DNA of 11,688 bases from a virus. Taxonomy: Duplodnaviria; Heunggongvirae; Uroviricota; Caudoviricetes. Every line of letters starts with the position of its first letter. Positions within the stretch are counted from its first letter, which is position 1. The translations under genes were made by a program, and so were the position numbers. Location of the stretch: IMG/VR virus record IMGVR_UViG_2571042053_000015. One strand, written 5' to 3'. Of the stretch, positions 1 to 11,688 are shown one piece after another. The notes below the pieces were generated by a model. That model ran no database searches, had not been told where the DNA came from, and was given only the letters and a program-made list of their open reading frames with translations.

Positions 1-1260
1 ATGGCAAAGCTGACAGATATCCAAATCAAGTCATGGATTAAGGCAGGAGAGCGCTTCGAGGGGCGCTCTGACGGCAACGGGCTATACCTTCGCTATCGAG
101 CGGGGGATAAAGTGCCTGTATGGCGTTTTCGATATCAGTTCGCTGGGAAATCACGGGTAATGCTTATTGGATCTTATAGCGAAATATCCCTTTCCAAAGC
201 ACGGGAAATAGCCAAGGAATTATCCGCACGTGTAGCCCTAGGCTTCGATGTCGCCGGGGAAAAGAAAGCGCGAAAAGCGGCTGCTATAGAAAAGATGGAG
301 CGGGAGAAAAACGCGCTTCGCGTGTCAGAGCTAGCAACCGAGTATTTCGAACGGCAGATTTTGGGACGCTGGAAACATCCCGATCTTCTGCGCCGGAGAA
401 TCGATAAGGATATCAACCCACATATTGGCAACATGAAGATAGAGGACGTAAAACCCCGTCATATTGATGCGATGCTACAGAGCGTTGTTGATCGTGGCGC
501 TCCAACCGTAGCTAATGACGTTCTGCGCTGGACTAAACGCATATTCGATTATGCTATCAAGCGTCATGCACTGGAATTAAACCCAGCTGGAGCATTTGAT
601 CTGTCAGACGCTGGCGGGCAGGAAAGTAGCCGTATGCGCTGGCTGACCCGTGAAGAACTTATACGTTTTTTCCAAGCTATGCGCACTGCAAAAGGATTCA
701 GCCGCGAGAACGAGCTGACCATGAAGCTAATCCTCTGCCTGTGTTGTCGCAAAATGGAGCTGTGCGGTGCTCAGTGGGATGAATTCGACCTTGATGAAGC
801 AGTGTGGCATCTACCAGCAGAACGCGTTAAAAACGGCGACGCTATTGATATACCACTACCTCCACCTGCGGTTGGTTGGTTGAGAGAGCTTCGCACTATC
901 GCGGGCAGTGGGAGTAAATGGGTTCTCCCCGCGCGGAAGATGCAACACCGCATGATTCCCCACATTCAGGAAAGCACACTCCCCGTGGCGCTGGCAAAAG
1001 TACGCCGCGAAATGCCAGAAGTACCAAACTTCACAATTCACGATTTCAGACGTACCGCCCGCACCCATTTAGCGGCGTTGGGTGTCGATCCCGTAGTCGC
1101 AGAACGTTGCCTGAATCACCGCATTAAAGGCGTTGAGGGTATCTACAACCGCCACCAGTACTTTGAAGAACGACGGGCAGCCCTGGAACTGTGGGCGGGG
1201 CTTCTGGTTTCGCTTGAACGAGGGGAAAACTACAATGTTATTCCTTTATCTAAAATATAA
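1..1260 (+). CDS. int: Phage integrase, tyrosine recombinase, P4 / IntA-like
   Basis: Complete 419-aa ORF (ATG at 1, TAA at 1258-1260). N-terminal arm-binding-like region (GNGLYLRYRAGDKVPVWRFRYQFAGKSRVMLIGSY). C-terminal catalytic signatures of tyrosine recombinases (HDFRRTARTHL H-x-x-R box; GIYNRHQY nucleophile Tyr region). Family assignment is by recall of motifs, not database search. Confidence 0.9.
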   Translation: MAKLTDIQIKSWIKAGERFEGRSDGNGLYLRYRAGDKVPVWRFRYQFAGKSRVMLIGSYSEISLSKAREIAKELSARVALGFDVAGEKKARKAAAIEKMEREKNALRVSELATEYFERQILGRWKHPDLLRRRIDKDINPHIGNMKIEDVKPRHIDAMLQSVVDRGAPTVANDVLRWTKRIFDYAIKRHALELNPAGAFDLSDAGGQESSRMRWLTREELIRFFQAMRTAKGFSRENELTMKLILCLCCRKMELCGAQWDEFDLDEAVWHLPAERVKNGDAIDIPLPPPAVGWLRELRTIAGSGSKWVLPARKMQHRMIPHIQESTLPVALAKVRREMPEVPNFTIHDFRRTARTHLAALGVDPVVAERCLNHRIKGVEGIYNRHQYFEERRAALELWAGLLVSLERGENYNVIPLSKI

Positions 1261-1275
1261 AAGTTTTGTTTGAAG

Positions 1276-1379
1276 GTATTCACCCTATTCACCTTTTTAA
1301 TTAACTTCATGATTTTAAATAATAAAAAAGGGTGAATACTTACAGTAAAACTAATCACCTTAGTATTCACCTGTTCACC
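1276..1379. repeat. Cluster of about six (T)ATTCACC motifs in direct and inverted orientation in the AT-rich spacer after int
   Basis: GGTATTCACCC at 1276-1286, TATTCACC at 1286-1293, inverted GGGTGAATACT at 1330-1340, AATCACC at 1354-1360, AGTATTCACC at 1362-1371, TGTTCACC at 1373-1379. Looks like iterated protein-binding sites; function unknown. Confidence 0.5.
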
Positions 1380-1452
1380 TTCTAAAGCTGCTGTGGCTGC
1401 TCCCCTTGCCCGAAAACACGCCAGCCACCAGCGTTAAAAAATACAAAAATCA

Positions 1453-1476
1453 TCATCGTCCAGATCTGGACGATGA
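1453..1476. repeat. Perfect 24-bp palindrome TCATCGTCCAGATCTGGACGATGA
   Basis: Verified base by base: 12-bp arms, centred on AGATCT, no spacer. Lies in a noncoding stretch between int and the first cargo operon; candidate operator or cruciform. Confidence 0.6.
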
Positions 1477-1573
1477 CGCCAGCACTCACTCTACAAAACA
1501 ACCTAACTTATTGATTTCAAAAGTAGAGAAAATCTGCTTTATGCCACTAGCTCGCACCCGTCCCCAAAAAGAA

Positions 1574-1603
1574 AAAGCCCGCGCTGGAGACGCACGGGCT
1601 TTT
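1574..1603 (+). terminator. Candidate rho-independent terminator-like hairpin flanked by an A-run and a T-run (potentially bidirectional)
   Basis: AAAAAGCCCG-CGCTGGAGACGCA-CGGGCTTTT: GC-rich stem AGCCCG/CGGGCT with a 13-nt loop, followed by TTTT. Sits about 320 bp after the int stop codon. Confidence 0.4.
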
Positions 1604-1679
1604 GGGTACCGATAACCATGTTTGGAATCAACTCATTGAGTTCGGACCTCAATTTGCATGTTATCACAAGAAAAACACA

Positions 1680-1707
1680 TTGCAATAATTGCAACAACGA
1701 ATATTAT
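1680..1707 (+). promoter_or_regulatory. Candidate sigma70 promoter for the 1761-3341 operon, with a palindromic TTGCAA-TAA-TTGCAA element over the -35
   Basis: -35 TTGCAA (1680-1685), 16-bp spacer, -10 TATTAT (1702-1707); duplicated self-complementary TTGCAA hexamers at 1680-1694. The first ATG is at 1761 with a GAGG Shine-Dalgarno at 1750-1753. Confidence 0.3.
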
Positions 1708-1760
1708 CATTGCGTATTATGAAACATAAATATCCGATAGAACATACTGAGGTCTGACCG

Positions 1761-2312
1761 ATGAAAGATATTACAAACATCGCAGTGACTGGCGAAGATG
1801 GCGTGGTGACGTATGCCGACGGCAGTAAAGAGGAGTTCCAGTGCAGCGGAACCGTTGCGACCATCATTGCAAGTCTTGCAACGACACTCGAGAAAGAACG
1901 CAAAATGCGCATCGCCACCGGCGACCGCCTGCGCCGCATGTACACCCGCGACAGTGATATGATTTCCCGCGGTTTGAATGGCACGTCTGCTACTTCCACG
2001 GCACCGACAGCAATGAATGCTGAGTTCATGCGTCTGGTACGTGCCGTAGCGCCGAAATACGATTCAGCACTGCCCGACGCCGACCCGCGCATCGTTGCGC
2101 TCGATGTGCTGCGCTACGCCCCTGCTGAGGCGTTCAGCGCCGTACACCCTACCCCAATGTCAGAAATCCAGCTGGATCAGGCTATCGATATACTCGAGCA
2201 GGTTGGCGACTACATGAAAGCAAACAATATCGCTCCGAAAATAATTTCTACAGGAGACGCAATCCGCAGCATCAATGCTGACAACGCCACCTTCTGGGGC
2301 AAAAAACACTAA
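1761..2312 (+). CDS. Hypothetical protein (183 aa), first gene of cargo operon 1
   Basis: ORF with a GAGG Shine-Dalgarno 8 nt upstream of the ATG. No motif recognised from sequence. Co-directional and tightly spaced with three downstream genes. Confidence 0.7.
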   Translation: MKDITNIAVTGEDGVVTYADGSKEEFQCSGTVATIIASLATTLEKERKMRIATGDRLRRMYTRDSDMISRGLNGTSATSTAPTAMNAEFMRLVRAVAPKYDSALPDADPRIVALDVLRYAPAEAFSAVHPTPMSEIQLDQAIDILEQVGDYMKANNIAPKIISTGDAIRSINADNATFWGKKH

Positions 2313-2318
2313 AGAGAT

Positions 2319-2513
2319 ATGAGCATGCCTATCTATGACCCGAAATTAGCCGCAGGCAACCCACAGCGCGCCCACCGCCCGATGCTGACCCGTCAGGATC
2401 TTGAAGCGGCAAAGGCACGCAATAACTTCGATCGCCAGAGTCGCAACCTGCAGCAACTCAACGAATCAAATGCACGGTTCTGGAGTGAACAGAATGAGAA
2501 AGCCAAACGTTAA
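2319..2513 (+). CDS. Small hypothetical protein (64 aa)
   Basis: ATG at 2319, 7 nt after the upstream stop, preceded by AAAGAG. Hydrophilic, Q/R/N-rich. Overlaps the next ORF by 20 nt in a different frame. No recognisable domain. Confidence 0.45.
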   Translation: MSMPIYDPKLAAGNPQRAHRPMLTRQDLEAAKARNNFDRQSRNLQQLNESNARFWSEQNEKAKR

Positions 2514-2670
2514 GCCGGTCCTGCTGTCCGCCGAGCAGATGCAGGCCATACGCAACATTCAGGAACGTGAACGCCAGCGCTCCAATCTCGGCGTCGCTCC
2601 CACCGTTCACCAGATTGCCCGCGGCCTCATGGCTAAGGCTCTGGCCTCACTGGCAAGCGAGGGCGTGTAA
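2494..2670 (+). CDS. Small hypothetical protein (58 aa), internal start of the 2401-2670 ORF
   Basis: ATG at 2494 preceded by GGAG (2482-2485) at 8-nt spacing. Its TAA stop (2668-2670) overlaps the ATG of the next gene (TAATG), indicating translational coupling. The longer 2401 start lacks a Shine-Dalgarno. Confidence 0.5.
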   Translation: MRKPNVKPVLLSAEQMQAIRNIQERERQRSNLGVAPTVHQIARGLMAKALASLASEGV

Positions 2671-3341
2671 TGGGCGCCATTCACCAGATATATGAGCAGG
2701 AAATGTTCTATAACTGGATAGGCGATGGTAAACGATGTGTAGCATTCCACGAAGCGGGCCATGCAGTAGCCGCATGGCTTATTCGCTTAGATATGCAGGT
2801 TATCGCCATTATGGATGAATCCGGCTACGTTGCTGGCGAACATGTACATGAAGCCCAGTGTTTGGGCGTTGTTAAACACGGCATAATCCACAACCACGAT
2901 CTCAGGCGTTTGCGGGAGAGTAAATCTGGTGTAGTTGGGCACGATGGCAAAGTTATCCCTTTCATACGCTACTACGCGGAAGGTATAAAACGCGATGCAA
3001 CAAAGGCCGCTTTTGTAGCCCTCGCTGGACCAGTAAGCGAAGCCCTTTACGAAAATAACGAAATTTTCAATAAAAAGTATTCACTCCCTCACCGCTATGA
3101 CATGGCTAACGTAAATGACATGCTCGATTTAATATGTGCCACGGATAAGCAAATTAACAGGAAGTTAATGCTTTCTAAACTTGTTGAAAAGACCAAATTC
3201 CTCATGACTCAATACTGGCCGGAAGTAGGAAAAATAGCGCATTTGCTTGAGCGGGATAACATTGTTAATGGGCGCGATGTTAGCTCGCTAATCGGCCTCA
3301 ACGTCATTGACCGGGCAACGCCATTTTTGCTGGCGGAATAA
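2670..3341 (+). CDS. Stand-alone zinc-metallopeptidase-domain protein, FtsH-like (peptidase M41-type HEAGH motif)
   Basis: 223-aa ORF. Residues 24-36 VAFHEAGHAVAAW carry an HExxH zinc-binding motif in the FtsH-like context (FtsH has AYHEAGHAI). No AAA+ ATPase or transmembrane region precedes it. Start codon overlaps the upstream stop. Confidence 0.75.
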   Translation: MGAIHQIYEQEMFYNWIGDGKRCVAFHEAGHAVAAWLIRLDMQVIAIMDESGYVAGEHVHEAQCLGVVKHGIIHNHDLRRLRESKSGVVGHDGKVIPFIRYYAEGIKRDATKAAFVALAGPVSEALYENNEIFNKKYSLPHRYDMANVNDMLDLICATDKQINRKLMLSKLVEKTKFLMTQYWPEVGKIAHLLERDNIVNGRDVSSLIGLNVIDRATPFLLAE

Positions 3342-3417
3342 CCCCTGCCCGAGCTCATTCGACGATTTATTCCTCGGCGGGTAAGCTATACCGGTCTACC
3401 TAACTGCGAGCACAAGG

Positions 3418-4476
3418 ATGATGAATAATTTAATCAATCGCATTGCTTTAACCTTTCTAGCGTTAGTACTCACAGGCTGCACTGCGGGGAAAATCGATCC
3501 CGCAAAAGCGTTAACACAAATGCATATCGTCAAAAGTGATGACTATAAGAAGCGCCCCGGCTGGCCTGCGTTGGTTCGTCTGGGTACTGACGATTGTGAG
3601 ACATACAAAAGTGGCGGCGGTAGCCTCTTTAAGTGGGACGGGCTGACGTGCAACGACAAAAGCATTATCCTGGCGGTTAATAGCAAACCACAGACCATTC
3701 CAGTGTTCTACGCTGCTTACCATGAATACGGGAGCTATGGGGTCGGGGAACTATCCAATTTTGACAATAGCACCCGAACAGGTGAGGAAGCCTCGAAGAT
3801 TCTGGTTAACCTGACCACAGTATTGAACAATCCGGCAAAAGTTGACGCTATCTATGCTGACTATGAAAAGGATCGTTGGAGCATGGGACTTGGTACAGTC
3901 AACGAAAGCGATTTTAAAAAGAGCCTGGCTACTTTTGCTCAGGAACGGGATAAGCTTGCCTCTGAATACCATAAATTACGTGACGCAAACCAAAAGAGAT
4001 ACCTAGCTGAACGGGACGAACGAATCAAACGTGAGAAAGAAGAGGCCATGGCCTCTGAAAAAACGATTGATCTCGTGTTATGGCAGAATCCAACAGTTGA
4101 GCAACAGATGGTTGTTGACGCTCTGCACACTATTAAATTCACAATAAGAAACGATGGCGTGGCATACGCTAACGGTCGCCGATTTATGTCAATTGCCGGG
4201 ATGGAATATCTCAGGAATAGCCTAGCTCTGAGTATGGAGTCATGTTCAGACGCTGGGGCATATGTTGGTGATACGGCATTAAATCGCGCATGTATTCAGG
4301 GCTTGGCGAGGAACATTGTTGAGTGGGGGAAAACCGCCAACGACCGTTCTATTTCAGACAGAGCATGGAACGCAGCCGCAATGGATGGCAGCATTAACTA
4401 CAACCCAATCAAGTATGAAATCCTGTTTTCACATTGGGCAGGAATGGCCCGTGTCTACTCTGCTCGTAGATATTAA
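3418..4476 (+). CDS. Predicted lipoprotein (352 aa) with a central coiled-coil / charged segment; function unknown
   Basis: N-terminus MMNNLINRIALTFLALVLTGC has a hydrophobic signal peptide and lipobox L-T-G-C (Cys21). Charged, helix-prone segment ERDKLASEYHKLRDANQKRYLAERDERIKREKEEA. Gene is visibly AT-rich compared with int and primase. Followed by a terminator. Confidence 0.75.
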   Translation: MMNNLINRIALTFLALVLTGCTAGKIDPAKALTQMHIVKSDDYKKRPGWPALVRLGTDDCETYKSGGGSLFKWDGLTCNDKSIILAVNSKPQTIPVFYAAYHEYGSYGVGELSNFDNSTRTGEEASKILVNLTTVLNNPAKVDAIYADYEKDRWSMGLGTVNESDFKKSLATFAQERDKLASEYHKLRDANQKRYLAERDERIKREKEEAMASEKTIDLVLWQNPTVEQQMVVDALHTIKFTIRNDGVAYANGRRFMSIAGMEYLRNSLALSMESCSDAGAYVGDTALNRACIQGLARNIVEWGKTANDRSISDRAWNAAAMDGSINYNPIKYEILFSHWAGMARVYSARRY

Positions 4477-4526
4477 ACACTGCGCTTCGAACTGATAAAT
4501 TTAAGCTTAATCAGTACATTACTGTT

Positions 4527-4552
4527 AGCCCGCATTTTAGCGGGCTTTCTTT
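4527..4552 (+). terminator. Rho-independent terminator after the lipoprotein gene
   Basis: AGCCCGC-ATTTTA-GCGGGCT stem-loop (7-bp GC-rich stem, 6-nt loop) followed by TTCTTT, 50 nt after the stop at 4476. Confidence 0.6.
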
Positions 4553-4569
4553 AGTTGAGCTTTGTACAA

Positions 4570-4585
4570 GATGTAAATTTACATC
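4570..4585. repeat. Perfect 16-bp AT-rich palindrome GATGTAAATTTACATC between convergent operons
   Basis: Verified self-complementary. Located between the + strand terminator and the stop (4619) of the - strand operon. Confidence 0.5.
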
Positions 4586-4618
4586 CTGATTATCCAGTGC
4601 GCCGTAAAAGCTGGCAAT

Positions 4619-5731
4619 CTATTTAACTAAACGTAAATGTGACGGGCGTATCCCCGATTCCTGGGTACTCGATTTTCCACCATTGATAGCTTCCATAAAG
4701 AAGCTGTTACTGAAAGTAAGTGCACTCGCTTCGTCCGCTGGTAACCTCAACTGCTCGAGAATATCTCCCCTTTTAACGCCTTTGCTGCGTAGGGCTGAAA
4801 ACACTTTATCCAGCACTAATGACTTTTCACGTTCAGCAATCCCTTGAGGCTCACTCGTACGATATCCACGGCGAGCAAGTTCTATCGATAGCTGTCGATA
4901 ATGCCATTCGGTAGATAAACCGACATCAAACGTACGGCGCACCAAAGCCGCCAATGATACCCGCCAGTTCTTTTTTAACGAGATGAGTAGATCAAGCGAT
5001 GGCATTCTTGGCACTAAAGCTAAAATACTACGCTCAGGCATCAAAAAGGCCGATGCGAATCGATCTGCATCCTGCTCAGCTTGGCGGCCGTTGTTAGTTG
5101 AATGTTTATGGAGAACCAAGTGCCCCAGTTCATGAGCTGCATCGAATCGACTACGCTCCGGCGTTTTCATTGTATTCAAAAGCACAAAAGGTTTTTCATC
5201 CATCCAGAACGAAAAGGCGTCTACTTCAATACAATTTTCCGCGAGAGAGAACACACGGACCCCATTAGCTTCAAGAAGATGGACCATGTTAGAGATGGAT
5301 AATTCACCTATCCCCCAACTTTCTCTAACCACGCGAGCAGCTCGCTCAGGCTCAGAATAACCATCGAAACTACAATCAGGTACATTAGGTTTAGGAAGCT
5401 TAAACTGCCCGTCAATCCAAGCTGATAGCTCTTGCGCGAGCTTTCCGGCTCCGAGTGCTGAGTCCCTTTTCTGTGCCGTCAACTTTGTCATTGCACGGAA
5501 ACTAACGGCTTCTGGCGACAGAGTAGGTACATCCCTGTCGAGGAAGAACTCAATCGGATAGCCCAGAACAGCAGAAATCCGTTCCATGGTATCGCTGGCT
5601 ATGGCATCAAAAATCCCTGCTTTCTCGTAATTCGAAATCGTCTTACTAGTCAATTCTGTAGCTTCAGCTAAAGCTCTTTGTGTCAGGCCTCTCCGTTCTC
5701 TGGCTATACGTAAACGCTCTGAATTAAACAT
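4619..5731 (-). CDS. Fused XRE-family HTH / ImmA-IrrE (M78-like) zinc-metallopeptidase protein
   Basis: 370-aa ORF. N-terminal HTH (RLRIARERRGLTQRALAEATELTSKTISNYEKA, typical XRE / Cro-C1 helix-turn-helix). Central HExxH in the ImmA/IrrE context (RFDAAHELGHLVLHKH). Second gene of a two-gene - strand operon, 9 nt after the upstream stop. Confidence 0.85.
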   Translation of the reverse strand: MFNSERLRIARERRGLTQRALAEATELTSKTISNYEKAGIFDAIASDTMERISAVLGYPIEFFLDRDVPTLSPEAVSFRAMTKLTAQKRDSALGAGKLAQELSAWIDGQFKLPKPNVPDCSFDGYSEPERAARVVRESWGIGELSISNMVHLLEANGVRVFSLAENCIEVDAFSFWMDEKPFVLLNTMKTPERSRFDAAHELGHLVLHKHSTNNGRQAEQDADRFASAFLMPERSILALVPRMPSLDLLISLKKNWRVSLAALVRRTFDVGLSTEWHYRQLSIELARRGYRTSEPQGIAEREKSLVLDKVFSALRSKGVKRGDILEQLRLPADEASALTFSNSFFMEAINGGKSSTQESGIRPSHLRLVK

Positions 5732-5740
5732 GGTGCATAT

Positions 5741-6460
5741 TTAGCCTGTTTTTAAAATGTCGAGATCGATATCCGGTGTAAACTGCGGTACATCACCGTT
5801 CTGAACAATAGGGTCAGGTTGATGAGGAGCAATAATTAAACGTGTGGAGAAGGCATTAACTACATTCTTGTTATTGTATGAAATCGGGCGTGAAAGCTCA
5901 GCTCGGATCCCCACGCGCTCATCCCCGTCAATTTCATAAAAATCGTAAAGTAAAAACCATAAGTCCAGTCCGATTTTATTCGGTAGCAGTGGTATAACAT
6001 CACCTTCCGGCATGTCTAAATCCAGCTTAAGCTGGCTATCATCCAGGATAAGCTCACCCTGACCCGGGGTGTTATTATGGATTAACCCCATCAGCTCACA
6101 AGTAAAATCACCTTTCTTCATGCGAGACTCAGGAAATCCATGAACCAAACCTGTCTGATCACACCCCCGGCAGAGGTAAAGGGCAACTTTATCACTTACA
6201 GTCAGTTCAACATTTCGCAGGGACAGACGTTTGTAGCCTTTCGGAGCCAGAATGTCGCGGGCTGCACTCACCCCCTCACCATAGAAATATTGCCCACGTG
6301 AGGTCTTGGGGTGATTCTGAGTCGTCGAATAACGACCAGACAAGCCACGCTCAAGAATACGCCTGAGATCACTTTGGCTCAGATTCAGGGACTGCAGGTA
6401 GGATTCAACATCGTCAGGATCTGCCAAAACAATGGTTTTTGCGAGATTATGAGAGTACAT
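5741..6460 (-). CDS. Hypothetical protein (239 aa), first gene of the - strand two-gene operon; candidate effector / toxin partner
   Basis: ORF with a good Shine-Dalgarno (AAGAGG about 9 nt upstream of the ATG on the - strand). No motif recognised by eye. Immediately upstream of the HTH-peptidase gene. Confidence 0.7.
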   Translation of the reverse strand: MYSHNLAKTIVLADPDDVESYLQSLNLSQSDLRRILERGLSGRYSTTQNHPKTSRGQYFYGEGVSAARDILAPKGYKRLSLRNVELTVSDKVALYLCRGCDQTGLVHGFPESRMKKGDFTCELMGLIHNNTPGQGELILDDSQLKLDLDMPEGDVIPLLPNKIGLDLWFLLYDFYEIDGDERVGIRAELSRPISYNNKNVVNAFSTRLIIAPHQPDPIVQNGDVPQFTPDIDLDILKTG

Positions 6461-6489
6461 CGGAAAAGCCTCTTATATATTTTCTATTT

Positions 6490-6518
6490 TTTATACCTCA
6501 TTTGAGGTTTAAAAACAA
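6490..6518 (-). promoter_or_regulatory. Candidate promoter of the - strand operon with a palindromic operator (ACCTCA-TT-TGAGGT, 6495-6508) in the spacer
   Basis: Read on the - strand: -35 TTGTTT (+ strand 6513-6518), 17-bp spacer containing the 14-bp inverted repeat, -10 TATAAA (+ strand 6490-6495), about 29 nt before the ATG at 6460. Confidence 0.35.
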
Positions 6519-6666
6519 GAAAATCACTGTATAAAATCTCAGAGATAATCGACAGATTAGAGAGTATTATCCATATTGAGGCTATCCCGACGGGGAGAAA
6601 AGCGGCTACGCCTTGCCGCCTGCCTCCCCCATTATCTCAAGGCGGTGACGTGTAAGGCGAACGTGC

Positions 6667-7494
6667 ATGAGTGGTTTTGTTTTTCCTTTCGAGTTTCAAC
6701 CAGTGCCAGAGGCATTGGCAATCCTGAACGACATGGATATTGCTCCCTTTGAAATAACCGAAAAACACCTAGAAAGCTGGTGGGCGGAGGGGAAAATTCA
6801 ACTGTGCTTTAACTGGGGTAGATTCTGGAAAGCTGGCTTAGCCGACGAACTGGCAAAAACAGAAGGCTACGCAGAATTAGGGGCGAAAGAAAAGATCACT
6901 GCGCTCAATGCTGTATCCGCTTCCCCCGAGGCTAACATCAGTCTTGTCGTGCCATCTTACAGCGATTTAAGTTTTATCTGGCGCGGGCATAGCGACGATC
7001 CACTCCCCTGTATCGAGGCCAAACCCTACGGGCTTGATCAACCTTTTGTTATCAAACGCGTTCCTCACACCTGCGAGGACTATTGCGATTACGGTACGCA
7101 GCATTGGGAAAAACTTTACCATTCGCTGCACATTTCGAGTATGGTGCTGCCGCGTGCTGAAGCTGAAAAAATTTATTATCTCTGCAACCCTACAGCTATT
7201 CCAGGCATGGACGAAAAGACGGCATCTGCAGTATCTGCAGTATCTGCGAAAACGGTTAACTATCTGGCCACTGCTTTAAAAGCTTTTATTCACATCCATT
7301 ACGGGGCTGATGTGGCGGACAACCTGCGCAAACATCTTGAGGATCCCACCAGTGATATACGGAAAGACTTTGCGAATAAAGGGATCAAAGCGCCAGGTGG
7401 AAAAGCGCTGGCCAGCCATCTGAAAAATATTCTGATTGAAGTTTTACCCGCGCTCGACAACGTCGATGTGGAGAGTGACGCTGGTAATACATAA
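6667..7494 (+). CDS. Hypothetical protein (275 aa), orphan cargo gene immediately upstream of alpA
   Basis: ORF with AAGG 9 nt upstream of the ATG. No recognisable catalytic motif. Cys/His-rich patch (PHTCEDYCDYGTQHWEKLYHSLH). Contains an in-frame 9-bp tandem repeat. Confidence 0.7.
   Translation: MSGFVFPFEFQPVPEALAILNDMDIAPFEITEKHLESWWAEGKIQLCFNWGRFWKAGLADELAKTEGYAELGAKEKITALNAVSASPEANISLVVPSYSDLSFIWRGHSDDPLPCIEAKPYGLDQPFVIKRVPHTCEDYCDYGTQHWEKLYHSLHISSMVLPRAEAEKIYYLCNPTAIPGMDEKTASAVSAVSAKTVNYLATALKAFIHIHYGADVADNLRKHLEDPTSDIRKDFANKGIKAPGGKALASHLKNILIEVLPALDNVDVESDAGNT
7222..7248 (+). repeat. In-frame 9-bp tandem repeat, three imperfect copies (GCATCTGCA GTATCTGCA GTATCTGCG), encoding ASAVSAVSA
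   Basis: Direct inspection of the sequence inside the 6667-7494 ORF. Confidence 0.7.
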
Positions 7495-7590
7495 CCCCGG
7501 AACATTCCATATATTCCGACGCATTAGAATATTCCAGAGCCCATCACCATAACCTTGCGATTACCTTCTCACTCAATAGCAGGTAATCGC

Positions 7591-7803
7591 ATGAAATCGC
7601 AAACTTTCACCTTTCCCACCAATGGCAACGCACGAGCCAAACAAGTGGCGCACTATCTTGGAGTGCATATCAGCACCGTATGGCGCTATGCAAAACGTCC
7701 TGATTTTCCAAAACCCCACCAGTTAACCGACGGCGTGACCGTCTTTGACGCCGCAGCTATTCGCCAATGGAACAAGCAAAAAACCGGGGGTGAGAATGCT
7801 TAA
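7591..7803 (+). CDS. alpA: AlpA-family (P4 Vis-like) transcriptional regulator / excisionase-like protein
   Basis: 70-aa protein from the internal ATG at 7591 (AGGTAA Shine-Dalgarno just upstream). Sequence QVAHYLGVHISTVWRYAKRPDFPKPHQLTDGVTVFDAAAIRQW matches the AlpA / Vis winged-HTH pattern. Position between int and primase matches P4-like elements. Confidence 0.8.
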   Translation: MKSQTFTFPTNGNARAKQVAHYLGVHISTVWRYAKRPDFPKPHQLTDGVTVFDAAAIRQWNKQKTGGENA

Positions 7804-7857
7804 CGCGACCGTGAGCACACCCTGCACGACAGCCGTTCGATCTCCATTGTTGGCGGG

Positions 7858-8052
7858 TCAGGCTTTCGGCTCAATACCCAGCCGCTGGAGTTCTTTGCGC
7901 CCCAAGGTTTTCATCCAATTAGCTAAACTCATACCTGCATCTCGTGCGGCGGCCTCGAATTGCTCTTTCAATTCTGGGGCGATCCTCACTTGGAAAGCTG
8001 GTGCCTTTCCCCTGCCTTTGGGCTGTTTATCACGCTGTATTACTGTTGACAT
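7858..8052 (-). CDS. Ribbon-helix-helix (Arc / CopG-like) DNA-binding protein, candidate repressor of the replication operon
   Basis: 64-aa product from the internal ATG (MSTVIQRDK...). PAFQVRIAPELKEQFEAAARDAGMSLANWMKTLGRKEL shows the beta-strand / helix / helix pattern of RHH proteins. Divergent from the operon starting at 8187. The longer 8103 start would place the operator-like palindromes inside the coding region. Confidence 0.6.
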   Translation of the reverse strand: MSTVIQRDKQPKGRGKAPAFQVRIAPELKEQFEAAARDAGMSLANWMKTLGRKELQRLGIEPKA

Positions 8053-8108
8053 GTATGTACCTATTAAACTAAGATTCAAATCAATAGGTACGCACCTTAA
8101 CATGTTAA
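8045..8108. promoter_or_regulatory. Divergent control region with operator-like inverted repeats
   Basis: Consensus-like TTGACA at 8045-8050. Perfect 9-bp inverted repeat GTACCTATT (8057-8065) / AATAGGTAC (8083-8091) with a 17-bp spacer. Perfect 12-bp palindrome TTAACATGTTAA (8097-8108). Confidence 0.35.
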
Positions 8109-8122
8109 GGTCAGAAAAGACA

Positions 8123-8156
8123 ACGCCCCGTATGTGTTGCGAGCACTACGGGGCGT
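8123..8156. other. GC-rich hairpin (10-bp perfect stem ACGCCCCGTA / TACGGGGCGT, 14-nt loop) in the leader of the small-gene / primase operon
   Basis: Verified inverted repeat. On the - strand it is followed by TGTCTTTTCTG (terminator-like); on the + strand it sits about 30 nt upstream of the 8187 start. Could be an attenuator, terminator or RNA element. Confidence 0.4.
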
Positions 8157-8186
8157 CTAACCAACAACGTTACGGAGACTAACGCT

Positions 8187-8387
8187 ATGGCTAAGCCGCA
8201 GTGTACCCAAACTCACCCCAAATATCAGTATCGTTTTATGGCGCTCGATCGCGCTGACCGCCAGGCAAAACCCTGCAAAATCATTGTTGAGGCCACCAGC
8301 GAGCACGAAGCGCGTAAAGTGCTGGCTCCTCACTACATCCTGTCACTGTCCGCCGTTTTGCCAGTTCAGGAGGTGAGCCATGTTTAA
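8187..8387 (+). CDS. Small hypothetical protein (66 aa) of the P4-like replication / regulatory module
   Basis: ATG with GGAG 9 nt upstream. First of five tightly coupled small ORFs preceding the primase. Resemblance to small Icd-like / Ash-like proteins of P4-family prophages is only a vague recollection, not verified. Confidence 0.55.
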   Translation: MAKPQCTQTHPKYQYRFMALDRADRQAKPCKIIVEATSEHEARKVLAPHYILSLSAVLPVQEVSHV

Positions 8388-8574
8388 CGTCATTGTCACG
8401 GTCATCTATCACTTTTCGGGAACGATCCGTCGTTTTGCTATTCCGGAACGTTTCAATAATCGTGAGCTCGCAGAGAAAGCAGCGCAGCAGTTAACCCATA
8501 CCAGCTATCTGGATGATGGAGTGAGCAGAATTGTGACCCACGCGGCGGAAGTAGTGGAGGTGCGCCATGTATGA
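8380..8574 (+). CDS. Small hypothetical protein (64 aa)
   Basis: Strong Shine-Dalgarno AGGAGG 6 nt upstream of the ATG. 8-nt overlap with the upstream gene (ATGTTTAA). Confidence 0.55.
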   Translation: MFNVIVTVIYHFSGTIRRFAIPERFNNRELAEKAAQQLTHTSYLDDGVSRIVTHAAEVVEVRHV

Positions 8575-8755
8575 CGCCTACCTGAACCCAAAGGACGCAC
8601 TCCGTCCGATCGCCGTTGCACTCGAGGCTGCGCAGTTTATCGCGCTTGACCCGGAGAATACCGATTTAGCCCATGAGCTGATCGCCTGGGCACTTGAAAC
8701 AGCCGCGCGTGCCTCAGCTGCGCAACGTAACACCCCGGAGGGTAAAAATGCTTAA
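8567..8755 (+). CDS. Small hypothetical protein (62 aa)
   Basis: GGAGG 6 nt upstream of the ATG. 8-nt overlap with the upstream gene (ATGTATGA). Confidence 0.5.
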   Translation: MYDAYLNPKDALRPIAVALEAAQFIALDPENTDLAHELIAWALETAARASAAQRNTPEGKNA

Positions 8756-9056
8756 TCTCAATACATGGAATCTTTTCACGCTGCCGCTGAACGGTGGCGC
8801 AGCTGAGACAGCGCCGGACGATCTGCGTCTGCTGGCCGCTGTGGGGGACGAGGCTCGCAACGACTACCTGCGCGGTGTAAGCGCCATCGGCAATCTGATC
8901 TTCTGGGCATGTGATAACCCCAACTACACCGACCATAAAGCTGACCTGCCAGCGCTGGGCGCATTCCTGAAACATACCGCTGATATGGCGCGCGCTGCCG
9001 AATTCATGGCGGGACATCTGGACTCACTGGCTGACGGCAAAGAGGGAGGCAAATAA
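8748..9056 (+). CDS. Hypothetical protein (102 aa), internal start of the 8694-9056 ORF
   Basis: ATG at 8748 preceded by GGAGGG at about 6-nt spacing; 8-nt overlap with the upstream gene (ATGCTTAA). The 8694 start has no Shine-Dalgarno and lies inside the upstream gene. Confidence 0.55.
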   Translation: MLNLNTWNLFTLPLNGGAAETAPDDLRLLAAVGDEARNDYLRGVSAIGNLIFWACDNPNYTDHKADLPALGAFLKHTADMARAAEFMAGHLDSLADGKEGGK

Positions 9057-9277
9057 TGCCACGCAAACATCGCTCATCAAGCAACCTGATCAAATTAATG
9101 GAACGCCAGAAAGGTATAGGGCGCGACGATATCCAGATCGCAGATAATCGCCCTACATTCATGCCGTACGAGCCGAACGGAACCTACGCCACAAACCGCC
9201 ATACCCGCCGTATGCTACGCAAGCTCCACGGCATCCAGGCAAAAAGAATGTGTGATCTGAAAGGAGGTCAGAAATGA
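9056..9277 (+). CDS. Small basic hypothetical protein (73 aa)
   Basis: GAGGGAGG Shine-Dalgarno upstream. Start overlaps the upstream stop (TAATG) and its stop overlaps the primase start (ATGA). Arg/Lys-rich. Confidence 0.55.
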   Translation: MPRKHRSSSNLIKLMERQKGIGRDDIQIADNRPTFMPYEPNGTYATNRHTRRMLRKLHGIQAKRMCDLKGGQK

Positions 9278-11688
9278 TTGGATTCGATCACCTGATGGAG
9301 CAGGGGCAGAAACGCACCCCTGCTCGTTTTACTGCAAATAGCTTTTCTGACCTGTGCAACGCTATTCTATCGCATCGTGTGCAAATTTCCATCACCCCAG
9401 AAATGACAGATGAAGAGCGACGTAAGGAAAAGCAGAAACTGTACTGGTTCTCGGCAACTACCCAGCAGGACGGGCAGCGACGTAAACCCGAAAACATGGC
9501 ACCGTGTGCTTTCGGTATGCTGGACATTGACGGCAGCACTCCCGGTGCAATCACAGCACTTGTACAGGTGTTCCGGCGATACTCAATGCTGGTGTACCAG
9601 ACGGCCAGCTATACGGCGGATGAACCTCGTCTGCGTATTGTGTGCGAGCTTTCCCGAGCGGTTGAATCTGACTACCGCCGAGCGACAGGCGAATCCATAG
9701 AAACTTTGTTGATGCAGGAGGCTGGATTCTCATTCGCCAGCCTGGCGGATAAGAAAGCACGCTGGGAGAACGGCAGCGATTATGTTGTCTTTGACCGCAA
9801 TGTATACGGCGCTCAAAGCTATTGCTACTGTCCACACTCTGGAGCGAAAGCCCAGAATTACGCGGGCGCGGTAATCGACGTAGGGGCGTTACCGGAACCC
9901 GCCCAGCTACCAGCGAAGGCGGCCAAAAGCAAGGCAAAGAAACAGCGCCAGCGTGACGCCGCGGCGGTAATAGATGCTGATTTTGACGATCTGAGCGCCG
10001 GACCGGATAACTTCCTTATCGCCGACCTGCGCAGCGCACTCTGGTTTCCCTCCATGCTGCAAAAGGCATGGGACAATGGGGCGTGGATTGAGCAGGGCTA
10101 CCGCCTTGCATCTCTCAAAGGCACCGATTTTGAGGACGACGCGCGGCAGCTGTGGGTCGAGTGGTCATTGACCGCGGCGGATGGCTGGCCTGATGAAGAA
10201 CTTGATGAAGTCGCAGCACAACGCTGGGATGGTCTCGCCCCTGACAAAACCAGCTATAAAGCTATTTTTACTGATGCTCAGGCGCAGGGGTGGAATAATC
10301 CGAGCACATGGCGAGCAAAGGCCGCGTACATTGAGAAAATGGCCCCCAGCACACGCGGTGAACTGCTAGCGCAATATTACGGCAACGTATGCCTGAAAGC
10401 TGATGGTAACATGGTTTATCACTATACCGGGCAGGGGTGGGAGCACATCGCCGATGCCGAGTTGCGCCGCCAGCTTTCGCATATTTTCAAAGATAACGGG
10501 GTCCCCTTTACACCGTACGAGGTTAAAAGCGCGATTGAGGCTATGGGAATGCTTCTGCCTTTAATGGGAGAAACTCCTCGTAACCTGATTGGCTTTGCCA
10601 ACGGCGTTTATGATCTCGAGGCGCAGCGATTCCGCCCCCACTGCCCAGACGATTGGCTGACCAGCCATAACGGCGTTGAATACACGCAACCGGTTAAAGG
10701 CGAAACCCTGAAAAACAATGCCCCAAACTTCTGGCGCTGGCTGCATCATTCCGCAGGGGGCGACTTCGACAAAATGGAGAGAATCAAAGCCGCTCTGTAT
10801 ATGGTGCTGGCAAACCGCTACGACTGGCAACTGTTCATCGAGGTTACCGGTGCTGGTGGCAGTGGTAAAAGCGTGTTCACGGGTATTGCACGTATGCTGA
10901 CGGGCGAACTACACGCCACCAGCGGCACAATGGAGGACATGGACACCGCGCGCGAACGCGCATCTTTTGTCGGCAAAAGCCTGATCACCCTACCCGACCA
11001 AGCAACATATACGGGTTCCGGGCCGGGTATCAAGGCTATAACGGGCGGCGACGTGGTAAGGATCGACCCAAAGCACGAAAAGCCATTCCATACGGTTATT
11101 CGCGCCGTTGTCATCGCAACAAACAACGAACCTATGCGTTTCACCGAACGACAAGGCGGGATATCGCGGCGCCGGGTTATTTTCCCGTTTAACCATGAAG
11201 TGCCGGAGGCGGAACGTGATCCCCATCTGCTCGATAAAATTAAAGCCGAACTGCCGGTAATCGTCCGTGGTCTGCTGATTGACTTCGAACAGCCAGGCAA
11301 AGCCAAATCGCTACTTATCGCGCAGCGTGATTCAGCGGAAGCGCTGCAGGTGAAGAACGATAACGACCCGATGTATGGCTTTTGCTCTTACCTGCTAGGT
11401 TTGCCGAATCCCGAGGGCATGTACATGGGCGATGGGCGCATGGCGCGAGAGCCACGCATCTACCTCTATCATGCTTATCTGGCCTATCTGGAAGCCTACG
11501 GTTATCAGAGAACCCCCACCCTGCCAAAGTTCAGCGGAGATTTACGGGACACGCTCAAAGCCTTTGGTATTACTCTGGACAGTAAAAAGAGTAAAAAGGG
11601 CAAAAGATATAACGTCAATTTGTCTGACAGGGCACAAGAATGGCTGGGAGAAGACGAACTCTCAGCTGTGCCCGACACATTGCAGTAA
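9274..11688 (+). CDS. P4-alpha-like DNA primase / helicase (phage-plasmid primase, P4 family, P-loop NTPase C-terminal region)
   Basis: 804-aa ORF with a strong Shine-Dalgarno (AGGAGG) and TAA at 11686-11688. Walker A P-loop VTGAGGSGKSVF (about nt 10846-10880). Size and position after alpA and the small genes fit the primase-helicase of P4-like satellites / PICIs. Recalled from family knowledge, not searched. Confidence 0.85.
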   Translation: MIGFDHLMEQGQKRTPARFTANSFSDLCNAILSHRVQISITPEMTDEERRKEKQKLYWFSATTQQDGQRRKPENMAPCAFGMLDIDGSTPGAITALVQVFRRYSMLVYQTASYTADEPRLRIVCELSRAVESDYRRATGESIETLLMQEAGFSFASLADKKARWENGSDYVVFDRNVYGAQSYCYCPHSGAKAQNYAGAVIDVGALPEPAQLPAKAAKSKAKKQRQRDAAAVIDADFDDLSAGPDNFLIADLRSALWFPSMLQKAWDNGAWIEQGYRLASLKGTDFEDDARQLWVEWSLTAADGWPDEELDEVAAQRWDGLAPDKTSYKAIFTDAQAQGWNNPSTWRAKAAYIEKMAPSTRGELLAQYYGNVCLKADGNMVYHYTGQGWEHIADAELRRQLSHIFKDNGVPFTPYEVKSAIEAMGMLLPLMGETPRNLIGFANGVYDLEAQRFRPHCPDDWLTSHNGVEYTQPVKGETLKNNAPNFWRWLHHSAGGDFDKMERIKAALYMVLANRYDWQLFIEVTGAGGSGKSVFTGIARMLTGELHATSGTMEDMDTARERASFVGKSLITLPDQATYTGSGPGIKAITGGDVVRIDPKHEKPFHTVIRAVVIATNNEPMRFTERQGGISRRRVIFPFNHEVPEAERDPHLLDKIKAELPVIVRGLLIDFEQPGKAKSLLIAQRDSAEALQVKNDNDPMYGFCSYLLGLPNPEGMYMGDGRMAREPRIYLYHAYLAYLEAYGYQRTPTLPKFSGDLRDTLKAFGITLDSKKSKKGKRYNVNLSDRAQEWLGEDELSAVPDTLQ

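Follow-up and report, generated by a model that had tools for sequence, protein, structure and literature searches.

What occupies the 6.3 kb that separate an integrase gene from an alpA regulator gene in a small E. coli element, and how did this DNA come to be there? The initial annotation proposed that the int-alpA interval is a hotspot for variable cargo and that it holds three independent accessory modules. The stretch of DNA analysed here, referred to as the window, is 11 688 nucleotides long and comprises nearly all of a 12.1-kb integrative E. coli island.

Layout of the island and of its int-alpA interval

A 19-nt direct repeat, the att core, bounds the 12.08-kb island, which is located between yicC and dinD in E. 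coli. The attL copy of the core lies 61-79 nt upstream of int and the attR copy about 315 bp past the stop codon of the primase, giving a gene order of attL, int, the interval, alpA, an icd-like gene, a P4-type primase and attR. Domains identified in an orthologue of the primase are D5_N, DUF5906 and Pox_D5. The island has the hallmarks by which Gram-negative PICI are recognized: co-oriented int, AlpA-type regulator and primase-replicase, a length of ∼10-15 kb, and an att site of its own. The complete set of genes in the 12.1-kb island includes no phage structural or lysis genes, and no capsid morphogenesis, terS or rpp module lies between the primase and attR. It is a minimal PICI-like satellite without packaging genes and, lacking a packaging module, would rank only as a ‘Type C’ PICI by the rules of SatelliteFinder. 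The features of the window are as follows.

1..1260, + strand: tyrosine integrase of the P4/CP4-57 type (Pfam Arm-DNA-bind_3, Phage_int_M, Phage_integrase), left border of the cargo slot
1276..1380, no strand: (G/C)TATTCACC repeats in both direct and inverted orientation, clustered about an AT-rich spacer
1573..1603, both strands: hairpin with A-run and T-run flanks, marking the left edge of module A, the portable module
1761..2312, + strand: p183, first gene of module A (ORF, annotation)
2325..2513, + strand: p62, small gene of module A (annotation)
2494..2670, + strand: p58, small gene with its stop overlapping the protease start (annotation)
2670..3341, + strand: probable FtsH-like (M41) zinc metalloprotease of 223 aa, a protease domain standing alone
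3418..4476, + strand: lipoprotein, 352 aa, lipobox LTGC
4527..4546, + strand: intrinsic terminator ending module A
4619..5731, − strand: RmrA antitoxin, N-terminal XRE HTH plus M78 (ImmA/IrrE) zinc peptidase
5741..6460, − strand: RmrT toxin, 239 aa, first gene of the − operon
6575..6642, + strand: int-alpA RNA motif (Rfam RF02996), right border of the cargo slot and leader of gene X
6667..7494, + strand: gene X, 275 aa, the ‘orphan’ gene of the initial annotation, resident of the int-alpA gap with shuffled N- and C-terminal domains
7591..7803, + strand: alpA regulator (Pfam Phage_AlpA, annotation), opening the backbone
7591..11688, + strand: rightward backbone of alpA, icd-like gene, small ORFs (8187-9277) and primase (9274-11688)

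The ORF listing is concordant with the way RefSeq annotates an E. coli record of 100% identity, and the two bear out the initial description of the gap between the end of int (1260) and the start of alpA (7591): a plus-strand operon that includes the lipoprotein gene (1761-4476), a convergent minus-strand pair (4619-6460) and a single plus-strand gene (6667-7494). All ORFs of the interval are intact and are 99.2-100% identical over nine E. coli genomes, which include O45:H2 and O55:H7 strains and come from human, cattle and genet sources.

As had been noticed at the outset, the lipoprotein gene is AT-richer than the backbone (46.6% against 53.1% GC). The interval as a whole has 47.2% GC, a modest but measurable difference from the backbone, and a compositional match, which would have spoken against the proposal, is not seen in codon usage either. 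GC3 is 0.43 in the minus-strand pair and 0.48 in the M41 and lipoprotein genes, compared with 0.56 in the backbone (95% CI 0.53-0.58); the p183-p62-p58 genes are GC-richer, with a GC3 of 0.62. Each module had also been credited with its own promoter or terminator, and terminators are indeed present. The hairpin at 1573-1603 is terminator-like on both strands because it is flanked by an A-run and a T-run, and the terminator at 4527-4546 (−16.1 kcal/mol, z = −3.9) has a T-run on the plus strand only. The promoter part of the claim fared less well, with nine promoter-like matches found and 8.9 expected from shuffles. The (G/C)TATTCACC repeats could be iteron-like or operator-like. The cluster is kept in relative L002 and partly kept in L086 and L090, in which the integrase is unrelated at the DNA level and homology to the window starts at 1276.

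The int-alpA RNA motif and gene X

The RNA motif scores 46.5 bits with the RF02996 covariance model, compared with a gathering score of 35.8. In 14 instances of the Rfam-type structure, 77% of cells are paired, as against 39-56% with slid partners, and the covariation score is 0.315 compared with a maximum of 0.193 in the slid-partner controls, both counted on a MAFFT alignment that was not fitted to the structure. The motif is 75-94% conserved where its flanks are unrelated. Rfam classes it as an sRNA, and our search for literature on its function found no paper. The same model also has matches in head operons of phages, where they precede genes for HNH endonucleases.

Members of the gene X family are always preceded by the motif, at a distance from the start of X of about 7-13 nt in expanded loci, 7-19 nt in all those measured, and 24 nt in the window. 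In the window it is 5.3 kb away from int, yet it adjoins the start of X, and it is therefore tied to X-alpA and not to int. X belongs to a mosaic family, has a weakly AlpA/MerR-like N-terminus, and is normally the sole gene between int and alpA. It is a resident with shuffled domains, not inserted cargo, and the count of three accessory modules is accordingly reduced to two cargo units.

Comparison with relatives agrees with the initial view that little or one gene is the norm between int and alpA, since the gap measures 0.8-1.6 kb in 22 of 25 int-alpA-primase loci of other species and 0.8-1.2 kb in the majority of relatives. In ∼40 compact relatives the RNA motif follows the int stop codon by 7-55 nt; in one sample of compact loci it lies 7-22 nt past the stop, further loci have it immediately behind int, and in a second sample it lies 7-55 nt past int in 31 of 34 loci. 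These compact relatives have the same int family, RNA and X, and are without the genes of module A and RosmerTA. Expanded loci (the window, L002-4, L009, L014, L063, L086-91, L093-96, L099-101 and L214) have 2.5-8.0 kb of differing DNA between int and the motif. The RNA stays by X and the differing DNA lies on its int side, which defines a single insertion point, occupied in the window by two cargo modules.

Two cargo units and their probable exchange between islands

The int-alpA stretch is a genuine cargo slot, and its contents are a protease-lipoprotein module that is portable and a toxin-antitoxin pair of a known anti-phage family. By profile, the minus-strand pair belongs to RosmerTA, published as an anti-phage family in which diverse toxins are combined with an ImmA-type protease antitoxin (10.1101/2022.05.11.491447; PMC10440598). 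RmrA matches PADLOC PDLC03949 over its full length (residues 1-370, E 1.3e-149), has Pfam HTH_3 and Peptidase_M78 domains, and carries a HELGH motif in its translation. RmrT, whose gene precedes rmrA by 9 nt in the same orientation, matches PDLC03935 (residues 9-237, E 1.1e-52) and has no match in Pfam or the PDB. The expectation of a defence hotspot is therefore supported for this pair; the other interval genes of unassigned role have no match to PADLOC defence models.

In module A, p183 has no match in Pfam, NCBIfam, PHROG or PADLOC. The M41-like protein aligns with the entire protease domain of AFG3L2 (6nyy, residues 299-479, E 0.0017); in the alignment, HEAGH is retained and an Asp is aligned with the conserved Asp-Asp pair of AFG3L2. 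Its Pfam M41 match is weak (21 bits, under the 29.9 cut-off), and homologues are named ‘peptidase M41 family protein’ in RefSeq. Cys21 of the lipoprotein is invariant among 31 homologues, and the lipoprotein gene is present in some near-identical islands and absent from others.

Module A is portable, as several occurrences elsewhere show, and its place in other islands is the second accessory region, which follows the primase. At 93% identity, window positions 1572-4486 are found again downstream of primase and PerC genes in an island at tRNA-Gly whose integrase is 31% identical, and in L005 homology to the post-primase copy begins at window position 1572. Homologues of p58 adjoin an M41-like gene past the primase in L007 and L011, a p58 homologue is also found past the primase in L015 and L016, and Dickeya has an M41-lipoprotein pair there. 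Within the sublineage of the window, p183-p62-p58 look like fixed backbone. They are found in every member (E. coli, Salmonella-type contigs and Citrobacter) and accompany the alpA-primase backbone even where int has been swapped; only M41, the lipoprotein gene, the toxin-antitoxin pair and X vary. The objection raised in advance, that related elements might carry the same genes as conserved backbone, thus applies to these three genes and not to the rest.

As anticipated, content between int and alpA is variable, with about ten expanded configurations among near-identical and more distant relatives. The window has RosmerTA type 1. Type 2, without the lipoprotein gene, is found in E2348/69-type islands, where the backbone is 99% identical to that of the window and RmrT is replaced by an unrelated RmrT. 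Other relatives have extra xis-like and DUF4224 genes; 357-aa and 115-aa genes replacing M41 and the lipoprotein; a split HTH plus M78 pair; IS110 and DUF3289; TumE-like, HVO_A0114 and Q-like genes; or tail- or baseplate-like genes. In most relatives the slot is empty, and the term ‘hotspot’ fits a minority lineage of roughly 10-25% of sampled loci; just two configurations occur among 17 complete E. coli genomes carrying this int.

These observations are best accounted for, with a probability of roughly 70%, by a single insertion point between int stop and RNA, two cargo units, and turnover by recombination between related islands. The gap normally contains the RNA motif, a few bases past the int stop codon, and X alone, and all extra DNA enters between that stop codon and the RNA. 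One unit is a 2.9-kb module of terminator, promoter region, p183, p62, p58, M41-like protease and lipoprotein genes; the other is the oppositely oriented RosmerTA pair. Its homology indicates that RosmerTA may provide abortive-infection-type defence, in which RmrA, through its DNA-binding domain and zinc peptidase, would restrain RmrT until a phage cue frees the toxin. Cargo would be exchanged as related islands recombine at conserved flanks, with the 3′ end of int or p183-p58 on the left and the RNA motif or alpA on the right, and similar recombination could exchange X domain by domain.

Alternative histories and comparison with known systems

Module A might have come to lie next to int by relocation or replacement of an att-int cassette and not by insertion, a history that we consider possible, if somewhat doubtful. 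The ancestral circle would then have read primase, module A, attP-int, RNA-X-alpA; a new attP-int would have landed between primase and module A, with loss of its predecessor, whose former place RosmerTA now fills. The usual position of module A, or of its p58-M41 core, past the primase fits this order, as does the short space left after the primase in the window. Salmonella-type contigs share module A, RosmerTA and primase (87-92% identity) at a different chromosomal site and with an unrelated int, the homology junction falling at window position 1276, 16 nt past the int stop. In relatives, module A and RosmerTA are separated by minus-strand xis-like (AlpA-family) and DUF4224 genes, which also resemble remnants of an integration module. 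However, neither a third att core nor a piece of one was found inside the island, and the later allelic swaps of RosmerTA, lipoprotein and X would be left unexplained. Being compatible with a slot that later acts as a cargo site, relocation complements insertion and recombination at that site.

It is unlikely that the interval genes are the conserved backbone of a distinct lineage, fixed once in an ancestor and serving the island life cycle through regulation or helper manipulation. Synteny of p183-p62-p58, and usually M41, at 85-99% nucleotide identity across the sublineage would agree with this, and most expanded relatives have a peptidase-HTH unit next to the RNA, in the form of RmrA of type 1 or type 2 or of a split HTH and M78 pair, the exceptions being L014, L063 and L093-96. 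Such a position means that the unit could have an island-regulatory role and not be free cargo, and the classic element regulators of the ImmR/ImmA kind are likewise pairs of HTH and M78 (PMC10440598). Yet the ∼40 compact relatives do without all these genes, an unrelated RmrT has been swapped in between 99%-identical backbones, M41 and lipoprotein are replaced or absent in relatives, module A is located elsewhere in other islands, and GC3 is unlike that of the backbone. We give still less weight to a decaying island whose interval is a junkyard of fragments without current function. The lack of packaging or capsid-redirection genes, the IS elements and truncated RmrA in the slots of Erwinia relatives, and a dinD pseudogene next to attR in one strain all lean that way, but they are set against the intact, nearly invariant ORFs of the window and the intact catalytic motifs of RmrA and the M41-like protease. 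Furthermore, mobilization by a helper phage has been shown for the comparable minimal int-alpA-primase island EcCIMP1, which also has antirepressor, PerC and other genes (PMC11773190).

Beyond the cargo slot itself, two linked readings may be entertained jointly, although we think them rather improbable in combination: that the RNA is a portable leader or insulator at a safe entry point, and that module A is an undescribed anti-phage or helper-manipulating system. The RNA would then keep read-through from int or cargo away from the X-alpA induction switch; in phages, the motif separates head genes from HNH endonuclease genes that have been inserted. It would fall to X, whose domains are shuffled and sensor-like, to set which helper phage induces the island, and the p183-p62-p58-M41-lipoprotein system would shuttle between two cargo slots of these islands.

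Integrase-adjacent cargo has already been described for PICI and P4-like satellites; the entry point between int stop and RNA, and the resident X, found no mention in the papers that we read. The window RNA shares with RF02996 its three-helix architecture, a score above gathering and a location between int and alpA, and differs in lying far from int and near X; matches to the model extend to phage head operons. The minus-strand pair resembles RosmerTA in its toxin-first two-gene operon, its antitoxin of HTH and ImmA/IrrE M78 peptidase, the full-length profile matches of both genes, and the use of different RmrT toxins with related RmrA, as in the window and E2348/69. No domain or transmembrane segment is recognisable in its RmrT, which need not depolarise membranes as the phage Kita toxin does (PMC10440598).

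The P4 defence hotspot is located between psu and int (10.1101/2021.01.21.427644), and Zn-peptidase TA configurations are credited by Millman et al. to the work on that hotspot. Both systems are satellites of ∼12 kb that encode a P4-alpha-type primase and have a variable locus next to int, with cassettes in either orientation and short defence systems as content. The island differs in that psu, delta and sid are not among its ORFs, nor among Pfam matches in a scan that covered the interval ORFs and alpA, and DNA similarity to P4 is confined to a short stretch of the primase gene. The island plus flanks has no match within three mismatches to GGCGAGGCGGGGAAAGCAC, the P2/P4 cos sequence. The right border is formed by the RNA motif and gene X in the window, and by cos and psu in P4.

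Compared with PICI, the island differs in having no capsid-morphogenesis, terS or rpp module. It shares with them a rightward-transcribed core of int, alpA and primase within 12 kb, an att site of its own and the absence of structural and lysis genes, and its accessory genes sit at the published PICI cargo position, between int and the regulatory module (PMC6092414; PMC10085698).

Limits and composition of the island

E. coli 2011C-4251 and several further strains carry the window in their chromosomes at 100% identity; in 2011C-4251 its place is between yicC and dinD. A perfect 19-nt direct repeat, TTGTACCCAAGACTGTACC, is found on both sides of the island, one copy 61-79 nt before int (left) and the other 316 nt beyond the primase stop (right). 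The copies are 12,082 bp apart, and the window is therefore an almost complete integrative island of 12.1 kb. It begins with int, followed by the 6.3-kb interval, alpA and a small gene on the − strand; an icd-like gene, four small ORFs and, as the last gene, a P4-family primase complete the order. Structural, lysis, psu/delta/sid and terminase genes were absent from the ORFs, Pfam matches and annotation of the island, no P2/P4 cos site was found in it, and the phage collection showed DNA similarity only in a short part of the P4 alpha gene. Just beyond attR, dinD (L001:24318-25142) is a pseudogene with an internal stop in 2011C-4251, but E2348/69 has an intact gene; in L007 this chromosomal site is occupied by another island, with a dinD copy at either end.

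The coordinates and gene groups in the initial annotation are correct according to the ORF listing and annotation. The features discussed here are:

up to 1260: int
1276-1380: short repeats just past int
1573-1603: hairpin terminator
1761-4476, + strand: module A (genes for p183, p62, p58, an M41-like protease and a lipoprotein)
4527-4546: hairpin terminator
4619-6460, − strand: gene pair
6575-6642: RNA motif RF02996
6667-7494, + strand: gene X, the ‘orphan’
from 7591: alpA
7804-8122: small variable slot directly after alpA
8123-8156: palindromic hairpin

The interval differs in composition from the backbone, as had been anticipated (47.2% versus 53.1% GC). Third-position GC (GC3) is 0.43 in the − pair, 0.47 in X, and 0.48 in the M41-like and lipoprotein genes, compared with 0.56 (95% CI 0.53-0.58) in the backbone. 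The first three genes of the + operon (p183, p62, p58) have a value of 0.62, above that of the backbone, so the operon is itself compositionally composite. Each module had also been credited with its own promoter or terminator. The two hairpins listed are convincing terminators; promoter-like sites in the window are no commoner than in shuffled sequence, so separate promoters are not claimed.

In the region just past int, (G/C)TATTCACC occurs five or six times, in direct and inverted orientation, around an AT-rich spacer. These repeats are kept in E2348/69 and partly kept in contigs with an unrelated integrase, and could be iterons or operators. Relatives also conserve the palindromic hairpin of 34 nt (−26 kcal/mol, z = −4.8) that separates the icd-like gene from the small − strand gene. 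The icd-like gene of compact relatives (those with no extra DNA between int and alpA) contains or adjoins isrK and C4 antisense RNAs, neither of which is present in the window. The small slot after alpA holds a 64-aa HicB/RHH-like gene on the − strand in the window, a DUF3950 (YlcI/YnfO) gene in close relatives, and a BrnT/BrnA toxin-antitoxin pair in Salmonella islands.

A single slot between int and RF02996

Relatives were compared by four routes: E. coli complete genomes, integrase homologues, contigs with homologues of X or the protease, and viral and metagenome collections scanned with a pattern for the RNA motif. The integrase-homologue sample comprised 77 loci from other species, 25 of them with int, alpA and primase; the int-alpA gap was 0.2-1.6 kb in 22 of these 25, usually ∼1 kb with one + strand gene. 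Among 5,426 E. coli complete genomes, this int and backbone occur in 17, nine with the arrangement of the window and eight with a second arrangement (E2348/69 and others). The latter islands are 99% identical to the window from 1 to ∼3329-3356 and from 7547 onward, and differ between these points: they have no lipoprotein gene and a different X.

Within the variable region, ∼6576-6680 is the sole stretch common to the window and all expanded relatives, those with kilobases of extra DNA between int and the RNA. It contains RF02996, the Rfam int-alpA RNA, which scores 46.5 bits and so exceeds its gathering score of 35.8. RNAalifold predicted a partly different fold for the RNA instances, and the Rfam architecture was therefore tested explicitly. 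Across 14 instances, 77% of cells were paired, versus 39-56% when partners were slid, and the covariation score was 0.315 versus at most 0.193. The RNA starts 7-55 nt past the int stop codon in compact relatives. In all expanded relatives it is directly upstream of X (7-13 nt from the end of the extended motif to the start of X; 7-19 nt across all loci measured), with 2.5-8.0 kb between int and the RNA. All of the extra DNA therefore lies in one slot, from the int stop codon to RF02996. This slot is empty in most relatives.

True phage contigs (IMG/VR L107, L114, L131, L168, L169, L177, L190) contain the motif as well, with scores of 53-65 bits. These copies lie ∼10 nt past a head gene (minor capsid protein 2, Mu F-like protein or HK97-type capsid) and directly precede small inserted ORFs, two families of which are NUMOD4/HNH_3 or HNH/EndoVII endonucleases. 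Because of this placement, and because the RNA stays with X-alpA when parted from int, we suggest that RF02996 serves inserted or regulatory genes as a leader or insulator and is not an sRNA linked to int.

The protein encoded by X clusters (BLASTP single linkage) with that of the lone gene filling the int-alpA gap of compact relatives, in a family of initially 12 and later 30 members. X is a resident gene and not cargo. Its N- and C-terminal parts are shuffled, with at least three N-types combined with three C-types among the homologues (P0001-P0032). For example, X of the window has an N-part like that of a Citrobacter island (39%) and a C-part like that of an Erwinia island (56%), and X of E2348/69 joins an Erwinia-type N-part to an Aeromonas-type C-part. 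One N-type, that of the window included, has a ∼40-aa insertion. The gene is rare (32 clusters among 5.8 billion) and has no Pfam domain. Only weak MerR/AlpA/Xis-like structural matches were obtained for the N-terminus, and a sequence search of solved structures returned two matches, both non-significant (E about 0.85).

Occupants of the slot

Anchoring relatives on int and alpA supports the variable cargo site that had been proposed.

Contents of the slot in the window and relatives
Window: module A, RosmerTA type 1
E2348/69 type (L002-4): module A without lipoprotein, RosmerTA type 2
Salmonella-type contigs, yicC site (L099-101): module A without lipoprotein, 102-aa gene, − strand AlpA-like gene, 164-aa gene, RosmerTA type 2
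L086-89 (unrelated int, other site): module A, xis-like and DUF4224 genes, RosmerTA type 1
L090: p183-p62-p55, 357-aa baseplate-hub-like gene, 115-aa gene, RosmerTA type 1
Citrobacter L009: p183-p58, truncated M41-like gene, other genes, split HTH plus M78 pair
L214: p183-p58, tape-measure-like, hub-like and spike genes, split HTH plus M78 pair
Erwinia L063: RmrA fragment, IS110, DUF3289
Erwinia L014: IS fragments only
Salmonella L093-96: TumE-like, HVO_A0114, HTH and Q-like genes

The initial annotation counted three independent modules, a division that does not hold: X is resident, and p183-p62-p58 are constant throughout the sublineage, accompanying the alpA-primase backbone even where int has been exchanged. 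In L214 (oriented 2623-7671) and L090:5165-6585, these genes are followed by tail-like genes (tape-measure-like, baseplate hub gp41-like, a spike with a GpV apex motif and a 115-aa signal-peptide protein) in place of the M41-like and lipoprotein genes of the window.

By profile matches, the − pair is RosmerTA, a published family of anti-phage toxin-antitoxins in which an ImmA-type protease antitoxin is partnered by unrelated toxins. The 370-aa protein matches the PADLOC RmrA profile over its full length (E 1.3e-149); its domains are HTH_3 and Peptidase_M78, and its HELGH motif is intact. The 239-aa protein encoded upstream matches an RmrT profile (E 1.1e-52). No solved structure matched RmrT by sequence, nor did tblastn find a match to it among 50,697 phage records. 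The E2348/69 type has an RmrA that is 27% identical to that of the window and hits other RmrA profiles (E 3.5e-125), together with an unrelated RmrT. RosmerTA type 1 is present in 10 of the complete E. coli genomes. Its sole other E. coli copy (L006:8826-10682, 77% nucleotide identity) is in a different island beside ffs and adjoins an IS26/ISCR2 resistance region with floR and qnrS2. Judging from family membership, the toxin would presumably be released on infection, protecting the host and hence the island.

Module A as a whole is portable. A tRNA-Gly island, with an integrase just 31% identical to that of the window, has positions 1572-4486 at 93% identity downstream of primase and PerC, and the homology has its left edge at the 1573-1603 hairpin. 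Other E. coli islands, and Dickeya, have the p58-M41 core or the M41-lipoprotein pair behind primase. The M41-like protein is a predicted 223-aa stand-alone FtsH-like metalloprotease domain that aligns across the whole AFG3L2 protease domain and retains HEAGH and one aligned Asp. The 352-aa lipoprotein has an invariant lipobox cysteine and a confident structure model resembling no solved fold. No PADLOC model matched any of the five module A proteins; p183, p62, p58, the lipoprotein and X have no family in PADLOC, Pfam, NCBIfam or PHROGs, lenient thresholds included, and p183 and the lipoprotein matched no solved structure by sequence. The idea that p58-M41 is very widespread in E. coli was rejected, as its DNA is in only 52 of the 5,426 complete genomes. 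The window matched 949 records; among the matches listed, most appear due to other parts.

Probable exchange between islands and relation to known satellites

Against the E2348/69 type, the 99% identity of the window ends abruptly at ∼3330, with none beyond until 7547 apart from the RNA motif, a short patch of homology. These sharp breaks fit a model in which cassettes would be exchanged by homologous recombination between related islands with common flanks. The integrase itself has been swapped. In Salmonella-type contigs L086-L091, module A, RosmerTA and primase are 87-92% identical to the window, the integrase gene is unrelated to window 1-1276 and the chromosomal site is different. The junction, 16 nt past the int stop codon (window 1276), indicates integrase-cassette exchange, and thus the 3′ boundary of int is a general module boundary. 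A movement of the att-int cassette relative to module A is a less probable history, whether alternative or additional: it would fit the usual place of module A behind primase, the window having no post-primase accessory region and the xis-like remnants between module A and RosmerTA in relatives, but a search for a third att core copy, as a test of fusion origin, found none in the island.

For minimal int-alpA-primase islands, which are common in Enterobacterales, these comparisons give a cargo rule: all DNA from the int stop codon to RF02996. The rule offers a cheap harvest of candidate defence and competition genes, strikes X from the list as a false candidate, and brings to notice a compact, unstudied protease-lipoprotein module. 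The comparisons also link RF02996, an orphan Rfam motif, with the X-alpA end of the gap and not with int, which makes its function testable. In the literature searched, in which ‘int-alpA’ appeared merely as a listed motif, we found no description of the exact entry point at the int stop-RF02996 junction, of the resident mosaic gene X, or of a protease-lipoprotein module shuttling between two accessory regions. Accessory genes between int and the regulator have already been stated for PICIs, and a defence hotspot beside int is established for P4-like satellites. In the SatelliteFinder-type vocabulary of de Sousa et al., the island would be a ‘Type C’ PICI (PMC10085698); the comparable EcCIMP1, also a minimal int-alpA-primase island, functions as a helper-dependent satellite (PMC11773190).

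Follow-up and report, generated by a model that had tools for sequence, protein, structure and literature searches.

The C-terminal domain of the P4 alpha protein reportedly binds the type I iterons of ori and crr. In the GenBank record of P4 (X51522), 16 'ori type 1 repeats' are annotated, six in the origin (9310–9413) and ten in crr, which lies directly 3′ of the alpha gene; read from the sequence, they follow the pattern (C/T)T(G/A/C)TTCAC(C/A), that is, TGTTCACC and close variants including TATTCACC. The origin itself is found between orf88 and sid, some 2.3 kb ahead of alpha. For Gram-negative PICIs, the origin has been described immediately 3′ of pri-rep (PMC6092414, Fillol-Salom et al. 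2018; PMC10111431), with iterons on both sides of an AT-rich spacer (PMC6092414, Fig. 2 legend).

Here we analyse a cluster of short repeats just 3′ of an integrase gene (int) in an 11,688-nt stretch of viral DNA (IMGVR_UViG_2571042053_000015; hereafter the window), for which an earlier note had offered iterons, binding sites for a regulator or a recombination scar as explanations. We conclude that the cluster very probably serves as replication origin for an approximately 12-kb integrative island of the P4/Gram-negative PICI type, or is in any case a full iteron array of origin type. From comparison of sequences, it is likewise very probable that the array is read by the primase-helicase that the island encodes.

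The repeat array and its island

The earlier note had reported about six copies of a repeat, direct and inverted, 16–120 bp past the int stop codon in AT-rich DNA, and the copies are indeed found there: six copies of an 8-bp motif occupy positions 1277–1379, 3′ of a stop codon that ends at 1260, five with an exact TTCACC core and one with ATCACC, in the orientation ++-+++ and with the consensus (T/G)(A/G)TTCACC (Table 1). Iterons 1 and 2 stand on one side of the AT-rich spacer and iterons 3–6 on the other, and the lowest G+C content of the window (15%) is reached in the 40-nt segments that start at 1286–1294. It had also been allowed that the motif might be no more frequent than the AT content predicts, and the cluster proved to be far above that expectation. 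Five of the 12 exact TTCACC sites of the 11.7-kb window fall within the 104 bp of the array. After dinucleotide-preserving shuffling of the window (n = 2,000), no 104-bp segment held more than three copies: 1,640 shuffles had at most one and none of the 2,000 reached four. Shuffles restricted to the AT-rich region 1261–1400 (n = 5,000) averaged 0.06 copies and never exceeded 2, where 5 were observed, and GGTGAA/TTCACC is the 6-mer with the highest count in that region. An Rfam scan of 1261–1760 returned no match, and a search for cos ends (lambda, P2/P4) yielded weak matches only, none of them at the array.

The window matches about 20 of 5,426 complete E. coli genomes at 95–100% identity, including EPEC O127:H6 E2348/69 and several STEC. 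In strain 2011C-4251 it forms the body of an approximately 12-kb island inserted between yicC and dinD and flanked by a 19-bp direct repeat, TTGTACCCAAGACTGTACC, both copies of which lie outside the window, the left one 60–78 bp upstream of the int ATG and the right one about 320 bp past the primase stop codon. In order, the island carries int, some 5 kb of cargo without assignment, genes for an AlpA-like and an Icd-like protein, small ORFs and the gene for an 804-aa primase-helicase. This layout, int–alpA–pri with all three genes rightward, is that of the PICIs (PMC6092414, PMC10111431), and the placement of int at one end and of the primase gene at the other is shared with the P4 prophage. 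The integrase, the AlpA-like protein, the Icd-like protein and the primase were the only products recognised among the scanned ORFs; for sid, psu and delta, no Pfam or PHROG match was obtained among the scanned ORFs of the window, which took in part of the small ORFs. The island Int is 27% identical to P4 Int.

Table 1. Positions of the array, of neighbouring and related features, and of the cores in five aligned arrays (window coordinates unless a locus is named)
Feature	Position	Strand or orientation	Remarks
Tyrosine integrase gene (int)	1–1260	+	Pfam Arm-DNA-bind_3, Phage_int_M, Phage_integrase
Iteron 1, TATTCACC	1277–1284 (core TTCACC 1279–1284)	+	Offset 0; aligns with the first P4 ori iteron (reverse complement)
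Iteron 2, TATTCACC	1286–1293	+	9 bp past iteron 1; offset 9 versus 10 in P4
AT-rich spacer	1294–1330		37 bp, 11% G+C; candidate DNA-unwinding region
Iteron 3, inverted, GGTGAATA on the + strand	1331–1338	-	Offset 52 versus 51 in P4 ori
Iteron 4, TAATCACC	1352–1359	+	Degenerate core ATCACC; offset 75, as in P4 ori; matrix score 8.65 bits
Iteron 5, TATTCACC	1364–1371	+	Offset 87 versus 86 in P4
Iteron 6, TGTTCACC	1372–1379	+	Offset 95 versus 96 in P4
CCCC(C/T)TGCCCG box, window	1402–1412, 3341–3351	+	
CCCC(C/T)TGCCCG box, other loci	L087 957, 3276, 4053, 5137, 6642; L086 288; L036 16886; L003 278; L084 3970		
TTGGGTAC/GTACCCAA copies	1602–1609 (+), 8203–8210 (-); L001 14725, 14765, 26807, 26819		
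Primase-helicase gene	9274–11688	+	804 aa; Pfam D5_N, DUF5906, Pox_D5; SF3 helicase core and C-terminal winged helix
Origin-binding winged-helix coding region	11359–11646	+	aa 696–791; phmmer match to PDB 1ka8
Second array, TGTTCAC(C/T) ×4	L001 26550–26660 (window 11749–11859, beyond the window end)	-+--	
Core offsets, window array	After int	++-+++	0, 9, 52, 75, 87, 95
Core offsets, P4 origin	Upstream of alpha	++-+++	0, 10, 51, 75, 86, 96
Core offsets, Tatumella L040	After primase	++-+++	0, 8, 52, 75, 86, 96
Core offsets, Klebsiella L081	After primase	++-+++	0, 10, 51, 74, 85, 93
Core offsets, Serratia L086	After int	++-+++	0, 9, 52, 75, 87, 95

Several further features lie near the array or elsewhere in the window. 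An 11-bp box, CCCC(C/T)TGCCCG, follows the after-int array on the + strand in five elements and recurs just past several cargo ORFs; it has four matches in the window at no more than one mismatch, against 0.38 expected, and five copies in one Salmonella relative, and may mark the boundaries of cargo cassettes. The perfect IHF consensus WATCAANNNNTTR occurs in the window only at 1504–1516 (-) and 1626–1638 (+), and TAACTTATTGATT at 1504 is conserved in relatives from Salmonella, Serratia and Erwinia. Two strong hairpins, one a perfect 12-bp palindrome (TCATCGTCCAGA/TCTGGACGATGA) and the other GC-rich and flanked by A and T runs, are present at 1451–1478 and 1573–1603; both score as minus-strand terminators, with no minus-strand gene nearby, and the hairpin at 1573–1603 may also end the int transcript. 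Positions 6575–6642 (+), just upstream of the ORF at 6667–7494, match the Rfam int-alpA RNA (RF02996) with 46.5 bits, against a gathering score of 35.8.

Correspondence with the P4 origin and its initiator

A weight matrix built solely from the 16 annotated P4 type 1 repeats had its two best matches in the window at 1371 and 1285, and six of its 16 best matches fell inside 1276–1380. The top match of the whole window (16.1 bits) is iteron 6, which is identical to the commonest P4 type 1 octamer, and the second best (13.7 bits) is iteron 2. Set against the reverse complement of the P4 origin, the array corresponds to it in every one of its six iterons, the two sites sharing the TGTTCACC/TATTCACC octamer, six copies in about 100 bp, the ++-+++ orientation and core offsets that agree within 1 bp. 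An AT-rich spacer past the second core, alike in position and length, is common to these two arrays and to those of Tatumella, Klebsiella and Serratia elements (Table 1), and GGGTGAA at iteron 3 is kept in all aligned arrays except that of the Serratia element, which has GGGTTAA. P4 type 2 repeats were looked for by eye in the island array and none was noticed. A search for TGTTCACC in literature full text returned unrelated primer lists only.

The P4 crr region is made of the same iterons, and each of its units opens with a direct pair 9 bp apart, after which come a pyrimidine/AT-rich spacer and then inverted copies. However, the unit has the orientation ++---+, with three inverted copies and a final direct copy, and is duplicated, whereas the window array has the ori pattern. 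An alignment to crr was discarded because it accommodated only the first half of the array, whereas the reverse complement of ori fits six iterons.

By sequence, number, orientation and spacing, the cluster is a P4-type 'type 1' iteron array. Among the three explanations offered in the earlier note, it is the iterons that stand, by virtue of the match to the P4 type 1 repeats and of the homologue of the origin-binding domain described below; the recombination scar finds no support, the array being conserved with base-pair-exact spacing in relatives of entirely different cargo. The array is a fresh instance of an already known kind of element, the P4/PICI iteron origin, and only its position is unusual: unlike the P4 origin, it is located 16 bp past int and about 8 kb upstream of the primase gene.

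The likeness to P4 extends to the presumed initiator. In a phmmer comparison, residues 696–791 of the primase-helicase matched the origin-binding domain of P4 alpha (PDB 1ka8; E 5.8e-16) over the whole 100-residue chain, and residues 314–791, which span the helicase and the binding domain, are 43% identical to P4 alpha; the helicase and the origin-binding winged helix are both homologous to those of alpha. Residues 1–313 show no similarity to P4 alpha and lack a P4-type primase domain, and no Pfam family matches residues 1–350. This N-terminal third (window 9274–10320) shares 55–71% identity with the N termini of DUF927 proteins and 31% with APSE phage P3. Because the N-terminal third is unrelated to P4 alpha, we read the protein, from its sequence, as a domain mosaic and not as an alpha orthologue. 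Its winged-helix domain presumably reads the TTCACC iterons, as suggested by the homology together with the identity of the iterons; the domain is clearly related to that of P4 but diverged, and it is the iterons themselves that point to recognition of the same core.

Conservation, a second array and the placement of the six-iteron unit

In the source genome, four copies of TGTTCAC(C/T) in the orientation -+-- surround an AT-rich stretch 60–170 bp past the primase stop codon, and this second array is kept in relatives. It resembles crr of P4 in being a second iteron site 3′ of the initiator gene, and its position is that of both crr and the described PICI origins; it differs from crr, which consists of two 120-bp repeats, in being a single four-iteron array. 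Its four copies are more widely spaced than those of the six-iteron array. The chromosomal island has one array at either end, with about 10.4 kb between them; excision would give a circle with the order primase, looser array, attP, int and six-iteron array, and would bring the two to about 1.5 kb from each other.

Relatives of the island were gathered through their primase from Salmonella (93% and 62% identical), Raoultella-like (80–85%), Serratia (72%), metagenomic (66%), Providencia (55%) and Xenorhabdus (55%) sources. In every relative whose fetched DNA included the int end, int is followed by an array of like layout and the primase gene by another. Salmonella relatives that carry different cargo have an identical array, and in the Serratia element (L086; primase 72% identical) the offsets of the window array are reproduced exactly while the flanks have diverged. 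The earlier note had raised the question of whether the repeats outlast a change of cargo, and they do: the arrays are kept in Salmonella, Serratia and Providencia relatives whose cargo is different.

The cargo between the array and alpA (window 1761–6460; L082–L091) is wholly different among the relatives. It comprises ejection proteins like P22 gp7, gp20 and gp16 in Serratia, tape-measure, Dit and tail proteins in the metagenomic element, and antiterminator Q and a BrnTA pair in Salmonella; in the window, it consists of five unassigned ORFs and a minus-strand pair encoding an HTH-M78 peptidase (4619–5731) and a 239-aa protein (5741–6460).

The iteron core changes jointly in the two arrays, as assessed by counting three defined cores in both. 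The window, the 93% Salmonella element and the Serratia element have TTCAC(C/T) in both arrays. In the 62% Salmonella element (L087), GTATAC/GTACAC is present in four and three copies in the two arrays, against one and no copy of TTCAC[CT], and in the Providencia element (L091) both arrays contain GTGCAC and TTCAC, with two and four copies of GTGCAC, a core absent from the arrays of the other elements. Joint core change and conservation argue for one island-encoded protein that reads both arrays; joint change alone cannot separate Int from the primase in this role, because both proteins diverge together in the closest relatives. A comparison of the after-int and after-primase arrays by k-mer matrices was noisy, swamped by AT-rich background words, and was set aside.

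The two proteins come apart in elements of Tatumella (L040) and Erwinia (L036), which occupy the same yicC site and encode an Int that is 79–81% identical to that of the island: they have no iterons after int and carry the six-iteron unit after an alpha-like primase gene. The iterons are also the part common to P4 and the island, though P4 Int is only 27% identical. By these comparisons, the array follows the replication module and not Int. In the Erwinia psidii locus (L036), two related islands are arranged in tandem at yicC (2826–4076 and 15532–16752), and in the second of them int is followed by an array that keeps the layout but has the core GTTTCA(C/T).

Iteron clusters are widespread in this wider family. 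Among 79 loci that encode a related helicase and binding domain (L003–L081), nearly all of those whose downstream sequence was long enough show clustered iterons within about 100 bp past the helicase gene. An initial scan of these loci for clusters of exact TTCACC recovered only a minority, most relatives using other cores, and was replaced by a de novo count for each locus. The core differs by lineage, with TGAACA, GATGTA/TATACA, GGTGCA, GGTAGA, CCCTAC, GGTGGA and GGTATAC all represented, and the wing of the binding domain varies between lineages with different cores (for example, KSKKGKRYN, RDGRGKHYN and TIKGRRQTN). Partner arrays were rarely found by an exact 6-mer search, and the two-array design is thus not established outside the island's own family.

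A query with the first half of the layout (TTCACC, 2–4 nt, TTCACC, 34–38 nt, GGTGAA) matched at least 120 viral contigs, mostly of 5–15 kb, and 89 of the 120 listed encode an alpha-like helicase. Among the matches listed, 57 of 122 array sites lie within 450 nt 3′ of the alpha-like helicase gene, 33 of 122 lie upstream of that gene, on the side of the P4 origin, and 32 of 122 have no recognised neighbour gene in the stored stretch. Four viral-contig arrays among the matches listed appeared to follow int and were rejected as such, being in fact situated between convergent int and primase genes. Because the positions vary in this way across viral contigs, the origin unit is mobile relative to the genes, and the place after int is one uncommon arrangement.

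The island departs from the described PICIs in that the complete unit stands 3′ of int, about 8 kb ahead of the primase gene, with only a looser array 3′ of the latter; it agrees with them in having iterons on both sides of an AT-rich spacer, and a PICI-like island of E. coli O157:H7 carries the six-iteron unit of the window array, 11 bp past the primase stop codon. The array might accordingly be bound by the primase-helicase as an auxiliary, crr-like site, with replication starting at the after-primase array. We consider this unlikely, but it is the most serious of the alternatives: the described PICI origins lie immediately 3′ of pri-rep (PMC6092414, PMC10111431), the island does have an iteron array with an AT-rich centre 3′ of its primase, and the units of P4 crr open in the same manner as the window array, with two direct copies 9 bp apart and then a spacer. 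The details of the array nevertheless speak for the origin. It corresponds to the P4 origin in its six iterons, their orientation and their spacing, and not to the ++---+ of crr, and nowhere is the window richer in AT than here; the copies of the after-primase array number only four and are wider spaced; and in the O157:H7, Tatumella and Klebsiella elements, it is this six-iteron unit that stands directly after the primase gene. Because it matches the P4 origin exactly and is extremely AT-rich, we regard the array as more likely to be the actual start site than an auxiliary one.

A further arrangement, which we hold to be doubtful, is a two-part origin that straddles the recombination module, with the six-iteron unit after int and its partner array after the primase gene. 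In that case, replication would be tied to excision if initiation needs both arrays to be bridged at short range, and int transcription running into the origin could further couple recombination to origin firing.

Other readings of the repeats and a model of initiation

The repeats could instead be an operator for a regulator of the island (AlpA-like or other), or give the int transcript a terminating or stabilising RNA hairpin, and the array does lie between int and the first cargo gene. In RNA, iterons 1 and 2 can pair with the inverted iteron 3 (arms 1274–1286 and 1330–1342), and the 140 nt at 1261–1400 fold at -26.8 kcal/mol (z = -1.77). However, one inverted iteron is by itself enough to produce such pairing, 7 of 200 shuffles reach an equally good fold and the z-score is thus weak, no U run follows the hairpin, and a terminator scan finds none there on the + strand. 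As to an operator, the nearest promoter-like sites are about 300 bp downstream (1661–1707), no regulator of such specificity is evident, and nothing links AlpA or the RHH protein to the motif; an operator of int or cargo would not be expected to have a layout identical to that of the P4 origin or to change jointly with the after-primase array. We rate both versions as very improbable.

Even less credible are arm-type sites used by the integrase in integration and excision. This reading draws on the adjacency of the array to int and on the N-terminal arm-binding domain of Int (Pfam Arm-DNA-bind_3). IHF sites are common in attP arms, and the array spacer contains TAACTTCATGATT (1302–1314), one mismatch from the IHF consensus, with a perfect consensus 125 bp downstream. 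The left att repeat, however, is about 1.33 kb away, on the far side of int, and the array is placed neither near the crossover nor on both arms. The repeats found at both ends of the island have a different motif: of TTGGGTAC/GTACCCAA, 0.6 copies are expected in the 32.5-kb locus and six are present, every one of them inside the island, where GTACCCAA forms a tandem pair 12 bp apart at the right end and one inverted copy adjoins the start of int. This arrangement at the island ends resembles the annotated arm repeats of P4, and these (TTGGGGGCA) likewise differ from the TTCACC iterons of P4. The GTACCCAA copies are probably the integrase sites, with the two internal copies left unexplained. 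Similar tandem pairs are seen at the right ends of relatives inserted at other chromosomal sites. The presence of the array does not follow the type of integrase either, as the Tatumella and Erwinia elements with a closely similar Int lack it after int. The argument of the earlier note against arm sites therefore holds, the att repeat being located upstream of the int ATG, outside the window and accompanied by a different motif; int is the neighbour of the array, not its partner.

That the cluster is a non-functional remnant, either a scar of cargo acquisition or a decayed and unused origin, has next to nothing to recommend it beyond the variable cargo that starts a few hundred bp downstream and suggests a recombination-prone junction, given that the array is identical in Salmonella relatives with different cargo, that its six positions are kept to the base pair in a Serratia relative with diverged flanks, and that its core changes together with the after-primase array in L087 and L091, which a dead site would not track.

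Most likely, then, the array is where the island's primase-helicase starts DNA replication. Arguing by analogy with P4 alpha, ori and crr, we propose that the protein reads the six 8-bp iterons through its C-terminal winged-helix domain, two direct copies on one side of the spacer and one inverted and three direct copies on the other, and that binding on both sides would open the AT-rich spacer, for which an unwinding role is suggested by its composition and place. The helicase core would then load and the N-terminal domain would prime, leading to theta-type replication after excision, and the after-primase array may serve as a crr-like cis-acting partner bound by the same protein.

This result leaves the known working of P4/PICI-type origins unchanged. 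What had been a repeat cluster without assignment now appears as the likely origin of a family of small integrative islands, present at yicC and at other sites in E. coli, Salmonella, Serratia and Providencia. In P4/PICI-like islands, it cannot be assumed that the origin lies after the primase gene: the six-iteron unit precedes alpha in P4 and follows the primase gene in the O157:H7, Tatumella and Klebsiella elements, and in the present island it comes after int. The cores found across the alpha-like family, which include TTCACC, GTGCAC, GTATAC, GGTAGA, CCCTAC and GGTGGA, provide a natural series for the DNA recognition code of the winged helix.

Follow-up and report, generated by a model that had tools for sequence, protein, structure and literature searches.

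A conserved terminator hairpin and a candidate small-RNA gene divergent from a mobile operon in P4-related satellite islands of Enterobacterales

The island and its integrase-side elements

The DNA analysed here, referred to as the window, is a viral stretch of 11,688 nucleotides (IMG/VR record IMGVR_UViG_2571042053_000015) that is identical to an island of about 12 kb located between yicC and dinD in Escherichia coli 2011C-4251. The same island is present in 17 of 5426 complete E. coli genomes, with 97−100% identity across the 500-bp region tested, and its carriers include EPEC E2348/69, in which it is named PP12. Because a P4-type tyrosine integrase gene (int, positions 1−1260, plus strand) occupies one end and a D5/primase-helicase gene encoding an alpha-like primase (9274−11688) the other, the island is, as judged by its gene content, a P4-related, satellite-like element. 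Within 4619−6460 on the minus strand, a 370-aa protein combining an HTH and an M78-peptidase part matches RmrA (PADLOC, E 1e-149), and a 239-aa protein encoded upstream of it matches RmrT (PADLOC, E 1e-52); the island therefore encodes a RosmerTA-type anti-phage system. The end of the RmrA-like gene is convergent with a plus-strand terminator at 4527−4546 (AGCCCGC-ATTTTA-GCGGGCT, then TTCTTT), which closes the operon beginning with a 183-aa gene. An Rfam int-alpA RNA motif (RF02996) is matched at 6575−6642 on the plus strand with 46.5 bits against a gathering score of 35.8, immediately upstream of an open reading frame at 6667−7494.

Downstream of int, a repeat cluster at 1277−1379 comprises six octamers that read T(A/G)TTCACC or TAATCACC; one is inverted. 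These octamers are identical to the annotated 'ori type 1 repeat' of the ori and crr of phage P4 (TGTTCACC/TATTCACC), so the int-proximal repeats are to be re-read as P4-type replication iterons, and this stretch 3′ of int is likely an ori/crr-like region bound by the alpha primase. Related islands carry other iterons at the equivalent place (CGGTTTCA, TGAACCAAC and TTCGCA). The same int-side module includes a perfect 12+12 palindrome (TCATCGTCCAGA/TCTGGACGATGA, 1453−1476 within 1451−1478) with a U-tract on the minus strand only, which is preserved in a Citrobacter locus (L006) through a symmetric change from CGTCC to CCTCC and could act as a back-up minus-strand terminator or as a protein site in the ori region. 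The first-pass annotation had considered the repeat cluster and the palindrome as possible parts of a noncoding RNA or of a structured int 3′ UTR ending at a hairpin further downstream, an interpretation that does not hold, since the repeats are P4 iterons and neither they nor the palindrome co-travel with that hairpin (1573−1603).

Conservation, linkage and strand of the hairpin

The hairpin is formed by two 12-nt arms at 1573−1584 and 1592−1603 (AAAAGCCCGCGC / GCACGGGCTTTT), which are 92% complementary on the plus strand and enclose a 7-nt loop; it starts 312 nt past the stop codon of int (1260), with 157 nt left between its end and the ATG at 1761. An A-run at 1566−1576 (AAAAAGAAAAA) lies ahead of it, and its 3′ side carries just four T at 1600−1603 (TTTTGGG), confirming that a hairpin with flanking A- and T-runs is situated where it had first been noticed. 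Read on the minus strand, positions 1573−1603 form the terminator hairpin AAAAGCCCGUGC-GUCUCCA-GCGCGGGCUUUU, with 12 pairs including one G.U and a G+C core at 1577−1599, and are followed by the U-tract UUUUUCUUUUU (1576−1566, minus strand), the first four U of which can pair with the AAAA at 1600−1603. Generic terminator-like patterns are common, with 20 sites in the window compared with 13.4 ± 3.4 in shuffled versions. The hairpin is the best-ranked of these sites in the window, was assigned by the scan to the minus strand (12 pairs, 7 of them G-C), and exceeds chance mainly by its conservation. Folding of its 56-nt context, one of the checks proposed at the outset, surpassed that of shuffled sequences on either strand, with a clear advantage for the minus strand (−24.6 kcal/mol, z −3.9, none of 200 shuffles as good) over the plus strand (−20.5 kcal/mol, z −2.5, 5 of 200 as good), the energy of the core stem being −16.0 kcal/mol versus −11.7.

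Conservation was assessed in relatives defined as homologues of the 183-aa protein, whose loci, drawn from genomes, assemblies, metagenomes and viral contigs, amount to 65 and comprise 46 distinct upstream regions. A hairpin of the form AAA(A)GCCC...GGGCTTTTT is found in every one of the 46, lying 137−182 nt 5′ of the start codon, and the loci that bear it come from E. coli, Salmonella, Citrobacter, Klebsiella, Serratia, Rahnella, Apirhabdus and metagenomes. The module to which it belongs thus extends over at least seven enterobacterial genera, with carriers such as EPEC E2348/69 (PP12) and many Klebsiella pneumoniae genomes. The stem core occurs in 18 versions, in which the GCCC/GGGC pairs on the outside are constant and four inner pairs vary on both sides (GC, AU, UA, GU), representing compensatory changes. 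In the alignment of window-type sequences, 96.3% of cells are paired, the covariation score is reached by none of 500 shuffles, and slid registers all collapse. By these comparative sequence criteria, the hairpin is a real, conserved intrinsic terminator. Its conservation, earlier named as a point to be checked, is borne out by the covarying stem pairs, and the term 'orphan' applied to it in the first-pass annotation is incorrect, since the hairpin invariably occurs together with the right-hand gene.

The sequence to the left of the hairpin varies among loci, consisting of int with iterons, of a primase gene with other iterons, of a PerC gene with a terminator, or of a minus-strand Q-antiterminator-like gene. 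Three E. coli genomes match the window precisely from the A-run of the hairpin onwards: hairpin, 157-nt spacer and 183-aa gene are preceded there by a cluster of primase, ProQ/FinO and PerC genes, and a canonical plus-strand terminator belonging to PerC stands directly ahead of the hairpin. Since the similarity begins at the A-run and PerC is provided with a terminator of its own, the hairpin travels with the right-hand sequence. At the locus of E. coli Z1323CEC0013 (L002, 5149−6032), the module likewise follows primase, ProQ/FinO-family and PerC-family genes, and the PerC terminator and the conserved hairpin stand in tandem, 9 nt apart. In the Klebsiella loci, the hairpin lies about 15 nt after the primase stop codon, with no iterons beside it. 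Linkage was also examined by a pattern scan of viral contigs, in which a loose first pass yielded at least 120 matches, mostly due to chance, that were then filtered for the combined motif-plus-hairpin signature. All nine signature matches without another explanation adjoin the 183-aa gene in divergent orientation; two more lie at the ends of unrelated coding genes, and one raw pattern match without a hairpin (L186) falls inside a coding sequence. As read from these sequence comparisons, the hairpin marks a module boundary, a property useful for annotating these islands.

Several asymmetries distinguish the two strands. At every locus, the leading T-run measures 5−8 on the minus strand and 3−4 on the plus strand. 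In the window, the plus-strand stem includes a C.A mismatch and runs into no more than TTTTGGG; its minus-strand form has G.U at that position and continues into TTTTTCTTTTT. An internal G.U pair specific to the minus strand, its plus-strand counterpart being A.C, occurs in seven distinct cores; these cases involve two stem positions and both orientations, and the reverse was encountered in no core. A d'Aubenton-Carafa-type d-score, calculated with ViennaRNA energies for 26 stem variants, is above zero for all 26 on the minus strand (mean +27.1) and for 8 on the plus strand (mean −3.6); in every variant the minus-strand value is the higher, and the window itself scores negative on its plus strand (four U, one A.C mismatch). 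Matches to terminator parts of Rfam models, all below threshold, are also stronger on the minus strand, as for the Thr_leader terminator (22.2 vs 11.8 bits). Such sequence-derived evidence favours the view that the hairpin works mainly as a minus-strand Rho-independent terminator.

As the G.U/A.C and T-run asymmetries are features at the level of RNA, they argue against both a pure DNA palindrome and a mainly plus-strand role. The former, a protein-binding palindrome or recombination junction at the module boundary with no RNA role, gains from the exact break in similarity of mosaic relatives at the left edge of the hairpin; it is nevertheless regarded as highly improbable, because a DNA palindrome would be symmetric and because the stem sequence is free to vary here while pairing is kept. 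The latter, in which the hairpin would chiefly terminate the upstream plus-strand gene (int, or primase elsewhere) or be truly bidirectional, the minus-strand features reflecting a mere A-tract, appears distinctly unlikely, despite the facts that no other terminator-like site exists on either strand between int and the next gene besides the palindrome at 1451−1478, that the Klebsiella hairpin is the sole terminator candidate behind the primase gene, and that the plus strand folds better than most shuffles and scores positively in eight variants. The plus-strand U-tract never exceeds four before a G, 18 of the 26 variants score below zero on that strand, and the A.C mismatch is tolerated in seven stem variants on the plus strand and in none on the minus. 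The hairpin is, moreover, retained in L002 even though PerC possesses a canonical terminator right before it, and the sequence to its left is interchangeable while that to its right is constant.

Bidirectional intrinsic terminators occur between convergent transcription units. The present hairpin resembles them in its A-tract/T-tract flanks and in its position between int on the plus strand and a predicted RNA on the minus strand, but it differs from them in its strong asymmetry, the plus side offering 3−4 U and often an A.C mismatch, and the signals on the two strands are not comparable. There is a weak case for its serving int as a weak plus-strand terminator, with some bidirectional activity possible.

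The region 1261−1620 had also been envisaged as a small RNA encoded on the plus strand or as an extended, structured 3′ UTR of int, perhaps an immunity RNA akin to P4 CI, in line with the position of all three elements (repeats, palindrome, hairpin) behind int on one strand and with the plus-strand T-run of four at the hairpin. This proposal is now held to be very improbable, considering that the repeats belong to the type 1 iterons of P4, DNA sites for an alpha-type primase, that positions 1261−1571 are replaced by unrelated sequence in other hairpin-bearing loci, and that the strand tests favour the minus strand and hence an RNA lying to the right of the hairpin. No Rfam family reached its gathering score at the hairpin region in scans of the whole window, a 161-nt region and one Klebsiella representative, and phage P4 has no equivalent terminator-like site between ori and sid; together with complementarity within the element at chance level (see the last section), these results speak against the suggested connection with the CI RNA. 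What stands of the proposed small-RNA 3′ end is that the hairpin is intrinsic-terminator-like, conserved and probably the end of a small RNA; the strand had to be revised, as the RNA would be encoded on the minus strand and run from about 1653 to about 1566.

The predicted minus-strand RNA and the divergent operon

The predicted small RNA occupies 1566−1653 on the minus strand and would measure about 82−88 nt, its 5′ end being derived from a promoter (start near 1653−1650) and its 3′ end from the terminator (within the U-tract, 1576−1566); the corresponding predictions in relatives range from 66 to 92 nt. The promoter is predicted to consist of the extended −10 element TGaTAACAT at 1658−1666 and the −35 element TTGCAA at 1680−1685, separated by a 16-nt spacer. 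On the minus strand, TGnTAnnAT precedes the stem by 36−61 nt in all lineages, and intergenic alignments of divergent lineages show TG, T1, A2, A5 and T6 of this block to be invariant between flanks that are unalignable, the pattern expected of a sigma-70 extended −10. Read on the plus strand, the block is a poor −35, and the −10 paired with it has no conserved final T. A −35 of TTGCAA or TTGAAA at 16 nt is present in the window-type subfamily and absent from the Klebsiella-type subfamily. As the loci are mutually related, the conservation of the promoter does not amount to fully independent observations. From this footprint, we infer that the promoter would fire and that the RNA would accumulate.

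The body of the RNA falls into two subfamilies, the window type and the Klebsiella/Rahnella type. Directly 5′ of the terminator, the window type carries the conserved motif ACAUGGUU (1614−1621, minus strand), the Klebsiella-type counterpart of which is UGCACAACGUGA, and these terminator-adjacent motifs are nearly invariant in lineages with an otherwise unalignable RNA body; ACAUGGUU could be a base-pairing seed or a DNA site. The chimeric locus L026 joins a window-type 5′ hairpin to the terminator-adjacent motif of the other subfamily. The 5′ hairpin of the window, a small and weakly supported stem-loop (AUUGAG-GUCCGAA-CUCAAU, 1635−1653, minus strand), has a Klebsiella-type equivalent that stays paired through a few changes, for example, from GAGGG/CCCUC to GAGGA/UCCUC, and the 5′ RNA bodies fold no better than shuffles (z −2.3 to +1.2). 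In the window-type lineage only, the predicted 5′ end at 1642−1656 (AUUGAGGUCCGA) repeats, in the same sense, the ribosome-binding region of the 183-aa gene at 1743−1757 (ACUGAGGUCUGA).

No conserved open reading frame or Shine-Dalgarno sequence runs through the predicted RNA on either strand in the relatives compared, and small open reading frames starting from a conserved ATG on either strand were rejected, as their length and frame differ between lineages. With a predicted promoter of its own close by and no protein-coding potential, the predicted RNA of about 85 nt, which is absent from Rfam and from the RefSeq annotation, has the attributes of a stand-alone small-RNA gene and is put forward as a candidate for one. 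Among the entries listed in the published Hfq RIL-seq data of EPEC E2348/69, which cover two growth conditions, there is none for NC_011601 40669xx−4067016 or for the E2348C_3894/3895 intergenic region. The RNA is likewise not described in the accessible portions of the literature on EPEC RIL-seq and on the Pas sRNA (a preprint), or in the main text on RIL-seq of hypervirulent Klebsiella.

The 183-aa gene (1761−2312, plus strand), the first of its operon, always stands beside the unit of hairpin and small RNA and is divergent from it. Its operon promoter is predicted at 1680−1707 on the plus strand (TTGCAA, 16 nt, TATTAT), with a start near 1714. A perfect palindrome, TTGCAATAATTGCAA (1680−1694), overlaps the −35 hexamers of both predicted divergent promoters and looks like a putative operator for a regulator. 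The −35 is shared by both promoters in the window, and the two have separate −35 elements in L007-type loci; the upstream regions of the relatives L007, L008 and L015 contain four GCAAT repeats about 11 bp apart. In the published EPEC RIL-seq tables (PMC8550237), 10 chimeras join Spot 42 to the 5′ UTR of E2348C_3895 at NC_011601 4067079−4067099, equivalent to 1716−1736 of the window, which fits the predicted plus-strand promoter at 1680−1707. E2348C_3895 is the EPEC 183-aa gene and Spot 42 a core sRNA, chimeras of which are also reported there with E2348C_3898 of the same island.

For the 183-aa protein itself, no match was obtained in Pfam, NCBIfam, PHROG or PADLOC, nor by tblastn against the phage collection; its AlphaFold model is mediocre (pLDDT 65.7), and Foldseek retrieved nothing from the PDB at E < 0.3. 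The label 'XRE family' attached by NCBI to some members was set aside, as it is supported by no model match. In relatives from Salmonella, Klebsiella, Serratia and metagenomes, the operon runs on into tail genes, namely tape-measure-like, Dit-like, Pam3_gp18, Apex and fibre genes (L009, 3910−6552; L011, 3761−6558; L015, 3095−5240; L016, 3464−4444), and these loci are therefore considered satellite-like islands with tail modules; in place of the tail genes, the window encodes two proteins without an assigned role, of 223 and 352 aa. The plus-strand leader of the 185-aa gene of the Klebsiella type contains a small hairpin before the Shine-Dalgarno sequence (L011, 2940−3000; also L020, L036, L038 and L055), which covaries (CGAC/GUCG versus CGGC/GCCG) and lies downstream of an invariant GTATAAT.

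It is considered probable, from sequence, that the minus-strand terminator ends a non-coding RNA of about 85 nt that is transcribed from an extended −10 promoter arranged back-to-back with the 183-aa operon. According to this explanation, a sigma-70 extended −10 promoter would start the RNA near 1653, divergently from the operon promoter, and polymerase on the minus strand would be stopped by the hairpin at the U-tract, at about 1566. The terminator, the small-RNA gene, the shared operator region and the operon would move as one module among P4-related satellite islands of Enterobacterales.

The terminator and promoter may be real and the RNA nonetheless a non-functional by-product of a divergent regulatory or competing promoter, with the hairpin acting only as an insulator of the iterons, int or primase against that transcription. 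The RNA body is indeed poorly conserved and without significant structure, searches for targets within the element and the divergent leader were empty, a second terminator-like palindrome, reading on the minus strand only, follows at 1451−1478, and the palindromic −35 TTGCAA shared by the window promoters suggests promoter competition. This by-product reading is judged unlikely, as the short motifs adjacent to the terminator are invariant although the remaining body is unalignable across lineages, and as the exchange in L026 concerned only the 3′ motif region, which would be expected if specificity resides there. The Klebsiella-type 5′ hairpin, furthermore, keeps its pairing through base changes, and the sharing of a −35 is not general, given the two separate elements of the L007-type loci.

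Possible role of the RNA and comparison with known systems

With regard to the role of a functional minus-strand RNA, base-pairing riboregulation through ACAUGGUU (window) or UGCACAACGUGA (Klebsiella type) is preferred. Within the element, exact complementarity to the predicted RNA yields four 9-mers in the window, where about four are expected by chance, and no conserved complementary site was found; the 9-mer over the start codon of the RmrA-like gene (5734−5726) was rejected, since E2348/69, with the same RNA, lacks it. Naive scanning of the entire window for duplexes returned long, meaningless pairings. The possibility of an antitoxin of the divergent type I kind, as in IstR, OrzO or OhsC, was discarded on duplexes with the leader of z +0.9 to −2.7 and no conserved site, and is also at odds with a neighbour of 183 aa, which is no small toxin; identity with OrzO-P was rejected at 18.5 bits against a gathering score of 60. 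Identity with the Leu, Thr or Trp leaders was rejected as well, the scores of 16−23 bits being driven by the terminator and the gathering scores amounting to 41−55. An amino-acid leader or attenuator was also ruled out, there being no leader ORF and the minus-strand downstream sequence consisting of iterons and the int 3′ end.

The architecture of the predicted unit can be compared with that of characterized RNAs. Its terminator agrees with those of enterobacterial sRNAs and attenuators in having a G+C-rich stem of 7−9 pairs extended by A:U pairs, a loop of 7−10 nt and then UUUUUCUUUUU, and a promoter about 60 nt upstream with a transcript of about 85 nt corresponds to the usual build of stand-alone enterobacterial sRNA genes. 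Unlike enterobacterial attenuators, the window RNA is accompanied by no leader peptide and no downstream co-oriented gene, and the hairpin is therefore not an attenuator. The oop RNA of phage lambda, about 77 nt long, has a dedicated promoter and a strong intrinsic terminator at its end, and is transcribed beside the replication region against the neighbouring genes; it overlaps the 3′ end of cII and is a cis-antisense RNA. The predicted RNA would share with oop its shortness, its own promoter and its intrinsic terminator, but it overlaps no annotated gene and is linked to the 183-aa operon rather than to iterons, as illustrated by the Klebsiella loci without adjacent iterons. The CI RNA of P4 arises by processing of the early-operon leader and base-pairs with sites within that transcript. 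The parallel with CI, itself a small regulatory RNA, is that of a P4-type satellite as carrier, the window possessing the P4-type int, type 1 iterons and alpha-like primase; the difference is that the predicted RNA has a promoter and terminator of its own and lies in the cargo region.

To our knowledge, small RNAs are almost unexplored in satellite-helper conflicts. The one studied case of a satellite sRNA that we found is SviR of the Vibrio cholerae satellite PLE, an sRNA conserved across the satellite family that is reported to act in trans on satellite and helper-phage transcripts (bioRxiv 10.1101/2022.04.08.487710). SviR, a satellite-encoded small RNA conserved family-wide, provides the best functional analogy; it differs in host, satellite family and helper, and the window RNA is a sequence prediction. 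By analogy with SviR, action of the riboregulator in trans, possibly on a helper-phage or host transcript, is the preferred reading. A more far-reaching version, offered tentatively and with considerable doubt, is that the RNA is a family-wide riboregulator of P4-related or primase-type satellites of Enterobacterales, tied to and co-regulated with the 183-aa operon, in which the exchangeable motif (of the ACAUGGUU or GCACAACGUGA type, swapped in L026) would be the specificity determinant that pairs with helper-phage or host transcripts. If true, such a riboregulator would be the enterobacterial counterpart of the PLE SviR, and a second case of this kind, widespread in tractable E. coli, would be directly testable.

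On its own, the hairpin is an ordinary intrinsic terminator, and its value lies in being a marker that exposes a candidate small-RNA gene strictly linked to the head of an uncharacterised three-gene operon, mobile between satellite cargo positions. As a secondary option for its role, the RNA might act in an antisense manner and block plus-strand transcription that reads through from int or primase and enters the operon. Polymerase stopped on the minus strand at the hairpin would also mean that transcription is kept out of the left side, which holds iterons and int here and primase elsewhere. At L016, a minus-strand gene at 1756−2345 encoding a Q-antiterminator-like protein (PF06530) is found about 100 nt beyond the conserved terminator, and in this lineage alone, transcription reading through the hairpin could feed it.

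Follow-up and report, generated by a model that had tools for sequence, protein, structure and literature searches.

A stand-alone FtsH-type (M41) metallopeptidase domain in a mosaic gene unit of an Escherichia coli PICI-type satellite: a candidate accessory effector

The stretch of DNA analysed (11,688 nucleotides, hereafter the window) is covered in full by a 12-kb satellite of the PICI type, which is inserted at yicC/dinD in E. coli. The assignment to this type is based on a satellite integrase gene (int, 1-1260), the gene of an AlpA regulator (alpA, 7555-7803), a satellite primase gene (9274 to the end of the window), a length within the ~10-15 kb range and site-specific insertion. An Icd-like gene accompanies these; no virion structural or lysis genes were found in the 12-kb element, and a search of the window for lambda-type or P2/P4-type cos sites returned nothing above chance. 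The satellite also encodes RosmerTA, which lies two genes downstream of ORF223, with ORF352 intervening. The RosmerTA genes gave strong PADLOC matches and served as a positive control for the defence search, and their RmrA product matches PF06114 (M78) at 9e-21.

Five co-directional genes on the plus strand, ORF183, ORF64, ORF58, ORF223 and ORF352, form one transcription unit. A preliminary description had reported four coupled ORFs (183, 64, 58 and 223 aa), and these were confirmed: ORF183 (1761-2312) is followed by ORF64 (2319-2513; the RefSeq start at 2325, an ATG, gives 62 aa), ORF58 (2494-2670) shares 20 nt with ORF64, and its stop codon overlaps the start of ORF223 (2670-3341) in a TAATG at 2668-2672. 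The operon does not, however, end with the metallopeptidase gene at 3341 as had been proposed, because a fifth gene, ORF352 (3418-4476; 352 aa), starts 76 nt past ORF223, and a terminator scan of the 76-nt gap found no terminator-like site. The first such site on the plus strand past ORF223 is a hairpin at 4527-4546 (7-bp stem with 6 G-C pairs, then a T-rich tail), which stands between ORF352 and the convergent rmrA and closes the five-gene unit. All five genes are conserved in E. coli, Salmonella, Citrobacter, Klebsiella, and Dickeya, with dN/dS values of 0.09-0.31 (0.1-0.26 for the first four) that indicate purifying selection. Because of this conservation across five genera at low dN/dS, they are considered real genes rather than chance ORFs.

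Upstream of the unit, the terminator scan detected a two-way terminator-like hairpin at 1573-1603, G+C-rich with runs of A and T on its flanks, which consists of an inverted repeat with 12-nt arms (92% complementary) and is kept in 7 satellites. This hairpin forms the 5' edge of the block that is common to other satellites; in L002-type satellites, the 93%-identical match to the window begins at 1572. Two overlapping sigma-70-like promoter matches follow on the plus strand (1661-1707), although such consensus matches occur at chance frequency (4 seen vs 5.2 expected). Within them is a perfect palindrome at 1680-1694 (TTGCAAT and ATTGCAA about a central a; TTGCAATAATTGCAA), a candidate operator. 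E. coli, Salmonella and Citrobacter all keep the promoter/palindrome region ahead of their ORF183 homologues, and helper-embedded satellites retain part of it. The five-gene unit is self-contained, with its own terminator and with the promoter region and palindrome upstream.

ORF183, the first gene of the unit, encodes a conserved satellite protein that is not specific to the M41 gene, as it also occurs with other downstream cargo. Neither its single sequence nor its family profile matched any PDB chain, and the structural check proposed for the 183-aa protein gave no fold match. NCBI names it an XRE-family transcriptional regulator; no Cro/C1-type HTH domain was recognised in it. Rpp (redirecting phage packaging) proteins are the helper-hijacking packaging proteins of E. 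coli PICIs, and Rpp structures are deposited in the PDB. An Rpp or TerS-like packaging role was weighed for ORF183, which in related satellites heads the post-primase gene block, and was set aside for want of any PDB match by sequence or profile and of any fold match.

The next two genes encode small basic proteins. ORF64 (pI 10.5; dN/dS 0.22-0.26) had no family match, and its homologues, some of them unannotated, follow every ORF183 homologue examined, including those of Klebsiella (L018-L021). ORF58 is very basic (pI 11.4; dN/dS 0.11-0.22). Its strand-helix-helix-like pattern had led to its consideration as a ribbon-helix-helix protein, which was dropped as it had no Pfam match at E<=10 and no PDB profile match. 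ORF183 and ORF64, usually together with ORF58, constitute a conserved satellite module that is found with or without the M41 gene downstream (Klebsiella L018-L021, E. coli L037/L038). In related satellites this leader module is located immediately after the primase and is followed by a variable slot. On the excised circle, the module of the window occupies the same post-primase place, but with int/att between the primase and ORF183.

ORF223 encodes a soluble, stand-alone M41 (FtsH-type) zinc-metallopeptidase domain of 223 aa. Its residues 24-36 read VAFHEAGHAVAAW and include HEAGH at residues 27-31; His27, His31 and Asp144 are the predicted zinc ligands, and Glu28 is the predicted catalytic residue. 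All 18 close and 37 distant relatives compared keep HEAGH unchanged, and His27, Glu28, His31, Gly120 and Asp144 are invariant across the stand-alone M41 superfamily. The third ligand of M41 peptidases was defined as an Asp ~16-20 residues past the conserved (L/G)xxAE helix; Asp144 is at this distance, and the superfamily profile places it on the Asp of the GAENDF segment of FtsH. By itself, ORF223 scores 21.1 bits against the Pfam M41 model (PF01434) with 24 residues matched, below the cut-off of 29.9. The model is matched by 36 of the 37 stand-alone relatives (E<0.01; best 4e-16), and the profile of the stand-alone superfamily matches FtsH structures at E values of 1e-19 to 1e-12, aligning HEAGH, LAGxxAE and the Asp ligand with them; AFG3L2 aligns with ORF223 residues 20-210. 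Since its relatives match PF01434 and the family profile matches FtsH, ORF223 is regarded as a divergent member of M41 at the level of the protease domain. A model of the protein, built from 18 mostly close homologues, reached a pLDDT of 42.6, and the top Foldseek matches were FtsH/AFG3L2 but at E>0.2. Because this predicted structure is poor, the fold is assigned on the sequence profiles alone.

The view that the domain has neither an AAA+ ATPase nor a membrane anchor was upheld. No AAA Pfam model matched ORF223, in which 26 residues precede HEAGH, and no membrane helix was predicted (the maximum KD19, 1.29, is at the active-site helix). The Pfam comparison of M41 and M78 that had been suggested favours M41, given that PF06114 gave no match at E<=0.1. 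In PADLOC-DB 2.0, none of the five proteins had a match at E<=0.1, in agreement with the preliminary description, which knew of no defence or toxin-antitoxin system of this composition. The PHROG and NCBIfam models had no match for ORF223, and 50,697 phage records contained no homologues of ORF183, the M41 protein or ORF352. A literature search on M41/FtsH-like proteins in satellites, defence systems or genomic islands, and on these RefSeq accessions, found nothing relevant. The stand-alone M41 superfamily, to which ORF223 belongs, is large: at 50% identity it forms at least 472 clusters, which are spread over mobile elements and neighbourhoods that resemble defence islands; no conserved partner was seen beside the distant relatives, whose neighbours differ at every locus. 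A profile search of genome contigs with the M41 alignment returned mostly genuine FtsH (L007, L009 and L013 are full-length FtsH), with L006 and L008 as the informative loci. ORF223 itself is under purifying selection (dN/dS 0.21-0.25).

ORF352 is a predicted lipoprotein with a signal peptide, a lipobox (LTGC) and a coiled-coil middle part, and it had no family, PDB or phage match. Among E. coli complete genomes, 16 carry it, and in each of them an M41-like gene is present in the same satellite; in 3 of the 16 the two genes are ~7 kb apart. ORF352 adjoins the M41 gene in Dickeya and is unlinked from it in Klebsiella (L019).

Comparison among satellites shows how the unit is put together. The M41 gene is one of several alternative fillers of the slot after the leader module. 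In sister satellites the slot holds baseplate/tail-tip homologues (Dit-like, baseplate plug, spike) or a copied helper neck gene; the alternative cargo includes a 197-aa protein that is 75% identical to a helper gene. M41-like genes (28-100% identity) are located in the post-primase region of satellites with three different primase types. The gene itself is patchy, being present as a single copy in ~1% of E. coli complete genomes (58 genomes); it is absent from the closely related satellites L018, L020, L021, L037 and L038, and decayed copies exist, with a frameshift in L026 and without HEAGH and the N-terminal catalytic part in P0024. Recombination breakpoints flank the gene, including at the ORF58/M41 junction. 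ORF58 or a 70%-identical variant lies 5' of the M41 gene in ~49 of the 58 E. coli genomes, and in satellites such as L004 the ORF58-M41 pair stands alone after the primase; ORF58 also precedes other cargo, namely a 197-aa protein in L026 and tail genes in L037/L038. Intact M41 genes with HEAGH kept occur without an upstream ORF58 in L027, L016/L017, L019 and L006, and in L027, L016 and L006 without any of ORF183, ORF64 and ORF58. As intact M41 occurs without these genes, the four do not make up a fixed system, nor is M41 half of an obligate toxin-antitoxin pair. The region is a mosaic, in which two or three backbone genes precede a swappable M41 cassette, and ORF58 lies at the boundary between the two.

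We favour the reading, at a probability of roughly 0.45, that the AAA-less M41 protein of this mosaic five-gene unit is an accessory effector of the satellite, which makes its gene a candidate for phage interference or immunity. The protein would be an active, ATP-independent endopeptidase that cleaves a specific phage protein (from a helper or a competitor), or a host protein, at an accessible site; its targets are most likely of phage or host origin. Folded proteins are doubtful substrates, as an isolated FtsH-type domain would act without an unfoldase. Rather than antitoxins, the small basic ORF62 (ORF64 from its RefSeq start) and ORF58 are probably proteins that bind DNA and regulate the unit. 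The immunity hotspots of PICIs are at the 5' end and downstream of pri (PMC11364771). Points in favour of the accessory-effector reading are purifying selection together with the conserved catalytic residues, the position at the post-pri hotspot, the alternative cargo of the slot, the breakpoints around the gene, the proximity of RosmerTA, the patchy spread with decayed copies, and the lack of homologues in phage records. The missing PADLOC, PHROG and NCBIfam matches count against a defence role. In the more specific form that the M41 protein, alone or with ORF352, is a new satellite effector, either anti-phage or helper-manipulating, which acts by ATP-independent site-specific proteolysis, the proposal is possible but tentative.

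An accessory role has to be weighed against the possibility that the peptidase serves the satellite's own propagation. In this case it could cleave or degrade a helper repressor or a lysis-lysogeny regulator, process capsid or scaffold proteins of the helper, or co-assemble with host FtsH and so change the activity of the latter. The lambda proteins CII, CIII and Xis are FtsH substrates, which is the obvious analogy for the cleavage of a regulator. The preliminary description had placed the genes as cargo in a variable region; within the yicC satellite family, by contrast, this block is the conserved part and RosmerTA is the variable insert, and the block is retained even in minimal satellites that have no defence system (L033-L036). 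This pattern fits a life-cycle function as well as an accessory role. Further points for a life-cycle function are the recurrence of M41-like genes (28-87% identity) in the same place after the primase or SSB gene in satellites with different primases, the absence from this satellite of AntA, an antirepressor present in many sister satellites, and the helper-virion homologues that neighbour it as cargo of the slot. On the other hand, the five close relatives that manage without M41 and the disrupted copies in L026 and P0024 argue against a propagation function. We know of no satellite hijacking protein that is a metalloprotease, and none was found in the literature searched. A role in propagation is judged somewhat unlikely.

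The remaining alternatives concern which of the neighbouring genes, if any, work together with the peptidase. ORF352 could form a functional pair with it, for example as an envelope-level exclusion protein whose level or activity depends on a cytoplasmic protease, and it was found solely in satellites that also have an M41-like gene, an association that holds in E. coli, Dickeya and Klebsiella and across separate slots ~6-7 kb apart. Nevertheless, such a pairing is unlikely: ~42 of the 58 M41-positive E. coli genomes have no ORF352, the co-occurrences come from two or three lineages and could be explained by shared ancestry, and the protease is cytoplasmic while the lipoprotein is exported, which places them in different compartments. 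It is less probable still that ORF58 is the antitoxin or repressor of a toxic M41 protein, with infection freeing the protease and abortive infection as the result, much as for Lit or other peptidase-based toxin-antitoxin systems. The TAATG overlap, the frequent position of ORF58 5' of M41 (including in L004) and its strongly basic character would suit such a pair. In a type II system, however, the toxin is always accompanied by its antitoxin gene, which is not the case for the M41 genes that lack ORF58; moreover, ORF58 precedes unrelated cargo as well, the two genes have different recombination histories, and no toxin-antitoxin or defence model matches either protein. Finally, the idea of a single four-component defence, toxin-antitoxin or anti-defence system (183 + 64 + 58 + 223 aa), in which the four genes were seen as one cargo system, is very improbable, and the comparison among satellites already contradicts it. 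Coupling between the genes is tight, and the co-occurrence that had been proposed as a check was indeed observed, with identities of 85-100%, in the yicC satellites and L002; elsewhere the genes are separable, with ORF183/ORF64 found without M41 and M41 without them, breakpoints separate ORF58 from M41, and the unit contains a fifth gene.

If the M41 protein acts on phages, unfoldase-free FtsH-type proteases would be a new enzymatic class in the anti-phage and helper-hijacking repertoire of satellites, and ORF223 would provide the first characterised member of, and a functional handle on, hundreds of stand-alone M41 proteins. In enterobacterial PICIs, a post-primase cassette slot can be recognised by the ORF183/ORF64(/ORF58) leader and its palindromic promoter, and could be mined systematically for accessory genes. 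In addition, the locus illustrates that satellite genes can be tightly coupled by stop/start overlaps without forming one functional system.

Compared with FtsH and other M41 proteases of known structure (Thermus thermophilus, 2DHR; Thermotoga maritima, 2CE7; human AFG3L2, 6NYY), ORF223 has in common HEAGH, the LAGxxAE helix, the Asp ligand and the C-terminal helical region. It differs in having no AAA+ ATPase, transmembrane anchors or periplasmic domain, in a ~35-residue insertion between the HEAGH helix and the LAGP helix, and in being encoded by a satellite rather than by an essential housekeeping gene. With the ImmA/IrrE-type M78 peptidases (RmrA of RosmerTA, CapP of CBASS) and Lit it shares the HEXXH zinc-peptidase character and a mobile-element or defence context, but it matches neither PF06114 nor the Lit models, has no fused HTH, and its small upstream partner is not obligatory. 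The accessory and immunity cassettes of PICIs, such as the Tai systems, are located at the 5' end, at the 3' end, and downstream of pri (He et al., 2024, PMC11364771). The M41 gene resembles these cassettes in its genomic positions, its interchangeability, its patchy distribution, and its place two genes from RosmerTA; its protein family has no relationship to Tai and none to the PADLOC models.

The four open reading frames of the preliminary description lie on the + strand as it placed them: ORF183 (1761-2312, 183 aa), ORF64 (2319-2513, 64 aa; 62 aa in the RefSeq version, ORF62, from an ATG at 2325), ORF58 (2494-2670, 58 aa), which overlaps ORF64 by 20 nt, and ORF223 (2670-3341, 223 aa; the M41 gene), whose start overlaps the stop of ORF58 in a TAATG (2668-2672). 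The operon had been thought to end with ORF223, but a co-directional fifth gene, ORF352 (3418-4476, + strand, 352 aa), was missed. A terminator scan found no terminator-like site in the 76 nt gap between ORF223 and ORF352, and the first such site on the + strand lies past ORF352 (4527-4546). The ORF352 product has a signal peptide ending in a lipobox, LTGC. Codon alignments with homologous loci from Salmonella, Citrobacter, other E. coli satellites, and Dickeya gave a dN/dS of 0.09-0.31 in every gene, the two small ones included, which indicates that these ORFs are real genes.

Upstream of ORF183 are a strong two-way hairpin (1573-1603) and two overlapping sigma-70-like promoter matches (1661-1707), which by themselves occur at chance frequency. 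A perfect palindrome, TTGCAAT-a-ATTGCAA (1680-1694), lies inside this promoter-like region. Seven other satellites keep the hairpin, palindrome, and -10 region 5′ of their ORF183 homologues, and a 93%-identical stretch of a different satellite begins exactly at the hairpin (window position 1572). The five genes form an autonomous unit. The ORF62 and ORF58 proteins (pI 10.5 and 11.4) are both very basic and match no known family; the palindrome could serve as operator for one of them, and the two may be small DNA-binding regulators that act upon it.

The window opens at the start codon of a P4-type tyrosine integrase gene (1-1260) and closes at the stop codon of a D5/Pox_D5-type primase gene (9274-11688). 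It is 100% identical to chromosomes of E. coli O45:H2 and related strains, where the 12 kb island is located between yicC and dinD. The gene order is int, the five-gene unit, RosmerTA (a defence system, on the opposite strand), a 275-aa gene, alpA, an Icd-like and several small genes, and the primase. No virion or lysis genes are present in the island, the organization of which is that of a Gram-negative PICI-type phage satellite. RosmerTA (4619-6460, - strand), convergent with the five-gene unit, is complete: RmrA (370 aa) has HTH and M78 peptidase domains (PADLOC, 1e-149), and RmrT has 239 aa (1e-52). The Rfam int-alpA RNA motif (RF02996; 6575-6642, + strand) is matched over the full model length with 46.5 bits (gathering score 35.8), just 5′ of the 275-aa gene (6667-7494, + strand), which has no family match and whose position in sister satellites is held by unrelated or distantly related genes of about 226-239 aa. 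In the helper-embedded satellites (satellites inside a helper prophage) L037-L039 and L026, a DUF2280 gene forms the 3′ end, past the variable slot; the window's satellite has no counterpart. This family is named terminase small subunit-like in some phages, and the gene may be the packaging gene of these satellites.

Of the two metallopeptidase families considered in the preliminary description, Pfam M78 gave no match to ORF223, and Peptidase_M41 matched only around HEAGH (21.1 bits, below the cut-off of 29.9); residues 24-36 read VAFHEAGHAVAAW. Residues 20-210 align with the protease domain of human AFG3L2 (phmmer, E 0.0017). Close homologues (73-99% identity), which NCBI names "peptidase M41 family protein," are confined to Enterobacterales. 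An exhaustive profile search yielded 472 clusters (50% identity level) at E≤0.001; the best 150 are all short (about 140-290 aa, except for a few fragments and one 381-aa protein), none reaching full FtsH length, and HEAGH is present in 135 of 149 representatives inspected from them. PF01434 is matched by 36 of 37 diverse stand-alone proteins, in all of which H27, E28, H31, G120, and D144 are invariant. Their joint profile matches FtsH crystal and cryo-EM chains (E 1e–19 to 1e–12), bearing out the assignment of an FtsH/M41-type zinc motif. The aligned parts are HEAGH, the LAGxxAE helix, the C-terminal helices, and the Asp of GAENDF, which is the third zinc ligand and corresponds to D144. Neither an AAA+ domain nor a hydrophobic segment was found in ORF223, in keeping with the proposed lack of an ATPase and a membrane anchor. 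It has an insertion of ~35 residues past the active-site helix, and its AlphaFold2 model is poor (pLDDT 42.6). ORF223 is, as judged from sequence, a divergent M41 protease domain that is soluble and whose active site is intact and kept by selection.

In the yicC satellite family (E. coli, E2348/69, Salmonella), ORF183-62-58-M41 is constant (85-100% identity), while 3′ of M41 the ORF352 gene is present or absent and differing RosmerTA variants are inserted. One minimal relative, integrated at a different site, is made up of just int, the five genes, a 239-aa gene, alpA, small genes, and the primase. Since the block is constant and what follows varies, in this family the block, initially taken for cargo of an int-alpA variable region, is backbone; RosmerTA, whose position in sister satellites holds different variants or none, is the true variable cargo. 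The same five genes follow primase-ProQ-PerC in L002, a tRNA-Gly satellite; on the excised circle their position is the same, but the window has int/att between primase and ORF183. Nucleotide identity between the two drops from 99.6-100% in ORF183/64/58 to 92% in M41 and 90% in ORF352, which places a breakpoint at the ORF58/M41 junction. Another recombination breakpoint is found at this junction in ~28 E. coli genomes (L004 type), whose P4-family primase is followed only by a 70%-identical ORF58 variant and M41 (89% aa, 92% nt).

Elsewhere the genes are separated. M41 is intact without ORF183/64/58 in locus L027, 3′ of SSB, and in Dickeya L016, after SSB and a 327-aa gene; L006 has a 28%-identical version after SSB, also without them. 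In Klebsiella PICIs, ORF183 (46%) and an unannotated ORF64 homologue (about 33%) lie directly 3′ of the primase, followed in L019 by a 45%-identical M41 and in L018, L020, and L021 by Dit-like, Apex, and other tail-type genes instead. In helper-embedded E. coli PICIs, ORF183/64/58 comes after the primase, and then a variable filler: M41 in ET791 and ABWA45, a 197-aa copy of a helper-phage gene followed by a frameshifted M41 in ECONIH5, and baseplate, plug, and spike genes in G5 and EC2001. Because module and M41 occur separately and other genes fill the slot, the unit is a mosaic of a conserved leader module (ORF183 and ORF64, usually ORF58) and a cassette slot, for which M41 is one of several fillers.

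The 197-aa gene between ORF58 and a frameshifted M41 in the helper-embedded satellite L026 (9177-9770 and 14904-15443) shares 75% identity with a late gene of the helper prophage around it; a helper virion gene is thus present as a copy in this satellite. The annotated 238-aa M41 of Dickeya L016 (10001-10070) has an N-terminal extension (..KVKPVFLGS..) like the ORF58 start (..NVKPVLLSA..), suggesting that a deletion fused the ORF58 5′ end to M41. L006 (CACSKA010000004.1), labelled Chryseobacterium sp. 18061, bears a satellite of enterobacterial type (alpA, AntA, DUF927 primase, SSB, the M41-like gene, and an integrase with 79% identity to that of the window), which, given the Bacteroidota assembly label, suggests a mislabelled or contaminant contig.

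Of 5,426 complete E. coli genomes, 58 contain M41 (by blastn), 26 ORF183/64, and 16 ORF352, each single copy and chromosomal; 50,697 phage records contain no homologues of ORF183, M41, or ORF352. The distribution of M41 is patchy, with decayed copies in L026 and in the homologous protein P0024 (226 aa; 66 contigs, e.g., E. coli EC2641), where unrelated sequence replaces the first ~45 residues, HEAGH included; P0024 is apparently inactivated, yet widespread. ORF352 matched nothing in any family, PDB, or phage search made. All 16 E. coli genomes bearing it have an M41-like gene in the same satellite, ~7 kb away in a different slot in three; the two co-occur unlinked in Klebsiella L019 and are adjacent in Dickeya. 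The converse fails, as most M41 genes lack ORF352, and since the lineages are few, shared ancestry may explain this association, which is a lead. Homologues of ORF183 with as little as 42% identity occur in Klebsiella, Serratia, Rahnella, and Enterobacter, and its C-terminal half is helical and conserved. Its NCBI name, "XRE family transcriptional regulator," is unsupported by Pfam, NCBIfam, PDB sequence/profile, and fold searches, the last with a moderate-confidence model; no HTH model backs it, and it looks like propagated annotation. No likeness of ORF183 to an Rpp-type packaging protein was detected either (PDB sequence and profile, fold searches).

PICI immunity hotspots occur at the 5′ end, at the 3′ end, and downstream of pri (He et al., PMC11364771), and the M41 unit sits in such positions. 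The alternative cassettes in its slot are homologues of helper virion genes, and RosmerTA is two genes downstream. The M41 protein may serve its satellite as an accessory effector in phage interference or immunity, a tentative reading to which we give a probability of about 0.45. As an ATP-independent endopeptidase that lacks an unfoldase, it would cleave a particular phage or host protein at an exposed or disordered site. The main rival, which is less likely, is that it acts in the life cycle of the satellite itself, for example in helper derepression, control of FtsH-regulated lysis-lysogeny factors, or virion protein processing; this would fit the conservation of the block across the yicC family and the finding that very divergent M41 genes recur at this position. 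That ORF58 and M41 form a toxin-antitoxin pair is improbable, as intact M41 genes exist without ORF58. Least credible is the original view of a single four-gene system: the genes do travel together in the yicC family and L002, but are parted in L027, L016, L018, L020, and L021, and this modularity contradicts it.

As the preliminary description anticipated, no known system covers the M41 gene: PADLOC, PHROG, and NCBIfam models gave no match, and literature searches on satellites, defence systems, and islands turned up no protein of this kind. The gene offers a clean, testable entry point to a large uncharacterized protein superfamily, as well as to a cassette slot of enterobacterial satellites. 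Its product belongs, as a divergent member, to the M41 protease-domain family of FtsH, yet does not count as an FtsH, since the AAA+ module and anchors were tested for and are absent. In its genetics, the M41 gene behaves like a PICI accessory cassette.

Follow-up and report, generated by a model that had tools for sequence, protein, structure and literature searches.

The closest described systems are the PICIs of Gram-negative bacteria, such as EcCICFT073 and EcCIMP1 (PMC6092414; PMC6739421; PMC11773190), which have their size, a terminal integrase, an AlpA protein, an Icd-like protein and a P4/D5-type primase in common with the island considered here. The int-alpA RNA motif is likewise common to both, structural and lysis genes are detected in neither, and both have variable slots occupied by accessory and defence genes. 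As to the placement of such genes, PICI interference genes adjoin the replication module, and the accessory genes of SaPIs are found at the 3' end or beside int (PMC6092414; PMC6739421).

How does our locus compare? The window, by which we mean the whole stretch of 11,688 nucleotides that was analysed, covers 95% of an E. coli island that sits between yicC and dinD, its insertion point being the 3' end of yicC. Delimited against the empty yicC-dinD site of K-12, the island measures 12,281 bp (12.3 kb). The genes follow the order int ... alpA ... icd ... primase, with integrase, AlpA and D5-type primase domains recognized by Pfam and the Icd-like gene by annotation. The RNA motif RF02996 is present, and Pfam and PHROG scans found no structural or lysis families among the main ORFs. 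Judged by gene content, the island can thus be described as a PICI-like phage satellite of the Gram-negative type. The whole window is 100% identical in six complete E. coli genomes and is matched over its full length, at 99.2-99.9%, in three further ones; of the 5426 complete E. coli genomes compared, 949 contain parts of it.

The cluster of five genes and its surroundings

The two genes of interest here, encoding a peptidase-like protein and a predicted lipoprotein, follow three small ORFs on the same strand (Table 1). These ORFs, each with a GC content of 53-57%, precede the peptidase-like gene in every E. coli island seen and have no match in Pfam, PHROG, PADLOC or NCBIfam. Sequence searches against PDB chains did not recognize an RppA-like protein in orf183 or orf275, and PDB searches with orf183, orf275 and the lipoprotein profile returned nothing relevant. 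Two candidate homologies were rejected: a 331-aa ORF upstream of the Dickeya pair is not a counterpart of orf183 (E = 0.25), and the 226-aa ORF of E2348/69 matches orf275 weakly and over the first 48 residues only (E = 0.006).

The start codon of the peptidase-like gene overlaps the stop codon of orf58 by one base (TAATG, 2668-2672), an arrangement by which the gene is translationally coupled to its GC-rich upstream neighbour. No terminator-like site was found on the plus strand between the peptidase-like and lipoprotein genes, the next such hairpin being that at 4527-4546. The five genes therefore probably constitute one same-strand operon, in which both genes of the pair would share a transcript that starts from a promoter near 1661-1707 and ends at the hairpin 4527-4546.

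Table 1. Features of the window, with coordinates counted from its first nucleotide
Feature	Position	Strand	Basis or remark
Tyrosine integrase gene, P4-type arm-binding domain	1..1260	+	Pfam Arm-DNA-bind_3, Phage_int_M, Phage_integrase; left end of island
Non-coding AT-rich spacer, 39.6% GC	1261..1760	.	
GTATTCACC-type repeats	1276-1371		In spacer 1261..1760
Perfect 24-bp palindrome	1453-1476		In spacer 1261..1760
Bidirectional terminator-like hairpin	1573-1603		In spacer 1261..1760
Promoter-like sites	1661-1707		In spacer 1261..1760
orf183, 183 aa	1761-2312	+	RefSeq annotation
orf62, 62 aa	2325-2513	+	RefSeq annotation
orf58, 58 aa	2494-2670	+	RefSeq annotation
Candidate standalone M41-like zinc peptidase, 223 aa	2670..3341	+	Weak Pfam M41 match, PDB profiles, motifs
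Predicted lipoprotein, 352 aa	3418..4476	+	Signal peptide, lipobox, alignment
Terminator-like hairpin	4527..4546	+	Between convergent lipoprotein and RmrA genes
RmrA, Rosmer antitoxin, HTH + M78 (ImmA/IrrE) zinc peptidase	4619..5731	-	PADLOC 1.3e-149, full length; Pfam Peptidase_M78, HTH_3
RmrT, Rosmer toxin	5741..6460	-	PADLOC 1.1e-52, full length; 9 bp upstream of RmrA
int-alpA RNA motif, Rfam RF02996	6575..6642	+	46.5 bits vs gathering score 35.8; upstream of orf275-alpA operon
orf275, 275 aa	6667..7494	+	Unrelated 226-aa ORF at same place in sister islands
AlpA-family regulator gene	7555..7803 (annotated start 7591)	+	Pfam Phage_AlpA 7.7e-07
P4/D5-type primase-helicase gene, GC 54.1%	9274..11688	+	Pfam D5_N, DUF5906, Pox_D5
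Low-GC zone, 4.9 kb	2670..7554	.	GC 46.4%; block 2670-4476 is its first 37%
Variable slot; sister islands at yicC have other contents here	3357..7546	.	Island comparison

Base composition

A sequence-only reading had described the block 2670-4476, which holds the pair, as markedly more AT-rich than the integrase and primase genes, and had taken this to suggest a separate horizontal acquisition. The direction of the difference is borne out: GC amounts to 46.8% in the block, against 51.1% in the integrase gene (4.3 points; z = -2.4), 54.1% in the primase gene (7.3 points; z = -4.7) and 55.7% in the upstream ORF trio (1761-2669; 8.9 points; z = -4.4). The word 'markedly', however, overstates a modest dip, and the emphasis placed on the lipoprotein gene was mistaken, as this gene, at 46.6%, is slightly GC-richer than the peptidase-like gene at 45.8%. 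At third codon positions the picture is divided. With a GC3 of 0.478, the block lies below the primase (0.585) and the pooled trio (0.618), with z = -3.9 in both cases, but does not differ from the integrase (0.493; z = -0.45), which consequently fails as a GC-rich backbone contrast.

Of the two limits proposed for the block, the left one coincides with a true step of about 9 points in GC and about 14 points in GC3 at the junction of orf58 and the peptidase-like gene. At the right one nothing changes: the neighbouring 4477-7554 has a GC content of 46.2% (z = 0.36 against the block), so that the low-GC zone is to be drawn from 2670 to 7554. This zone lies about 6.5 points under the pooled host flank genes (GC 52.9%, GC3 55.6%). 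The lowest GC of the window is that of the non-coding stretch 1261-1760, and 32% of same-size windows along the whole window are equally or more AT-rich than the block. Entropy segmentation of GC over the window did not recover the block; the one split that reached significance fell at 8239, where GC passes from 48.0% to 54.5%, and a further split, of borderline support (p = 0.013), fell at 3045; neither position agrees with the limits of the block. Nor did di- and tetranucleotide signatures, which have low power at this block length, separate the block from the backbone: its tetranucleotide correlation with the primase gene is 0.51, as against 0.50 between the two halves of the primase gene itself. 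The peptidase-like gene has an unusually low GC2 of 0.326, a value that hints at an influence of protein composition. The GC dip over the block is thus real but modest, and the block is no distinct compositional domain.

Mosaic junctions and the history of the dip

Comparative genomics reveals four junctions from the start of the block onward, at 2667-2771, 3329-3356, 4486 and 7547, and a further one at about 1572. The latter marks the onset of homology to a module in a tRNA-Gly island (L004), with which the window has the stretch 1572-4486 in common. The upstream trio is 99.4-100% identical between the two, and only two sites differ over 1785-2770; at 2667-2771 the identity then steps from 99.8% to about 90%, the divergence staying at 8-11% from 2771 on, until homology stops at 4486, 10 bp past the lipoprotein stop codon. 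As the GC step at 2670 lies within 100 bp of this recombination junction, a distinct history of 2771-4486 relative to the upstream trio is real, whichever side moved. Another island, L005, has only 2590-3408 in common with the window. Still other limits are seen in two sister islands that occupy the same site in the chromosome, those of E2348/69 and AUSMDU00014361, which match 1-3329/3356 at 99.2-99.3%, with the whole peptidase-like gene included, and resume at 7547-11688 with about 99% identity. Their divergence is limited to 3330/3357-7546, where they do not have the lipoprotein gene, so that the two genes are parted by the junction at 3329-3356. The slot that replaces this segment in E2348/69 has a GC content of 44.6%, compared with 46% here, and carries a different Rosmer allele; the only stretch of the slot that is conserved with the sister islands, at 78%, is 6576-6678, in the area of the int-alpA motif. 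Taken together, these comparisons indicate that the region is a mosaic and not a single insert. The proposal of a separate acquisition thus survives in part, insofar as two junctions of this mosaic (2667-2771 and 4486) lie near the limits given for the block, whereas its extension to one foreign unit is not supported.

Beyond E. coli, the islands of Dickeya, Yersinia and Serratia contain a peptidase homolog, with 22-25% identity, directly upstream of a lipoprotein homolog, so that adjacency of the pair is seen in four genera, Escherichia included. Across the loci measured, GC amounts to 40-49% in the peptidase gene and 40-48% in the lipoprotein gene, as compared with 49-60% in the accompanying primase; in all nine related loci, from six genera, that allow the comparison, each of the two genes is more AT-rich than this primase. 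Low GC is therefore long-standing in these genes and no sign of recent entry here. The GC step from orf58 to the peptidase gene recurs in L004 and L012, the other two islands measured, and accordingly predates this element. The low GC would then be a conserved trait of the peptidase-like and lipoprotein genes and no scar of recent insertion here. As such a step can sit in mid-operon and persist across genera, it is by itself a poor means of dating an acquisition.

Which history accounts best for the dip? Our preferred explanation, to which we assign a probability of about three in four, is that it marks the start of a mosaic, low-GC accessory region and reflects a conserved trait, no single recent insertion being involved. 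On this view the block is made up of the fourth and fifth genes of the cluster in a PICI-like island, both about 4-7 GC points under the integrase and primase, and the dip would open the 4.9-kb accessory region 2670-7554, which also carries the Rosmer toxin-antitoxin defence pair and orf275 and would have been built and reshuffled through homologous recombination among related satellites. That 2670-4476 is instead one foreign cassette, inserted whole into the cargo from a donor of lower GC, could be argued from the position of the step exactly at the orf58/peptidase junction, from the drop in identity to L004 and the end of homology at 4486, and from the adjacency of the two genes in four genera. 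Yet this seems unlikely. In the sister islands the peptidase gene (99%) goes with the integrase arm and is not accompanied by the lipoprotein gene, and among 55 E. coli genomes with a match to some part of the block no more than 12 have both. The overlap of the peptidase start with the upstream stop codon, the recurrence of the step in two other islands, the AT-richness relative to the primase in all relatives measured, the indistinct tetranucleotide signature and the continuation of low GC for 3 kb past 4476 speak against it as well.

We consider it still less probable that there is no meaningful shift at all and that the dip is an ordinary gene-to-gene fluctuation, due in part to amino-acid composition. 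The low GC2 of the peptidase-like gene would fit such a view, as would the 32% of same-size windows that are equally AT-rich, the failure of segmentation to isolate the block, its GC3 equal to that of the integrase and the small distance of 4.3 points from this gene. It is countered by the larger differences to the primase and the trio, which recur at GC3, by the same sign of the difference in all related loci with a primase, and by the distance of the whole zone from the host flank genes. The compositional finding in itself matters little, since lower-GC accessory genes are expected in mosaic phage satellites; more is to be gained from its context, a nearly complete PICI-like island in which the int-to-alpA interval is a recombination hotspot with alternative Rosmer alleles and with the conserved peptidase-lipoprotein pair.

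The peptidase-lipoprotein pair and known systems

What can be discerned about the two proteins? The product of 3418..4476 is predicted to be a lipoprotein by sequence criteria: its N-terminal MMNNLINRIALTFLALVLTGC contains the lipobox L-T-G-C, which ends the signal peptide, and Cys21 is invariant in an alignment of 26 homologs. It matches no family in Pfam, PADLOC, PHROG or NCBIfam. An AlphaFold2 model reached a pLDDT of 81.8, and fold searches with it against PDB and BFVD returned nothing below E = 0.4, so that searches of these two resources gave no fold or sequence relative with a known function. The peptidase candidate scores 21.1 bits with the Pfam M41 model, under the gathering cut-off of 29.9, which two of its distant relatives narrowly pass (30.3 and 30.9 bits). 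Its PDB profile matches are to AFG3L2 and FtsH, both weak (E = 0.005-0.2). In relatives at 22-25% identity the HEAGH motif (residues 27-31) is invariant, as are G120, D144 and W183, and the downstream D144 is a candidate third zinc ligand; the AlphaFold2 model, built on an 18-sequence alignment, has a pLDDT of 46.7, too poor for geometry, which is why no fold search was run with it. The 299 distant standalone relatives are small proteins of 150-220 aa. PADLOC fits the peptidase-like gene to no known defence-system model, and the scans of the peptidase, the lipoprotein and the small ORFs with PHROG, PADLOC and NCBIfam gave nothing beyond the HEXXH stretch. In the literature we found nothing joining peptidase M41 and PICIs, and nothing on M41, the lipoprotein or yicC in the paper on helper-embedded PICIs.

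A tentative possibility is that the pair, perhaps a zinc peptidase of the cytoplasm with a lipoprotein of the envelope, serves as a PICI-like satellite module for helper-phage interference, superinfection exclusion or defence, and it would be a reasonable candidate for an interference or exclusion function. The two proteins need not act together: most E. coli islands with the peptidase gene are without the lipoprotein gene, and the latter also occurs away from the former or alone, as in Photorhabdus, where the homolog is an isolated insert within the tail module of a myovirus prophage.

Three observations are compatible with the reading as an interference module. The adjacency of the genes has been kept in four genera despite the divergence of the peptidase, the pair is persistently AT-rich, and it is located in the arc behind the primase, the place of PICI interference genes. 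The accessory genes of the present island lie between int and alpA, whereas the peptidase module of L004, L005 and L012 follows the primase.

With FtsH and the other members of peptidase family M41, the candidate has in common the HEAGH motif in an M41-typical 'VAFHEAGHAVAAW' context, a downstream 'LAGPVSE' motif together with the invariant Asp, and a helical C-terminal part that aligns collinearly with FtsH and AFG3L2. Unlike FtsH, it comprises only 223 aa and has neither a membrane anchor nor an AAA+ ATPase domain, no AAA match being found by Pfam, and unlike M41 peptidases it has about 45 additional residues inserted behind the HEXXH helix. It is accordingly no FtsH, but a standalone protein resembling the FtsH protease domain.

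The composition of the block follows an ordinary pattern for phage-satellite elements, as genes of the accessory or 'moron' kind in phages and satellites typically have a lower GC than their neighbours. Outside the block, two adjacent genes fit the RmrT and RmrA models of RosmerTA over their full length, and the predicted antitoxin joins an HTH domain to a zinc peptidase, in agreement with the description of this system (Millman et al., 2022; bioRxiv 10.1101/2022.05.11.491447); the pair is assigned by sequence models. In satellite and prophage defence hotspots, cargo is exchanged in a manner matched here by the slot 3357-7546, whose content changes between islands that are 99% identical elsewhere and which in both of its variants combines a Rosmer allele with low GC. 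Unlike the cargo of such hotspots, the peptidase-like gene lies outside the swapped slot.

Base composition of the two accessory genes

What does base composition say about the origin of the peptidase-like and lipoprotein genes? Inspection by eye had suggested that the block at 2670-4476 is markedly AT-rich and was acquired separately into the element. GC and GC3, computed gene by gene with GC3 values pooled (table), bear out the direction of this impression relative to the integrase and primase genes, though the magnitude is modest and the boundaries only half right. In overall GC the block lies below the primase gene (z = -4.7) and the three upstream ORFs (z = -4.4) and is weakly lower than the integrase gene (z = -2.4); in GC3 it equals the integrase gene (z = -0.45) and differs from the primase gene and the upstream trio (z = -3.9 each). 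The lipoprotein gene, singled out as especially AT-rich, is slightly richer in GC than the peptidase gene, and 32% of all same-length windows are as AT-rich as the block or more so. Since the following 3 kb (4477-7554; 46.2% GC, z = 0.36 against the block) are equally low, the low-GC zone comprises 2670-7554 (46.4% GC). Recursive entropy segmentation, with significance by permutation testing, yields one clear split at 8239 (48.0% versus 54.5%, p < 0.003) and a borderline second at 3045 (p = 0.013). The tetranucleotide comparison proposed by the sequence-only reading does not set the block apart either: di- and tetranucleotide signatures separate it from the backbone no better than one half of the primase gene from the other. 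The block is no compositional unit.

Within the window, GC is lowest (39.6%) in a non-coding spacer of 500 bp that follows the integrase gene. It carries three direct copies of GTATTCACC / CTATTCACC and one inverted GGTGAATAC at 1276-1371, a perfect 24-bp palindrome, TCATCGTCCAGATCTGGACGATGA, at 1453-1476, and a bidirectional terminator-like hairpin at 1573-1603. Are these binding sites for the integrase or for a regulator?

The low GC recurs in related islands. The peptidase and lipoprotein genes of the primase-less loci (Dickeya, Photorhabdus) are both below the locus average, and the primase gene (49-60%) exceeds both the peptidase gene (40-46%) and the lipoprotein gene (43-48%) in all nine related loci where it can be compared (six genera, locus GC 45-52%). 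The step from orf58 (56-61%), the last of the upstream trio, to the peptidase gene (41-46%), which in the window falls on a translationally coupled junction (TAATG), is also found in a tRNA-Gly island of strain EC02 (L004) and in E. coli ET791. Low GC is thus a long-standing, conserved feature of these accessory genes and carries no information on recent entry into this island. Repeated passage via hosts of lower GC could have caused it, as could a mutation bias in accessory genes with weak expression, or selection, for example H-NS silencing.

Island layout and mosaic relatives

Six complete E. coli genomes (including 2011C-4251, SJ7 and O45:H2 FWSEC0003) contain the window at 100% identity, and three further ones match it from end to end at 99.2-99.9%; sections of it are present in 949 of 5426 complete E. 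coli genomes, always on the chromosome. In 2011C-4251 the island lies between yicC and dinD. Relative to the empty K-12 site, the insertion is 12,281 bp (5812-18092 of this locus, L001) and begins at the last codons of yicC; the window lacks its leftmost 188 bp and its rightmost 404 bp. One copy of a 19-bp direct repeat, TTGTACCCAAGACTGTACC, lies within each end of the island (L001 5922 and 18004), and GTGAACA-type repeats 3' of the primase gene, outside the window (L001 17750-17860), are possibly replication-origin iterons as described for E. coli PICIs. By their profile matches, RmrT and RmrA form a predicted complete RosmerTA defence pair. No structural or lysis genes were recognised among the ORFs scanned.

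Features of the island and their base composition (window coordinates unless a locus is named)
Feature	Position	Strand	GC (%)	GC3	Match
Tyrosine integrase	1-1260	+	51.1	0.493	
AT-rich spacer, repeats and bidirectional terminator-like hairpin	1261-1760	.			
Three small ORFs	1761-2670	+	55.7 (1761-2669)	0.618 (1761-2669)	
Flagged block	2670-4476		46.8	0.478	
Peptidase-like gene	2670-3341	+	45.8	0.478	
Lipoprotein gene	3418-4476	+	46.6	0.479	
Terminator-like hairpin	4527-4546	+			
RmrA	4619-5731	-			PADLOC 1.3e-149
RmrT	5741-6460	-			PADLOC 1.1e-52
int-alpA RNA motif	6575-6642	+			Rfam RF02996, 46.5 bits (cut-off 35.8)
ORF of 275 aa (orf275)	6667-7494	+			
AlpA-family regulator	7555-7803	+			
Arc/YlcI-like ORF	7858-8103	-			
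Icd-like gene	8187-8387	+			
Small ORFs	8380-9277	+			
D5/P4-type primase	9274-11688	+	54.1	0.585	
Eleven host genes flanking the island			52.9	0.556	
Peptidase-lipoprotein pair, Dickeya	L010 7284-9071				
Peptidase-lipoprotein pair, Yersinia	L017 5343-7062				
Peptidase-lipoprotein pair, Serratia	L018 5276-7125				

Two sister islands at the yicC site (E2348/69 and AUSMDU00014361) share 1-3329/3356 with the window at 99.2-99.3% and the right arm, 7547-11688, at 98.8-98.9%. Everything in between is replaced except for about 100 bp around the int-alpA motif, which lies just upstream of orf275 and alpA; this stretch (6576-6678, 78% identity) is the only conserved part of the swapped slot. With 99.1-99.4% identity, the peptidase gene thus belongs to the conserved left arm, and the first gene within the slot encodes the lipoprotein. 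The E2348/69 replacement, likewise low in GC (44.6%), carries an unrelated 226-aa ORF and a different Rosmer allele (L002 6453-8320; RmrA 3.5e-125, RmrT 8e-16; other PADLOC sub-models); in this slot alleles are thus replaced, as in a defence hotspot. In the right arm, mismatches to E2348/69 are densest in the 500-bp bin 8047-8546 (18 of 54), and AUSMDU00014361 has no detectable homology over 7879-8124. A divergent gene pair follows alpA here: an Arc/HicB-like ORF, whose relatives are annotated as YlcI/YnfO family, and the Icd-like gene, which matches PHROG 1743, 'transcriptional repressor'.

The tRNA-Gly island of EC02, otherwise unrelated and with a different integrase and primase, has 1572-4486 in common with the window. 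Over the trio and the initial 100 bp of the peptidase gene (window 1785-2770, L004 9214-10199) only 2 sites differ, divergence is 8-11% from 2771 over the following 1.7 kb, and homology stops 10 bp past the lipoprotein stop codon; a sharp recombination junction lies within those initial 100 bp. Another island at yicC, of a third type (L005), has only 2590-3408, orf58 and the peptidase gene, in common (89.5%). Together, the alignments place junctions at about 1572, 2667-2771, 3329-3356, 4486 and 7547. Two of these lie near the limits first proposed for the block, but a third (3329-3356) splits it.

The peptidase-lipoprotein pair

The 223-aa peptidase-like protein carries HEAGH in an FtsH-like context. 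It scores 21.1 bits against Pfam M41, under the cut-off of 29.9, and gives a trace match to NCBIfam FtsH, while its family profile matches chains of AFG3L2 and of FtsH over two stretches in collinear order (E = 0.005-0.2). An identity as FtsH was rejected because both an AAA+ domain and a membrane segment are absent. Close relatives (at least 73% identity) are found in Enterobacterales only; searched against 1.84 billion representatives, the profile retrieves 299 proteins at E <= 0.001. Most of these 299 are standalone proteins of 150-220 aa without the ~45-residue insertion, and some just exceed the Pfam M41 cut-off. H27, E28, H31, G120, D144 and W183 are invariant down to 22-25% identity. 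FtsH coordinates zinc through both histidines of HEXXH and an Asp further downstream, and D144 is the candidate for the latter. The AlphaFold2 model is poor (pLDDT 46.7). An E. coli variant of 226 aa (P0024; 66 contigs), in which about 50 N-terminal residues are replaced and HEAGH is absent, may be an inactive or recombinant form.

In the 352-aa predicted lipoprotein, the signal peptide includes the lipobox LTGC. Its homologs, every one annotated as hypothetical, occur in Enterobacterales only; Cys21 and four further Cys are invariant, and the pairs C60/C78 and C276/C292 suggest periplasmic disulfides. The confident AlphaFold2 model (pLDDT 81.8) predicts a mostly helical fold that includes a long central helix and one small beta unit. 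Neither the model, compared with PDB and BFVD, nor the sequence, compared with solved structures, found a match.

Do the two genes form a unit? A peptidase homolog that retains HEAGH at only 22-25% identity stands directly upstream of a lipoprotein homolog (37-69%) in islands of Dickeya, Yersinia and Serratia. The primase gene immediately precedes the peptidase homolog in Yersinia and Serratia; no primase gene was called in the Dickeya stretch retrieved. Adjacency of the pair is thus conserved across genera, and its retention by such divergent homologs suggests that the genes are functionally linked. Against such a link, most E. coli islands with the peptidase gene are without the lipoprotein gene: the block is matched in 55 of 5426 complete E. 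coli genomes, with both genes in 12 and the peptidase gene only in about 40. In two among the genomes listed, the DNA-level match covers the lipoprotein gene alone; the one examined, ET791, has a peptidase gene, in diverged form, at another place in the island. The lipoprotein gene, moreover, sits between alpA and the replication genes in helper-embedded PICIs of E. coli, Salmonella and Klebsiella, and in ET791 an orf187-orf62-orf58-peptidase quartet follows a DUF927 primase in the same island as the lipoprotein gene. A 38%-identical lipoprotein homolog in a Photorhabdus prophage (L011 8001-9125) is isolated within a myovirus tail/baseplate cluster. This insert is AT-rich (40% GC) and adjoins a YafO-toxin gene. 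The helper-embedded islands (ET791, L012 6082-17214; L015; L016) are integrated between head genes of prophages. Drawn on a circularised element, all these arrangements would put both genes in the primase-alpA arc, with the int/att cassette at varying positions within that arc.

Possible role and kinship with known satellites

The five genes at 1761-4476 lie on the same strand, with frames that overlap or nearly abut up to the peptidase gene and a gap of 76 bp before the lipoprotein gene; promoter-like sites are present at 1661-1707 and a terminator-like hairpin downstream. The cluster would form one operon, whose distal genes would supply a cytoplasmic zinc peptidase and an envelope lipoprotein as satellite accessory functions. 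Lipoprotein inserts in prophages commonly mediate exclusion. PICIs keep phage-interference genes in the post-replication region (PMC6739421; PMC6092414). Tentatively, at a probability of about 0.3, the pair may be a phage-interference or exclusion module, the remaining probability being spread over unrelated roles.

We found no literature on the peptidase-lipoprotein pair. The compositional finding is ordinary: a modest dip, its extent mis-stated, in the mosaic accessory region of an element whose kind is known. The island, the Rosmer slot and the pair are likewise of known kinds; in gene set and size the island corresponds to a Gram-negative PICI-type satellite (PMC6092414, PMC11773190).

What the first reader, a model, noticed from the sequence alone, without database searches (positions are those of the whole stretch)
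3418..4476. AT-rich lipoprotein gene with coiled-coil segment, candidate superinfection-exclusion or surface factor
Clear lipobox (LTGC, Cys21) after a signal peptide. No recognisable enzymatic motif. Strongly charged helical segment mid-protein. Has its own terminator. Prophage and satellite lipoproteins often mediate superinfection exclusion or receptor masking (for example Cor, Llp). It could also be the envelope-targeting partner of the upstream protease operon, given only 76 bp separation and the same strand.
Basis: partly seen in the sequence, partly recalled or inferred. Interest (0 to 1): 0.5.

Follow-up and report, generated by a model that had tools for sequence, protein, structure and literature searches.

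The report
Phage-satellite cargo lipoprotein, unknown fold
This is a real gene for an exported, lipid-anchored envelope protein of an uncharacterised family, carried as swappable cargo by phage satellites and prophages next to anti-phage systems; it may block or mask phage entry, but nothing yet shows that.

Summary
Window 3418-4476 (+) encodes a 352-aa protein with a signal peptide and lipobox LTGC (Cys21), a charged 36-residue helix, and a hairpin terminator at 4527-4546. It is only mildly AT-rich (46.6% vs 49.9% GC), and a true coiled coil is not shown.

Homologues sit in satellite accessory slots. Distant ones sit as inserts in baseplate modules of E217/Pam3-like prophages. The lipobox Cys is conserved throughout and +2 is never Asp.

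The upstream M41-like peptidase module is satellite backbone: it is found in 57 E. coli genomes against 15 for the lipoprotein, and the two diverge discordantly. A dedicated protease partnership is therefore unlikely.

Best reading: an outer-membrane-anchored periplasmic cargo lipoprotein acting at the envelope, most plausibly in phage exclusion or receptor masking. This is analogous to Cor and Llp but not homologous to them, and the function is inferred, not shown.

The parts
3418..4476 (+). Lipoprotein ORF, 352 aa (mature about 332 aa, about 37 kDa, pI 7.7)
3418..3480 (+). Signal peptide plus lipobox LTGC. Cys21 codon at 3478-3480. +2 residue is Thr, so outer-membrane sorting is inferred.
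3481..3537 (+). Low-confidence tether (residues 22-40)
   Evidence: pLDDT 46-56
3538..3942 (+). N-terminal helical domain (residues about 41-175). Invariant C60/C78 pair and YAAYHEYG motif.
3946..4053 (+).
4057..4473 (+). C-terminal family-defining domain (residues 214-352). Invariant C276/C292. Conserved Y282, W303, I312-S313, W317, F337, H339-W340, R345. pLDDT 94, no known fold relative.
4527..4556 (+). Intrinsic terminator-like hairpin plus T-run after the ORF, facing the convergent rmrA
3342..3417 (+). 76-bp spacer between the peptidase and lipoprotein ORFs. No scanned promoter or + strand terminator. Positions 3342-3408 stay attached to the peptidase gene in an island that lacks the lipoprotein.
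3330..7546 (.). Variable cargo slot of this satellite type (lipoprotein, RmrA, RmrT, 275-aa unknown), flanked by 99%-conserved backbone shared with the E2348/69 island
1761..3341 (+). Upstream backbone module p183-p64-p58-M41-like peptidase (HEAGH, stand-alone FtsH-like protease domain). Promoter-like sites at 1661-1707.
4619..6460 (-). Rosmer defence pair RmrA (4619-5731) and RmrT (5741-6460), convergent neighbour in the same cargo slot

Best explanation
The gene is self-contained cargo of a PICI-type phage satellite.

Processing and location: its product is exported by Sec, lipidated at Cys21 and, because +2 is Thr, sorted by Lol to the inner leaflet of the outer membrane (inferred from the lipobox and +2 rules). 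About 20 flexible residues tether two disulfide-stabilised, mainly helical periplasmic domains joined by a long charged helix.

Likely action: there is no catalytic signature. The conserved aromatic and Arg residues of the C-terminal domain suggest a binding protein.

Most likely role (inferred from context only): it binds an envelope component that phages need, either a receptor from its periplasmic side or an entry factor. This would block adsorption or DNA entry of competing phages. It could also keep released phage and satellite particles from being wasted on cell debris. That is the logic of Cor (phi80/N15/HK022) and Llp (T5), without any homology to them.

Expression: in this window it is probably transcribed by read-through from the upstream satellite operon, ending at the 4527-4546 terminator. 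In helper-embedded satellites the upstream gene is divergent, so there it must have its own promoter.
For: Shown here:
- A real, conserved gene under purifying selection.
- Lipobox invariant across the family, +2 never Asp, and two invariant Cys pairs.
- Confident two-domain model: pLDDT 84 for the whole protein and 94 for the C-terminal domain.
- No catalytic family hit.

Context:
- It lies in the variable slot 3330-7546 next to RmrTA.
- The slot content is swapped in E2348/69 and in EC2001.
- It lies in the AlpA-icd slot next to a toxin-antitoxin pair in helper-embedded PICIs.
- It lies after the primase/peptidase genes in Dickeya, Yersinia and Serratia satellites.
- It lies next to PDC-M59 in Yersinia.
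- Published work places PICI immune genes at the 5' end, the 3' end and next to pri (PMC11364771).
- Distant lipobox-bearing homologues are inserted at varying positions in baseplate modules of E217/Pam3-like prophages. Prophages with the same baseplate and head gene types host the lipoprotein-carrying embedded satellites.
- phi80 cor has the same anatomy: a lipoprotein gene in the tail region with its own terminator.
- Distribution is patchy: 15 of 5426 E. coli genomes.
Against: - No sequence or fold similarity to any known exclusion or defence protein.
- It is 4-5 times larger than Cor or Llp.
- dN/dS shows no gene-wide diversifying selection of the kind often seen at phage-host interfaces.
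- A remote homologue sits in an ordinary chromosomal site between argS and flhE.
- Localisation, expression state and binding partner are all untested.
- Neighbourhood association with defence genes rests on a few contexts.
Confidence: 0.4

Rival explanations
1. It is a lysogenic-conversion or host-fitness factor unrelated to phage. The envelope lipoprotein would alter serum or complement resistance, adhesion, envelope stress tolerance or host interaction, in the way Bor and TraT do for lambda and F.
For: - It is carried by host-associated Enterobacterales, including EHEC/EPEC-type E. coli, Salmonella, Klebsiella, Yersinia, Dickeya, Pectobacterium, Photorhabdus and Xenorhabdus.
- Satellites of this type also carry PerC-type regulators.
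- A remote homologue is chromosomal at argS-flhE.
- Purifying selection with no arms-race signal.
Against: - No Pfam hit of any kind. My reading, not separately checked, is that this excludes the Bor and TraT families.
- Its immediate neighbours are defence or toxin-antitoxin genes rather than virulence genes.
- Its position inside prophage baseplate modules is typical of exclusion inserts.
Confidence: 0.2
2. It is the envelope partner of the upstream M41-like peptidase: a two-compartment system in which the cytoplasmic FtsH-like protease and the periplasmic lipoprotein act in one pathway.
For: - Same strand, 76-bp gap, no intervening terminator and one downstream terminator.
- A peptidase-like HExxH ORF of about 220 aa lies immediately upstream in E. 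coli, Dickeya, Yersinia and Serratia satellites and in L024/L025, even where the peptidases are only about 23-30% identical.
- The block 1572-4486 is shared as a unit at 93% identity with a different PICI backbone.
Against: - The peptidase module occurs far more often without the lipoprotein: 57 against 15 E. coli genomes.
- The lipoprotein occurs about 6-7 kb from the peptidase in helper-embedded PICIs, and with no peptidase in prophages or at ssrA remnants.
- Divergence is discordant.
- The peptidase has no signal peptide or membrane segment, so the two proteins sit in different compartments.
Confidence: 0.12
3. It is a periplasmic inhibitor or immunity protein against an envelope-targeting enzyme such as lysozyme or endolysin, a spanin, a type VI effector or a bacteriocin. 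One possible role is tuning helper lysis timing for the satellite.
For: - A periplasmic lipoprotein with no catalytic motif and a conserved aromatic-rich domain.
- Many such inhibitors and immunity proteins are lipoproteins (general knowledge).
- It may be co-expressed with the satellite late operon in this window.
Against: - No Pfam family hit.
- No cognate toxin or effector gene was identified in the annotated neighbourhoods.
Confidence: 0.12

Closest known systems
Cor (phi80/N15/HK022 superinfection-exclusion lipoprotein acting through FhuA)
   Same: Mobile-element lipoprotein with a near-identical style of signal peptide and lipobox (LTGC). A small autonomous gene with its own terminator among tail or cargo genes. 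The proposed logic of envelope-level exclusion is the same.
   Different: Cor is 77 aa against 352 aa here. hhalign aligns only the 17-residue signal peptide. The mature parts are unrelated. Cor's target and phenotype are known; here nothing has been tested.
Llp of phage T5 (FhuA-masking lipoprotein that also protects progeny from debris)
   Same: Proposed working principle: an outer-membrane lipoprotein masks the receptor, benefiting both resident and released particles. This would also explain carriage by both the prophages and their satellites.
   Different: tblastn found no match to any of 50,697 phage records; I did not check that T5 is among them. Much larger and with a different architecture. 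T5 is lytic, whereas this gene is on a satellite or prophage.
Immune cargo of PICI accessory regions (for example Tai; 5', 3' and pri-adjacent hotspots)
   Same: It occupies the same kinds of slot in PICI-type satellites and sits beside a known defence system.
   Different: Tai homologues are described in phages such as phi80 and P22, yet this protein matches no phage genome. The paper rules out superinfection exclusion for Tai and shows it blocks tail assembly. This protein is exported, so it would have to act in the envelope.
TraT and Bor (plasmid or prophage outer-membrane lipoproteins for surface exclusion and serum resistance)
   Same: Mobile-element-encoded outer-membrane lipoproteins that change cell-surface behaviour.
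   Different: The protein and its homologues match no Pfam family at all. Different size and predicted fold.

Membership tests
Bacterial lipoproteins (Lgt/LspA/Lnt substrates) | N-terminal signal peptide with a positive n-region, a hydrophobic core and a lipobox [LVI][ASTVI][GAS]C | tested here: met
   R8, the core IALTFLALV and LTGC with Cys21. A PS51257-style pattern matches residues 11-21. Cys is invariant in 31 of 31 homologues and a lipobox is present in nearly all full-length remote members. SignalP and LipoP were not available.
Bacterial lipoproteins (Lgt/LspA/Lnt substrates) | Actual lipidation and cleavage; outer- versus inner-membrane sorting | not testable with these tools
   Only the +2 rule can be applied: +2 is Thr here and never Asp in the family, so outer-membrane sorting is inferred.
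Cor superinfection-exclusion family | Sequence homology of the mature protein to Cor | tested here: not met
   hhalign of phi80 Cor against the family profile aligns only signal-peptide residues 3-19, probability 28%. No tblastn hit in any phage genome.
Llp (T5) family | Sequence homology to T5 Llp | tested here: not met
   No tblastn match at E <= 1e-3 in 50,697 phage records. No PHROG hit.
Known or candidate anti-phage defence proteins (PADLOC-DB v2) | Match to a PADLOC model | tested here: not met
   0 families at E <= 0.1 for the lipoprotein, while its neighbours hit RmrA (1e-149) and RmrT (1e-52).
Superinfection-exclusion function (any family) | Reduced adsorption or DNA entry of superinfecting phage when the protein is expressed | not testable with these tools
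   Needs plaque, adsorption and injection assays.
Tai (tail assembly inhibition) systems of PICIs and phages | Homology to Tai proteins found in phi80, P22 and related phages | tested here: not met
   No tblastn match to any phage genome in the collection, which includes phi80 (JX871397). The paper rules out superinfection exclusion for Tai and shows a block of tail assembly, whereas this protein is exported.
Pfam families in general (including TraT, Bor, Rz1 o-spanin, MliC/PliC/Ivy and LprI lysozyme inhibitors) | Pfam domain match | tested here: not met
   No Pfam hit for the protein. No relevant hit for any of 48 family members. E. coli YecT is unrelated.
Operon partner of the M41-like peptidase | Consistent co-occurrence and co-evolution with the peptidase | tested here: not met
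   57 against 15 E. coli genomes. The two are separated or the peptidase is absent in many loci. Identities are discordant.
Operon partner of the M41-like peptidase | Co-transcription in this window | tested here: inconclusive
   No terminator or strong promoter in the 76-bp gap. RT-PCR is needed.

The most novel reading that the evidence does not exclude
This is the founding member of a new family of envelope-acting phage-exclusion or receptor-masking lipoproteins with a previously unseen two-domain fold. The family would be shared between E217/Pam3-like temperate myophages (as baseplate-module inserts) and the PICI satellites that parasitise them. It would protect the lysogen from superinfection and keep released phage and satellite particles from being lost on debris.
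Probability: 0.3. Interest if true: 0.55.

Novelty: new variant of a known kind. Interest (0 to 1): 0.38.

Why it matters
Satellites and prophages are a main source of new anti-phage functions. Envelope-level exclusion proteins are under-sampled, because defence-finding pipelines focus on cytoplasmic systems.

This gene offers a conserved, confidently folded periplasmic lipoprotein with no known relatives. It sits in satellite immunity slots and in prophage tail modules. That makes it a cheap, well-defined candidate for a plaque and adsorption screen.

If it excludes phages, it would add a new fold and possibly a new envelope target to the short list of Cor- and Llp-type proteins. It would also be an example of a helper-type phage and its satellites carrying related cargo. 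If it does not, it is one more conserved hypothetical cargo gene.

Tried and rejected

2. Sequence route. A PDB profile search gave only coiled-coil noise. An exhaustive profile search of 1.84 billion representatives gave just 47 relatives, none annotated. A C-terminal-domain profile search of the 5.8-billion set gave 9 hits, with no fusions and no Pfam.

3. YecT. A remote homologue occupies the argS-flhE site where K-12 has yecT, but YecT is unrelated.

4. The idea that the upstream p183 is the PICI packaging protein Rpp. RppA and RppC are 144 and 153 aa, and p183 has no PDB sequence match at E <= 1. Not supported.

5. A 214-aa 'HExxH' ORF directly upstream of the lipoprotein in L019 looked like a moved peptidase-lipoprotein pair, but it is unrelated to the peptidases; the motif is there by chance.

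6. An own-promoter claim for this window. The upstream alignment is convincing only for the last ~15 nt, and positions 3342-3408 stay with the peptidase gene in an island lacking the lipoprotein. I do not claim a dedicated promoter here.

7. Literature. No paper mentions these proteins by accession. The PICI papers read do not describe this family.

Full report
**Observation**

The ORF at 3418-4476 (+) encodes 352 aa. RefSeq annotates the identical CDS as a hypothetical protein in E. coli 2011C-4251.

- Signal peptide and lipobox. The N-terminus MMNNLINRIALTFLALVLTGC has a basic residue, a hydrophobic core and the lipobox LTGC, with Cys21 at nucleotides 3478-3480. A PS51257-type pattern matches.
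- Conservation. The Cys is invariant in an alignment of 31 homologues, as are two further Cys pairs, C60/C78 and C276/C292. These are most simply read as periplasmic disulfides. Across all relatives retrieved, nearly every full-length protein has a lipobox. The shorter C-domain-only relatives mostly begin with hydrophobic, signal-peptide-like N-termini. The +2 residue is never Asp.
- Charged helix. Residues 177-212 are 55% charged and are modelled as a single long helix. I could not show a heptad coiled coil.
- Terminator and promoters. A hairpin plus T-run lies at 4527-4546. No terminator-like site was found on the + strand in the 76-bp gap to the upstream peptidase ORF. The only promoter-like sites upstream are at 1661-1707, before the first gene of that operon, and one inside the peptidase gene.
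- Base composition. 'AT-rich' is marginal: 46.6% GC against 49.9%.
- Selection. dN/dS against homologues is 0.09-0.23, so this is a functional gene.

**Where it sits**

The window is a PICI-type phage satellite between yicC and dinD in E. coli. It carries an integrase, an AlpA-type regulator, an Icd-like gene and a D5/P4-type primase.

Comparison with the same island in EPEC E2348/69 shows 99% identical backbone at 1-3329 and 7547-11291. The slot between, 3330-7546, is completely different. In this window that slot holds the lipoprotein, a Rosmer pair (RmrA 1e-149, RmrT 1e-52) and an unknown 275-aa ORF. The lipoprotein is therefore swappable cargo, not backbone.

**The family**

- The family is small: 40 clusters at 90% identity, and 47 representatives at 50% identity among 1.84 billion proteins. 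The named members are all Enterobacterales.
- It has no Pfam, NCBIfam, PADLOC or PHROG match.
- It has no match in 50,697 phage genomes or 72,556 plasmids.
- The gene is in 15 of 5426 complete E. coli genomes.

**Structure**

AlphaFold2 gives a confident model (pLDDT 84). It shows a disordered tether, a helical N-terminal domain, the long helix, and a C-terminal alpha/beta domain.

**Contexts elsewhere**

1. E. coli tRNA-Gly PICIs carry the block 1572-4486 (p183-p64-p58-peptidase-lipoprotein) at 93% identity at the 3' end of a different backbone.
2. In Dickeya, Yersinia and Serratia satellites the order is primase, a divergent HExxH peptidase-like ORF, the lipoprotein, then the island end.
3. 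In helper-embedded PICIs of Salmonella, Klebsiella and E. coli the lipoprotein lies between AlpA and icd, beside a divergent toxin-antitoxin pair. The p183-to-peptidase module lies about 6-7 kb away, after the primase. A sister element in EC2001 has another gene in that slot.
4. Distant homologues (36-40% identity, or matching only the C-terminal domain), all with a lipobox, are inserted at varying positions inside the baseplate module of E217/Pam3-like prophages of Photorhabdus, Xenorhabdus and Enterobacter. The embedded satellites sit inside prophages with the same baseplate and head gene types.
5. In Yersinia the next genes are the PADLOC candidate PDC-M59A/B.
6. One remote homologue is an ordinary chromosomal gene between argS and flhE.

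Published work places PICI immune genes at the 5' end, the 3' end and next to pri (PMC11364771). That matches these positions.

**The protease-partner idea**

The 223-aa upstream protein is a stand-alone FtsH-like protease domain. It has HEAGH and aligns over residues 20-210 with the AFG3L2 protease domain. It shows no strongly hydrophobic segment.

Its module is backbone. It occurs in 57 E. coli genomes against 15 for the lipoprotein, including islands with no lipoprotein. Divergence is discordant: in Dickeya the lipoprotein is 69% identical and the peptidase 25%; in Salmonella 68% and 82%.

The recurring adjacency is best explained by a cargo slot just downstream of the last backbone gene. 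A benefit from co-expression with the satellite operon cannot be excluded.

**Mechanism**

Shown: an exported lipoprotein precursor, conserved across the family, carried as cargo on mobile elements.

Inferred from established rules: Lgt/LspA processing and Lol sorting to the outer membrane.

Inferred from context only: it acts by binding an envelope component to exclude competing phages, or to mask a receptor at lysis, as Cor and Llp do. phi80 cor has the same gene anatomy, but its mature part is unrelated.

I put this reading at about 0.4. The rivals are a non-phage conversion factor (0.2), a true protease partner (0.12) and a periplasmic inhibitor or immunity protein (0.12).

**Verdict**

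This is a real and well-defined but functionally unproven cargo lipoprotein. It is novel as a family and as a fold, but ordinary as a kind of element. Interest is moderate to low until a phenotype is shown.

Noticed in passing
window 4619-6460 (-): A complete Rosmer defence pair. RmrA is an HTH plus M78/IrrE-like peptidase (PADLOC 1e-149) and RmrT scores 1e-52. It is convergent with the lipoprotein gene.
   Followed up: partly
window 2670-3341 (+): A stand-alone FtsH/M41-like protease domain with HEAGH, no AAA+ module and no strongly hydrophobic segment. It aligns over residues 20-210 with the AFG3L2 protease domain. It is a conserved backbone gene of several PICI types, with variants down to about 20% identity. 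Function in satellites unknown.
   Followed up: partly
window 1761-2670 (+): p183-p64-p58 travel with the peptidase as a module across E. coli, Salmonella and Klebsiella satellites. The 58-aa product (2494-2670, overlapping the end of p64) is 98% identical between E. coli and Salmonella, while its neighbours are 62-82% identical. p183 has no PDB sequence match, so a link to Rpp is not supported.
   Followed up: partly
window 6667-7494 (+): A 275-aa ORF in the same cargo slot with no hit in Pfam, NCBIfam, PADLOC or PHROGs. E2348/69 has a different 226-aa gene at that position.
   Followed up: no
window 8123-8156: A 10-bp inverted repeat (ACGCCCCGTA / TACGGGGCGT) around a 14-nt spacer, between a minus-strand 81-aa ORF and the Icd-like gene. 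The spacer is exactly inverted in the otherwise 98.7% identical E2348/69 island. It could be a hairpin-loop flip or a small switch.
   Followed up: partly
L008, L009, L035, L039: Satellites carrying the lipoprotein are integrated inside the head-gene region of an E217/Pam3-like prophage. These are helper-embedded PICIs as described in PMC10111431. In EC2001 the satellite is followed directly by baseplate genes.
   Followed up: partly
L005 11105-12577: In Yersinia enterocolitica the lipoprotein lies near the PADLOC candidate system PDC-M59A/B, which includes a Fic-domain protein.
   Followed up: no
L003 9853-10898; P0017, P0030, P0035, P0036: Frameshifted or truncated copies of the lipoprotein gene exist in some E. 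coli strains, so the gene is sometimes decaying.
   Followed up: no
window 1451-1603 (-): Two strong terminator-like hairpins on the minus strand in the integrase-p183 intergenic region, with no minus-strand gene nearby that they would obviously terminate.
   Followed up: no
L037 7001-8101: A remote lipobox-bearing homologue (E 2e-27) is a stand-alone chromosomal gene between argS and flhE in a metagenomic contig whose neighbouring genes match the E. coli argS-flhE-flhA-che order. E. coli K-12 has the unrelated yecT at this site.
   Followed up: yes

Follow-up and report, generated by a model that had tools for sequence, protein, structure and literature searches.

RosmerTA has been described as the pairing of a Zn-peptidase antitoxin with a toxin of unknown function (Millman et al. 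2022). Its example SG158, listed as 'RosmerTA' from Escherichia coli OLC-716, is marked 'Verified' (Millman et al. 2022, Table S11). The RosmerTA fragment was assayed in E. coli under its native promoter at 37 °C, and attempts to transform a ΔrmrA construct, which lacks the antitoxin gene, failed, 'possibly due to toxicity' (Millman et al. 2022), which is the outcome expected if the toxin RmrT is harmful without RmrA. Toxins that are lethal when produced alone and neutralised by their antitoxin have been reported for two further pairs, Vmi480/Vmi470 from the Vibrio mimicus element MGIVmi1 (Luo et al. 2015) and the toxin–antitoxin (TA) pair of E. coli E101 (Rousset et al. 2021). The RosmerTA of Gordonia phage Kita likewise consists of an ImmA-type antitoxin and a toxin and provides narrow anti-phage defence (Ernits et al. 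2023); its toxin (D5) has predicted transmembrane regions and depolarises the membrane. Some papers generalise this membrane mechanism to RosmerTA. Repressors and proteases of related types are also found as separate proteins in CapH/CapP (CBASS), ImmR/ImmA (ICEBs1) and DdrO/IrrE-PprI (Deinococcus), where the output is the transcription of other genes. Here, we analyzed a pair of genes on an 11,688-nt stretch of DNA (the window), which corresponds to a chromosomal island of E. coli that has inserted between the genes yicC and dinD.

Assignment of the gene pair to RosmerTA

Two open reading frames were confirmed on the minus strand of the window, the first at 5741..6460 (239 aa) and the second at 4619..5731 (370 aa). 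PADLOC, which an earlier note on this DNA had proposed as a check, recognised the first protein as RmrT (PDLC03935, E=1.1e-52, residues 9-237) and the second as RmrA (PDLC03949, E=1.3e-149, over positions 1-363 of the 363-position model), and the genes are accordingly named rmrT (toxin) and rmrA (antitoxin). Both are co-oriented in a two-gene operon, with a 9-nt spacer (5732..5740, minus strand) running from the TAA stop of rmrT up to the rmrA ATG. The two genes share a reading frame and no clear Shine-Dalgarno sequence was seen ahead of rmrA; judged from this arrangement, their translation is likely to be coupled. A Shine-Dalgarno-like AAGAGG (6469..6474, minus strand) was read from the sequence 8 nt 5' of the rmrT ATG. 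At the other end of the operon, a G+C-rich hairpin (4527..4546, plus strand) lies between rmrA and the convergent ORF 3418..4476; its role as an rmrA terminator is uncertain, since a T-run is present on the plus strand only. In RefSeq, rmrT is labelled 'hypothetical protein' and rmrA 'helix-turn-helix domain-containing protein'.

The pair was compared with the data published for SG158 (Millman et al. 2022, bioRxiv 10.1101/2022.05.11.491447, Tables S2 and S11). Both window proteins were 100% identical, residue for residue, to RmrT (IMG 2658042941) and RmrA (IMG 2658042940) of SG158. At the nucleotide level, the first 399 nt of the SG158 insert matched the minus strand of the window exactly from 6667 to 6269, covering 207 bp upstream of rmrT together with the first 192 bp of the gene. 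With its start read from this match and its far end at 4476 computed from its length of 2192 bp, the cloned fragment would span 4476..6667 (minus strand), filling precisely the interval from one flanking ORF to the other and including neither. Because both proteins are identical to SG158 and the insert matches over 399 nt, positions 4476-6667 of the window are, with a probability of about 97% on this sequence evidence, the founding RosmerTA operon itself, an anti-phage toxin–antitoxin system, and not a variant of it. The pair is already known, being the type example whose cloning and verification were published in 2022. The earlier note had suggested RosmerTA from the order of a toxin followed by a helix-turn-helix (HTH)-peptidase antitoxin, and this guess proved right, as the pair has a recognised RmrT family partner and is identical to an experimentally verified RosmerTA member; the accompanying suggestion that the pair might be novel, whether as a RosmerTA-like variant or as a combination of partners, fails for the same reason.

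Sequence and structure of RmrA and RmrT

RmrA carries an N-terminal HTH (Pfam HTH_3, residues 7-63, E=4e-9) and a Zn-peptidase domain of the M78/ImmA-IrrE type (Peptidase_M78, residues 154-266, E=9e-21), the composition by which RosmerTA antitoxins are recognised. Its HELGH motif is intact at residues 200-204 (nt 5134-5120), within AAHELGHLVLHKH, and the fusion of an XRE-HTH to an ImmA/IrrE peptidase with HExxH that had been read from the letters is thereby confirmed. Residues H200, E201, H204 and E219 were invariant among 40 homologues, and more than 5900 homologues were detected at E≤1e-10. RmrA is also the better conserved partner, with 62% identity in the Vibrio europaeus pair versus 44% for RmrT. 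The AlphaFold 2 model of RmrA (pLDDT 86.7, pTM 0.85) places, in order, the N-terminal HTH, a long linker helix, the α/β core of the peptidase and a helical region at the C-terminus, with the final ~20 residues disordered. The best Foldseek matches of this model were CapP, IrrE/PprI and the N-terminal domain of CapH, and further Foldseek and profile matches included a PprI–ssDNA complex, ImmR (7t8i), DdrO and SinR, as well as 9vzy, an unpublished 393-aa HTH protein. Based on these matches, RmrA looks like a CapH/ImmR-type repressor fused to a CapP/ImmA/IrrE-type protease. Within the literature library searched, we found neither a dedicated mechanistic paper on RosmerTA nor one for PDB entry 9vzy.

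RmrT, previously described as having no recognisable domain, indeed gave no match in Pfam or NCBIfam. When 79 diverse members of its family were searched against Pfam, the matches were scattered and all insignificant, and neither phmmer nor a family profile found a significant match among all PDB sequences (best BfiI, E=0.12). The protein is acidic (pI 5.1) and has no transmembrane-like segment (maximum KD(19)=1.03). A structure prediction, the other computational check that had been advised for this protein, gave an AlphaFold 2 model with an α/β fold and a six-stranded sheet (pLDDT 78.8, pTM 0.75), and RmrT is by this model a soluble α/β protein. A membrane-toxin mechanism was considered for the window RmrT and rejected for want of a hydrophobic segment.

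Close homologues of RmrT numbered 43, all from Gammaproteobacteria wherever the organism was named in the source. A profile made from these 43 sequences recovered 1907 representative clusters at E≤1e-3, of which 1109 reach E≤1e-10, and family members are mostly 210-225 aa long. Across 79-154 diverse members, E188 and R207 were invariant, at least 90% conservation was observed for T47 (Thr in 92% of the family), G56, R68, G99, G104, P110, K116, G117, W168, L189, S190 and P192, and R186 was conserved in 86%. The likeness of RmrT to restriction-endonuclease (REase) folds is weak, and the αβββαβ core of PD-(D/E)xK nucleases was considered. The catalytic motif of these nucleases was not recovered, as an acidic-x-Lys is not conserved in the β2/β3 region (84-99); the best candidate, Asp100, is D in 65% of 154 members and Cys in the window RmrT. 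The invariant E188 and R207 sit on strands later than β2/β3.

Distribution of the pair and a conserved upstream palindrome

Among 5426 complete E. coli genomes, 10 carry the pair at ≥99% identity, and one has a 77% copy, on another island next to ffs with different neighbours (L002). Other loci were found in Pantoea ananatis, beside an integrase, AlpA and a reverse transcriptase (L005; toxin identity 84%), in Vibrio europaeus, beside DarT and Macro (L003; 42-44%), on a metagenomic contig (L004; 28-30%), and on other E. coli elements in MobQ or inovirus-Gp2 contexts (L006, L007 and L008; 21-23%). At L003-L006 and L008, the toxin is followed a few nucleotides later by a 346-374-aa protein with HTH_3 and Peptidase_M78 or a PADLOC assignment to RmrA. 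The order of toxin then RmrA was observed at all eight loci examined, with L002 and L007 assigned by their two-gene layout. Members of the RmrT family also occur on alpha-, beta- and gammaproteobacterial plasmids and in an Acinetobacter phage record. The rmrT-rmrA pair is a self-contained module. Using blastn with distant settings, three other E. coli RosmerTA pairs were seen; the E101 accessions are absent from all three.

These neighbourhoods bear on a second reading of the locus, according to which the pair serves chiefly to stabilise the island by addiction and protects against phages only incidentally, when expressed from a plasmid. Such a role would fit the failure to obtain ΔrmrA, the essentiality of antitoxin genes in Tn-seq and the classical TA behaviour of the related Vmi480/470 on a mobilisable genomic island. 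However, RosmerTA was assayed under its native promoter and is listed as verified, and family members adjoin other defence genes (DarTG and reverse transcriptase), which makes it improbable that addiction is the main function. Addiction and defence are in any case not mutually exclusive, and a defence role for the founder RosmerTA operon remains the preferred reading.

Upstream of rmrT, the window contains a 46-bp palindrome (6479..6524) with two 22-nt arms (6479-6500 and 6503-6524; 19 of 22 positions complementary) separated by a 2-nt spacer and ending 18 nt before the rmrT ATG. The palindromic operator proposed in the earlier note is thus a real sequence feature: nothing else of its kind occurs in the window (11.7 kb), it was not reached by any of 2000 shuffles that kept the dinucleotide content of the 206-bp intergenic region, and it is kept across loci; its function as an operator is that of a candidate. 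At the 77% locus (L002), the only stretches of upstream DNA that could be aligned to the window were the palindrome and the ribosome-binding site. Palindromes built in the same way were found 5' of the toxin at five other loci (L002, L005, L003, L004 and L006), accompanying toxins down to 21% identity. These have arms of 21-25 nt and spacers of 0-4 nt and, as computed from their coordinates, end 6-19 nt before the start codon, and they share the core TTCYTG-N7-CCTNA..TNAGG-N7-CARGAA. The two arms vary together between loci (e.g., L004 and L006), which fits a site bound by a dimer. At L008, no palindrome was found 5' of the toxin.

In the sequence, a -35-like TTGTTT (6518-6513) and a -10-like TATAAA (6495-6490) can be read 17 nt apart inside the palindrome, the former in its left arm and the latter in its right arm. 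A strict consensus promoter scan of the intergenic region (6461-6666) called no minus-strand promoter. The earlier note had proposed that the operon has its own promoter; the published clone, which had no other DNA ahead of rmrT, was tested under its native promoter.

Genomic context of the operon

The island encodes a tyrosine integrase, AlpA, an Icd-like ORF and a P4-family primase (TIGR01613, 109.9 bits versus a cutoff of 108.7), and ends one small ORF past the primase. No match to psu, delta or sid was found in Pfam or PHROGs among the ORFs scanned, a set that covered part of the small ORFs. The description of the element as a satellite is consequently only partly supported in the sense of a P4-like satellite: the integrase, AlpA, Icd-like ORF and P4-family primase agree with it, whereas psu, delta and sid were not detected among the scanned ORFs.

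In E. coli E2348/69 and AUSMDU00014361, the same island backbone was found at the same site. The shared backbone comprises the integrase, four small ORFs including one that is M41-like, AlpA, the Icd-like ORF and the primase, and in both strains a different minus-strand pair lies between the M41-like ORF and alpA. The pair of E2348/69 was assigned by PADLOC to RmrT (PDLC03937, E=8e-16) and RmrA (PDLC03951, E=3.5e-125); that of AUSMDU00014361 has the same layout and the same RmrA accession. A different RosmerTA subtype thus occupies the same slot of sister islands, and this exchange supports the view of the site as a cargo hotspot that had been put forward earlier.

The island setting also raises the question of whether the pair could be the element's own immunity switch, similar to ImmR/ImmA of ICEBs1 or a prophage repressor/antirepressor, that controls excision or replication. 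Homology to such a switch had been named in the earlier note as an outcome that would count against a defence module, and there is some resemblance, as the RmrA profiles match ImmR (7t8i) and IrrE/CapP-type proteases and the pair sits between the integrase and the AlpA/primase module. However, HTH and peptidase are fused in RmrA and accompanied by a conserved toxin partner, and the module or its family occurs in unrelated settings (the ffs island, Vibrio with DarT/Macro, Pantoea with a reverse transcriptase, MobQ elements and plasmids). The backbone is moreover independent of this pair, as the sister islands carry the other RosmerTA subtype in its slot; the 2192-bp fragment alone is listed as a verified defence system; and the island offers other regulator candidates, namely AlpA, an Arc/HicB-like ORF and a phrog 'transcriptional repressor'/Icd-like ORF. 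Control of the island by this pair is therefore very improbable. That RmrA is instead a CapH/CapP-like controller of the divergent 275-aa ORF 6667..7494, which would then be the effector, has almost no probability, as this ORF does share the 206-bp intergenic region with rmrT and, within E. coli, occurs in the same 10 genomes as this RosmerTA (≥99% identity) and in no others, but it is missing from the active published clone and from beside the homologous pairs at L002-L008, has no defence-family match, and the palindrome abuts rmrT rather than the divergent gene. For its absence from the clone and from the other loci, the same ORF was also rejected as a third RosmerTA gene and is no part of the system.

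Discussion

Overall, the operon at 4476-6667 is best read as the founder RosmerTA, and its features allow a working mechanism to be proposed. By analogy with the autoregulation of classical type II TA systems, a dimer of RmrA would bind the palindrome at 6479-6524 through its HTH and repress its own operon. RmrA would in addition neutralise RmrT, through binding or through a cleavage that allows ClpXP to remove it. The E. coli E101 TA makes clpP essential, and a suppressor substitution, T46S, lies in its toxin (Rousset et al. 2021); the conserved T47 of the window RmrT was considered as a possible counterpart of this residue. In RosmerTA-bearing Pectobacteriaceae, rmrA and clpX are jointly essential (Tn-seq). 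The essentiality of clpP or clpX alongside these related pairs suggests that ClpXP may help to remove the toxin, possibly after cleavage by RmrA. Phage infection could disable or redirect RmrA, for example through autocleavage between the HTH and the peptidase, similar to the action of CapP on CapH, and RmrT, then freed or over-produced, would stop the infected cell (abortive infection).

A more specific proposal can be made for both partners, which we put forward tentatively and consider rather unlikely to be correct in its two parts together. RmrT of the PDLC03935 type may represent an unrecognised family of soluble enzymes or nucleic-acid-binding proteins with REase-like topology and a non-canonical site formed by E188 and R207 with R68, K116 and R186, and RmrA may switch the operon at the conserved, promoter-embedded palindrome. 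If true, both the activity of the toxin and its trigger would become directly accessible to experiment. To the published system, the present analysis adds several testable handles, namely a conserved operator candidate that overlaps the putative promoter, a soluble toxin family with an invariant Glu and Arg, and the exchange of subtypes within one cargo slot. There is also some annotation value in naming rmrT and rmrA, and residual value in the neighbouring cargo genes that are without annotation.

When compared to known systems, the window pair shows no detectable difference from SG158 (Millman et al. 2022), to which the window adds the chromosomal island setting. Vmi480/Vmi470 (Luo et al. 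2015) and the E101 TA (Rousset et al. 2021) resemble it by architecture: a toxin of ~200 aa comes first, followed after a gap of a few nucleotides by a 360-370-aa antitoxin with HTH and Zn-peptidase, on a mobile island. The RosmerTA of phage Kita (Ernits et al. 2023) is similar in its combination of partners, but unlike the Kita toxin, the window RmrT has no hydrophobic segment and is predicted to be a soluble α/β protein, so the mode of action of the Kita toxin should not be extended to it. Finally, the N-terminus of RmrA matches the HTHs of CapH and ImmR, and its middle domain, with an intact HExxH and downstream Glu, matches the metallopeptidases CapP and IrrE/PprI. In contrast to those two-protein arrangements, HTH and protease are fused in RmrA and paired with a toxin, and neither CBASS nor an SOS-like regulon lies adjacent to the operon.

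Exchange of RosmerTA subtypes in related islands

The island carries a tyrosine integrase of the Arm-DNA-bind_3 type (window 1-1260) and lies between yicC and dinD, with its ends at 5300-5600 and 17200-17900 of the 22-kb locus that also includes the chromosomal flanks (L001), throughout which ARAGORN identified no tRNA or tmRNA gene. The adjoining dinD carries an internal stop in strain 2011C-4251 and is a pseudogene there. In E. coli E2348/69, a gene of the reverse transcriptase family was observed between slmA and pyrE (3442-4401 of locus L009), a few kb away from the island; it is missing between the same two genes in strain 2011C-4251.

Two sister islands, that of E2348/69 and a second one (L010), share both the backbone and the yicC/dinD insertion site with the island studied here and carry a different minus-strand pair (L009 10751-12618; L010 10736-12603), followed by a 226-aa ORF of unknown kind. 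This pair occupies the position that is held in the window by a lipoprotein-type ORF, RosmerTA and a 275-aa ORF. The PADLOC scan, which covered the E2348/69 pair, assigned it to another RosmerTA subtype (RmrT, PDLC03937; RmrA, 407 aa, PDLC03951). Overall, RosmerTA subtypes are exchanged within a single hotspot.

Neighboring genes of the island

The 275-aa ORF (window 6667-7494, plus strand) is divergent from rmrT and found no match in any of the family libraries searched. The E. coli genomes that encode it are exactly the ten that carry the RosmerTA of the window at ≥99% identity; it is missing beside homologous RosmerTA pairs at other loci and is left out of the active published clone (SG158 fragment, Millman et al. 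2022). Convergent to rmrA, and within the same variable cargo slot, lies the 352-aa ORF (window 3418-4476, plus strand) with a lipoprotein-type signal (…LVLTGC…), which had no match in Pfam, PADLOC, PHROGs or NCBIfam and is possibly a further cargo or defence gene.

Further to the left, window 2670-3341 (plus strand) encodes a stand-alone protein of 223 aa that bears an FtsH-like HEAGH motif. Its match to Pfam M41 was weak and under the cutoff (E=3e-4), some RefSeq records label it a “peptidase M41 family protein”, and neither defence families nor PHROG produced a match. As Megablast located parts of the surrounding block in 54 E. coli genomes, some of them without the RosmerTA of the window, this M41-like ORF appears to belong to the island's conserved left portion. 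Two ORFs that lie between alpA and the primase gene probably serve to regulate the island itself: an Arc/HicB-like ribbon-helix-helix ORF (window 7858-8103, minus strand; shorter in the RefSeq version) and a 66-aa ORF (window 8187-8387, plus strand), the latter annotated as Icd-like and matching PHROG “transcriptional repressor” families.

Gene junction and relation to known defence systems

Only the TAA stop codon and 9 nt (window 5732-5743) part rmrT from rmrA, and both genes share one reading frame. Together with the lack of a clear Shine-Dalgarno sequence ahead of the rmrA start, this arrangement suggests that the two genes are translationally coupled, and read-through of the stop codon would, in principle, produce an RmrT-RmrA fusion protein.

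Homologous pairs were found beside other defence genes: in Vibrio europaeus (L003 3167-6801) RosmerTA directly adjoins a DarTG-like pair of DarT and Macro genes, and in Pantoea ananatis (L005 6001-11518) a 572-aa reverse-transcriptase gene lies near the pair, surroundings that fit defence-island contexts. Within RmrT, Thr47 (window about 6320-6322) is 92% conserved across the family; in the E101 toxin-antitoxin system, which makes clpP essential in E. coli, T46S (in the numbering of the E101 toxin itself) is a suppressor mutation in the toxin (Rousset et al.).

Follow-up and report, generated by a model that had tools for sequence, protein, structure and literature searches.

A nested four-half-site dyad enclosing the candidate promoter of a RosmerTA toxin-antitoxin operon, proposed as its autoregulatory operator

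XRE repressors are paired with M78 metallopeptidases that inactivate the repressor on a stress signal in CapH/CapP (CBASS), ImmR/ImmA (ICEBs1) and DdrO/IrrE (Deinococcus), and these systems provide the precedent for the locus described here (bioRxiv 10.1101/2022.04.27.489752; PMC10440598). CapH binds DNA only with oligomerisation (dimer/tetramer), its site is a 22-bp element located 5' of the -35, and CapH-CapP fusions exist (bioRxiv 10.1101/2022.04.27.489752). In the XRE-type type II antitoxins HipB, MqsA and HigA, the HTH binds palindromes overlapping the promoter of the antitoxin's own operon; these palindromes are separate, arranged in tandem, and all share one specificity. DdrO recognises a palindrome of 17 bp, and MqsA recognises short ACCT..AGGT palindromes similar to the one discussed below. 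RosmerTA anti-phage systems were reportedly described by Millman et al. in 2022. RosmerTA (RmrT/RmrA) systems are anti-phage toxin-antitoxin systems (Ernits et al., 2023, PMC10440598), and a toxin-first order is common for the Rosmer node (58%; PMC10440598). The proteins are described and regulation by HTH cleavage is suggested in the searchable Rosmer papers (PMC10440598), and no operator or promoter of Rosmer or RmrA is described in the searchable literature. Rosmer modules are widespread in anti-phage defence, and a sharply defined operator conserved across phyla would offer a handle on their activation.

The window (the whole stretch of DNA that was analysed, 11,688 nucleotides) is an integrative island adjoining yicC in E. 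coli (STEC and relatives); its genes include those for a tyrosine integrase, a D5-type primase, an AlpA-like regulator and an Icd-like protein. On its minus strand lie two co-oriented genes separated by a gap of 9 nt, both of which match PADLOC models. The first, rmrT (5741-6460), encodes a protein of 239 aa belonging to the Rosmer toxin family (PADLOC RmrT PDLC03935, E=1.1e-52), for which no Pfam or PDB sequence match and no recognisable DNA-binding domain were found; the RmrT model weakly resembles restriction endonucleases, this fold assignment not being significant (Foldseek best E 0.2) and a canonical PD-(D/E)xK motif not being evident. The second, rmrA (4619-5731), encodes a protein of 370 aa in which an N-terminal XRE HTH (about residues 1-65; Pfam HTH_3, 4e-9) is fused to an M78/ImmA-IrrE Zn-peptidase (Pfam Peptidase_M78, 9e-21; PADLOC RmrA PDLC03949, 1.3e-149), with the HExxH residues H200, E201 and H204 invariant in 23 RmrA homologs. 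By these matches the operon is a RosmerTA toxin-antitoxin phage-defence system of toxin-first order (rmrT then rmrA), an identity that the sequence-only reading, which had spoken of an HTH-peptidase operon, lacked. Profile searches with RmrA against the PDB returned CapP, the HTH-M78 protein 9vzy, ImmR, CapH and HipB. The AF2 model of RmrA (pLDDT 85) comprises a five-helix Cro/C1 HTH and a peptidase domain, of which the former superposes on CapH-NTD, DNA-bound SinR and DNA-bound P22 c2 and the latter resembles CapP and IrrE; as modelled, the HTH has the canonical DNA-binding Cro/C1 fold. In both sequence and structure the HTH is closest to CapH/ImmR, the peptidase being closest to CapP/IrrE. 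In contrast to CapH/CapP, ImmR/ImmA and DdrO/IrrE, where repressor and peptidase are separate proteins, RmrA carries a repressor-type HTH and the peptidase in one polypeptide, which is also the antitoxin.

Upstream of this operon, the plus strand at 6495-6508 reads ACCTCA-TT-TGAGGT (A6495 CCTCA6500 TT TGAGGT6508), with perfect 6-bp arms about a 2-nt centre, and the inverted repeat claimed at these positions by the sequence-only reading is present exactly there. Perfect inverted repeats with arms of at least 6 and loops of 0-4 number 28 in the window against 15.4 +/- 4.1 in dinucleotide shuffles, and at least one arises in 24% of shuffled copies of the 206-bp intergenic region, a frequency that speaks for a functionless chance palindrome in AT-rich promoter DNA. 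The 6-2-6 repeat by itself is within chance. However, an inverted-repeat search identified it as the core of longer arms (6479-6500 and 6503-6524; 22 nt each, 86% complementary), which form a nested, imperfect dyad of 46 bp at 6479-6524, taken in the minus-strand direction as the proposed rmrTA operator, with 19 of 23 symmetric positions complementary and its centre between 6501 and 6502. The score of the 46-bp dyad (19/24) is the top value of the whole window, the second best being 14, and it was matched by none of 200 window shuffles, 2000 intergenic shuffles or 5000 AT-rich-core shuffles; the extended dyad is non-random. Together with the compensatory conservation described below for 74 loci across phyla, which argues against chance from the comparative side, this leaves the chance-palindrome reading effectively refuted already, and virtually no probability is given to it.

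Two tiers of unlike sequence are nested on one centre in the dyad. Dyad positions 2-7 are the inner half-sites, contained in the 14-bp palindrome, and positions 18-23 the outer arms, namely an upstream arm (6519-6524, minus strand 5'-ATTTTC, positions 23-18) just 5' of the candidate -35 and a downstream arm (6479-6484, minus strand 5'-GAAAAT, positions 18-23) that covers the predicted transcription start. Relative to the rmrT ATG, the element occupies the stretch 19-64 nt upstream, and it encloses a candidate TTGTTT-17-TATAAA core promoter, the -35 and -10 of which fall between the tiers. As an operator, the 14-bp palindrome proposed by the sequence-only reading is therefore the core, and well placed, but incomplete, the full element being the 46-bp nested dyad with independently varying outer arms; one HTH dimer bound at the 14-mer would be insufficient, because a second pair of arms lies over the upstream edge of the -35 and over the start site. 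The element is most likely of a well-known kind, an operator through which an XRE antitoxin or repressor controls its own operon. In comparison with the CapH and DdrO sites, the Rosmer site is longer (46 bp), contains four half-sites and encloses the core promoter, and in contrast to the tandem palindromes of HipB, MqsA and HigA it carries its two unlike tiers on a common centre. Relative to the searchable literature, what is new is the 46-bp nested four-half-site architecture, its cross-phylum conservation and its natural specificity classes.

For the comparative analysis, GTDB species genomes were scanned with the RmrA alignment, yielding 80 loci of 45-88% identity from Enterobacterales, Vibrionales, Alteromonadales, Burkholderiales, Methylococcales and many Alphaproteobacteria, as well as from Desulfobacterota, Nitrospirota, Acidobacteriota, Actinomycetota, Bdellovibrionota and Myxococcota. 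An rmrT of 210-250 aa was located immediately 5' of rmrA in nearly all of them (about 75 of the 80 related loci). Within the 130 nt 5' of rmrT, one conspicuous common element stands amid unrelated sequence, with the consensus ACTTCTTGTTTTT-nn-CCTCA-nn-TGAGG-TATAAAAAC-nGGAAGT. In 68 loci the dyad profile matches a single place (on both strands, from its symmetry), in every case a short way upstream of rmrT; after the variant classes were added, 74 of 82 homologous loci were aligned gap-free on the dyad centre. The centres were picked within +/-4 nt for the best dyad score, so that the symmetry counts given here are biased slightly upward. In this alignment the inner arms (positions 2-6) are complementary in 88, 93, 80, 96 and 84% of the 74 loci, with 2-4 Watson-Crick pair types each, and the outer arms (positions 18-23) in 100, 96, 96, 84, 70 and 51%, where position 19 is a near-invariant T:A and each of the other five shows 3-4 pair types; the complementarity of both is far over the column-shuffle expectation. 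Between the tiers, positions 7-9 are asymmetric, with a conserved T-A at 7-8 on the downstream side and a variable upstream side, positions 10-14 are a conserved T-tract/A-tract, and positions 15-17 are a conserved G-T-T (part of the TTG of the -35) on the upstream side and variable downstream. From position 24 onwards the symmetry is lost.

In an independent count on the same 74-locus alignment (A2), the covariation of the true pairing was 0.355, compared with 0.154 +/- 0.009 after shuffling (0 of 500 shuffles reached it) and 0.09-0.14 (<=0.137) with slid partners, and 201 cells were altered on both sides where 78 were expected. The centring step cannot produce covariation or the contrast with slid partners, and the compensatory signal therefore stands apart from it. 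Compensatory forms of the outer arms are ACTTC/GAAGT, ATTTC/GAAAT, GTTC/GAAC, CGTAAC/GTTACG, ACTTCAT/ATGAAGT and TGTTGATTTT/AAAATCAACA, and those of the inner arms are CCTCA/TGAGG, CATCA/TGATG, CCTTA/TAAGG, TCACG/CGTGA and ATCGAT/ATTGAT. By these compensatory changes, dyad symmetry is under selection in both tiers, as read from the alignment. The tiers combine into natural inner/outer specificity classes, CCTCA/ACTTC, TCAC/CGTAAC, ATCGAT/ACTTC and CTCTCA/CGTTAC, which lend themselves to helix swaps. A local palindrome inside each outer arm was also considered, and AAC-N5-GTT was found in some beta-proteobacterial loci only, so that it is not general. In practical terms, the motif is a marker for annotating this RmrTA subfamily and its promoters in genomes.

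The minus-strand region upstream of the ORF with its ATG at 6460 reads ...GATTTTCTTGTTTTTAAACCTCAAATGAGGTATAAAAAATAGAAAATATATAAGAGGCTTTTCCGATG and contains a candidate -35 TTGTTT (6518-6513; at that register in 49 of 74 loci), a candidate -10 TATAAA (6495-6490; the exact hexamer in 28 of 74 loci and closely similar ones in others) and a Shine-Dalgarno sequence AAGAGG for rmrT (6474-6469). The spacing between the hexamers is 17 nt and is constant across the aligned loci. The palindrome occupies the 3' portion of the spacer, and its final T on the minus strand is the first base of the -10. With matches to consensus of 3/6 for the -35 and 5/6 for the -10, this promoter fell below the threshold of the consensus scan, which left it unlisted, and its assignment accordingly rests on comparative evidence. 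Of the 74 loci, 68% have the TTG of the -35 and 5% have its mirror image, 77% have the A at -11 and 23% have its mirror, and positions 7-8 are conserved on the right side of the dyad, with left counterparts that are not. The departures from symmetry are exactly the bases of a promoter directed toward rmrT, which gives good comparative support for the candidate -35 and -10. A weak sigma-70-type promoter TTGTTT-17-TATAAA embedded in the dyad is proposed on this basis, and the placing of the palindrome in the spacer of a minus-strand promoter by the sequence-only reading agrees with a -35/-10 pair and 17-nt spacer conserved in many phyla. The transcription start is predicted at 6482-6484 (minus strand), placed from the hexamer positions at about 7 nt past the -10. 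With this predicted start, the dyad covers about -41 to +5, the 14-bp palindrome lies at about -25 to -12, abutting the -10, the inner half-sites at about -28 to -24 and -17 to -13, within the spacer, and the outer half-sites at about -41 to -36, at the upstream edge of the -35, and at about -1 to +5.

In nine alphaproteobacterial and acidobacterial loci (L043, L056, L059, L060, L063, L065, L069, L079 and L082) a canonical CTTGAC overlaps the upstream outer arm or directly precedes it, upstream of rmrT, and the dyad centre carries TATATT in L059 and L060 and TAAATT in L079. From these sequences, the register of the promoter relative to the dyad is shifted by about 7 bp in those lineages and is not universal. 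The dyad is more constant than the promoter register, because TTGAC shifts relative to the dyad in some lineages.

The symmetry could also be that of a nucleic-acid hairpin, that is, an RNA stem-loop of a transcript started upstream or a DNA cruciform, with no protein site. An RNA covering 6527-6476 (a 52-mer, if fully transcribed) folds with -16.4 kcal/mol (z=-5.6), and weak, sub-threshold Rfam matches to hairpin families overlap the dyad (6463-6564); no Rfam family over the dyad reaches its gathering threshold. Against this, the conserved, directional -35 and -10 inside the dyad mean that the downstream outer arm alone would be transcribed, and from one locus to the next the sequences flanking it upstream are unrelated. 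Position 2 is paired in 88% and position 1 in 23% of loci, and the hairpin cannot form, because this pairing leaves a loop of 0-2 nt; furthermore, the non-Watson-Crick cells are without G:U bias (GT 31, AC 21, other 68). The hairpin explanation is considered highly improbable.

As to its distribution, the element lies directly upstream of rmrT-rmrA and is confined to that site: none was found outside the rmrT upstream position in the homologous loci or the E. coli genomes. In comparison with a 77%-identical E. coli rmrTA in another context, similarity ends about 8 bp past the dyad, and the neighbouring genes of the module differ at every locus, the divergent neighbours being unlike. Among 5,426 complete E. 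coli genomes, the dyad-containing 66-mer was found exclusively upstream of rmrT, in 10 genomes and in a clade with an IS1-truncated rmrT that keeps the operator. The near-identical E. coli copies have an equal intergenic length and an identical dyad-containing 66 bp, and are uninformative on operator variation. By these comparisons the element is co-inherited with the rmrTA module, which bears out its attribution to this operon by the sequence-only reading. The truncated clade consists of frog and sediment E. coli strains in which an rmrT-like ORF is cut by IS1 after about 60 codons; in strain ET151 (NZ_CP100996.1; L085, 3001-3260) it retains a class-1 Rosmer operator (CACTTCTTGTTTTCACCCCTCATTTGAGGTATAAAAATCGGAAGT).

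The same data bear on the possibility that the dyad is bound by a regulator of the host or the island, such as the AlpA-like HTH protein (7591-7803) or a global factor, or that it serves the divergent plus-strand promoter-like sites at 6508-6537. The region is a divergent intergenic spacer, and these plus-strand sites overlap the upstream half of the dyad, as such an explanation would have it. Nevertheless, the dyad accompanies rmrTA across unrelated contexts and phyla in which the divergent neighbours differ, and the other E. coli copy ceases to be homologous at about the dyad edge. For the divergent-promoter variant, the mirror-image promoter elements are not conserved and the promoter-like matches in the window are at chance (14 vs 12.3 expected). 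A regulator from outside the module, or a divergent promoter, is regarded as very unlikely.

Conservation of the site across more than eight phyla means that its binder is either module-encoded or universal, and the RmrA HTH is the sole recognisable DNA-binding domain in the module. We infer that the RmrA HTH is most likely the operator binder, because the element travels with the module and divergence of the recognition helix tracks divergence of the operator. When the distance of the rest of the protein was partialled out, the distance of helix 3 (residues 28-36) correlated with that of the operator (r=0.36 for the outer and 0.28 for the inner arms, p=0.0005), and helix 2 did not (r=-0.18 outer and -0.01 inner). 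The non-symmetric middle segment gave a partial Mantel r of 0.28, so that some phylogenetic confounding remains in the correlation. By column, mutual information between all RmrA/RmrT columns and the operator pair types did not single out helix 3: the top eight columns (for positions 4, 18 and 20) include K30 and N34 of helix 3 but also F344, Q280 and others, high-ranking columns were spread over both proteins, and this phylogeny-dominated measure was not used as evidence. An apparent rule linking residue 31 to outer position 21 (T with TTTC, S with CTTC) amounts, on an NJ tree built from the protein outside the HTH, to about one deep split, with L024 and L065 against it and L071 for it.

The assignment of individual arms is less simple, since the inner and outer half-sites are unlike in sequence and vary independently. 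In L046/L053 (helix 3 SRPALHRYE) and L067 (TAVTISRLE), helix 3 is wholly different and the outer arms are new, with the inner CCTCA-like arms kept. In L059/L060/L079 it is the inner arms that differ (ATCGAT), helix 3 staying class-1-like and the outer arms staying ACTTC. The near-identical HTH domains of L044 and L049 are set apart by six residues, of which one (S33T) is in helix 3, and the inner arms of these loci are CCTC and CATC, the change being compensated on both arms. Because helix 3, the outer arms and the inner arms change separately, the HTH may read either the inner palindrome or the outer arms. The simple dimer model fails, because one HTH per chain would have to match two unrelated, independently varying half-sites; moreover, the outer arms are 40 bp apart, past the reach of a dimer seated on the 14-mer. 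A single HTH specificity for both tiers, as ACTTC and ACCTC in the main class would allow, was rejected, since it fails for CGTAAC versus TCAC and for ACTTCA versus ATCGAT. Part of the dyad may, on this pattern, be read by something other than the RmrA HTH.

Such a composite operator would have the RmrA HTH on the outer arms and the inner palindrome read by an RmrT dimer as co-repressor, or by a second surface of RmrA, and its corollary is that the repressing species would be the toxin-antitoxin complex. The independent change of the unrelated half-sites in the loci just described speaks for it, as does the slightly better correlation of helix 3 with the outer arms, although the gap (0.36 vs 0.28) is small, and type II systems offer established cases of a toxin serving as co-repressor. 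On the other side, the fold assignment of RmrT is not significant, RmrT has no recognisable DNA-binding domain, and 14 bp is a classic palindrome length for XRE dimers (434, P22, MqsA). A composite operator is on balance unlikely. The specific form with the RmrA HTH on the outer arms and an RmrT dimer on the central, restriction-site-like palindrome is quite improbable. If this two-protein reading were true, the toxin would be held inactive on its own promoter in the repressor complex and freed upon RmrA cleavage, and transcriptional control and toxin activation would be joined in a single DNA-bound assembly.

The preferred reading, which is considered likely, is that the 46-bp dyad is the promoter-operator of RosmerTA and is bound by an RmrA oligomer that represses its own operon. 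RmrA would bind the four-half-site dyad via its N-terminal XRE HTH, the binding species being an oligomer above a simple dimer, formed by RmrA alone or with RmrT; by analogy with CapH, RmrA may bind as a higher oligomer. Seated on the dyad, RmrA would occlude RNA polymerase, and expression of the toxin-antitoxin operon would stay low and self-limited; loss of RmrA, by self- or trigger-induced M78 cleavage or by titration, would de-repress the operon. De-repression by cleavage or titration is proposed by analogy, if a reasonable one. The site bears on whether the fused M78 peptidase strips the HTH from DNA in infection, like CapP, ImmA and IrrE.

The surroundings of the module yielded several further observations. 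An int-alpA RNA (Rfam RF02996) was identified at 6575-6642 on the plus strand (46.5 bits, gathering score 35.8, E=1.5e-8), coinciding with an inverted repeat at 6592-6606/6615-6629 upstream of a 275-aa ORF. It is the only above-threshold Rfam match in the region and shares the intergenic region with the dyad but is outside it; being beyond the end of the Rosmer module homology, it is assigned on sequence grounds to the island backbone and not to the operator. The divergent 275-aa ORF (6667-7494, plus strand) has no Pfam, PADLOC or NCBIfam match and differs by a 9-bp in-frame indel from the near-identical E. coli copies (828 vs 819 bp). Between the integrase and the Rosmer genes, co-oriented cargo genes on the plus strand (1761-4476) encode proteins of 183, 64, 58, 223 and 352 aa that have no family match, the 223-aa protein giving a weak HExxH/M41-like signal (E=3e-4, below the cut-off); these genes may form another, uncharacterised module of cargo or defence genes. 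Finally, a GC-rich hairpin, AGCCCGC-ATTTTA-GCGGGCT, at 4527-4546 between the convergent ends of the 352-aa ORF (4476) and rmrA (4619), is probably a bidirectional terminator.

What the first reader, a model, noticed from the sequence alone, without database searches (positions are those of the whole stretch)
6667..7494. Orphan 275-aa protein upstream of alpA containing an in-frame 9-bp tandem repeat
Sits where CP4-57 carries yfjH (which is on the opposite strand there), but this gene is co-directional with alpA. No recognisable motif; a Cys/His-rich patch (PHTCEDYCDYGTQHWEKLYHSLH) could bind metal. Three imperfect copies of a 9-bp unit (7222-7248, ASAVSAVSA) could expand or contract by slippage without frameshift. 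Candidate single-gene accessory factor.
Basis: partly seen in the sequence, partly recalled or inferred. Interest (0 to 1): 0.45.

Follow-up and report, generated by a model that had tools for sequence, protein, structure and literature searches.

The report
Modular alpA-partner gene in phage satellite
This is a real, conserved but unnamed gene that sits just before alpA, the master-switch gene of small phage-parasitic islands. Its two halves are shuffled between islands, and the DNA just after it changes in step with its tail half, so it is probably a regulator of alpA. The 9-base repeat is only a length change in a floppy linker.

Summary
The ORF (6667-7494, 275 aa) and its in-frame 9-bp repeat (7222-7248) are real. 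Copy number varies: 3 units here, 2 in near-identical E. coli islands.

The gene is not an orphan and not cargo. It belongs to an unannotated Enterobacterales family of about 100 clusters at 50% identity, with no Pfam, PHROG, PADLOC, NCBIfam or PDB match. In 13 island variants, spanning four AlpA alleles and a capsid-forming PICI, a family member lies 60-110 bp upstream of alpA.

Its start codon lies about 90 nt after the start of the Rfam int-alpA RNA motif (RF02996, 6575-6642) in 14 of 15 motif instances. The fifteenth, the Erwinia locus L011, is spaced a few nt further.

The protein has three parts:
- a variable N-module;
- a disordered linker, which holds the repeat;
- a small basic helical C-module that comes in three types.

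N- and C-types recombine freely. The roughly 55 bp after the stop codon carries short repeats that co-vary with C-type, even between distant genera. Type A goes with GGAAYATTCC, type B with GAGTTTT..AACTCC and type C with TTTTAGTGT.

Best reading (about 0.5): a sensor-regulator whose C-module binds these sites upstream of alpA. The Cys/His patch is not conserved. The repeat is a linker polymorphism, not a switch.

The parts
6575..6642 (+). int-alpA RNA motif (Rfam RF02996), the conserved 5' leader of the gene
   Evidence: cmscan scores 46.5 bits against a gathering score of 35.8, E 3.4e-7. The same motif lies upstream of the family gene in 6 other loci and in 8 loci found by pattern search. 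The ATG comes 88-92 nt after the GAGGC of stem P1 in every instance but the Erwinia locus L011, where it is a few nt further. 95.8% of cells are paired, and the one-sided changes in stems P1 and hairpin 1 all give G-U or U-G wobbles; a few cells in hairpin 2 and in the proposed pseudoknot are unpaired.
6643..6666 (+). Conserved spacer carrying the Shine-Dalgarno-like AAGG (6654-6657) of the gene
   Evidence: GTGTAAGGCGAAC..ATG is nearly invariant in 12 islands. The DNA mosaic analysis shows that 6576-6678 is conserved even where the flanks are not.
6667..7494 (+). Coding sequence of the 275-aa family protein ('X')
6667..7197 (+). Variable N-module (aa 1-177). It contains an acidic MerR/excisionase-like winged-helix start (aa 1-50, pI 4.2), a lineage-specific helical insert (aa 51-92), a beta-rich part, and the conserved motif MVLPRAEAEKIY (aa 159-170).
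7063..7131 (+). Cys/His-rich patch PHTCEDYCDYGTQHWEKLYHSLH (aa 133-155)
   Evidence: The Cys and His residues are not conserved in the family alignment. pLDDT here is about 62-64.
7198..7260 (+). Disordered inter-module linker (aa 178-198)
   Evidence: pLDDT below 50. Length and sequence vary across homologues. The N/C recombination junction falls here: the L007 match ends at 7192 and the L017, L022 and L010 matches begin at 7238-7243.
7222..7248 (+). In-frame 9-bp tandem repeat (ASAVSAVSA), 3 units here and 2 units in sister islands
7249..7491 (+). C-module, type A (aa 195-275): a small basic helical domain (core pI 9.6) followed by an acidic tail
7499..7535 (.). Three GGAAYATTCC-like palindromic decamers (7499-7508, 7509-7518, 7526-7535): candidate binding sites of the type-A C-module
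   Evidence: The sequences are. Two of the only three hits with at most 1 mismatch in the 11.7-kb window fall here. The motif type matches the C-module type in 14 of 14 loci, with no cross-type hits.
7550..7555 (+). -10-like hexamer TAACCT (TAGCCT in most relatives), just upstream of the hairpin
   Evidence: Read by eye. The consensus promoter scan did not call it. This is an inference.
7556..7591 (+). Strong hairpin or palindrome covering the Shine-Dalgarno sequence (AGGT) and the A of the alpA start codon
   Evidence: dG is -18.1 kcal/mol, z -6.2, and 0 of 200 shuffles do as well. Equivalent hairpins with four different sequences occur in 9 island types.
7591..7803 (+). alpA (70 aa), the downstream partner gene
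   Evidence: Pfam Phage_AlpA, E 5e-7. An HMM search finds alpA after the family gene in the loci.

Best explanation
The gene is the first cistron of a conserved regulatory module in a family of small integrase-AlpA-primase phage satellites. That family includes some capsid-forming PICIs. The module reads: int-alpA RNA leader, then X, then type-specific short repeats, then a hairpin-gated alpA.

X is a two-module protein.
- C-module. This small basic helical module comes in three interchangeable types. It most likely binds, as a dimer, the short palindromic repeats between its own stop codon and the weak alpA promoter, and so sets alpA transcription. Whether it represses or activates is unknown.
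- N-module. This variable module is built on an acidic, degenerate MerR/excisionase-like winged helix. It most likely provides oligomerisation and senses a signal, probably a helper-phage protein.

Together they would couple helper infection to AlpA-driven excision and replication. In logic this resembles SaPI Stl, or a phage immunity cassette in which repressor and operators are swapped together.

The Ala/Ser/Val 9-bp repeat only lengthens the disordered tether between the modules.

Shown here: the gene is real and under purifying selection; it is syntenic with alpA and with the RNA leader; the modules are shuffled; the downstream repeats co-vary with C-type; the repeat lies in the linker and varies in copy number.

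Inferred: DNA binding, regulation of alpA, and sensing of a helper phage.
For: 1. Synteny. X lies 60-110 bp upstream of alpA, on the same strand, in 13 distinct island variants. These carry four different AlpA alleles and three primase types. In two of them int, X and alpA are contiguous: Kosakonia L016 and the Morganella capsid-forming PICI L021. All 17 E. coli genomes with this alpA backbone carry a family member.

2. Own conserved leader. RF02996 lies upstream of the ATG in 15 of 15 motif instances, at a spacing of 88-92 nt in 14 of them.

3. Modular shuffling. The same N-type occurs with C-type A or B (window vs P0004; P0011 vs P0036/E2348-69) and with A or C (P0009 vs P0022; P0023 vs P0037). 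The DNA breakpoints fall in the linker.

4. Co-variation of C-type with the downstream repeats. Type A goes with GGAAYATTCC-like motifs in 8 of 8 loci, including the distant Morganella and Arsenophonus members. Type B goes with GAGTTTT(N3-5)ARYTC in 3 of 3, and type C with TTTTAGTGT in 3 of 3. There are no cross-type hits, and background is about 0-1.7 per kb.

5. The sites abut a weak -10-like hexamer and the alpA start. The scan calls no consensus sigma-70 promoter there and no + strand terminator between X and alpA.

6. The C-module core is basic (pI 9.6) and the N-module is acidic. The C-module folds confidently as a small helical bundle.

7. C-type does not track the AlpA allele, the hairpin type or the primase type. 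Its specificity partner is therefore the adjacent repeat block, not another island protein.

8. Published background. [quoted passage not shown]
Against: - The repeats are physically adjacent to the C-module coding DNA, so co-inheritance by linkage explains part of the co-variation. The motifs were defined on the same loci in which they were then counted.
- Some of these repeats can also form RNA hairpins in a read-through transcript, so the target could be RNA.
- No experiment bears on this family, and no paper mentions its accession numbers.
- The family is rare: 17 of 5426 complete E. coli genomes. No X, leader or alpA-backbone DNA was found in the other complete E. coli genomes, so the classical E. 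coli PICIs do not appear to carry it, though they were not examined individually.
Confidence: 0.5

Rival explanations
1. A helper- or host-facing adaptor or effector that does not bind the island's DNA. X would be an early protein made together with AlpA. Its two swappable modules would each grip an external partner, for example a helper-phage protein and a host machine. It would act by derepressing the helper (as P4 epsilon does), by interference, or by takeover. The downstream repeats would then be RNA or DNA elements with another role.
For: Neither module type tracks any other island gene. The winged-helix-like N-terminus is acidic (pI 4.2). Among its weak structural neighbours are MerR-fold proteins that work by protein binding, CbpM and DafA. 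The extreme diversity of N-types is typical of proteins in an arms race with phages.
Against: It does not explain why type-specific short palindromes follow the gene in every case, even in distant genera. No enzymatic or known effector domain is present. There is no similarity to P4 epsilon or to any phage protein.
Confidence: 0.2
2. One reading: a stand-alone accessory anti-phage gene carried in the defence hotspot beside the Rosmer system.
For: It lies next to rmrT and rmrA (PADLOC E 1e-52 and 1e-149), at the right edge of the variable cargo region. Its sequence is modular and diversifying.
Against: X is present whatever the cargo: Rosmer variants, TumE/HVO_A0114 plus HTH, a split HTH/M78 pair, or no cargo at all with int directly upstream. 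It always has alpA downstream and its own conserved leader upstream. No PADLOC model matches it. All 17 E. coli islands with this backbone have it.
Confidence: 0.12
3. A recombination-directionality or excision cofactor that works with Int and AlpA.
Against: That subdomain is acidic and lacks the basic recognition helix. hhalign probability against AlpA is 0.75%. Module types shuffle independently of the int and AlpA alleles.
Confidence: 0.08
4. A contingency (phase- or antigen-variable) gene whose 9-bp repeat tunes or switches its function.
For: Copy number differs (3 vs 2) between almost identical islands.
Against: The change is in frame, so there is no on/off effect. Only two states are seen, and the 3-copy genomes are 100% identical over the 1130-bp query, which is consistent with a single event. 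The repeat lies in a disordered linker of variable length. More distant homologues have ASAESA with no perfect repeat.
Confidence: 0.03

Closest known systems
SaPI Stl (Rpr) master repressors of Gram-positive PICIs
   Same: Encoded by a satellite beside the excision/activation genes. Two-part design, with a DNA-binding module and a highly variable module that recognises different helper-phage proteins. Very diverse between islands. (Published knowledge, summarised in PMC6092414.)
   Different: No sequence or fold similarity. Stl is transcribed divergently from its target operon and its HTH is N-terminal. Here the gene is co-directional with alpA and the putative nucleic-acid-binding module is C-terminal. 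DNA binding and helper sensing have not been shown here.
Phage immunity cassettes (lambdoid cI/operator regions; CTXphi rstR/ig-2 types)
   Same: A regulator type and its cognate short repeats are exchanged together as a cassette between otherwise similar elements (my own knowledge of those systems). Here C-types A, B and C each come with their own repeats.
   Different: Only the C-module and about 55 bp are swapped, with a breakpoint inside the gene's linker. The N-module is exchanged independently. The fold is unrelated to cI/Cro or RstR.
Rfam RF02996 int-alpA RNA motif (from Weinberg et al. 2017, PMC5737381; Rfam types it as an sRNA, function unknown)
   Same: The motif is present at 6575-6642 above Rfam's gathering score.
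   Different: The motif is an RNA element, not the protein. The new point here is that a member of this protein family starts about 90 nt after the motif starts in all 15 instances examined (88-92 nt in 14 of them). That fits a cis-acting 5' leader better than a free-standing sRNA.
AlpA / Vis / HTH_17 / MerR-type winged-helix proteins
   Different: Neither Pfam nor hhalign supports the link. The helix that would contact DNA is acidic or hydrophobic.
YfjH of CP4-57 (the gene in the equivalent position in E. coli K-12)
   Same: It lies between intA and alpA.
   Different: Opposite strand and no homology (hhalign probability 0.1%). No Pfam family matches it either.

Membership tests
Rfam RF02996 int-alpA RNA (for the leader at 6575-6642) | Covariance-model score at or above the family's gathering score (35.8 bits), with an outer stem enclosing two hairpins | tested here: met
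   46.5 bits, E 3.4e-7, full-length match to model positions 1-71. 95.8% of cells are paired in 12 copies.
Rfam RF02996 int-alpA RNA | Location between an integrase gene and alpA in enterobacterial mobile elements | tested here: met
   The window and 14 further instances fit this. In each case the X-family ORF lies between the motif and alpA.
AlpA / HTH_17 / MerR winged-helix DNA-binding family (N-terminus of X) | Significant match to the Pfam models Phage_AlpA, HTH_17 or MerR_1 | tested here: not met
   No hit at E 0.01 or better. On 23 N-terminal segments the best hits are HTH_17 at E 0.18 and MerR_1 at E 0.12. hhalign against 8 AlpA proteins gives probability 0.75%.
AlpA / HTH_17 / MerR winged-helix DNA-binding family (N-terminus of X) | Winged-helix fold with a basic recognition helix | tested here: inconclusive
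Rosmer defence system (RmrT/RmrA) | Match to an RmrT or RmrA model, and obligatory co-occurrence with the pair | tested here: not met
   X has no PADLOC hit, while its neighbours do. X occurs without Rosmer in L004, L015, L016 and L021.
P4 backbone genes (epsilon, delta, sid, psu, cI region, orf151, orf106) | Detectable homology to a P4 protein | tested here: not met
   tblastn against 50,697 phage records, including P4, finds nothing. hhalign against P4 epsilon gives probability 0.2%. P4 has no gene upstream of vis; that region holds ori and the divergently oriented sid gene.
SaPI Stl-like master repressor (functional class) | Sequence-specific binding to operators that control the island's activation genes | not testable with these tools
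   Only indirect evidence: the repeats upstream of alpA co-vary with C-module type in 14 of 14 loci.
SaPI Stl-like master repressor (functional class) | A variable module that binds a helper-phage protein and so relieves control | not testable with these tools
   The N-module is highly variable and shuffled. No partner is known.
SaPI Stl-like master repressor (functional class) | Transcribed divergently from the genes it controls | tested here: not met
   X is co-directional with alpA in all loci.
Contingency locus (simple-sequence-repeat switch) | Repeat changes that shift the frame or alter a promoter, with many alleles and recurrent change | tested here: not met
   The unit is 9 bp and in frame. 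Only 2- and 3-unit alleles are seen. The 3-unit genomes are identical over the 1130-bp query.
Zinc- or metal-binding Cys/His motif | Conservation of the liganding Cys and His residues across the family | tested here: not met
   C136, C140, H134, H146, H152 and H155 are not among the conserved columns. C47, Y139 and D141 are.

The most novel reading that the evidence does not exclude
X is the missing helper-sensing master regulator of AlpA in a family of Gram-negative phage satellites. Under this reading it carries a previously undescribed DNA-binding domain (types A/B and C) with exchangeable operator cassettes, and an exchangeable phage-sensing N-module. The orphan int-alpA RNA motif would be its cis-regulatory leader. 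That would give these islands an Stl-like, immunity-type logic that has been sought in Gram-negative PICIs since 2018.
Probability: 0.3. Interest if true: 0.8.

Novelty: new variant of a known kind. Interest (0 to 1): 0.6.

Why it matters
How Gram-negative phage satellites sense their helper and switch on alpA is an open question. PMC6092414 states that the phage-encoded inducer is unknown and that the existence of a repressor is unclear.

This locus offers a concrete candidate that can be tested directly. It is a conserved gene next to alpA, with swappable modules and matching short repeats at the alpA promoter.

It also gives a likely job, as a 5' leader, to an Rfam motif of unknown function. 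And it defines a protein family and a small helical domain that no database yet describes.

The 9-bp repeat that drew attention to the gene is of minor importance.

Tried and rejected
- Profile libraries. Pfam, PHROGs, NCBIfam and PADLOC on X found nothing. Pfam and PHROGs on 96 family members found nothing consistent.
- PDB sequence searches with two C-module profiles found nothing.
- tblastn against phages gave no match. Against plasmids it found only two Arsenophonus plasmids.
- Homology to YfjH, P4 epsilon and AlpA was rejected by hhalign.
- A second homologue search with the C-module profile, and a third with the 96-sequence alignment, added little. Scans of representative genomes and of viral contigs for the protein each gave one locus.
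- Metal-binding patch: rejected for lack of conservation.
- Membership of Rosmer: rejected.
- Link between C-type and AlpA allele, hairpin sequence or primase type: none found.
- Independent covariation proof of the int-alpA structure and of a possible pseudoknot (hairpin-2 loop CGCCUU with downstream AAGGCG). The copies are too similar: there are only wobble changes and no double substitutions.
- Idea that alpA-promoter transcripts start inside the 5' arm of the hairpin and so escape it. This fits the window and several relatives but not Morganella L021, so it is not claimed.
- Literature searches for the accession numbers and for the yicC-dinD island found nothing.

Full report
**Observation**

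The ORF at 6667-7494 (+) encodes 275 aa. RefSeq calls the identical protein a hypothetical protein in identical E. coli islands.

TRF finds a perfect period-9 tract at 7224-7247. In frame it reads ASA-VSA-VSA, aa 186-194, nt 7222-7248. It is the longest short-period self-match in the window, and none of 1000 simulated windows reaches it.

alpA (7591-7803, Pfam Phage_AlpA) follows 96 bp downstream on the same strand. Both halves of the gene are under purifying selection, with dN/dS 0.12 and 0.05-0.09.

**The repeat**

Nine complete E. coli genomes carry the gene. Six match at 100%, and the one that was aligned has 3 units. DEC5B and A34 were aligned and have 2 units. MS 16-3 is inferred to have 2 from its 9-bp-shorter match. 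Otherwise the DNA is 98.9-100% identical. A metagenome contig also has the 2-unit form.

Homologues at 93% identity read ASAESA at this spot. A Glu-to-Val change would turn this into the 2-unit form ASAVSA. That step is inferred from the protein sequences, because no homologue DNA was examined.

The tract lies in the segment that AlphaFold leaves disordered (aa 178-198, pLDDT below 50). This segment varies in length and sequence across the family. Slippage is therefore real, but it looks like a neutral linker polymorphism that arose once, not a switch.

**Not an orphan, but uncharacterised**

There are 32 homologues in the 90%-identity cluster database. A profile search of 1.84 billion representatives finds 101 at E 0.001 or better. 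Every member that carries a name in any source is a hypothetical protein. They come from Enterobacterales: Salmonella, Citrobacter, Erwinia, Izhakiella, Kosakonia, Morganella, Providencia, Xenorhabdus, Arsenophonus and Pectobacterium.

Nothing matches:
- No Pfam, PHROG, NCBIfam or PADLOC model matches X.
- Pfam and PHROGs give no consistent match across 96 family members.
- There is no PDB sequence relative.
- No phage record encodes a relative.
- YfjH, the gene at the equivalent position in CP4-57, is unrelated, and so is P4 epsilon.

**Anatomy of the protein**

The full-length model has mean pLDDT 68.7. It shows an N-module (aa 1-177), the disordered linker, and a helical C-terminal part.

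Sequence methods do not confirm the relationship. The subdomain is also acidic (pI 4.2). I therefore treat it as a degenerate winged helix and not as a proven DNA binder.

The conserved positions are I44, C47, F48, L93, W105, P112, Y121, Y139, D141, P162, E165 and K168.

**Modularity**

The C-module comes in three types:
- Type A, as in the window: KTVNYLA..IHYGADVA..PGGKAL.
- Type B, as in E2348/69 and Salmonella: TAKQCRFIVALLRSY..TLTDWL.
- Type C, as in Citrobacter and Kosakonia: NRE..PDEC..W..AI.

Types A and B are remote homologues (hhalign 67%, E 5e-5). Type C is unrelated to both.

N-types and C-types combine freely. The window's N-type occurs with A or B, the P0011 N-type with A or B, the P0009 N-type with A or C, and the P0023 N-type with A or C. 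At the DNA level the junctions fall in the linker.

**Context**

The window is most of a 12-kb island. In E. coli it is integrated between yicC and dinD. Its gene order is:
- integrase;
- a block of five unknown genes;
- the Rosmer pair rmrT/rmrA (PADLOC E 1e-52 and 1e-149);
- X;
- alpA;
- a small ribbon-helix-helix gene on the other strand;
- an Icd-like gene and small ORFs;
- a P4-type primase.

Only 17 of 5426 complete E. coli genomes have this alpA backbone, and all 17 carry a family member. Nine have the window's form. Among the other eight, E2348/69 and 2015C-4498 were inspected and carry the same 226-aa protein, which has a type-B C-module.

Across everything fetched, X is followed by alpA within 60-110 bp in 13 distinct island variants. 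These span four AlpA alleles, several primase types and any kind of upstream cargo. In Kosakonia the integrase lies directly upstream of X. A Morganella capsid-forming PICI reads int, X, alpA, antA ... capsid, protease, portal.

The exceptions are two decayed remnants and an Arsenophonus 16-kb plasmid with PICI-like capsid and terminase genes. X is therefore a backbone partner of alpA and not cargo.

**A known RNA motif is its leader**

DNA comparison shows an island of conservation at 6576-6678, in front of otherwise unrelated N-module sequences. Rfam identifies 6575-6642 as the int-alpA RNA motif, RF02996 (46.5 bits, E 3.4e-7). The same motif precedes X in six other loci.

A pattern scan of metagenomes and viral contigs found eight more motif copies. 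Each is followed by an X-type ORF, some with new N-types, whose ATG lies 88-92 nt after the start of the motif. In the Erwinia locus L011 the motif falls below the Rfam gathering score and its ATG lies a few nt further on.

In 12 copies the stems are 95.8% paired. One-sided changes in stems P1 and hairpin 1 all give G-U wobbles, while a few cells in hairpin 2 and the proposed pseudoknot are unpaired. This fits an RNA on this strand, but there are too few changes for independent proof.

Rfam types the motif as an sRNA of unknown function. The fixed spacing to X argues for a cis-acting leader.

**Repeats that track the C-module**

The roughly 55 bp after the stop codon differs between islands, but it always matches the C-type:
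- Type A genes are followed by GGAAYATTCC-like palindromes. In the window these are at 7499-7508, 7509-7518 and 7526-7535. The same holds in Salmonella, Erwinia, Izhakiella, the Morganella PICI (GGAATTTCC, TTCCGGAA) and the Arsenophonus plasmid (GAGAATATTCC, TGGAATATTCGAATATTCC).
- Type B genes are followed by two GAGTTTT(N3-5)ARYTC repeats.
- Type C genes are followed by TTTTAGTGTG/CACACTAAAA, or by two TTTTASTGT repeats.

In a count over 14 loci the match is 14 of 14 with no cross-type hits, against a background of 0-1.7 per kb. In the window, two of the only three hits with at most 1 mismatch fall in this 96-bp spacer.

The repeats end just before a -10-like TAACCT (TAGCCT in most relatives). 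The scan finds no consensus promoter there and no + strand terminator between X and alpA. C-type does not follow the AlpA allele, the hairpin or the primase type.

**The alpA hairpin**

A strong hairpin at 7556-7591 buries the Shine-Dalgarno sequence and the first base of the alpA start codon (dG -18.1 kcal/mol, z -6.2). Equivalent hairpins with four unrelated sequences sit at the same place in nine island types.

It could gate alpA translation in read-through transcripts, or it could be a palindromic operator. I could not decide between these.

**Interpretation**

The best-supported reading (about 0.5) is that X is a sensor-regulator of alpA:
- The C-module binds the type-specific repeats at the alpA promoter. 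DNA is most likely the target because the motifs are short palindromes.
- The shuffled N-module provides oligomerisation and signal recognition, plausibly of a helper-phage protein.
- The leader RNA controls X itself.

This mirrors the logic of SaPI Stl and of phage immunity cassettes, but with unrelated folds, a reversed domain order and co-directional genes. [quoted passage not shown]

The main caveats are these:
- The repeats are physically linked to the C-module DNA.
- The motifs were defined on the same loci in which they were counted.
- No DNA-binding fold could be assigned.
- There are no experiments.

The rivals are a phage- or host-facing adaptor (0.2), a stand-alone defence gene (0.12), an excision cofactor (0.08) and a repeat-driven contingency gene (0.03).

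**Verdict**

The repeat is nonetheless the least important feature. The 'accessory factor' and 'metal-binding' readings are not supported.

What is there is an undescribed, modular, alpA-linked gene family with its own Rfam leader and cassette-like downstream repeats. It is a good experimental target for how these satellites are switched on.

Noticed in passing
window 7556-7591: A strong hairpin or palindrome (TGCGATTACCT..AGGTAATCGCA) covers the Shine-Dalgarno sequence and the A of the alpA ATG (dG -18.1 kcal/mol, z -6.2). Equivalent hairpins with four unrelated sequences occupy the same position in nine island types. It may be a translational gate or an operator.
   Followed up: partly
window 4619-6460 (- strand): A Rosmer defence pair: rmrT (5741-6460) and rmrA (4619-5731, HTH plus M78 peptidase). 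It is transcribed divergently from the gene under study. Sister islands carry other Rosmer variants or other cargo here.
   Followed up: partly
window 6479-6524: A 22-nt AT-rich inverted repeat (86% complementary, 2 nt apart) lies just upstream of the rmrT start. It is a candidate operator for the HTH of RmrA, or part of the divergent promoter region.
   Followed up: no
window 8123-8156: A palindrome (ACGCCCCGTA N14 TACGGGGCGT) lies between the ribbon-helix-helix gene (7858-8052, - strand) and the Icd-like gene (8187-8387). It is conserved at 91-100% in four other islands and matches itself in reverse orientation.
   Followed up: no
window 1761-4476: A block of five unknown genes (183, 64, 58, 223 and 352 aa) lies after the integrase. 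It is conserved in the E2348/69, Salmonella and Citrobacter islands. The 223-aa protein has an HEAGH motif with weak hits to peptidases M41 and M50. The 352-aa protein starts like a lipoprotein (LTGC). This may be a second cargo system.
   Followed up: no
L001, L002, L003, L013, L014 (E. coli chromosomes): The island is about 12 kb and is integrated between yicC and dinD. It is present in only 17 of 5426 complete E. coli genomes, including O45:H2, O55:H7 and EPEC E2348/69. It has no capsid or packaging genes, so it is a minimal int-alpA-primase element.
   Followed up: partly
L004 9837-9914 and 10088-10175: The Salmonella relative carries isrK and C4 antisense RNA matches (the latter is P4 CI-like, to my knowledge) downstream of alpA. 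The window has no such Rfam hit, so immunity regions differ between sister islands.
   Followed up: no
L012 (Arsenophonus nasoniae plasmid pArsFIN15, 15,977 bp): A circular 16-kb 'plasmid' encodes terminase, portal, protease, a head-tail connector, a VapE primase and a 347-aa family member with the type-A repeats downstream. It has no detectable alpA. It looks like a capsid-forming satellite kept as a plasmid.
   Followed up: no
window 6609-6614 with 6639-6644 or 6654-6659: The loop of the second hairpin of the int-alpA motif (CGCCUU) is complementary to two downstream AAGGCG copies. The second copy is the Shine-Dalgarno region of the gene. This could be a pseudoknot or an anti-SD switch. Only wobble changes are seen in 12 copies, so it is unproven.
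   Followed up: partly
P0008 (Logan assembly): A 200-aa variant, 99% identical over the first 55% of the protein, ends in an out-of-frame tail. It is either a frameshifted allele or an assembly error.
   Followed up: no

Follow-up and report, generated by a model that had tools for sequence, protein, structure and literature searches.

In P4 and P1, the genes downstream of an icd-like ORF are controlled by a small RNA whose target is the leader or ribosome-binding site of that ORF; this RNA is cut from the sense leader, acts on repeated target sites and works without a protein repressor. The gene order in P4 is vis, C4/CI RNA, icd-like ORF and epsilon, onward to alpha. The immI region of P22 combines the RHH repressors Arc and Mnt, whose operators overlap divergent promoters, with the sar antisense RNA over a ribosome-binding site, and Arc is bound as a dimer of dimers to one 21-bp operator. 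Double control of a replication gene, by a repressor and by a countertranscript over the ribosome-binding site, is known from pMV158 (the RHH protein CopG and RNAII) and from the IncQ plasmids R1162/RSF1010 with their countertranscript. For symE/symR of E. coli K-12, a type I toxin-antitoxin system, the expression of SymR and translational repression by it were demonstrated experimentally, and the -10 box of symR was validated by mutation (PMC1891008).

Here, we analysed a stretch of 11,688 nucleotides (called the window; IMG/VR record IMGVR_UViG_2571042053_000015, Caudoviricetes). We consider it likely that positions 7858-8205 constitute a compact, portable control cassette gating an operon that runs from an Icd-like gene to a primase gene, and that it does so in two layers, protein and antisense RNA (Table 1). 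Judged by sequence and comparison, an Arc-like RHH repressor and a SymR-like antisense RNA seem to provide two separate locks on the operon. No description of such a cassette was found in the literature searched. An earlier sequence-only reading of the region was partly supported, in that the features it listed are real and its interpretation was half right.

Table 1. Positions of the cassette features and neighbouring genes in the window.
Feature	Position	Strand	Sequence or product	Basis or remark
AlpA/Vis-like gene	7591..7803	+		Pfam Phage_AlpA, PGAP, P4 synteny
Arc-like RHH repressor gene	7858..8052	-	64 aa, MSTVIQRDKQPKGRGKAPAFQVRIAPELKEQ...	PGAP start
P_R -35 box	8046..8051	+	TTGACA	in ~60/65 distinct loci
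Predicted operator O1	8051..8062		ATGTATGTACCT	8-bp core GTATGTAC, 8053-8060
P_R -10 box	8070..8075	+	TAAGAT	18 bp after -35; 10/12 match
Predicted operator O2	8086..8097		AGGTACGCACCT	core GTACGCAC, 8088-8095
Perfect palindrome, 18 bp	8094..8111		ACCTTAACATGTTAAGGT	
SymR-like cis-antisense RNA, predicted	8112..8192	-	~80 nt	R1 model, covariation, fold
Sense-leader hairpin	8168..8184	+	CGTTA[CGGAGAC]TAACG	covariation
Icd-like gene	8187..8387	+		NCBIfam phage_ICD_like, E = 5e-18
Antisense promoter -10 box	8200..8205	-	TACACT	within codons 5-7, Icd-like gene
Operon ORFs	8187-8387, 8380-8574, 8567-8755, 8748-9056, 9056-9277, 9274-11688		last ORF, primase	

The island and its operon

The small integrative island, of the satellite type, is ~12 kb long, lies between yicC and dinD and carries, in this order, int, Rosmer defence cargo, alpA, the cassette and the primase gene. 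The int-alpA RNA motif RF02996 was found in the window by the Rfam scan. The island has the core of Gram-negative PICIs, i.e. int, alpA, a pri/rep module, a length of 10-15 kb and a fixed chromosomal site; no packaging genes were recognisable within the window. It also shows the P4 order int, Vis/AlpA, alpha-type primase (TIGR01613, 109.9 bits against a cut-off of 108.7). The genes sid, delta and psu are absent, the island ending after the primase gene beside dinD, and among the 80 RHH-bearing IMG/VR loci they were found in just 3, in which the RHH gene is located elsewhere. A strict P4-like satellite was rejected as a classification, since sid, delta, psu and the CI RNA are lacking. The order int, vis/alpA, RHH gene, operon, primase is found in 58 of the 80 IMG/VR loci. 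E. coli 2011C-4251 carries the island, and so does EPEC E2348/69 (NC_011601.1, near 4.0725 Mb by offset), with 98.5% identity.

The slot matching the P4 immunity region is delimited on its left by the AlpA/Vis-like gene, which runs convergently to the repressor gene. At the other side of the cassette, the Icd-like protein shares 44% identity with the P4 'cI ORF' in the C-terminal part of the latter, and N15 cA is a further relative. The six operon ORFs overlap by 1-8 nt, from which we infer a translationally coupled chain headed by the Icd-like gene. The small ORFs following the Icd-like gene had no family match, and none was identifiable as Cro-like.

A predicted antisense RNA over the start of the Icd-like gene

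The sequence-only reading had placed a GC-stem hairpin among its operator-like elements. The hairpin exists, with a 10-bp perfect stem (8123-8132 / 8147-8156) and a 14-nt loop, whereas the operator role was not borne out: its sequence features identify it as the 3' stem-loop, of terminator type, of a predicted minus-strand antisense RNA which covers the Shine-Dalgarno sequence and the AUG of the Icd-like first gene. Read from its 5' end, this RNA consists of a stem-loop (the complement of 8168-8184) with the anti-Shine-Dalgarno CUCC in a 7-nt loop, a GGUUAG linker, the 3' hairpin from 8156 to 8123 and a U-rich tail from 8122 to 8112. The hairpin is followed on the minus strand by the T-rich tail TGTCTTTTCTG, and the U-tail of the window is interrupted (UUGUCUUUUCUG). 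The hairpin was missed by a simple terminator scan, which accepts loops of no more than 8 nt. U-tails were judged by eye, an automated count being unreliable because minimum-energy folds paired the tails; a T-rich tail follows the hairpin on the antisense strand in most loci, and the Pectobacterium/Brenneria clade is without any U-tail.

A covariance model built from 45 loci, R1, matches the window at 8111-8194 (minus) with 53.7 bits. R1 recovered the element beside the repressor gene 79 times in 78 genome loci, and 72 of the 80 independent IMG/VR loci have it as well. Paired cells amounted to 91% as compared to at most 47% in slid controls, and double changes occurred in 17 of the 19 pairs, figures for which shuffle controls overstate the significance because of the fitting of the alignment to the model and the kinship among the sequences. 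The hairpin structure is retained across loci through compensatory changes. RNAalifold on a plain MAFFT alignment found the anti-Shine-Dalgarno hairpin but placed the 3' hairpin's outer stem wrongly, which was cured by building the R1 model and re-aligning.

The same covariation could be read from the other strand. The sense leader contains a hairpin whose loop presents the Shine-Dalgarno sequence GGAG (8174-8177) just upstream of the ATG at 8187, with double changes in all five pairs, four of which show them in 24-31 sequences. We regard it as improbable that the hairpins act solely in the sense mRNA leader, as determinants of 5' stability, as processing sites or as targets of a protein or Rho, with no functional antisense RNA. 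The sense leader does fold (z = -2.65, with the Shine-Dalgarno sequence in the loop), a few clades lack the U-tail on the antisense strand, and the Rfam family RF00043 (R1162) gave weak matches to the sense strand at the homologous place (18.8-31.7 bits against a gathering score of 55), which share GCGyCUAACCAnCAAC...GGAG...AUGGCU. However, the fold of the antisense strand is far more exceptional, with a minimum free energy of -35.1 kcal/mol and z = -5.3, and G.U pairs are in tenfold excess on that strand (166 versus 16 on the sense strand), on which most loci also have the T-rich tail. Moreover, TAnnnT is invariant at the validated position of the symR -10 box: T, A and T of the antisense -10 box were found in 62 of 62 distinct sequences, 60 of which also have a G two bases upstream, and this invariance includes third codon positions and holds before at least 5 unrelated first genes.

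Concerning the identity of the antisense RNA, the Rfam scan of the whole window yielded no known RNA at the hairpin reaching its gathering score, and in a permissive scan of 8040-8260 symR had no match at E <= 10, the hits being just the weak R1162 match and chance microRNA matches. The best relative was the homologous site in locus L004, to which Rfam symR aligned with 30.2 bits, missing the gathering score of 61. In the opposite direction, R1 was run with filters off over the 10-kb K-12 locus (symER obtained by coordinates), and its top match was the annotated symR at full length, specific but weak (17.8 bits, E = 6.5e-4). The antisense -10 box lies at ATG+14..19 and the predicted RNA start at +6, the same as in K-12. 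Furthermore, a true SymE gene (SymE_toxin) stands behind the same type of cassette in 23 related loci; blastn of the SymE-type cassette against E. coli genomes gave no match. These comparisons suggest that the predicted antisense RNA is related to E. coli SymR. The R1162 matches additionally provide a lead to a kinship with the IncQ R1162/RSF1010 countertranscript.

The putative RHH repressor, the operon promoter and the predicted operators

A longer ORF (7858-8103, minus, 81 aa) encloses the repressor gene. The start at 8052, already favoured over 8103 by the sequence-only reading, is supported by PGAP and by the homologues of 63-64 aa (n = 51), which begin with MST; three longer database forms have unrelated N-terminal extensions. 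The assignment of the protein as Arc-like was confirmed. The family profile A3 matched P22 Arc in the PDB (1b28/1myl; E = 4e-4, residues 12-59), with PaFqiRi opposite PQFNLRW of Arc, and PHROG 228, 'Arc-like repressor', was matched with E = 1.2e-5. The AF2 model (pLDDT 78) shows helices at 26-39 and 43-57 and an extended segment at 19-24. Its top fold matches were all RHH proteins, the best in Foldseek being Arc (TM 0.85, rmsd 1.1), AtaR, AmrZ, NikA, PutA and CopG, with E-values that are weak because the domain is tiny. The beta-strand is AFQVRI, in which A19, Q21 and R23 are the predicted DNA-facing residues.

The ORF layout bears out that the repressor gene diverges from the operon leading from the Icd-like to the primase gene. 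The consensus-like TTGACA noted earlier is present and is followed, after 18 bp, by TAAGAT; together they form the predicted rightward promoter of the operon, P_R, the sole promoter-like site in 7500-8700, with a predicted transcription start near 8082. One promoter in the window against 1.2 expected is by itself not significant. Its significance comes from the comparison across loci: TTGACA is the reverse complement of the repressor codons Met-Ser-Thr and is conserved down to the synonymous third position of Ser TCA, and the -10 box stands out with peaks at T20, A21 and T25 (counted from the start codon) within an otherwise variable spacer. For the repressor gene itself, scanning revealed no sigma-70 promoter at a conserved position.

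The 9-bp inverted repeat described previously is perfect (8057-8065 / 8083-8091, 17 bp apart), whereas its arms turned out to belong to two 12-bp sites, the predicted operators O1 and O2. O1 lies within the P_R spacer and overlaps the start codon and the AGGT Shine-Dalgarno sequence of the repressor gene; O2 immediately follows the predicted P_R start. The -35 and -10 boxes, O1 and O2 are conserved in position across loci. The spacing between O1 and O2 of 35 bp centre to centre does not correspond to whole helical turns, for which reason cooperative binding is not obvious. AGGTN4ACCT occurs 4 times in the window against 2.7 expected, which alone is not significant. Within a locus, the O1 and O2 cores are identical in 37 of 65 cases as compared to 0.04% between specificity classes. 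In the window they differ at two central positions; in the closest relative, locus L003, they are identical.

The central bases of both operators covary with three beta-strand residues among ~65 related loci. These residues align with the Arc DNA-contact positions Q9/N11/R13 and define seven specificity classes: TQR with core GTACGTAC, AQR with GTACACAC or GTATGTAC, PHR with GTGTACAC, QKR with GTGGCCAC, QRR with GTGGTCAC, MNR with GTATAGAC and PQR with GTAATTAC. The covariation indirectly supports a reading of each operator by the beta-strands of an RHH dimer. In E. coli NZ_CP045827, 7881-8123 of the window is replaced by an RHH gene of the YlcI/YnfO type with flanks that are ~100% identical, and this cassette has its own repeat, TGGTAACTACCA, in two copies that likewise flank a -10-like TATAAT. 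On its right side, the swap breaks off at the foot of the GC hairpin. Such exchange of the cassette as a unit between E. coli islands is the behaviour of an immunity module.

In the sequence-only reading, all four symmetric elements, namely the 9-bp repeat, the palindrome, the TTGACA region and the GC hairpin, had formed a single dense operator array. This was not upheld, as the conserved operators include the 9-bp repeat alone. The 12-bp palindrome is there and is in reality an 18-bp one, which by our own arithmetic is expected by chance in ~130 bp with about 130 x 4^-9 = 5e-4; the full palindrome is lineage-specific, being limited to the window and L003, and its left half is family-wide. That all four elements are RHH operators of an immunity or lysogeny switch made of protein alone, with no RNA involved, is very unlikely, even though the elements are real and packed into ~110 bp, the palindrome ends in ACCT/AGGT, the tetramers flanking the operator cores, and other loci have shorter inverted repeats with such ends at the corresponding position. 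The full palindrome is missing from most loci, and the hairpin does not behave as an operator: its stem varies by compensatory changes independently of the specificity class, it was left unaltered when repressor and operators were swapped, it has its G.U pairs on one strand only, and it is part of an element that appears homologous to symR.

Also very unlikely is that the RHH protein is an antitoxin (HicB-like or YlcI-type) or a relaxosome or partition accessory with the repeats as an autoregulatory or oriT site and no role in the primase operon, as database names of homologues ('HicB family antitoxin', 'YlcI/YnfO'), weak profile matches and the antitoxin-like interpretation given by Kawano et al. 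to RHH genes beside some SymE genes might suggest, since the HicB match (18.8 bits) stays under its cut-off of 21 and those to TraJ and MobA fall far short of theirs, the gene forms a monocistronic unit that runs convergently to alpA and has no toxin, relaxase or ParA partner, every specificity class has O1 and O2 on either side of the -10 box of the divergent P_R, and the gene order up to the primase is shared by most IMG/VR loci as given above.

A proposed double lock on the operon and its known relatives

Taken together, we propose control by repressor and antisense RNA. In the transcriptional layer, deduced from sequence and comparison, Arc-like RHH dimers would bind O1 and O2 and, owing to the location of these sites in the P_R spacer and just past the start, would exclude RNA polymerase. 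With O1 covering its own ribosome-binding site and start codon, the protein probably also limits its own synthesis. In the translational layer, proposed by homology with SymR, a constitutive leftward promoter would yield the ~80-nt RNA, fully complementary to the 5' leader, Shine-Dalgarno sequence and AUG of the operon, and its pairing would block translation of the first gene. Given the overlaps between the six ORFs, this block should reach the primase through lost coupling and polarity. Candidate routes for opening the lock are a helper-phage anti-repressor or proteolysis. With regard to the immunity or replication switch suggested by the sequence-only reading, the occupation of the exact P4 immunity slot and the swapping as a unit speak in its favour, whereas 'lysogeny switch' exceeds the evidence.

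A wider reading, in which the antisense promoter also feeds the RHH gene by terminator read-through as in the face-to-face switches of the P2/186 style, is possible and we put it forward tentatively. The RHH gene lies ~58 nt downstream of the antisense RNA on the same strand, and leftward 'maintenance' transcription would meet that from P_R head-on across ~110 bp, P_R then being opposed by the repressor, by antisense pairing and by transcriptional interference. A large unnamed family of satellites of the type int-alpA-RHH-primase would have the cassette as its general master switch, and K-12 symER would be a domesticated remnant of the cassette, with LexA in place of the RHH repressor.

If the two-layer model is correct, genes labelled 'hypothetical', 'HicB antitoxin' or 'YlcI/YnfO' would, in many satellites and islands of enterobacteria, be the master repressors; in a recent survey of the mobilome, such genes appear only under accessory or toxin-antitoxin genes (PMC13612085). 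SymR would then be less an isolated chromosomal case than one example of a portable antisense gate standing before at least 5 unrelated first genes, including the Icd-like one of replication operons, which suggests an origin of symER. The slot of the P4 RNA immunity could house another system, protein plus antisense RNA with exchangeable specificity types, and these bear on immunity among satellites and between satellite and helper. The seven residue/operator pairings may serve as a test set for rules of RHH-DNA recognition and for orthogonal repressors.

The order in the window is alpA, cassette, icd-like gene and onward to the primase, the cassette occupying the P4 immunity slot. C4, isrK and c4-a1b1 had no match in the window at E <= 1 (P4 itself scored 74.9 and 60.8 bits), and R1 had none in P4. 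Unlike P4 and P1 immI (C4 RNA, icd, ant), the cassette has a predicted true antisense transcript and an RHH repressor. Arc of P22 immI is the closest solved relative of the window's RHH protein, but the sites here are two separate 12-bp operators 35 bp apart, and gene content and element type differ. In pMV158, CopG is co-transcribed with rep, whereas the RHH gene of the window is divergent. The comparison with K-12 symE/symR (RF01809) extends over the whole predicted arrangement: a cis-antisense RNA of ~77-80 nt starting at +6 of the target ORF, a -10 box in codons 5-7, a 5' stem-loop opposite the Shine-Dalgarno sequence, a GGUUAG/GAUUAG linker, a 3' GC hairpin and a site for a transcriptional repressor just upstream. 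The two differ in the target, which is SymE in K-12 and here the Icd-like gene heading the primase operon, and in the repressor, which is LexA in K-12 and here an RHH protein encoded by the cassette itself.

Repressor gene and start codon

The small minus-strand gene was matched by its family profile to the P22 Arc repressor in the PDB (E = 4e-4), with PaFqiRi of the repressor family aligned to Arc PQFNLRW. An AlphaFold model (pLDDT 78) showed an extended segment followed by two helices, and its best structural matches were ribbon-helix-helix (RHH) proteins without exception, in agreement with the Arc-like RHH identity proposed in the sequence-only reading. The start at 8052, preferred there over ATG 8103, was upheld: 51 homologues were collected from Enterobacterales and Aeromonas, nearly all of them 63-64 aa long and beginning with MST, three longer database forms carry unrelated N-terminal extensions, PGAP calls the same start, and direct reading of the sequence places AGGT 6 nt 5' of ATG 8052 and nothing comparable before ATG 8103. 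The labels 'HicB antitoxin' and 'YlcI/YnfO' attached to homologues have only sub-threshold similarity behind them. The C-terminal tail GIEPK(A/G/T) is kept across specificity classes (3306-3328 in comparison locus L002).

Features of the window around the repressor cassette
Feature	Position	Strand	Remark
RmrA	4619-5731	-	HTH + M78 peptidase; match E = 1e-149
RmrT	5741-6460	-	match E = 1e-52
int-alpA RNA motif (Rfam RF02996)	6575-6642	+	46.5 bits; gathering score 35.8
Cassette	7858-8205		
RHH repressor gene	7858-8052	-	64 aa
GIEPK(A/G/T) tail	7858-7880	-	
Segment exchanged in natural swap	7881-8123		
P_R, TTGACA	8046-8051	+	rightward operon promoter
O1 (putative operator)	8051-8062		in promoter spacer; also covers the ribosome-binding site and start codon of the repressor gene
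P_R, TAAGAT	8070-8075	+	
O2 (putative operator)	8086-8097		directly 3' of predicted P_R transcription start
Perfect palindrome	8094-8111		18 bp
Match to covariance model R1	8111-8194	-	53.7 bits
Predicted antisense RNA	8192 to ~8112	-	
Match to R1162 antisense RNA (RF00043)	8121-8194	+	18.8 bits
GC hairpin	8123-8156		14-nt loop, 8133-8146
Icd-like gene	8187-8387	+	first gene behind the cassette

Promoter, putative operators and specificity classes

All sequence elements listed in the sequence-only reading are present in the window. Neither promoter-like sites nor the operator pattern exceed their frequency in shuffled sequence there, so their significance must come from related loci; it was supplied by comparing the intergenic regions of 79 loci (one genome per species). 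The consensus-like TTGACA noticed earlier lies over the repressor's Met-Ser-Thr codons and is conserved, down to the synonymous third base of Ser, in about 60 of the 65 distinct sequences. The T, A and T of the -10 box, 18 bp 3' of TTGACA, are the sole conserved positions, the rest of the spacer being free. Two AGGT-N4-ACCT sites (O1 and O2) have fixed positions across loci, and the 9-bp inverted repeat described before proved to be part of two longer sites. The palindrome given as 12 bp is perfect but longer; it overlaps the last 4 bp of O2, contains the rejected ATG 8103 and is limited to the window and its closest relative, L003, with shorter ACC(C/T)T...A(G/A)GGT inverted repeats at this place in other loci.

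Within one locus the 8-bp cores of O1 and O2 are identical in 37/65 cases and differ by at most one mismatch in 45/65; identical cores make up only 0.04% of comparisons between specificity classes. The core tracks three repressor residues aligned to the Arc DNA-contact residues Q9, N11 and R13: TQR goes with GTACGTAC, AQR (the window) with GTACACAC / GTATGTAC, PHR with GTGTACAC, QKR with GTGGCCAC, QRR with GTGGTCAC, MNR with GTATAGAC and PQR with GTAATTAC. This association on its own proves little because linked sequences are inherited together. O1 and O2, 35 bp apart, co-vary while the DNA between them drifts, and such concerted change, which selection for recognition by one protein would predict, is the stronger argument. 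Upstream of the RHH gene in loci L026 and L039 the O1-O2 segment is deleted, leaving one hybrid operator and no -10 box, the outcome expected if the two operator copies had recombined. Locus L050 carries two full cassettes 2 kb apart in the same genome (RNA 1938-2020 with RHH at 2072; RNA 3857-3942 with RHH at 4001).

A natural exchange was found in E. coli AUSMDU00014361, where the island is ~100% identical on both sides of a segment replaced by unrelated sequence. The replacement codes for a protein of YlcI/YnfO type that shares the strand-helix-helix pattern and has its own repeat, TGGTAACTACCA, twice, in the spacer of a TTGCAT-16-TATAAT promoter and just past its start. The left breakpoint lies inside the GIEPK(A/G/T) tail, which the replacement protein also possesses. 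The right breakpoint is the foot of the GC hairpin, indicating that repressor and operators form one moving unit and that the hairpin lies outside it.

A conserved, predicted antisense RNA

Conservation of the leader and of the first ~7 codons extends across first genes of at least five unrelated kinds: the SymE toxin (23 genome loci), an unknown 176-aa family (16), Icd-like genes (11, the window among them) and short ORFs of 32 aa (7) and 38 aa (7). Covariance model R1, built from 45 loci in antisense orientation, found the element adjoining the repressor gene at 79 places in the genome loci and in 72/80 independent IMG/VR loci. On the R1 alignment 91% of cells are paired, as against at most 47% with the partners slid, and 17/19 pairs show double changes. 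G.U pairs far outnumber A.C cells (166 versus 16), indicating that the structure is selected on the antisense strand. The antisense -10 box has an invariant T, A, T in 62/62 distinct sequences, with G two bases before it in 60/62, and this constancy holds inside coding sequence, third codon positions included. The predicted RNA forms two stem-loops, one of them with a 7-nt loop that contains CUCC (-35.1 kcal/mol, z = -5.3), and a T-rich tail follows the GC hairpin on the minus strand. The hairpin, listed earlier among the elements of the shared upstream region, is assigned by the swap breakpoint, R1 and the G.U strand bias to the predicted antisense RNA, outside the repressor/operator unit. 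Its loop reads TGTGTTGCGAGCAC, and the closest relatives L003 and L014 have exactly the reverse complement, GTGCTCGCAACACA; the heptamer CTCGCAA/TTGCGAG turns up in either orientation in other specificity classes.

In every case the RNA gene points the same way as the repressor gene, and its end lies ~58 nt upstream of the latter. A scan across loci found no positionally conserved sigma-70 promoter for the repressor itself. Given the co-orientation and spacing, the repressor may well be expressed by transcription that reads through the terminator of the RNA; this would give a face-to-face switch of the P2/186 kind.

Island context and known systems

A chromosomal island of E. coli 2011C-4251, ~12 kb in size and flanked by yicC and dinD, matches the window at 100% identity; most of a 1.8-kb query around the cassette is present in 15 complete E. 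coli genomes out of 5,426. The gene order is P4-type integrase, cargo genes, AlpA/Vis-like gene, repressor, Icd-like gene, four small ORFs and P4-family primase. The cargo between int and alpA is a Rosmer anti-phage defence pair (RmrA, RmrT), and the int-alpA RNA motif lies upstream of a 275-aa ORF that precedes alpA. Neighbours among the six plus-strand ORFs from 8187 through the primase overlap by 1-8 nt, so that the six make up one translationally coupled operon. The RHH protein would repress P_R and its own gene, the antisense RNA would block translation of the Icd-like gene, this block would reach the primase through translational coupling, and replication would need both locks opened.

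With the C-terminal part of the old P4 'cI ORF' the Icd-like protein shares 44% identity, and it is related to N15 cA. P4 has the order vis, isrK/C4 (CI immunity RNA), icd-like ORF, epsilon to alpha, where the window has alpA, cassette, Icd-like gene to primase, and an RNA family scan of the window detected neither C4 nor isrK; we infer that the cassette fills the slot of P4 immunity and works by another mechanism. The features behind the earlier interpretation as a switch hold up, and the interpretation itself is correct in part; it missed the predicted antisense RNA. Classification of the island as a strict P4-like satellite was rejected, sid, delta and psu being absent. Among 80 IMG/VR loci chosen for carrying the repressor, 58 have int, vis/alpA, RHH, operon and alpha-like primase, and only three have sid/delta/psu, with the RHH gene elsewhere. 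The cassette is widespread in enterobacterial satellite-type islands. Satellite surveys name Icd, HicB and YlcI/YnfO genes and give them no role, and no description of the cassette was found in the literature searched, whose coverage was incomplete.

Rfam symR matched the antisense strand of the homologous site in L004 weakly (30.2 bits). The antisense RNA family of the IncQ plasmid R1162 matched the sense strand below threshold (18.8-31.7 bits versus 55; L025 3856-3932, 31.7 bits; L057 3864-3937, 30.0 bits), the matches sharing GCGyCUAACCAnCAAC...GGAG...AUGGCU. These similarities hint that SymR, R1162 and the present RNA may form one clan. SymE-type cassettes lie ~0.5-3 kb from tRNA-Sec (selC), a classic integration site of islands, in ten loci (L016, L022, L027, L028, L052, L056, L057, L063, L066 and L070); these copies mostly look like short remnants without primase.

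Over the 10-kb K-12 locus, the best R1 match was the annotated symR (E = 6.5e-4). The K-12 symE/symR layout is that of the cassette: a GC hairpin with a loop nearly identical to that of L004, a linker reading TAATCAC where the present family has CTAACCA, a Shine-Dalgarno-presenting hairpin, then ATG. SymR begins at +6, and codons 5-7 in reverse complement give its -10 box. Mutation evidence shows that this box, homologous to the antisense -10 box, drives SymR (PMC1891008). At the K-12 symE promoter (L082 5916-5935) a LexA-type box, CTG-N10-CAG, stands where the present family has O2 and the palindrome, and symE is regulated by LexA (PMC1891008). K-12 symER looks like the same cassette with LexA control in place of the RHH repressor. 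RHH genes near some SymE genes were noted by Kawano et al. (2007), who took the RNA-regulated set to be without transcription factors. Control by a small repressor together with a countertranscript is known in kind; the version described here, an Arc-like repressor with a SymR-like RNA, is new.

Follow-up and report, generated by a model that had tools for sequence, protein, structure and literature searches.

Overlapping small genes behind a kil homologue in the predicted early operon of a P4-like island

Five small genes packed in front of a primase gene, with stop and start codons repeatedly overlapping in the same manner, raise the question whether such junctions are accidental or inherited, and what the genes joined by them may do. 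The array occupies positions 8187 to 9277 of a stretch of 11,688 nucleotides of Caudoviricetes DNA (hereafter the window). An initial annotation had described five genes for proteins of 62 to 102 amino acids feeding into the primase through three 8-nt overlaps followed by TAATG and ATGA, with a Shine-Dalgarno sequence inside each upstream gene. The sequence, the list of open reading frames and the RefSeq coordinates agree on this array. Its six cistrons, all on the plus strand, encode 66, 64, 62, 102, 73 and 804 amino acids, and the overlaps of -8, -8, -8, -1 and -4 nt were confirmed at exact coordinates: ATGTTTAA at 8380-8387 joins ORF1 to ORF2, ATGTATGA at 8567-8574 ORF2 to ORF3, ATGCTTAA at 8748-8755 ORF3 to ORF4, TAATG at 9054-9058 ORF4 to ORF5 and ATGA at 9274-9277 ORF5 to the primase. 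A Shine-Dalgarno sequence was found before all five downstream starts within the upstream gene (in order GGAGGTG, GGAGGTG, GGAGG, a GGAGG-type sequence and AGGAGGT). A fourth ATGNNTRA junction of -8 nt, absent from the initial annotation, joins alpA to an eta-like frame at 7796-7803 on the same strand and again reads ATGCTTAA.

The bare octamer ATGNNTRA was not enriched in the window (18 copies vs. 13.4 expected; 22 of 200 shuffles reached 18). Therefore, what stands out is its position at one gene boundary after another. In its extended 19-nt form, GGAGGTGNGCCATGTNTRA, the junction occurred in two copies at an expectation of 0.00. Among overlap classes across the E. coli genome -8 ranks only third, behind -4 and then -1, and unidirectional gene pairs at distances of -8 to +6 altogether number 707 of 2,987 (PMC10666635). 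Thus three -8 junctions in a row would not be expected by chance.

The array is part of an island of 12,082 bp between 19-nt direct repeats, which is inserted between yicC and dinD of E. coli. The chromosome NZ_CP027388.1 is 100% identical and its RefSeq/PGAP annotation calls exactly the same array coordinates. Among the carriers are the pathogenic E. coli EPEC E2348/69, O55:H7 and O45:H2 and further clinical isolates; Enterobacterales contigs with proteins of the island number hundreds to thousands. A contig scan with the primase as query yielded one locus. From int onwards the order leads to alpA, the eta-like frame (-8), kil (+4), ORF2 (-8), ORF3 (-8), ORF4 (-8), ORF5 (-1) and the primase (-4), with the distance to the preceding gene in brackets. 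The genes int, alpA and pri point in one direction within an element in the size range of 10-20 kb with att repeats, as in Gram-negative PICIs. The P4-like context suggested initially is borne out by a P4-type integrase, by AlpA and by a primase whose C-terminal domain is of the P4 family; integrase domains were found by search. The gene alpA (7591..7803, plus strand) encodes an AlpA-family regulator/excisionase (Pfam Phage_AlpA, E 5e-7; a HTH regulator in RefSeq). The primase/helicase of 804 aa (9274..11688, plus strand), the last cistron of the chain, scored 109.9 bits against TIGR01613 at a cutoff of 108.7 and matched D5_N, DUF5906 and Pox_D5 of Pfam and phrog_864 (E 3e-102). The island also carries the RosmerTA defence pair (PADLOC) and the int-alpA RNA motif. 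Regarding sid, delta and psu, there was no Pfam match to Psu or Ogr/Delta-type families among the island ORFs within the window, and the single island gene beyond the window is an 87-aa ORF. Capsid and packaging genes are absent from the island. The explanation that we favor as rather probable, taken as a whole and including the coupling that it presumes, is that the interval belongs to the early (replication or 'left') operon of an integrative island of the P4/PICI family and represents its promoter-proximal part. The array with its overlaps is a new instance of a known arrangement and the mechanism itself is not new.

Are the overlaps then inherited? Diverged relatives keep the -8 geometry, and so does phage P4, where the kil/epsilon junction is GTGCGTAA and the epsilon/orf151 junction is ATGTTTGA, both -8. 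The junction between Kil and the next gene was -8 in 72 of 84 loci and for 10 of 13 types of downstream gene, and its GGAGGTG was conserved in nearly all loci. In a comparison of about 35 distinct architectures from Kil to the primase, GGAGGTG-N5-ATGNNTRA almost always stood at the 3' end of kil, whichever gene follows. The junctions of 35 distinct architectures comprised 61 of -8, 30 of -4 and five of -1, an order (-8 > -4) that is the reverse of the genome-wide -4 > -1 > -8 (PMC10666635). The gene chains in relatives were delineated by a heuristic of our own, validated against the P4 GenBank record, RefSeq and NCBI calls (four loci); in the second locus set the first junction is -8 by construction, as these loci were found via the junction pattern. 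A distant array (L091) consists of Kil, an ORF2-like protein, a 63-aa protein, an ORF4-like protein and the primase with junctions of -8, -8, -8 and -4, the ORF2-like and ORF4-like proteins being 41% and 34% identical to those of the window. Sequence comparison marks the start/stop overlaps as inherited, not accidental, and as a hallmark of this satellite family: the 3' end of kil encodes a strong Shine-Dalgarno sequence and the next start at -8 in P4 and in nearly all relatives, irrespective of the next gene, and this connector is met again from one cassette to the next.

Inheritance of the junctions does not in itself tell their role. The overlaps might have no regulatory function and be scars of cassette exchange and compaction, the junction being a patch of homology and each gene being translated from its own Shine-Dalgarno sequence. 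Such scars would suit ORF2, inserted or deleted precisely between two copies of GGAGGTGNGCCATGT, the recurrence of the same 24-nt junction at the end of unrelated upstream proteins in L098/L111, L102, L104 and L108, and the ribosome-binding sites, which are predicted to be unoccluded. However, recombination by itself would leave unexplained that the upstream stop is held exactly 5 nt past the start despite diverged junctions (ATGGTTAA and ATGGCTAA in L007, ATGTTTGA in P4), and that the primase is joined to the gene before it by -4 in 13 of 35 architectures but by -8 in none. We consider overlaps without a regulatory role quite unlikely. A related proposal, which we regard as speculative and unlikely, would have the connector GGAGGTG-N5-ATG-NNT-RA (protein tails ...EVxH[V/A/G]*) act as a standard docking site for cassette swaps by short homology that keep the ribosome hand-over; the cassettes behind Kil, here ORF2, ORF3 and ORF4, would be helper-phage or host-defence effectors that evolve fast, and together with them Kil would form a phage-sensing growth-arrest module.

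The favored explanation as an early operon gains its leader gene from ORF1 (8187..8387, plus strand, 66 aa), the first cistron after the predicted promoter. ORF1 matched the Icd-like model NF033153 of NCBIfam with 64.8 bits (cutoff 25, E 5.3e-18), phrog_1743 with an E of 9e-19 and Kil of P4 (65 aa) with 44% identity over 59 aa (BLASTP, E 5e-16); RefSeq already names it Icd-like. By these similarities ORF1 is a homologue of P4 Kil in the Icd-like family. The earlier statement that none of the small proteins has a recognisable motif consequently fails for ORF1, and it stands for ORF2 to ORF5, which matched no Pfam, NCBIfam or PADLOC family. P1 Icd, the namesake of the family, binds FtsZ and blocks cell division (PMC11897509); it was not retrieved by tblastn at E <= 1e-3. 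The dN/dS of ORF1 was 0.09-0.28. Its final codons, Q-E-V-S-H-V, encode the Shine-Dalgarno sequence and the ATG of ORF2.

Upstream of ORF1 the eta-like frame of 128 codons (7796..8182, plus strand) starts at -8 inside alpA. In all relatives it continues into kil without a stop, whereas in the window a 2-nt indel leads this frame to a stop 4 nt before the kil ATG. The frame contained no stops in L003-L006, where the other frames had 6-10, and one in the window; in each of 8 relatives no stop interrupted the Kil frame over 214-449 codons upstream. Its N-terminal part matched no PHROG family, and the frame may be selected for being translated, not for its product. In line with the Kil family, kil sits at the tail of a longer eta-like frame, broken in the window by the indel, and is the first gene after the predicted early promoter. 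In P4 termination is prevented by translation of eta, which is coupled to an alpA homologue (PMC10111431); an alpA homologue joined to a frame that leads into kil is common to P4 and the island.

The control region of the operon appears to differ from that of P4. Divergent from the operon promoter and antisense to the eta-like frame lies a gene for a probable ribbon-helix-helix (Arc/HicB-like) repressor (7858..8103, minus strand; RefSeq start 8052). It matched an Arc-like PHROG family (E 2.3e-5), Pfam HicB (E 0.0015) and NCBIfam TraJ (E 1.3e-4) and is conserved in L003 and L004. The predicted sigma-70-like promoter, TTGACA-18-TAAGAT (8046..8075, plus strand), has 10 of 12 matches and a position analogous to PLE of P4. 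It is bracketed by a palindrome, GTACCTAT at 8057-8064 and ATAGGTAC at 8084-8091, which is a candidate operator. The TTGACA is conserved, and the palindrome arms co-vary in L007-L009. The 5' leader contains a conserved hairpin (8123..8156, plus strand) 30 nt ahead of the ATG of kil. The leader from 8080 to 8200 including this hairpin folded with -36.6 kcal/mol (z -2.1), and RNAalifold on 8 lineages yielded 16 pairs for the hairpin, 5 of them with compensatory changes. The hairpin matched no Rfam family. A C4/CI RNA upstream of kil was ruled out by an Rfam search in which C4, isrK and c4-a1b1 had no match here even at E <= 10; as a positive control, the same search found all three in P4, and two P4-type loci, L014 and L020, gave a match to C4. 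The CI/C4 antisense RNA that gates members of the Kil family is thus absent here. Lacking this immunity RNA, the lineage probably relies on the divergent ribbon-helix-helix protein, whose repressor role we infer, together with the conserved leader hairpin.

How might the junctions serve such an operon? Ribosomes translating kil, or the eta-like frame on read-through from alpA, would be handed from cistron to cistron; the transcript covered by them would be spared Rho termination before the primase, and the output of the primase and of the accessory genes would depend on translation of the first ORF. By analogy to P4, where translation of kil/eta prevents termination at timm (PMC10111431), ribosome coupling probably protects the operon from polarity. 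Coupling by termination and reinitiation needs an overlap or a gap of less than about 20 nt (PMC10666635); the junctions of the array are within -8 to +6 nt and have a Shine-Dalgarno sequence inside the upstream gene. Stretches with more C than G at 8160-8290 and 9120-9260 are no more than compositional hints of Rho-loading sites.

Other data count against this view. The initial annotation had taken the coupling as strict, but occlusion of the ribosome-binding sites did not qualify as its basis, their predicted accessibility in the array being average (0.29-0.56 vs. a background of 0.48 ± 0.12). Because the sites are predicted to be unoccluded and the Shine-Dalgarno sequences are strong, independent initiation is possible. 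Against the coupling reading, -8 overlaps re-initiate less efficiently than those of -4 or -1 (PMC10666635). The order of genes in P1 (c4-icd-ant) is the same, and P1 is gated by a C4-type antisense RNA. As judged from the Rfam search, the RNA immunity that gates kil translation in P4 and P1 is absent here, which counts against the favored explanation as well. If that explanation holds, satellites would tie the expression of their primase to the translation of a probable toxic leader gene.

The four proteins between Kil and the primase were examined one by one. ORF2 (8380..8574, plus strand, 64 aa) has a predicted beta-beta-alpha-beta-beta structure and lies on an optional cassette of 187 nt, flanked by the repeat GGAGGTGNGCCATGT and missing from L004, L005 and L006. 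It matched no family of Pfam, NCBIfam, PHROG or PADLOC, and the PDB sequence search was also empty. Homologues were found in the same slot after Kil of L091 (41% identity, E 2e-10) and in L094 (31%, E 7e-5), and the AF2 model had a pLDDT of 78.5. Its EVxHV tail and, by eye, its pattern of strands and helix resemble those of Kil. A diverged Kil duplicate was set aside as improbable, the hhalign probability being 0.8% and the Icd-like model giving no match; ORF2 and Kil share the tail because the junction is dual-coded.

If one or more of the small ORFs were non-genes, ORF2 would be the first candidate. It is missing from several relatives, it differs from its sole close orthologue at 3 sites, which leaves dN/dS without power, and an antisense ORF of 126 aa exists at 8637-9017 in the array. 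Yet, the 41% homologue that fills this slot in a distant array, the 31% match in another, a 7-nt Shine-Dalgarno sequence and a confident small predicted fold all speak for a gene; dN/dS of ORF1, ORF3, ORF4 and ORF5 is 0.09-0.35, the antisense ORF is truncated in L003 and all five ORFs are called by PGAP. We regard non-genes in the array as highly improbable.

ORF3 (8567..8755, plus strand, 62 aa) is acidic with a pI of 4.6, looks helical by eye and always adjoins ORF4 in related arrays. Orthologues in L003-L006 gave a dN/dS of 0.15-0.35; no family was found in Pfam, NCBIfam, PHROG or PADLOC, and its PDB sequence matches were restricted to designed helical repeats and are compositional. A joint query of ORF2 and ORF3 yielded 2 proteins. 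ORF4 (8748..9056, plus strand, 102 aa from the ATG, pI 4.7) is predicted to be a long helical hairpin (AF2 pLDDT 86; dN/dS 0.09-0.20). It is one of a small family that shares the turn motif AIGNLxFWAxxNxxY, and phrog_6805 is a distant relative. The family has 43 clusters with named sources that are all Enterobacterales except one metagenome bin; an exhaustive search gave 20 matches in 1.84e9 representatives. A relation to WXG100/EsxA was rejected, the resemblance being that of a generic helical hairpin (Foldseek E >= 0.14, 13-14% identity) with the W outside a WxG turn. ORF5 (9056..9277, plus strand, 73 aa) is very basic with a pI of 11.0, and its stop overlaps the primase start in ATGA. Its 6 clusters include Salmonella and Xenorhabdus (58% identity), and dN/dS was 0.11. 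In L004-L006 a basic protein of 60 aa (pI 11.5) fills the slot; homology of the 73-aa and 60-aa proteins was rejected for want of detectable similarity. The position of ORF5 immediately upstream of the primase is that of Cnr in P4. Equivalence to Cnr (DUF5375) was rejected, as BLASTP and hhalign showed no similarity and a Pfam match was missing at E <= 1.

By their dN/dS, ORF3, ORF4 and ORF5, and also ORF1, are under purifying selection. PDB sequence searches with the small proteins were empty or compositional and tblastn of ORF2 to ORF5 against 50,697 phage records had no match. Taken together, the searches mark ORF2 to ORF5 as real, lineage-restricted accessory proteins of no characterised family. 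Profile searches of each small protein, the check proposed at the outset, assigned ORF1 only, so that the five are not all members of characterised P4 families and the earlier surmise that some are uncharacterised applies to four of them.

What the four might do is suggested by their position. ORF2 to ORF4 could be manipulators of a helper phage, i.e. anti-repressors or derepressors equivalent to P4 epsilon or P1/N15 Ant that diversified to match helper repressors. In each of the three characterised systems an anti-repressor is among the genes that overlap an Icd/Kil-like leader, namely in P4 (epsilon), N15 (gp31-gp30 Ant) and P1 (ant1/2, PMC8198154). The hypervariable slot behind Kil holds at least 12 unrelated small proteins, mostly acidic and helical-looking, and ORF3 and ORF4 are acidic themselves. 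On the other hand, ORF2 to ORF5 had no BLASTP or profile similarity to P4 epsilon, the helper derepression protein, or to anti-repressor families; identity of ORF2 to ORF4 with epsilon or orf151 was rejected by BLASTP and hhalign. Moreover, the fold matches are generic and the island has neither sid, delta and psu nor a known helper. A role as helper manipulators is possible, but on balance we doubt it.

A second functional reading, compatible with the early operon that we favor, is that of a Kil-based module for abortive infection or superinfection exclusion: an incoming phage protein would de-repress the operon, and the Icd-like protein with the small proteins and the primase would arrest or kill the cell. 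[quoted passage not shown] FtsZ-binding by P1 Icd (PMC11897509) and the RosmerTA pair on the same island would fit. Yet, the Icd-like protein of ECOR61 is extended N-terminally compared to the 66 aa of ORF1, and ORF2 to ORF5 have no PADLOC match. Such a module seems rather unlikely to us.

The array is of interest for more than its packing. Four of its five small proteins come from unannotated families; they adjoin a probable toxin and fill the slot that houses anti-repressors in P4, P1 and N15. In ECOR61 a phage protein triggers cell killing by a sister locus (Silas et al., bioRxiv 10.1101/2023.04.06.535777). The -8 junctions are a signature of the family and the 3' end of kil is a universal connector, which offers a sequence handle to catalogue uncharacterised genes.

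Among known systems the left operon of P4 (eta/kil - epsilon - orf151 - cnr - alpha) is the closest in design. There as here kil comes first behind an internal promoter, which is predicted in the island, -8 overlaps with GGAGGTG inside kil join kil to the next gene and this to the one after, a primase with a P4-type C-terminal domain ends the operon, and an island of about 12 kb has a P4-type integrase. In contrast, P4 has the CI/C4, isrK and seqA RNAs, which the island does not have. Epsilon, orf151 and Cnr have no homologues here, and ORF2 to ORF5 fill their slots, including those of an anti-repressor (epsilon) and a copy-number regulator (Cnr). Furthermore, sid, delta and psu of P4 are absent, the N-terminal domain of the primase differs, the eta-like frame of the window is broken by the 2-nt indel unlike that of P4, and the P4 chain has gaps of +135 and +14, whereas all six cistrons overlap here.

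The immI-type modules of P1 and N15 likewise begin with a small Icd/Kil-like leader followed by overlapping genes, but end in an anti-repressor where the array ends in a primase. In P1 the operon is c4-icd-ant with ant1/2 (PMC8198154). In N15 (gp32-gp31-gp30 Ant) the junctions behind the Icd-like leader are -4 and -4, and gp32 is 37% identical to ORF1. A C4-family RNA is carried by P4 as CI, while no such RNA was found here. The ECOR61 locus shares the arrangement of an Icd-like gene, subsequent genes for about 60 aa and a linked primase, a likeness that is drawn from coordinates; those of the Icd-like gene and the next two small genes in QOYT01000045.1 (9309-9675, 9131-9317 and 8940-9132; supplementary file 21) give overlaps of -8 and -1 if the starts are 0-based. 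The long N-terminal extension of its Icd-like protein is a difference to the stand-alone ORF1. With Gram-negative PICIs (int - alpA - pri) the island has in common the direction of these genes, the size of 12.1 kb with direct repeats, the int-alpA RNA motif and defence cargo; it differs in having no capsid or packaging genes and no known helper phage. Finally, the pairs studied for termination-reinitiation (Huber et al. 2019/2023) overlap by -8, -4 and -1 with the Shine-Dalgarno sequence in the final 15 nt of the gene before, as seen here; -8 is the third class among them, while it is the dominant class in the array.

The array of the window and its primase consist of six co-directional cistrons on the plus strand: ORF1 (8187-8387, 66 aa), ORF2 (8380-8574, 64 aa), ORF3 (8567-8755, 62 aa), ORF4 (8748-9056, 102 aa), ORF5 (9056-9277, 73 aa) and the primase (9274-11688, 804 aa). 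From ORF1 to the primase the junctions were ATGTTTAA, ATGTATGA, ATGCTTAA, TAATG and ATGA, and each downstream start was preceded at 5-8 nt by a Shine-Dalgarno match of 5-7 nt within the upstream gene. The RefSeq annotation of a 100%-identical E. coli chromosome has identical coordinates. Thus the five small genes with 8-nt overlaps followed by TAATG and ATGA, and the Shine-Dalgarno sequence inside each upstream gene, both proposed in the initial annotation, were confirmed. The bare octamer ATGNNTRA was not enriched in the window with 18 copies observed versus 13.4 expected; the 19-nt junction GGAGGTGNGCCATGTNTRA was present in two copies versus 0 expected. In E. coli the overlap class -8 ranks third in frequency, and distances of -8 to +6 nt account for 707 of 2,987 unidirectional pairs (PMC10666635). 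Because -8 is the third commonest class and in view of the junctions and gene calls, the overlap array of small genes is real and non-random.

In phage P4 kil and epsilon overlap by GTGCGTAA, epsilon and orf151 by ATGTTTGA. The geometry was followed in 80 IMG/VR loci with Kil homologues and in 26 further loci found by junction pattern, in which the first junction is -8 by construction. Gene chains were walked from Kil up to the first ORF of at least 450 aa with a heuristic caller of our own, whose output matches the GenBank, RefSeq and NCBI calls in P4, the window and the relative L004. The post-Kil junction of 84 loci (the 80 IMG/VR loci, the window, P4, L003 and L004) was -8 in 72, -4 in 11 and -11 in one, spanning 13 different downstream genes. 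Over 35 distinct architectures, many of them P4 variants, the junctions were -8 (61), -4 (30), -1 (5), -11 (2) or other (40), and the final one ahead of the primase was never -8. The clearest relative, L091, has the order Kil, ORF2-like (63 aa, 41% identity), a 63-aa ORF, ORF4-like (102 aa, phrog_6805) and primase, joined by -8, -8, -8 and -4; it shares architecture and all three -8 junctions with the window, yet is far more diverged. Judged from these sequences, the array has inherited its overlap geometry from the P4 family.

The 3' end of kil reads (G)TTCAGGAGGTG-NN-CC-ATG-NNT-RA, conserved in the lineage of the window, and GGAGGTGTCCCGTGCGTAA in P4; it is this conserved junction DNA that gives Kil its tail ...P-V-x-E-V-x-x-x*. 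A 24-nt junction, GTTCAGGAGGTGnnCCATGnnTRA, also terminates proteins unrelated to Kil in L098/L111, L102, L104 and L108, with the tails VQEVGHG, VQEVNHA, VQEVAHG and VQEVVHG, each followed by a -8 ORF, which suggests that the junction is a portable connector.

ORF1 had been described, like the other four, as free of recognisable motifs. This was wrong because ORF1 matches the 65-aa Kil read off the P4 sequence (44% identity) and gp32 of N15 (37%). By homology ORF1 is a Kil/Icd-like protein, as RefSeq already names it. In the 78-aa Shigella boydii protein P0050 the N-terminus of Kil is fused in frame to the C-terminus of ORF3 via a common F[M/I]ALD stretch; P0050 derives from the array by deletion. 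In L086 the third gene after Kil (97 aa) is a second Kil/Icd-like paralogue within a single array.

The view that some of the small proteins may be uncharacterised held for ORF2-ORF5: there was no match in Pfam, NCBIfam or PADLOC, to phage records by tblastn or to PDB sequences, and no similarity to epsilon, orf151 or Cnr of P4 by BLASTP or hhalign. ORF2 is a precise 187-nt insertion/deletion bounded by two junction copies, with homologues in L091 and L094; its model, a beta-beta-alpha-beta-beta miniprotein (single-sequence pLDDT 78.5), resembles many uncharacterised phage proteins of ~60 aa, none significantly. ORF3 is acidic, looks helical by eye and always adjoins ORF4. The ORF4 family is small: it comprises 43 clusters at 90% identity, whose named sources are all Enterobacterales bar one metagenome bin, and an exhaustive search of 1.84 billion representatives gave 20 matches. 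It has the motif AIGNLxFWAxxNxxY, a weak link to phrog_6805 and an AlphaFold model of a long helical hairpin (pLDDT 86) with generic structural neighbours only. ORF5, with a pI of 11.0, is very basic, and its end overlaps the start of the primase; L004-L006 have in its place a 60-aa protein that is unrelated but just as basic. The dN/dS of ORF1, ORF3, ORF4 and ORF5 was 0.09-0.35; ORF2 had too few differences for this test of selection. Two non-exclusive leads for ORF2-ORF5 rest on analogy: by position they might be helper-phage anti-repressors like P4 epsilon and Ant of P1 and N15, or they might form part of an Icd-like cell-death module, as described for an ECOR61 locus of similar layout (bioRxiv 10.1101/2023.04.06.535777).

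In its N-terminal domain the primase is unlike P4 alpha, and this domain recombines with two different C-terminal halves. Comparison of the primases of the window (9274-11688), L003 (5995-8742), L004 (7163-9382) and L006 (6934-9681) showed the N-terminal ~360 aa to be conserved (58% identity to L003, the sole relative scored) and the C-terminal half to be exchanged. According to Pfam, the C-terminal half is of D5/P4 type in the 804- and 795-aa forms, and the 739-aa form has DUF927; two 915-aa forms, beside those covered by the Pfam scan, have their N-terminal region in common with the 739-aa form.

The window represents nearly the entire 12,082-bp island between yicC and dinD. Just beyond its ends a 19-nt direct repeat, TTGTACCCAAGACTGTACC, lies at 4423-4441 and 16505-16523 of the locus record L001, 12,082 bp apart; the copies are probably attL and attR. 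The island contains a P4-type tyrosine integrase, cargo, an int-alpA RNA motif, alpA, a divergent RHH-like gene, the array and the primase; with integrase, alpA and primase, the P4-like context had been read correctly. The int-alpA motif (Rfam RF02996; 6575-6642, plus strand; 46.5 bits, gathering score 35.8) precedes a 275-aa ORF and alpA, and is also present in L003-L006, lineages without C4 RNA. PADLOC identified a RosmerTA anti-phage toxin-antitoxin pair (4619-6460, minus strand) with RmrA (HTH and Peptidase_M78, 370 aa; E 7e-149) and RmrT (239 aa; E 1e-52). Plus-strand cargo also includes two further genes: the product of 2670-3341 (223 aa) has the motif HEAGH and weak matches to Peptidase_M41 and M50B, and that of 3418-4476 (352 aa) has an N-terminus resembling that of a lipoprotein (LTGC). 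The array was found in only 17 of 5,426 complete E. coli genomes, EPEC E2348/69 among them, every copy with at least 95% identity; the exact sequence of each of the five proteins is recorded on about 800 to >1,000 public contigs.

The overlapping chain begins as early as alpA: a fourth -8 junction, ATGCTTAA at 7796-7803, overlaps the alpA stop and starts an eta-like frame (7796-8182, plus strand). In L003-L006 this frame has no stops up into kil (0 versus 6-10 in other frames), and the Kil frame was open for 214-449 codons upstream in 8 of 8 relatives examined; in the window a 2-nt indel terminates it 4 nt short of the kil ATG. The order alpA, eta-like frame and kil corresponds to the nested eta and kil of P4, where a constitutive promoter lies within eta and translation of eta/kil blocks premature termination (PMC10111431). 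The N-terminal part matched no protein family; the frame is antisense to the RHH gene (7858-8103, minus strand), with coinciding third codon positions. This part may be a functional protein or may merely be kept translatable.

What has been inherited is an architecture headed by a leader ORF of toxic type, whose last codons contain the next gene's ribosome-binding site and start; overlapping cistrons then run on in a chain that has the primase as its last member. By extension from P4 (PMC10111431) and termination-reinitiation (PMC10666635), ribosomes would be handed over from cistron to cistron and their unbroken cover would guard the transcript against Rho, so that translation of the first ORF would gate expression of the accessory genes and the primase. 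A like gene order, c4-icd-ant, occurs in P1 (PMC8198154). The predicted accessibility of the ribosome-binding sites of the array was average, a neutral in silico result. ORF1 and ORF5 contain stretches richer in C than in G; the one at 9120-9260 (plus strand), which is markedly C-rich and G-poor (C 0.35-0.41, G 0.18-0.22) and occupies part of the 3' half of ORF5, directly ahead of the primase start, is suggestive of a Rho-loading site by composition only.

Taken together, the array exemplifies a design already known, its ORF1 having been named in RefSeq beforehand. New, if modest, are four unannotated small-protein families (ORF2-ORF5), the finding that -8 junctions mark Kil-led operons, the role of the 3' junction of kil in connecting variable cassettes, and a lineage without C4 that carries a conserved leader hairpin. 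In contrast to P4, the island has no sid, delta or psu among the ORFs in the window. Upstream of kil Rfam found C4 (CI RNA), isrK and c4-a1b1 in P4, and C4 and isrK in P4-type loci, but the window and its close relatives gave no match to any of the three. Instead, the leader has a predicted promoter-like site, TTGACA-18-TAAGAT, whose -10 is bracketed by the palindrome GTACCTAT-N19-ATAGGTAC (8057-8064/8084-8091). The palindrome arms differ yet are still complementary in L007-L009; the palindrome is probably an operator for the divergent RHH protein. The leader hairpin (8123-8156, plus strand, with GUCURACCA to 8165) had compensatory changes at 5 of 16 pairs in an alignment of eight C4-less Kil lineages, no U-tract and no Rfam family match, and it is located where P4 carries its CI RNA region.
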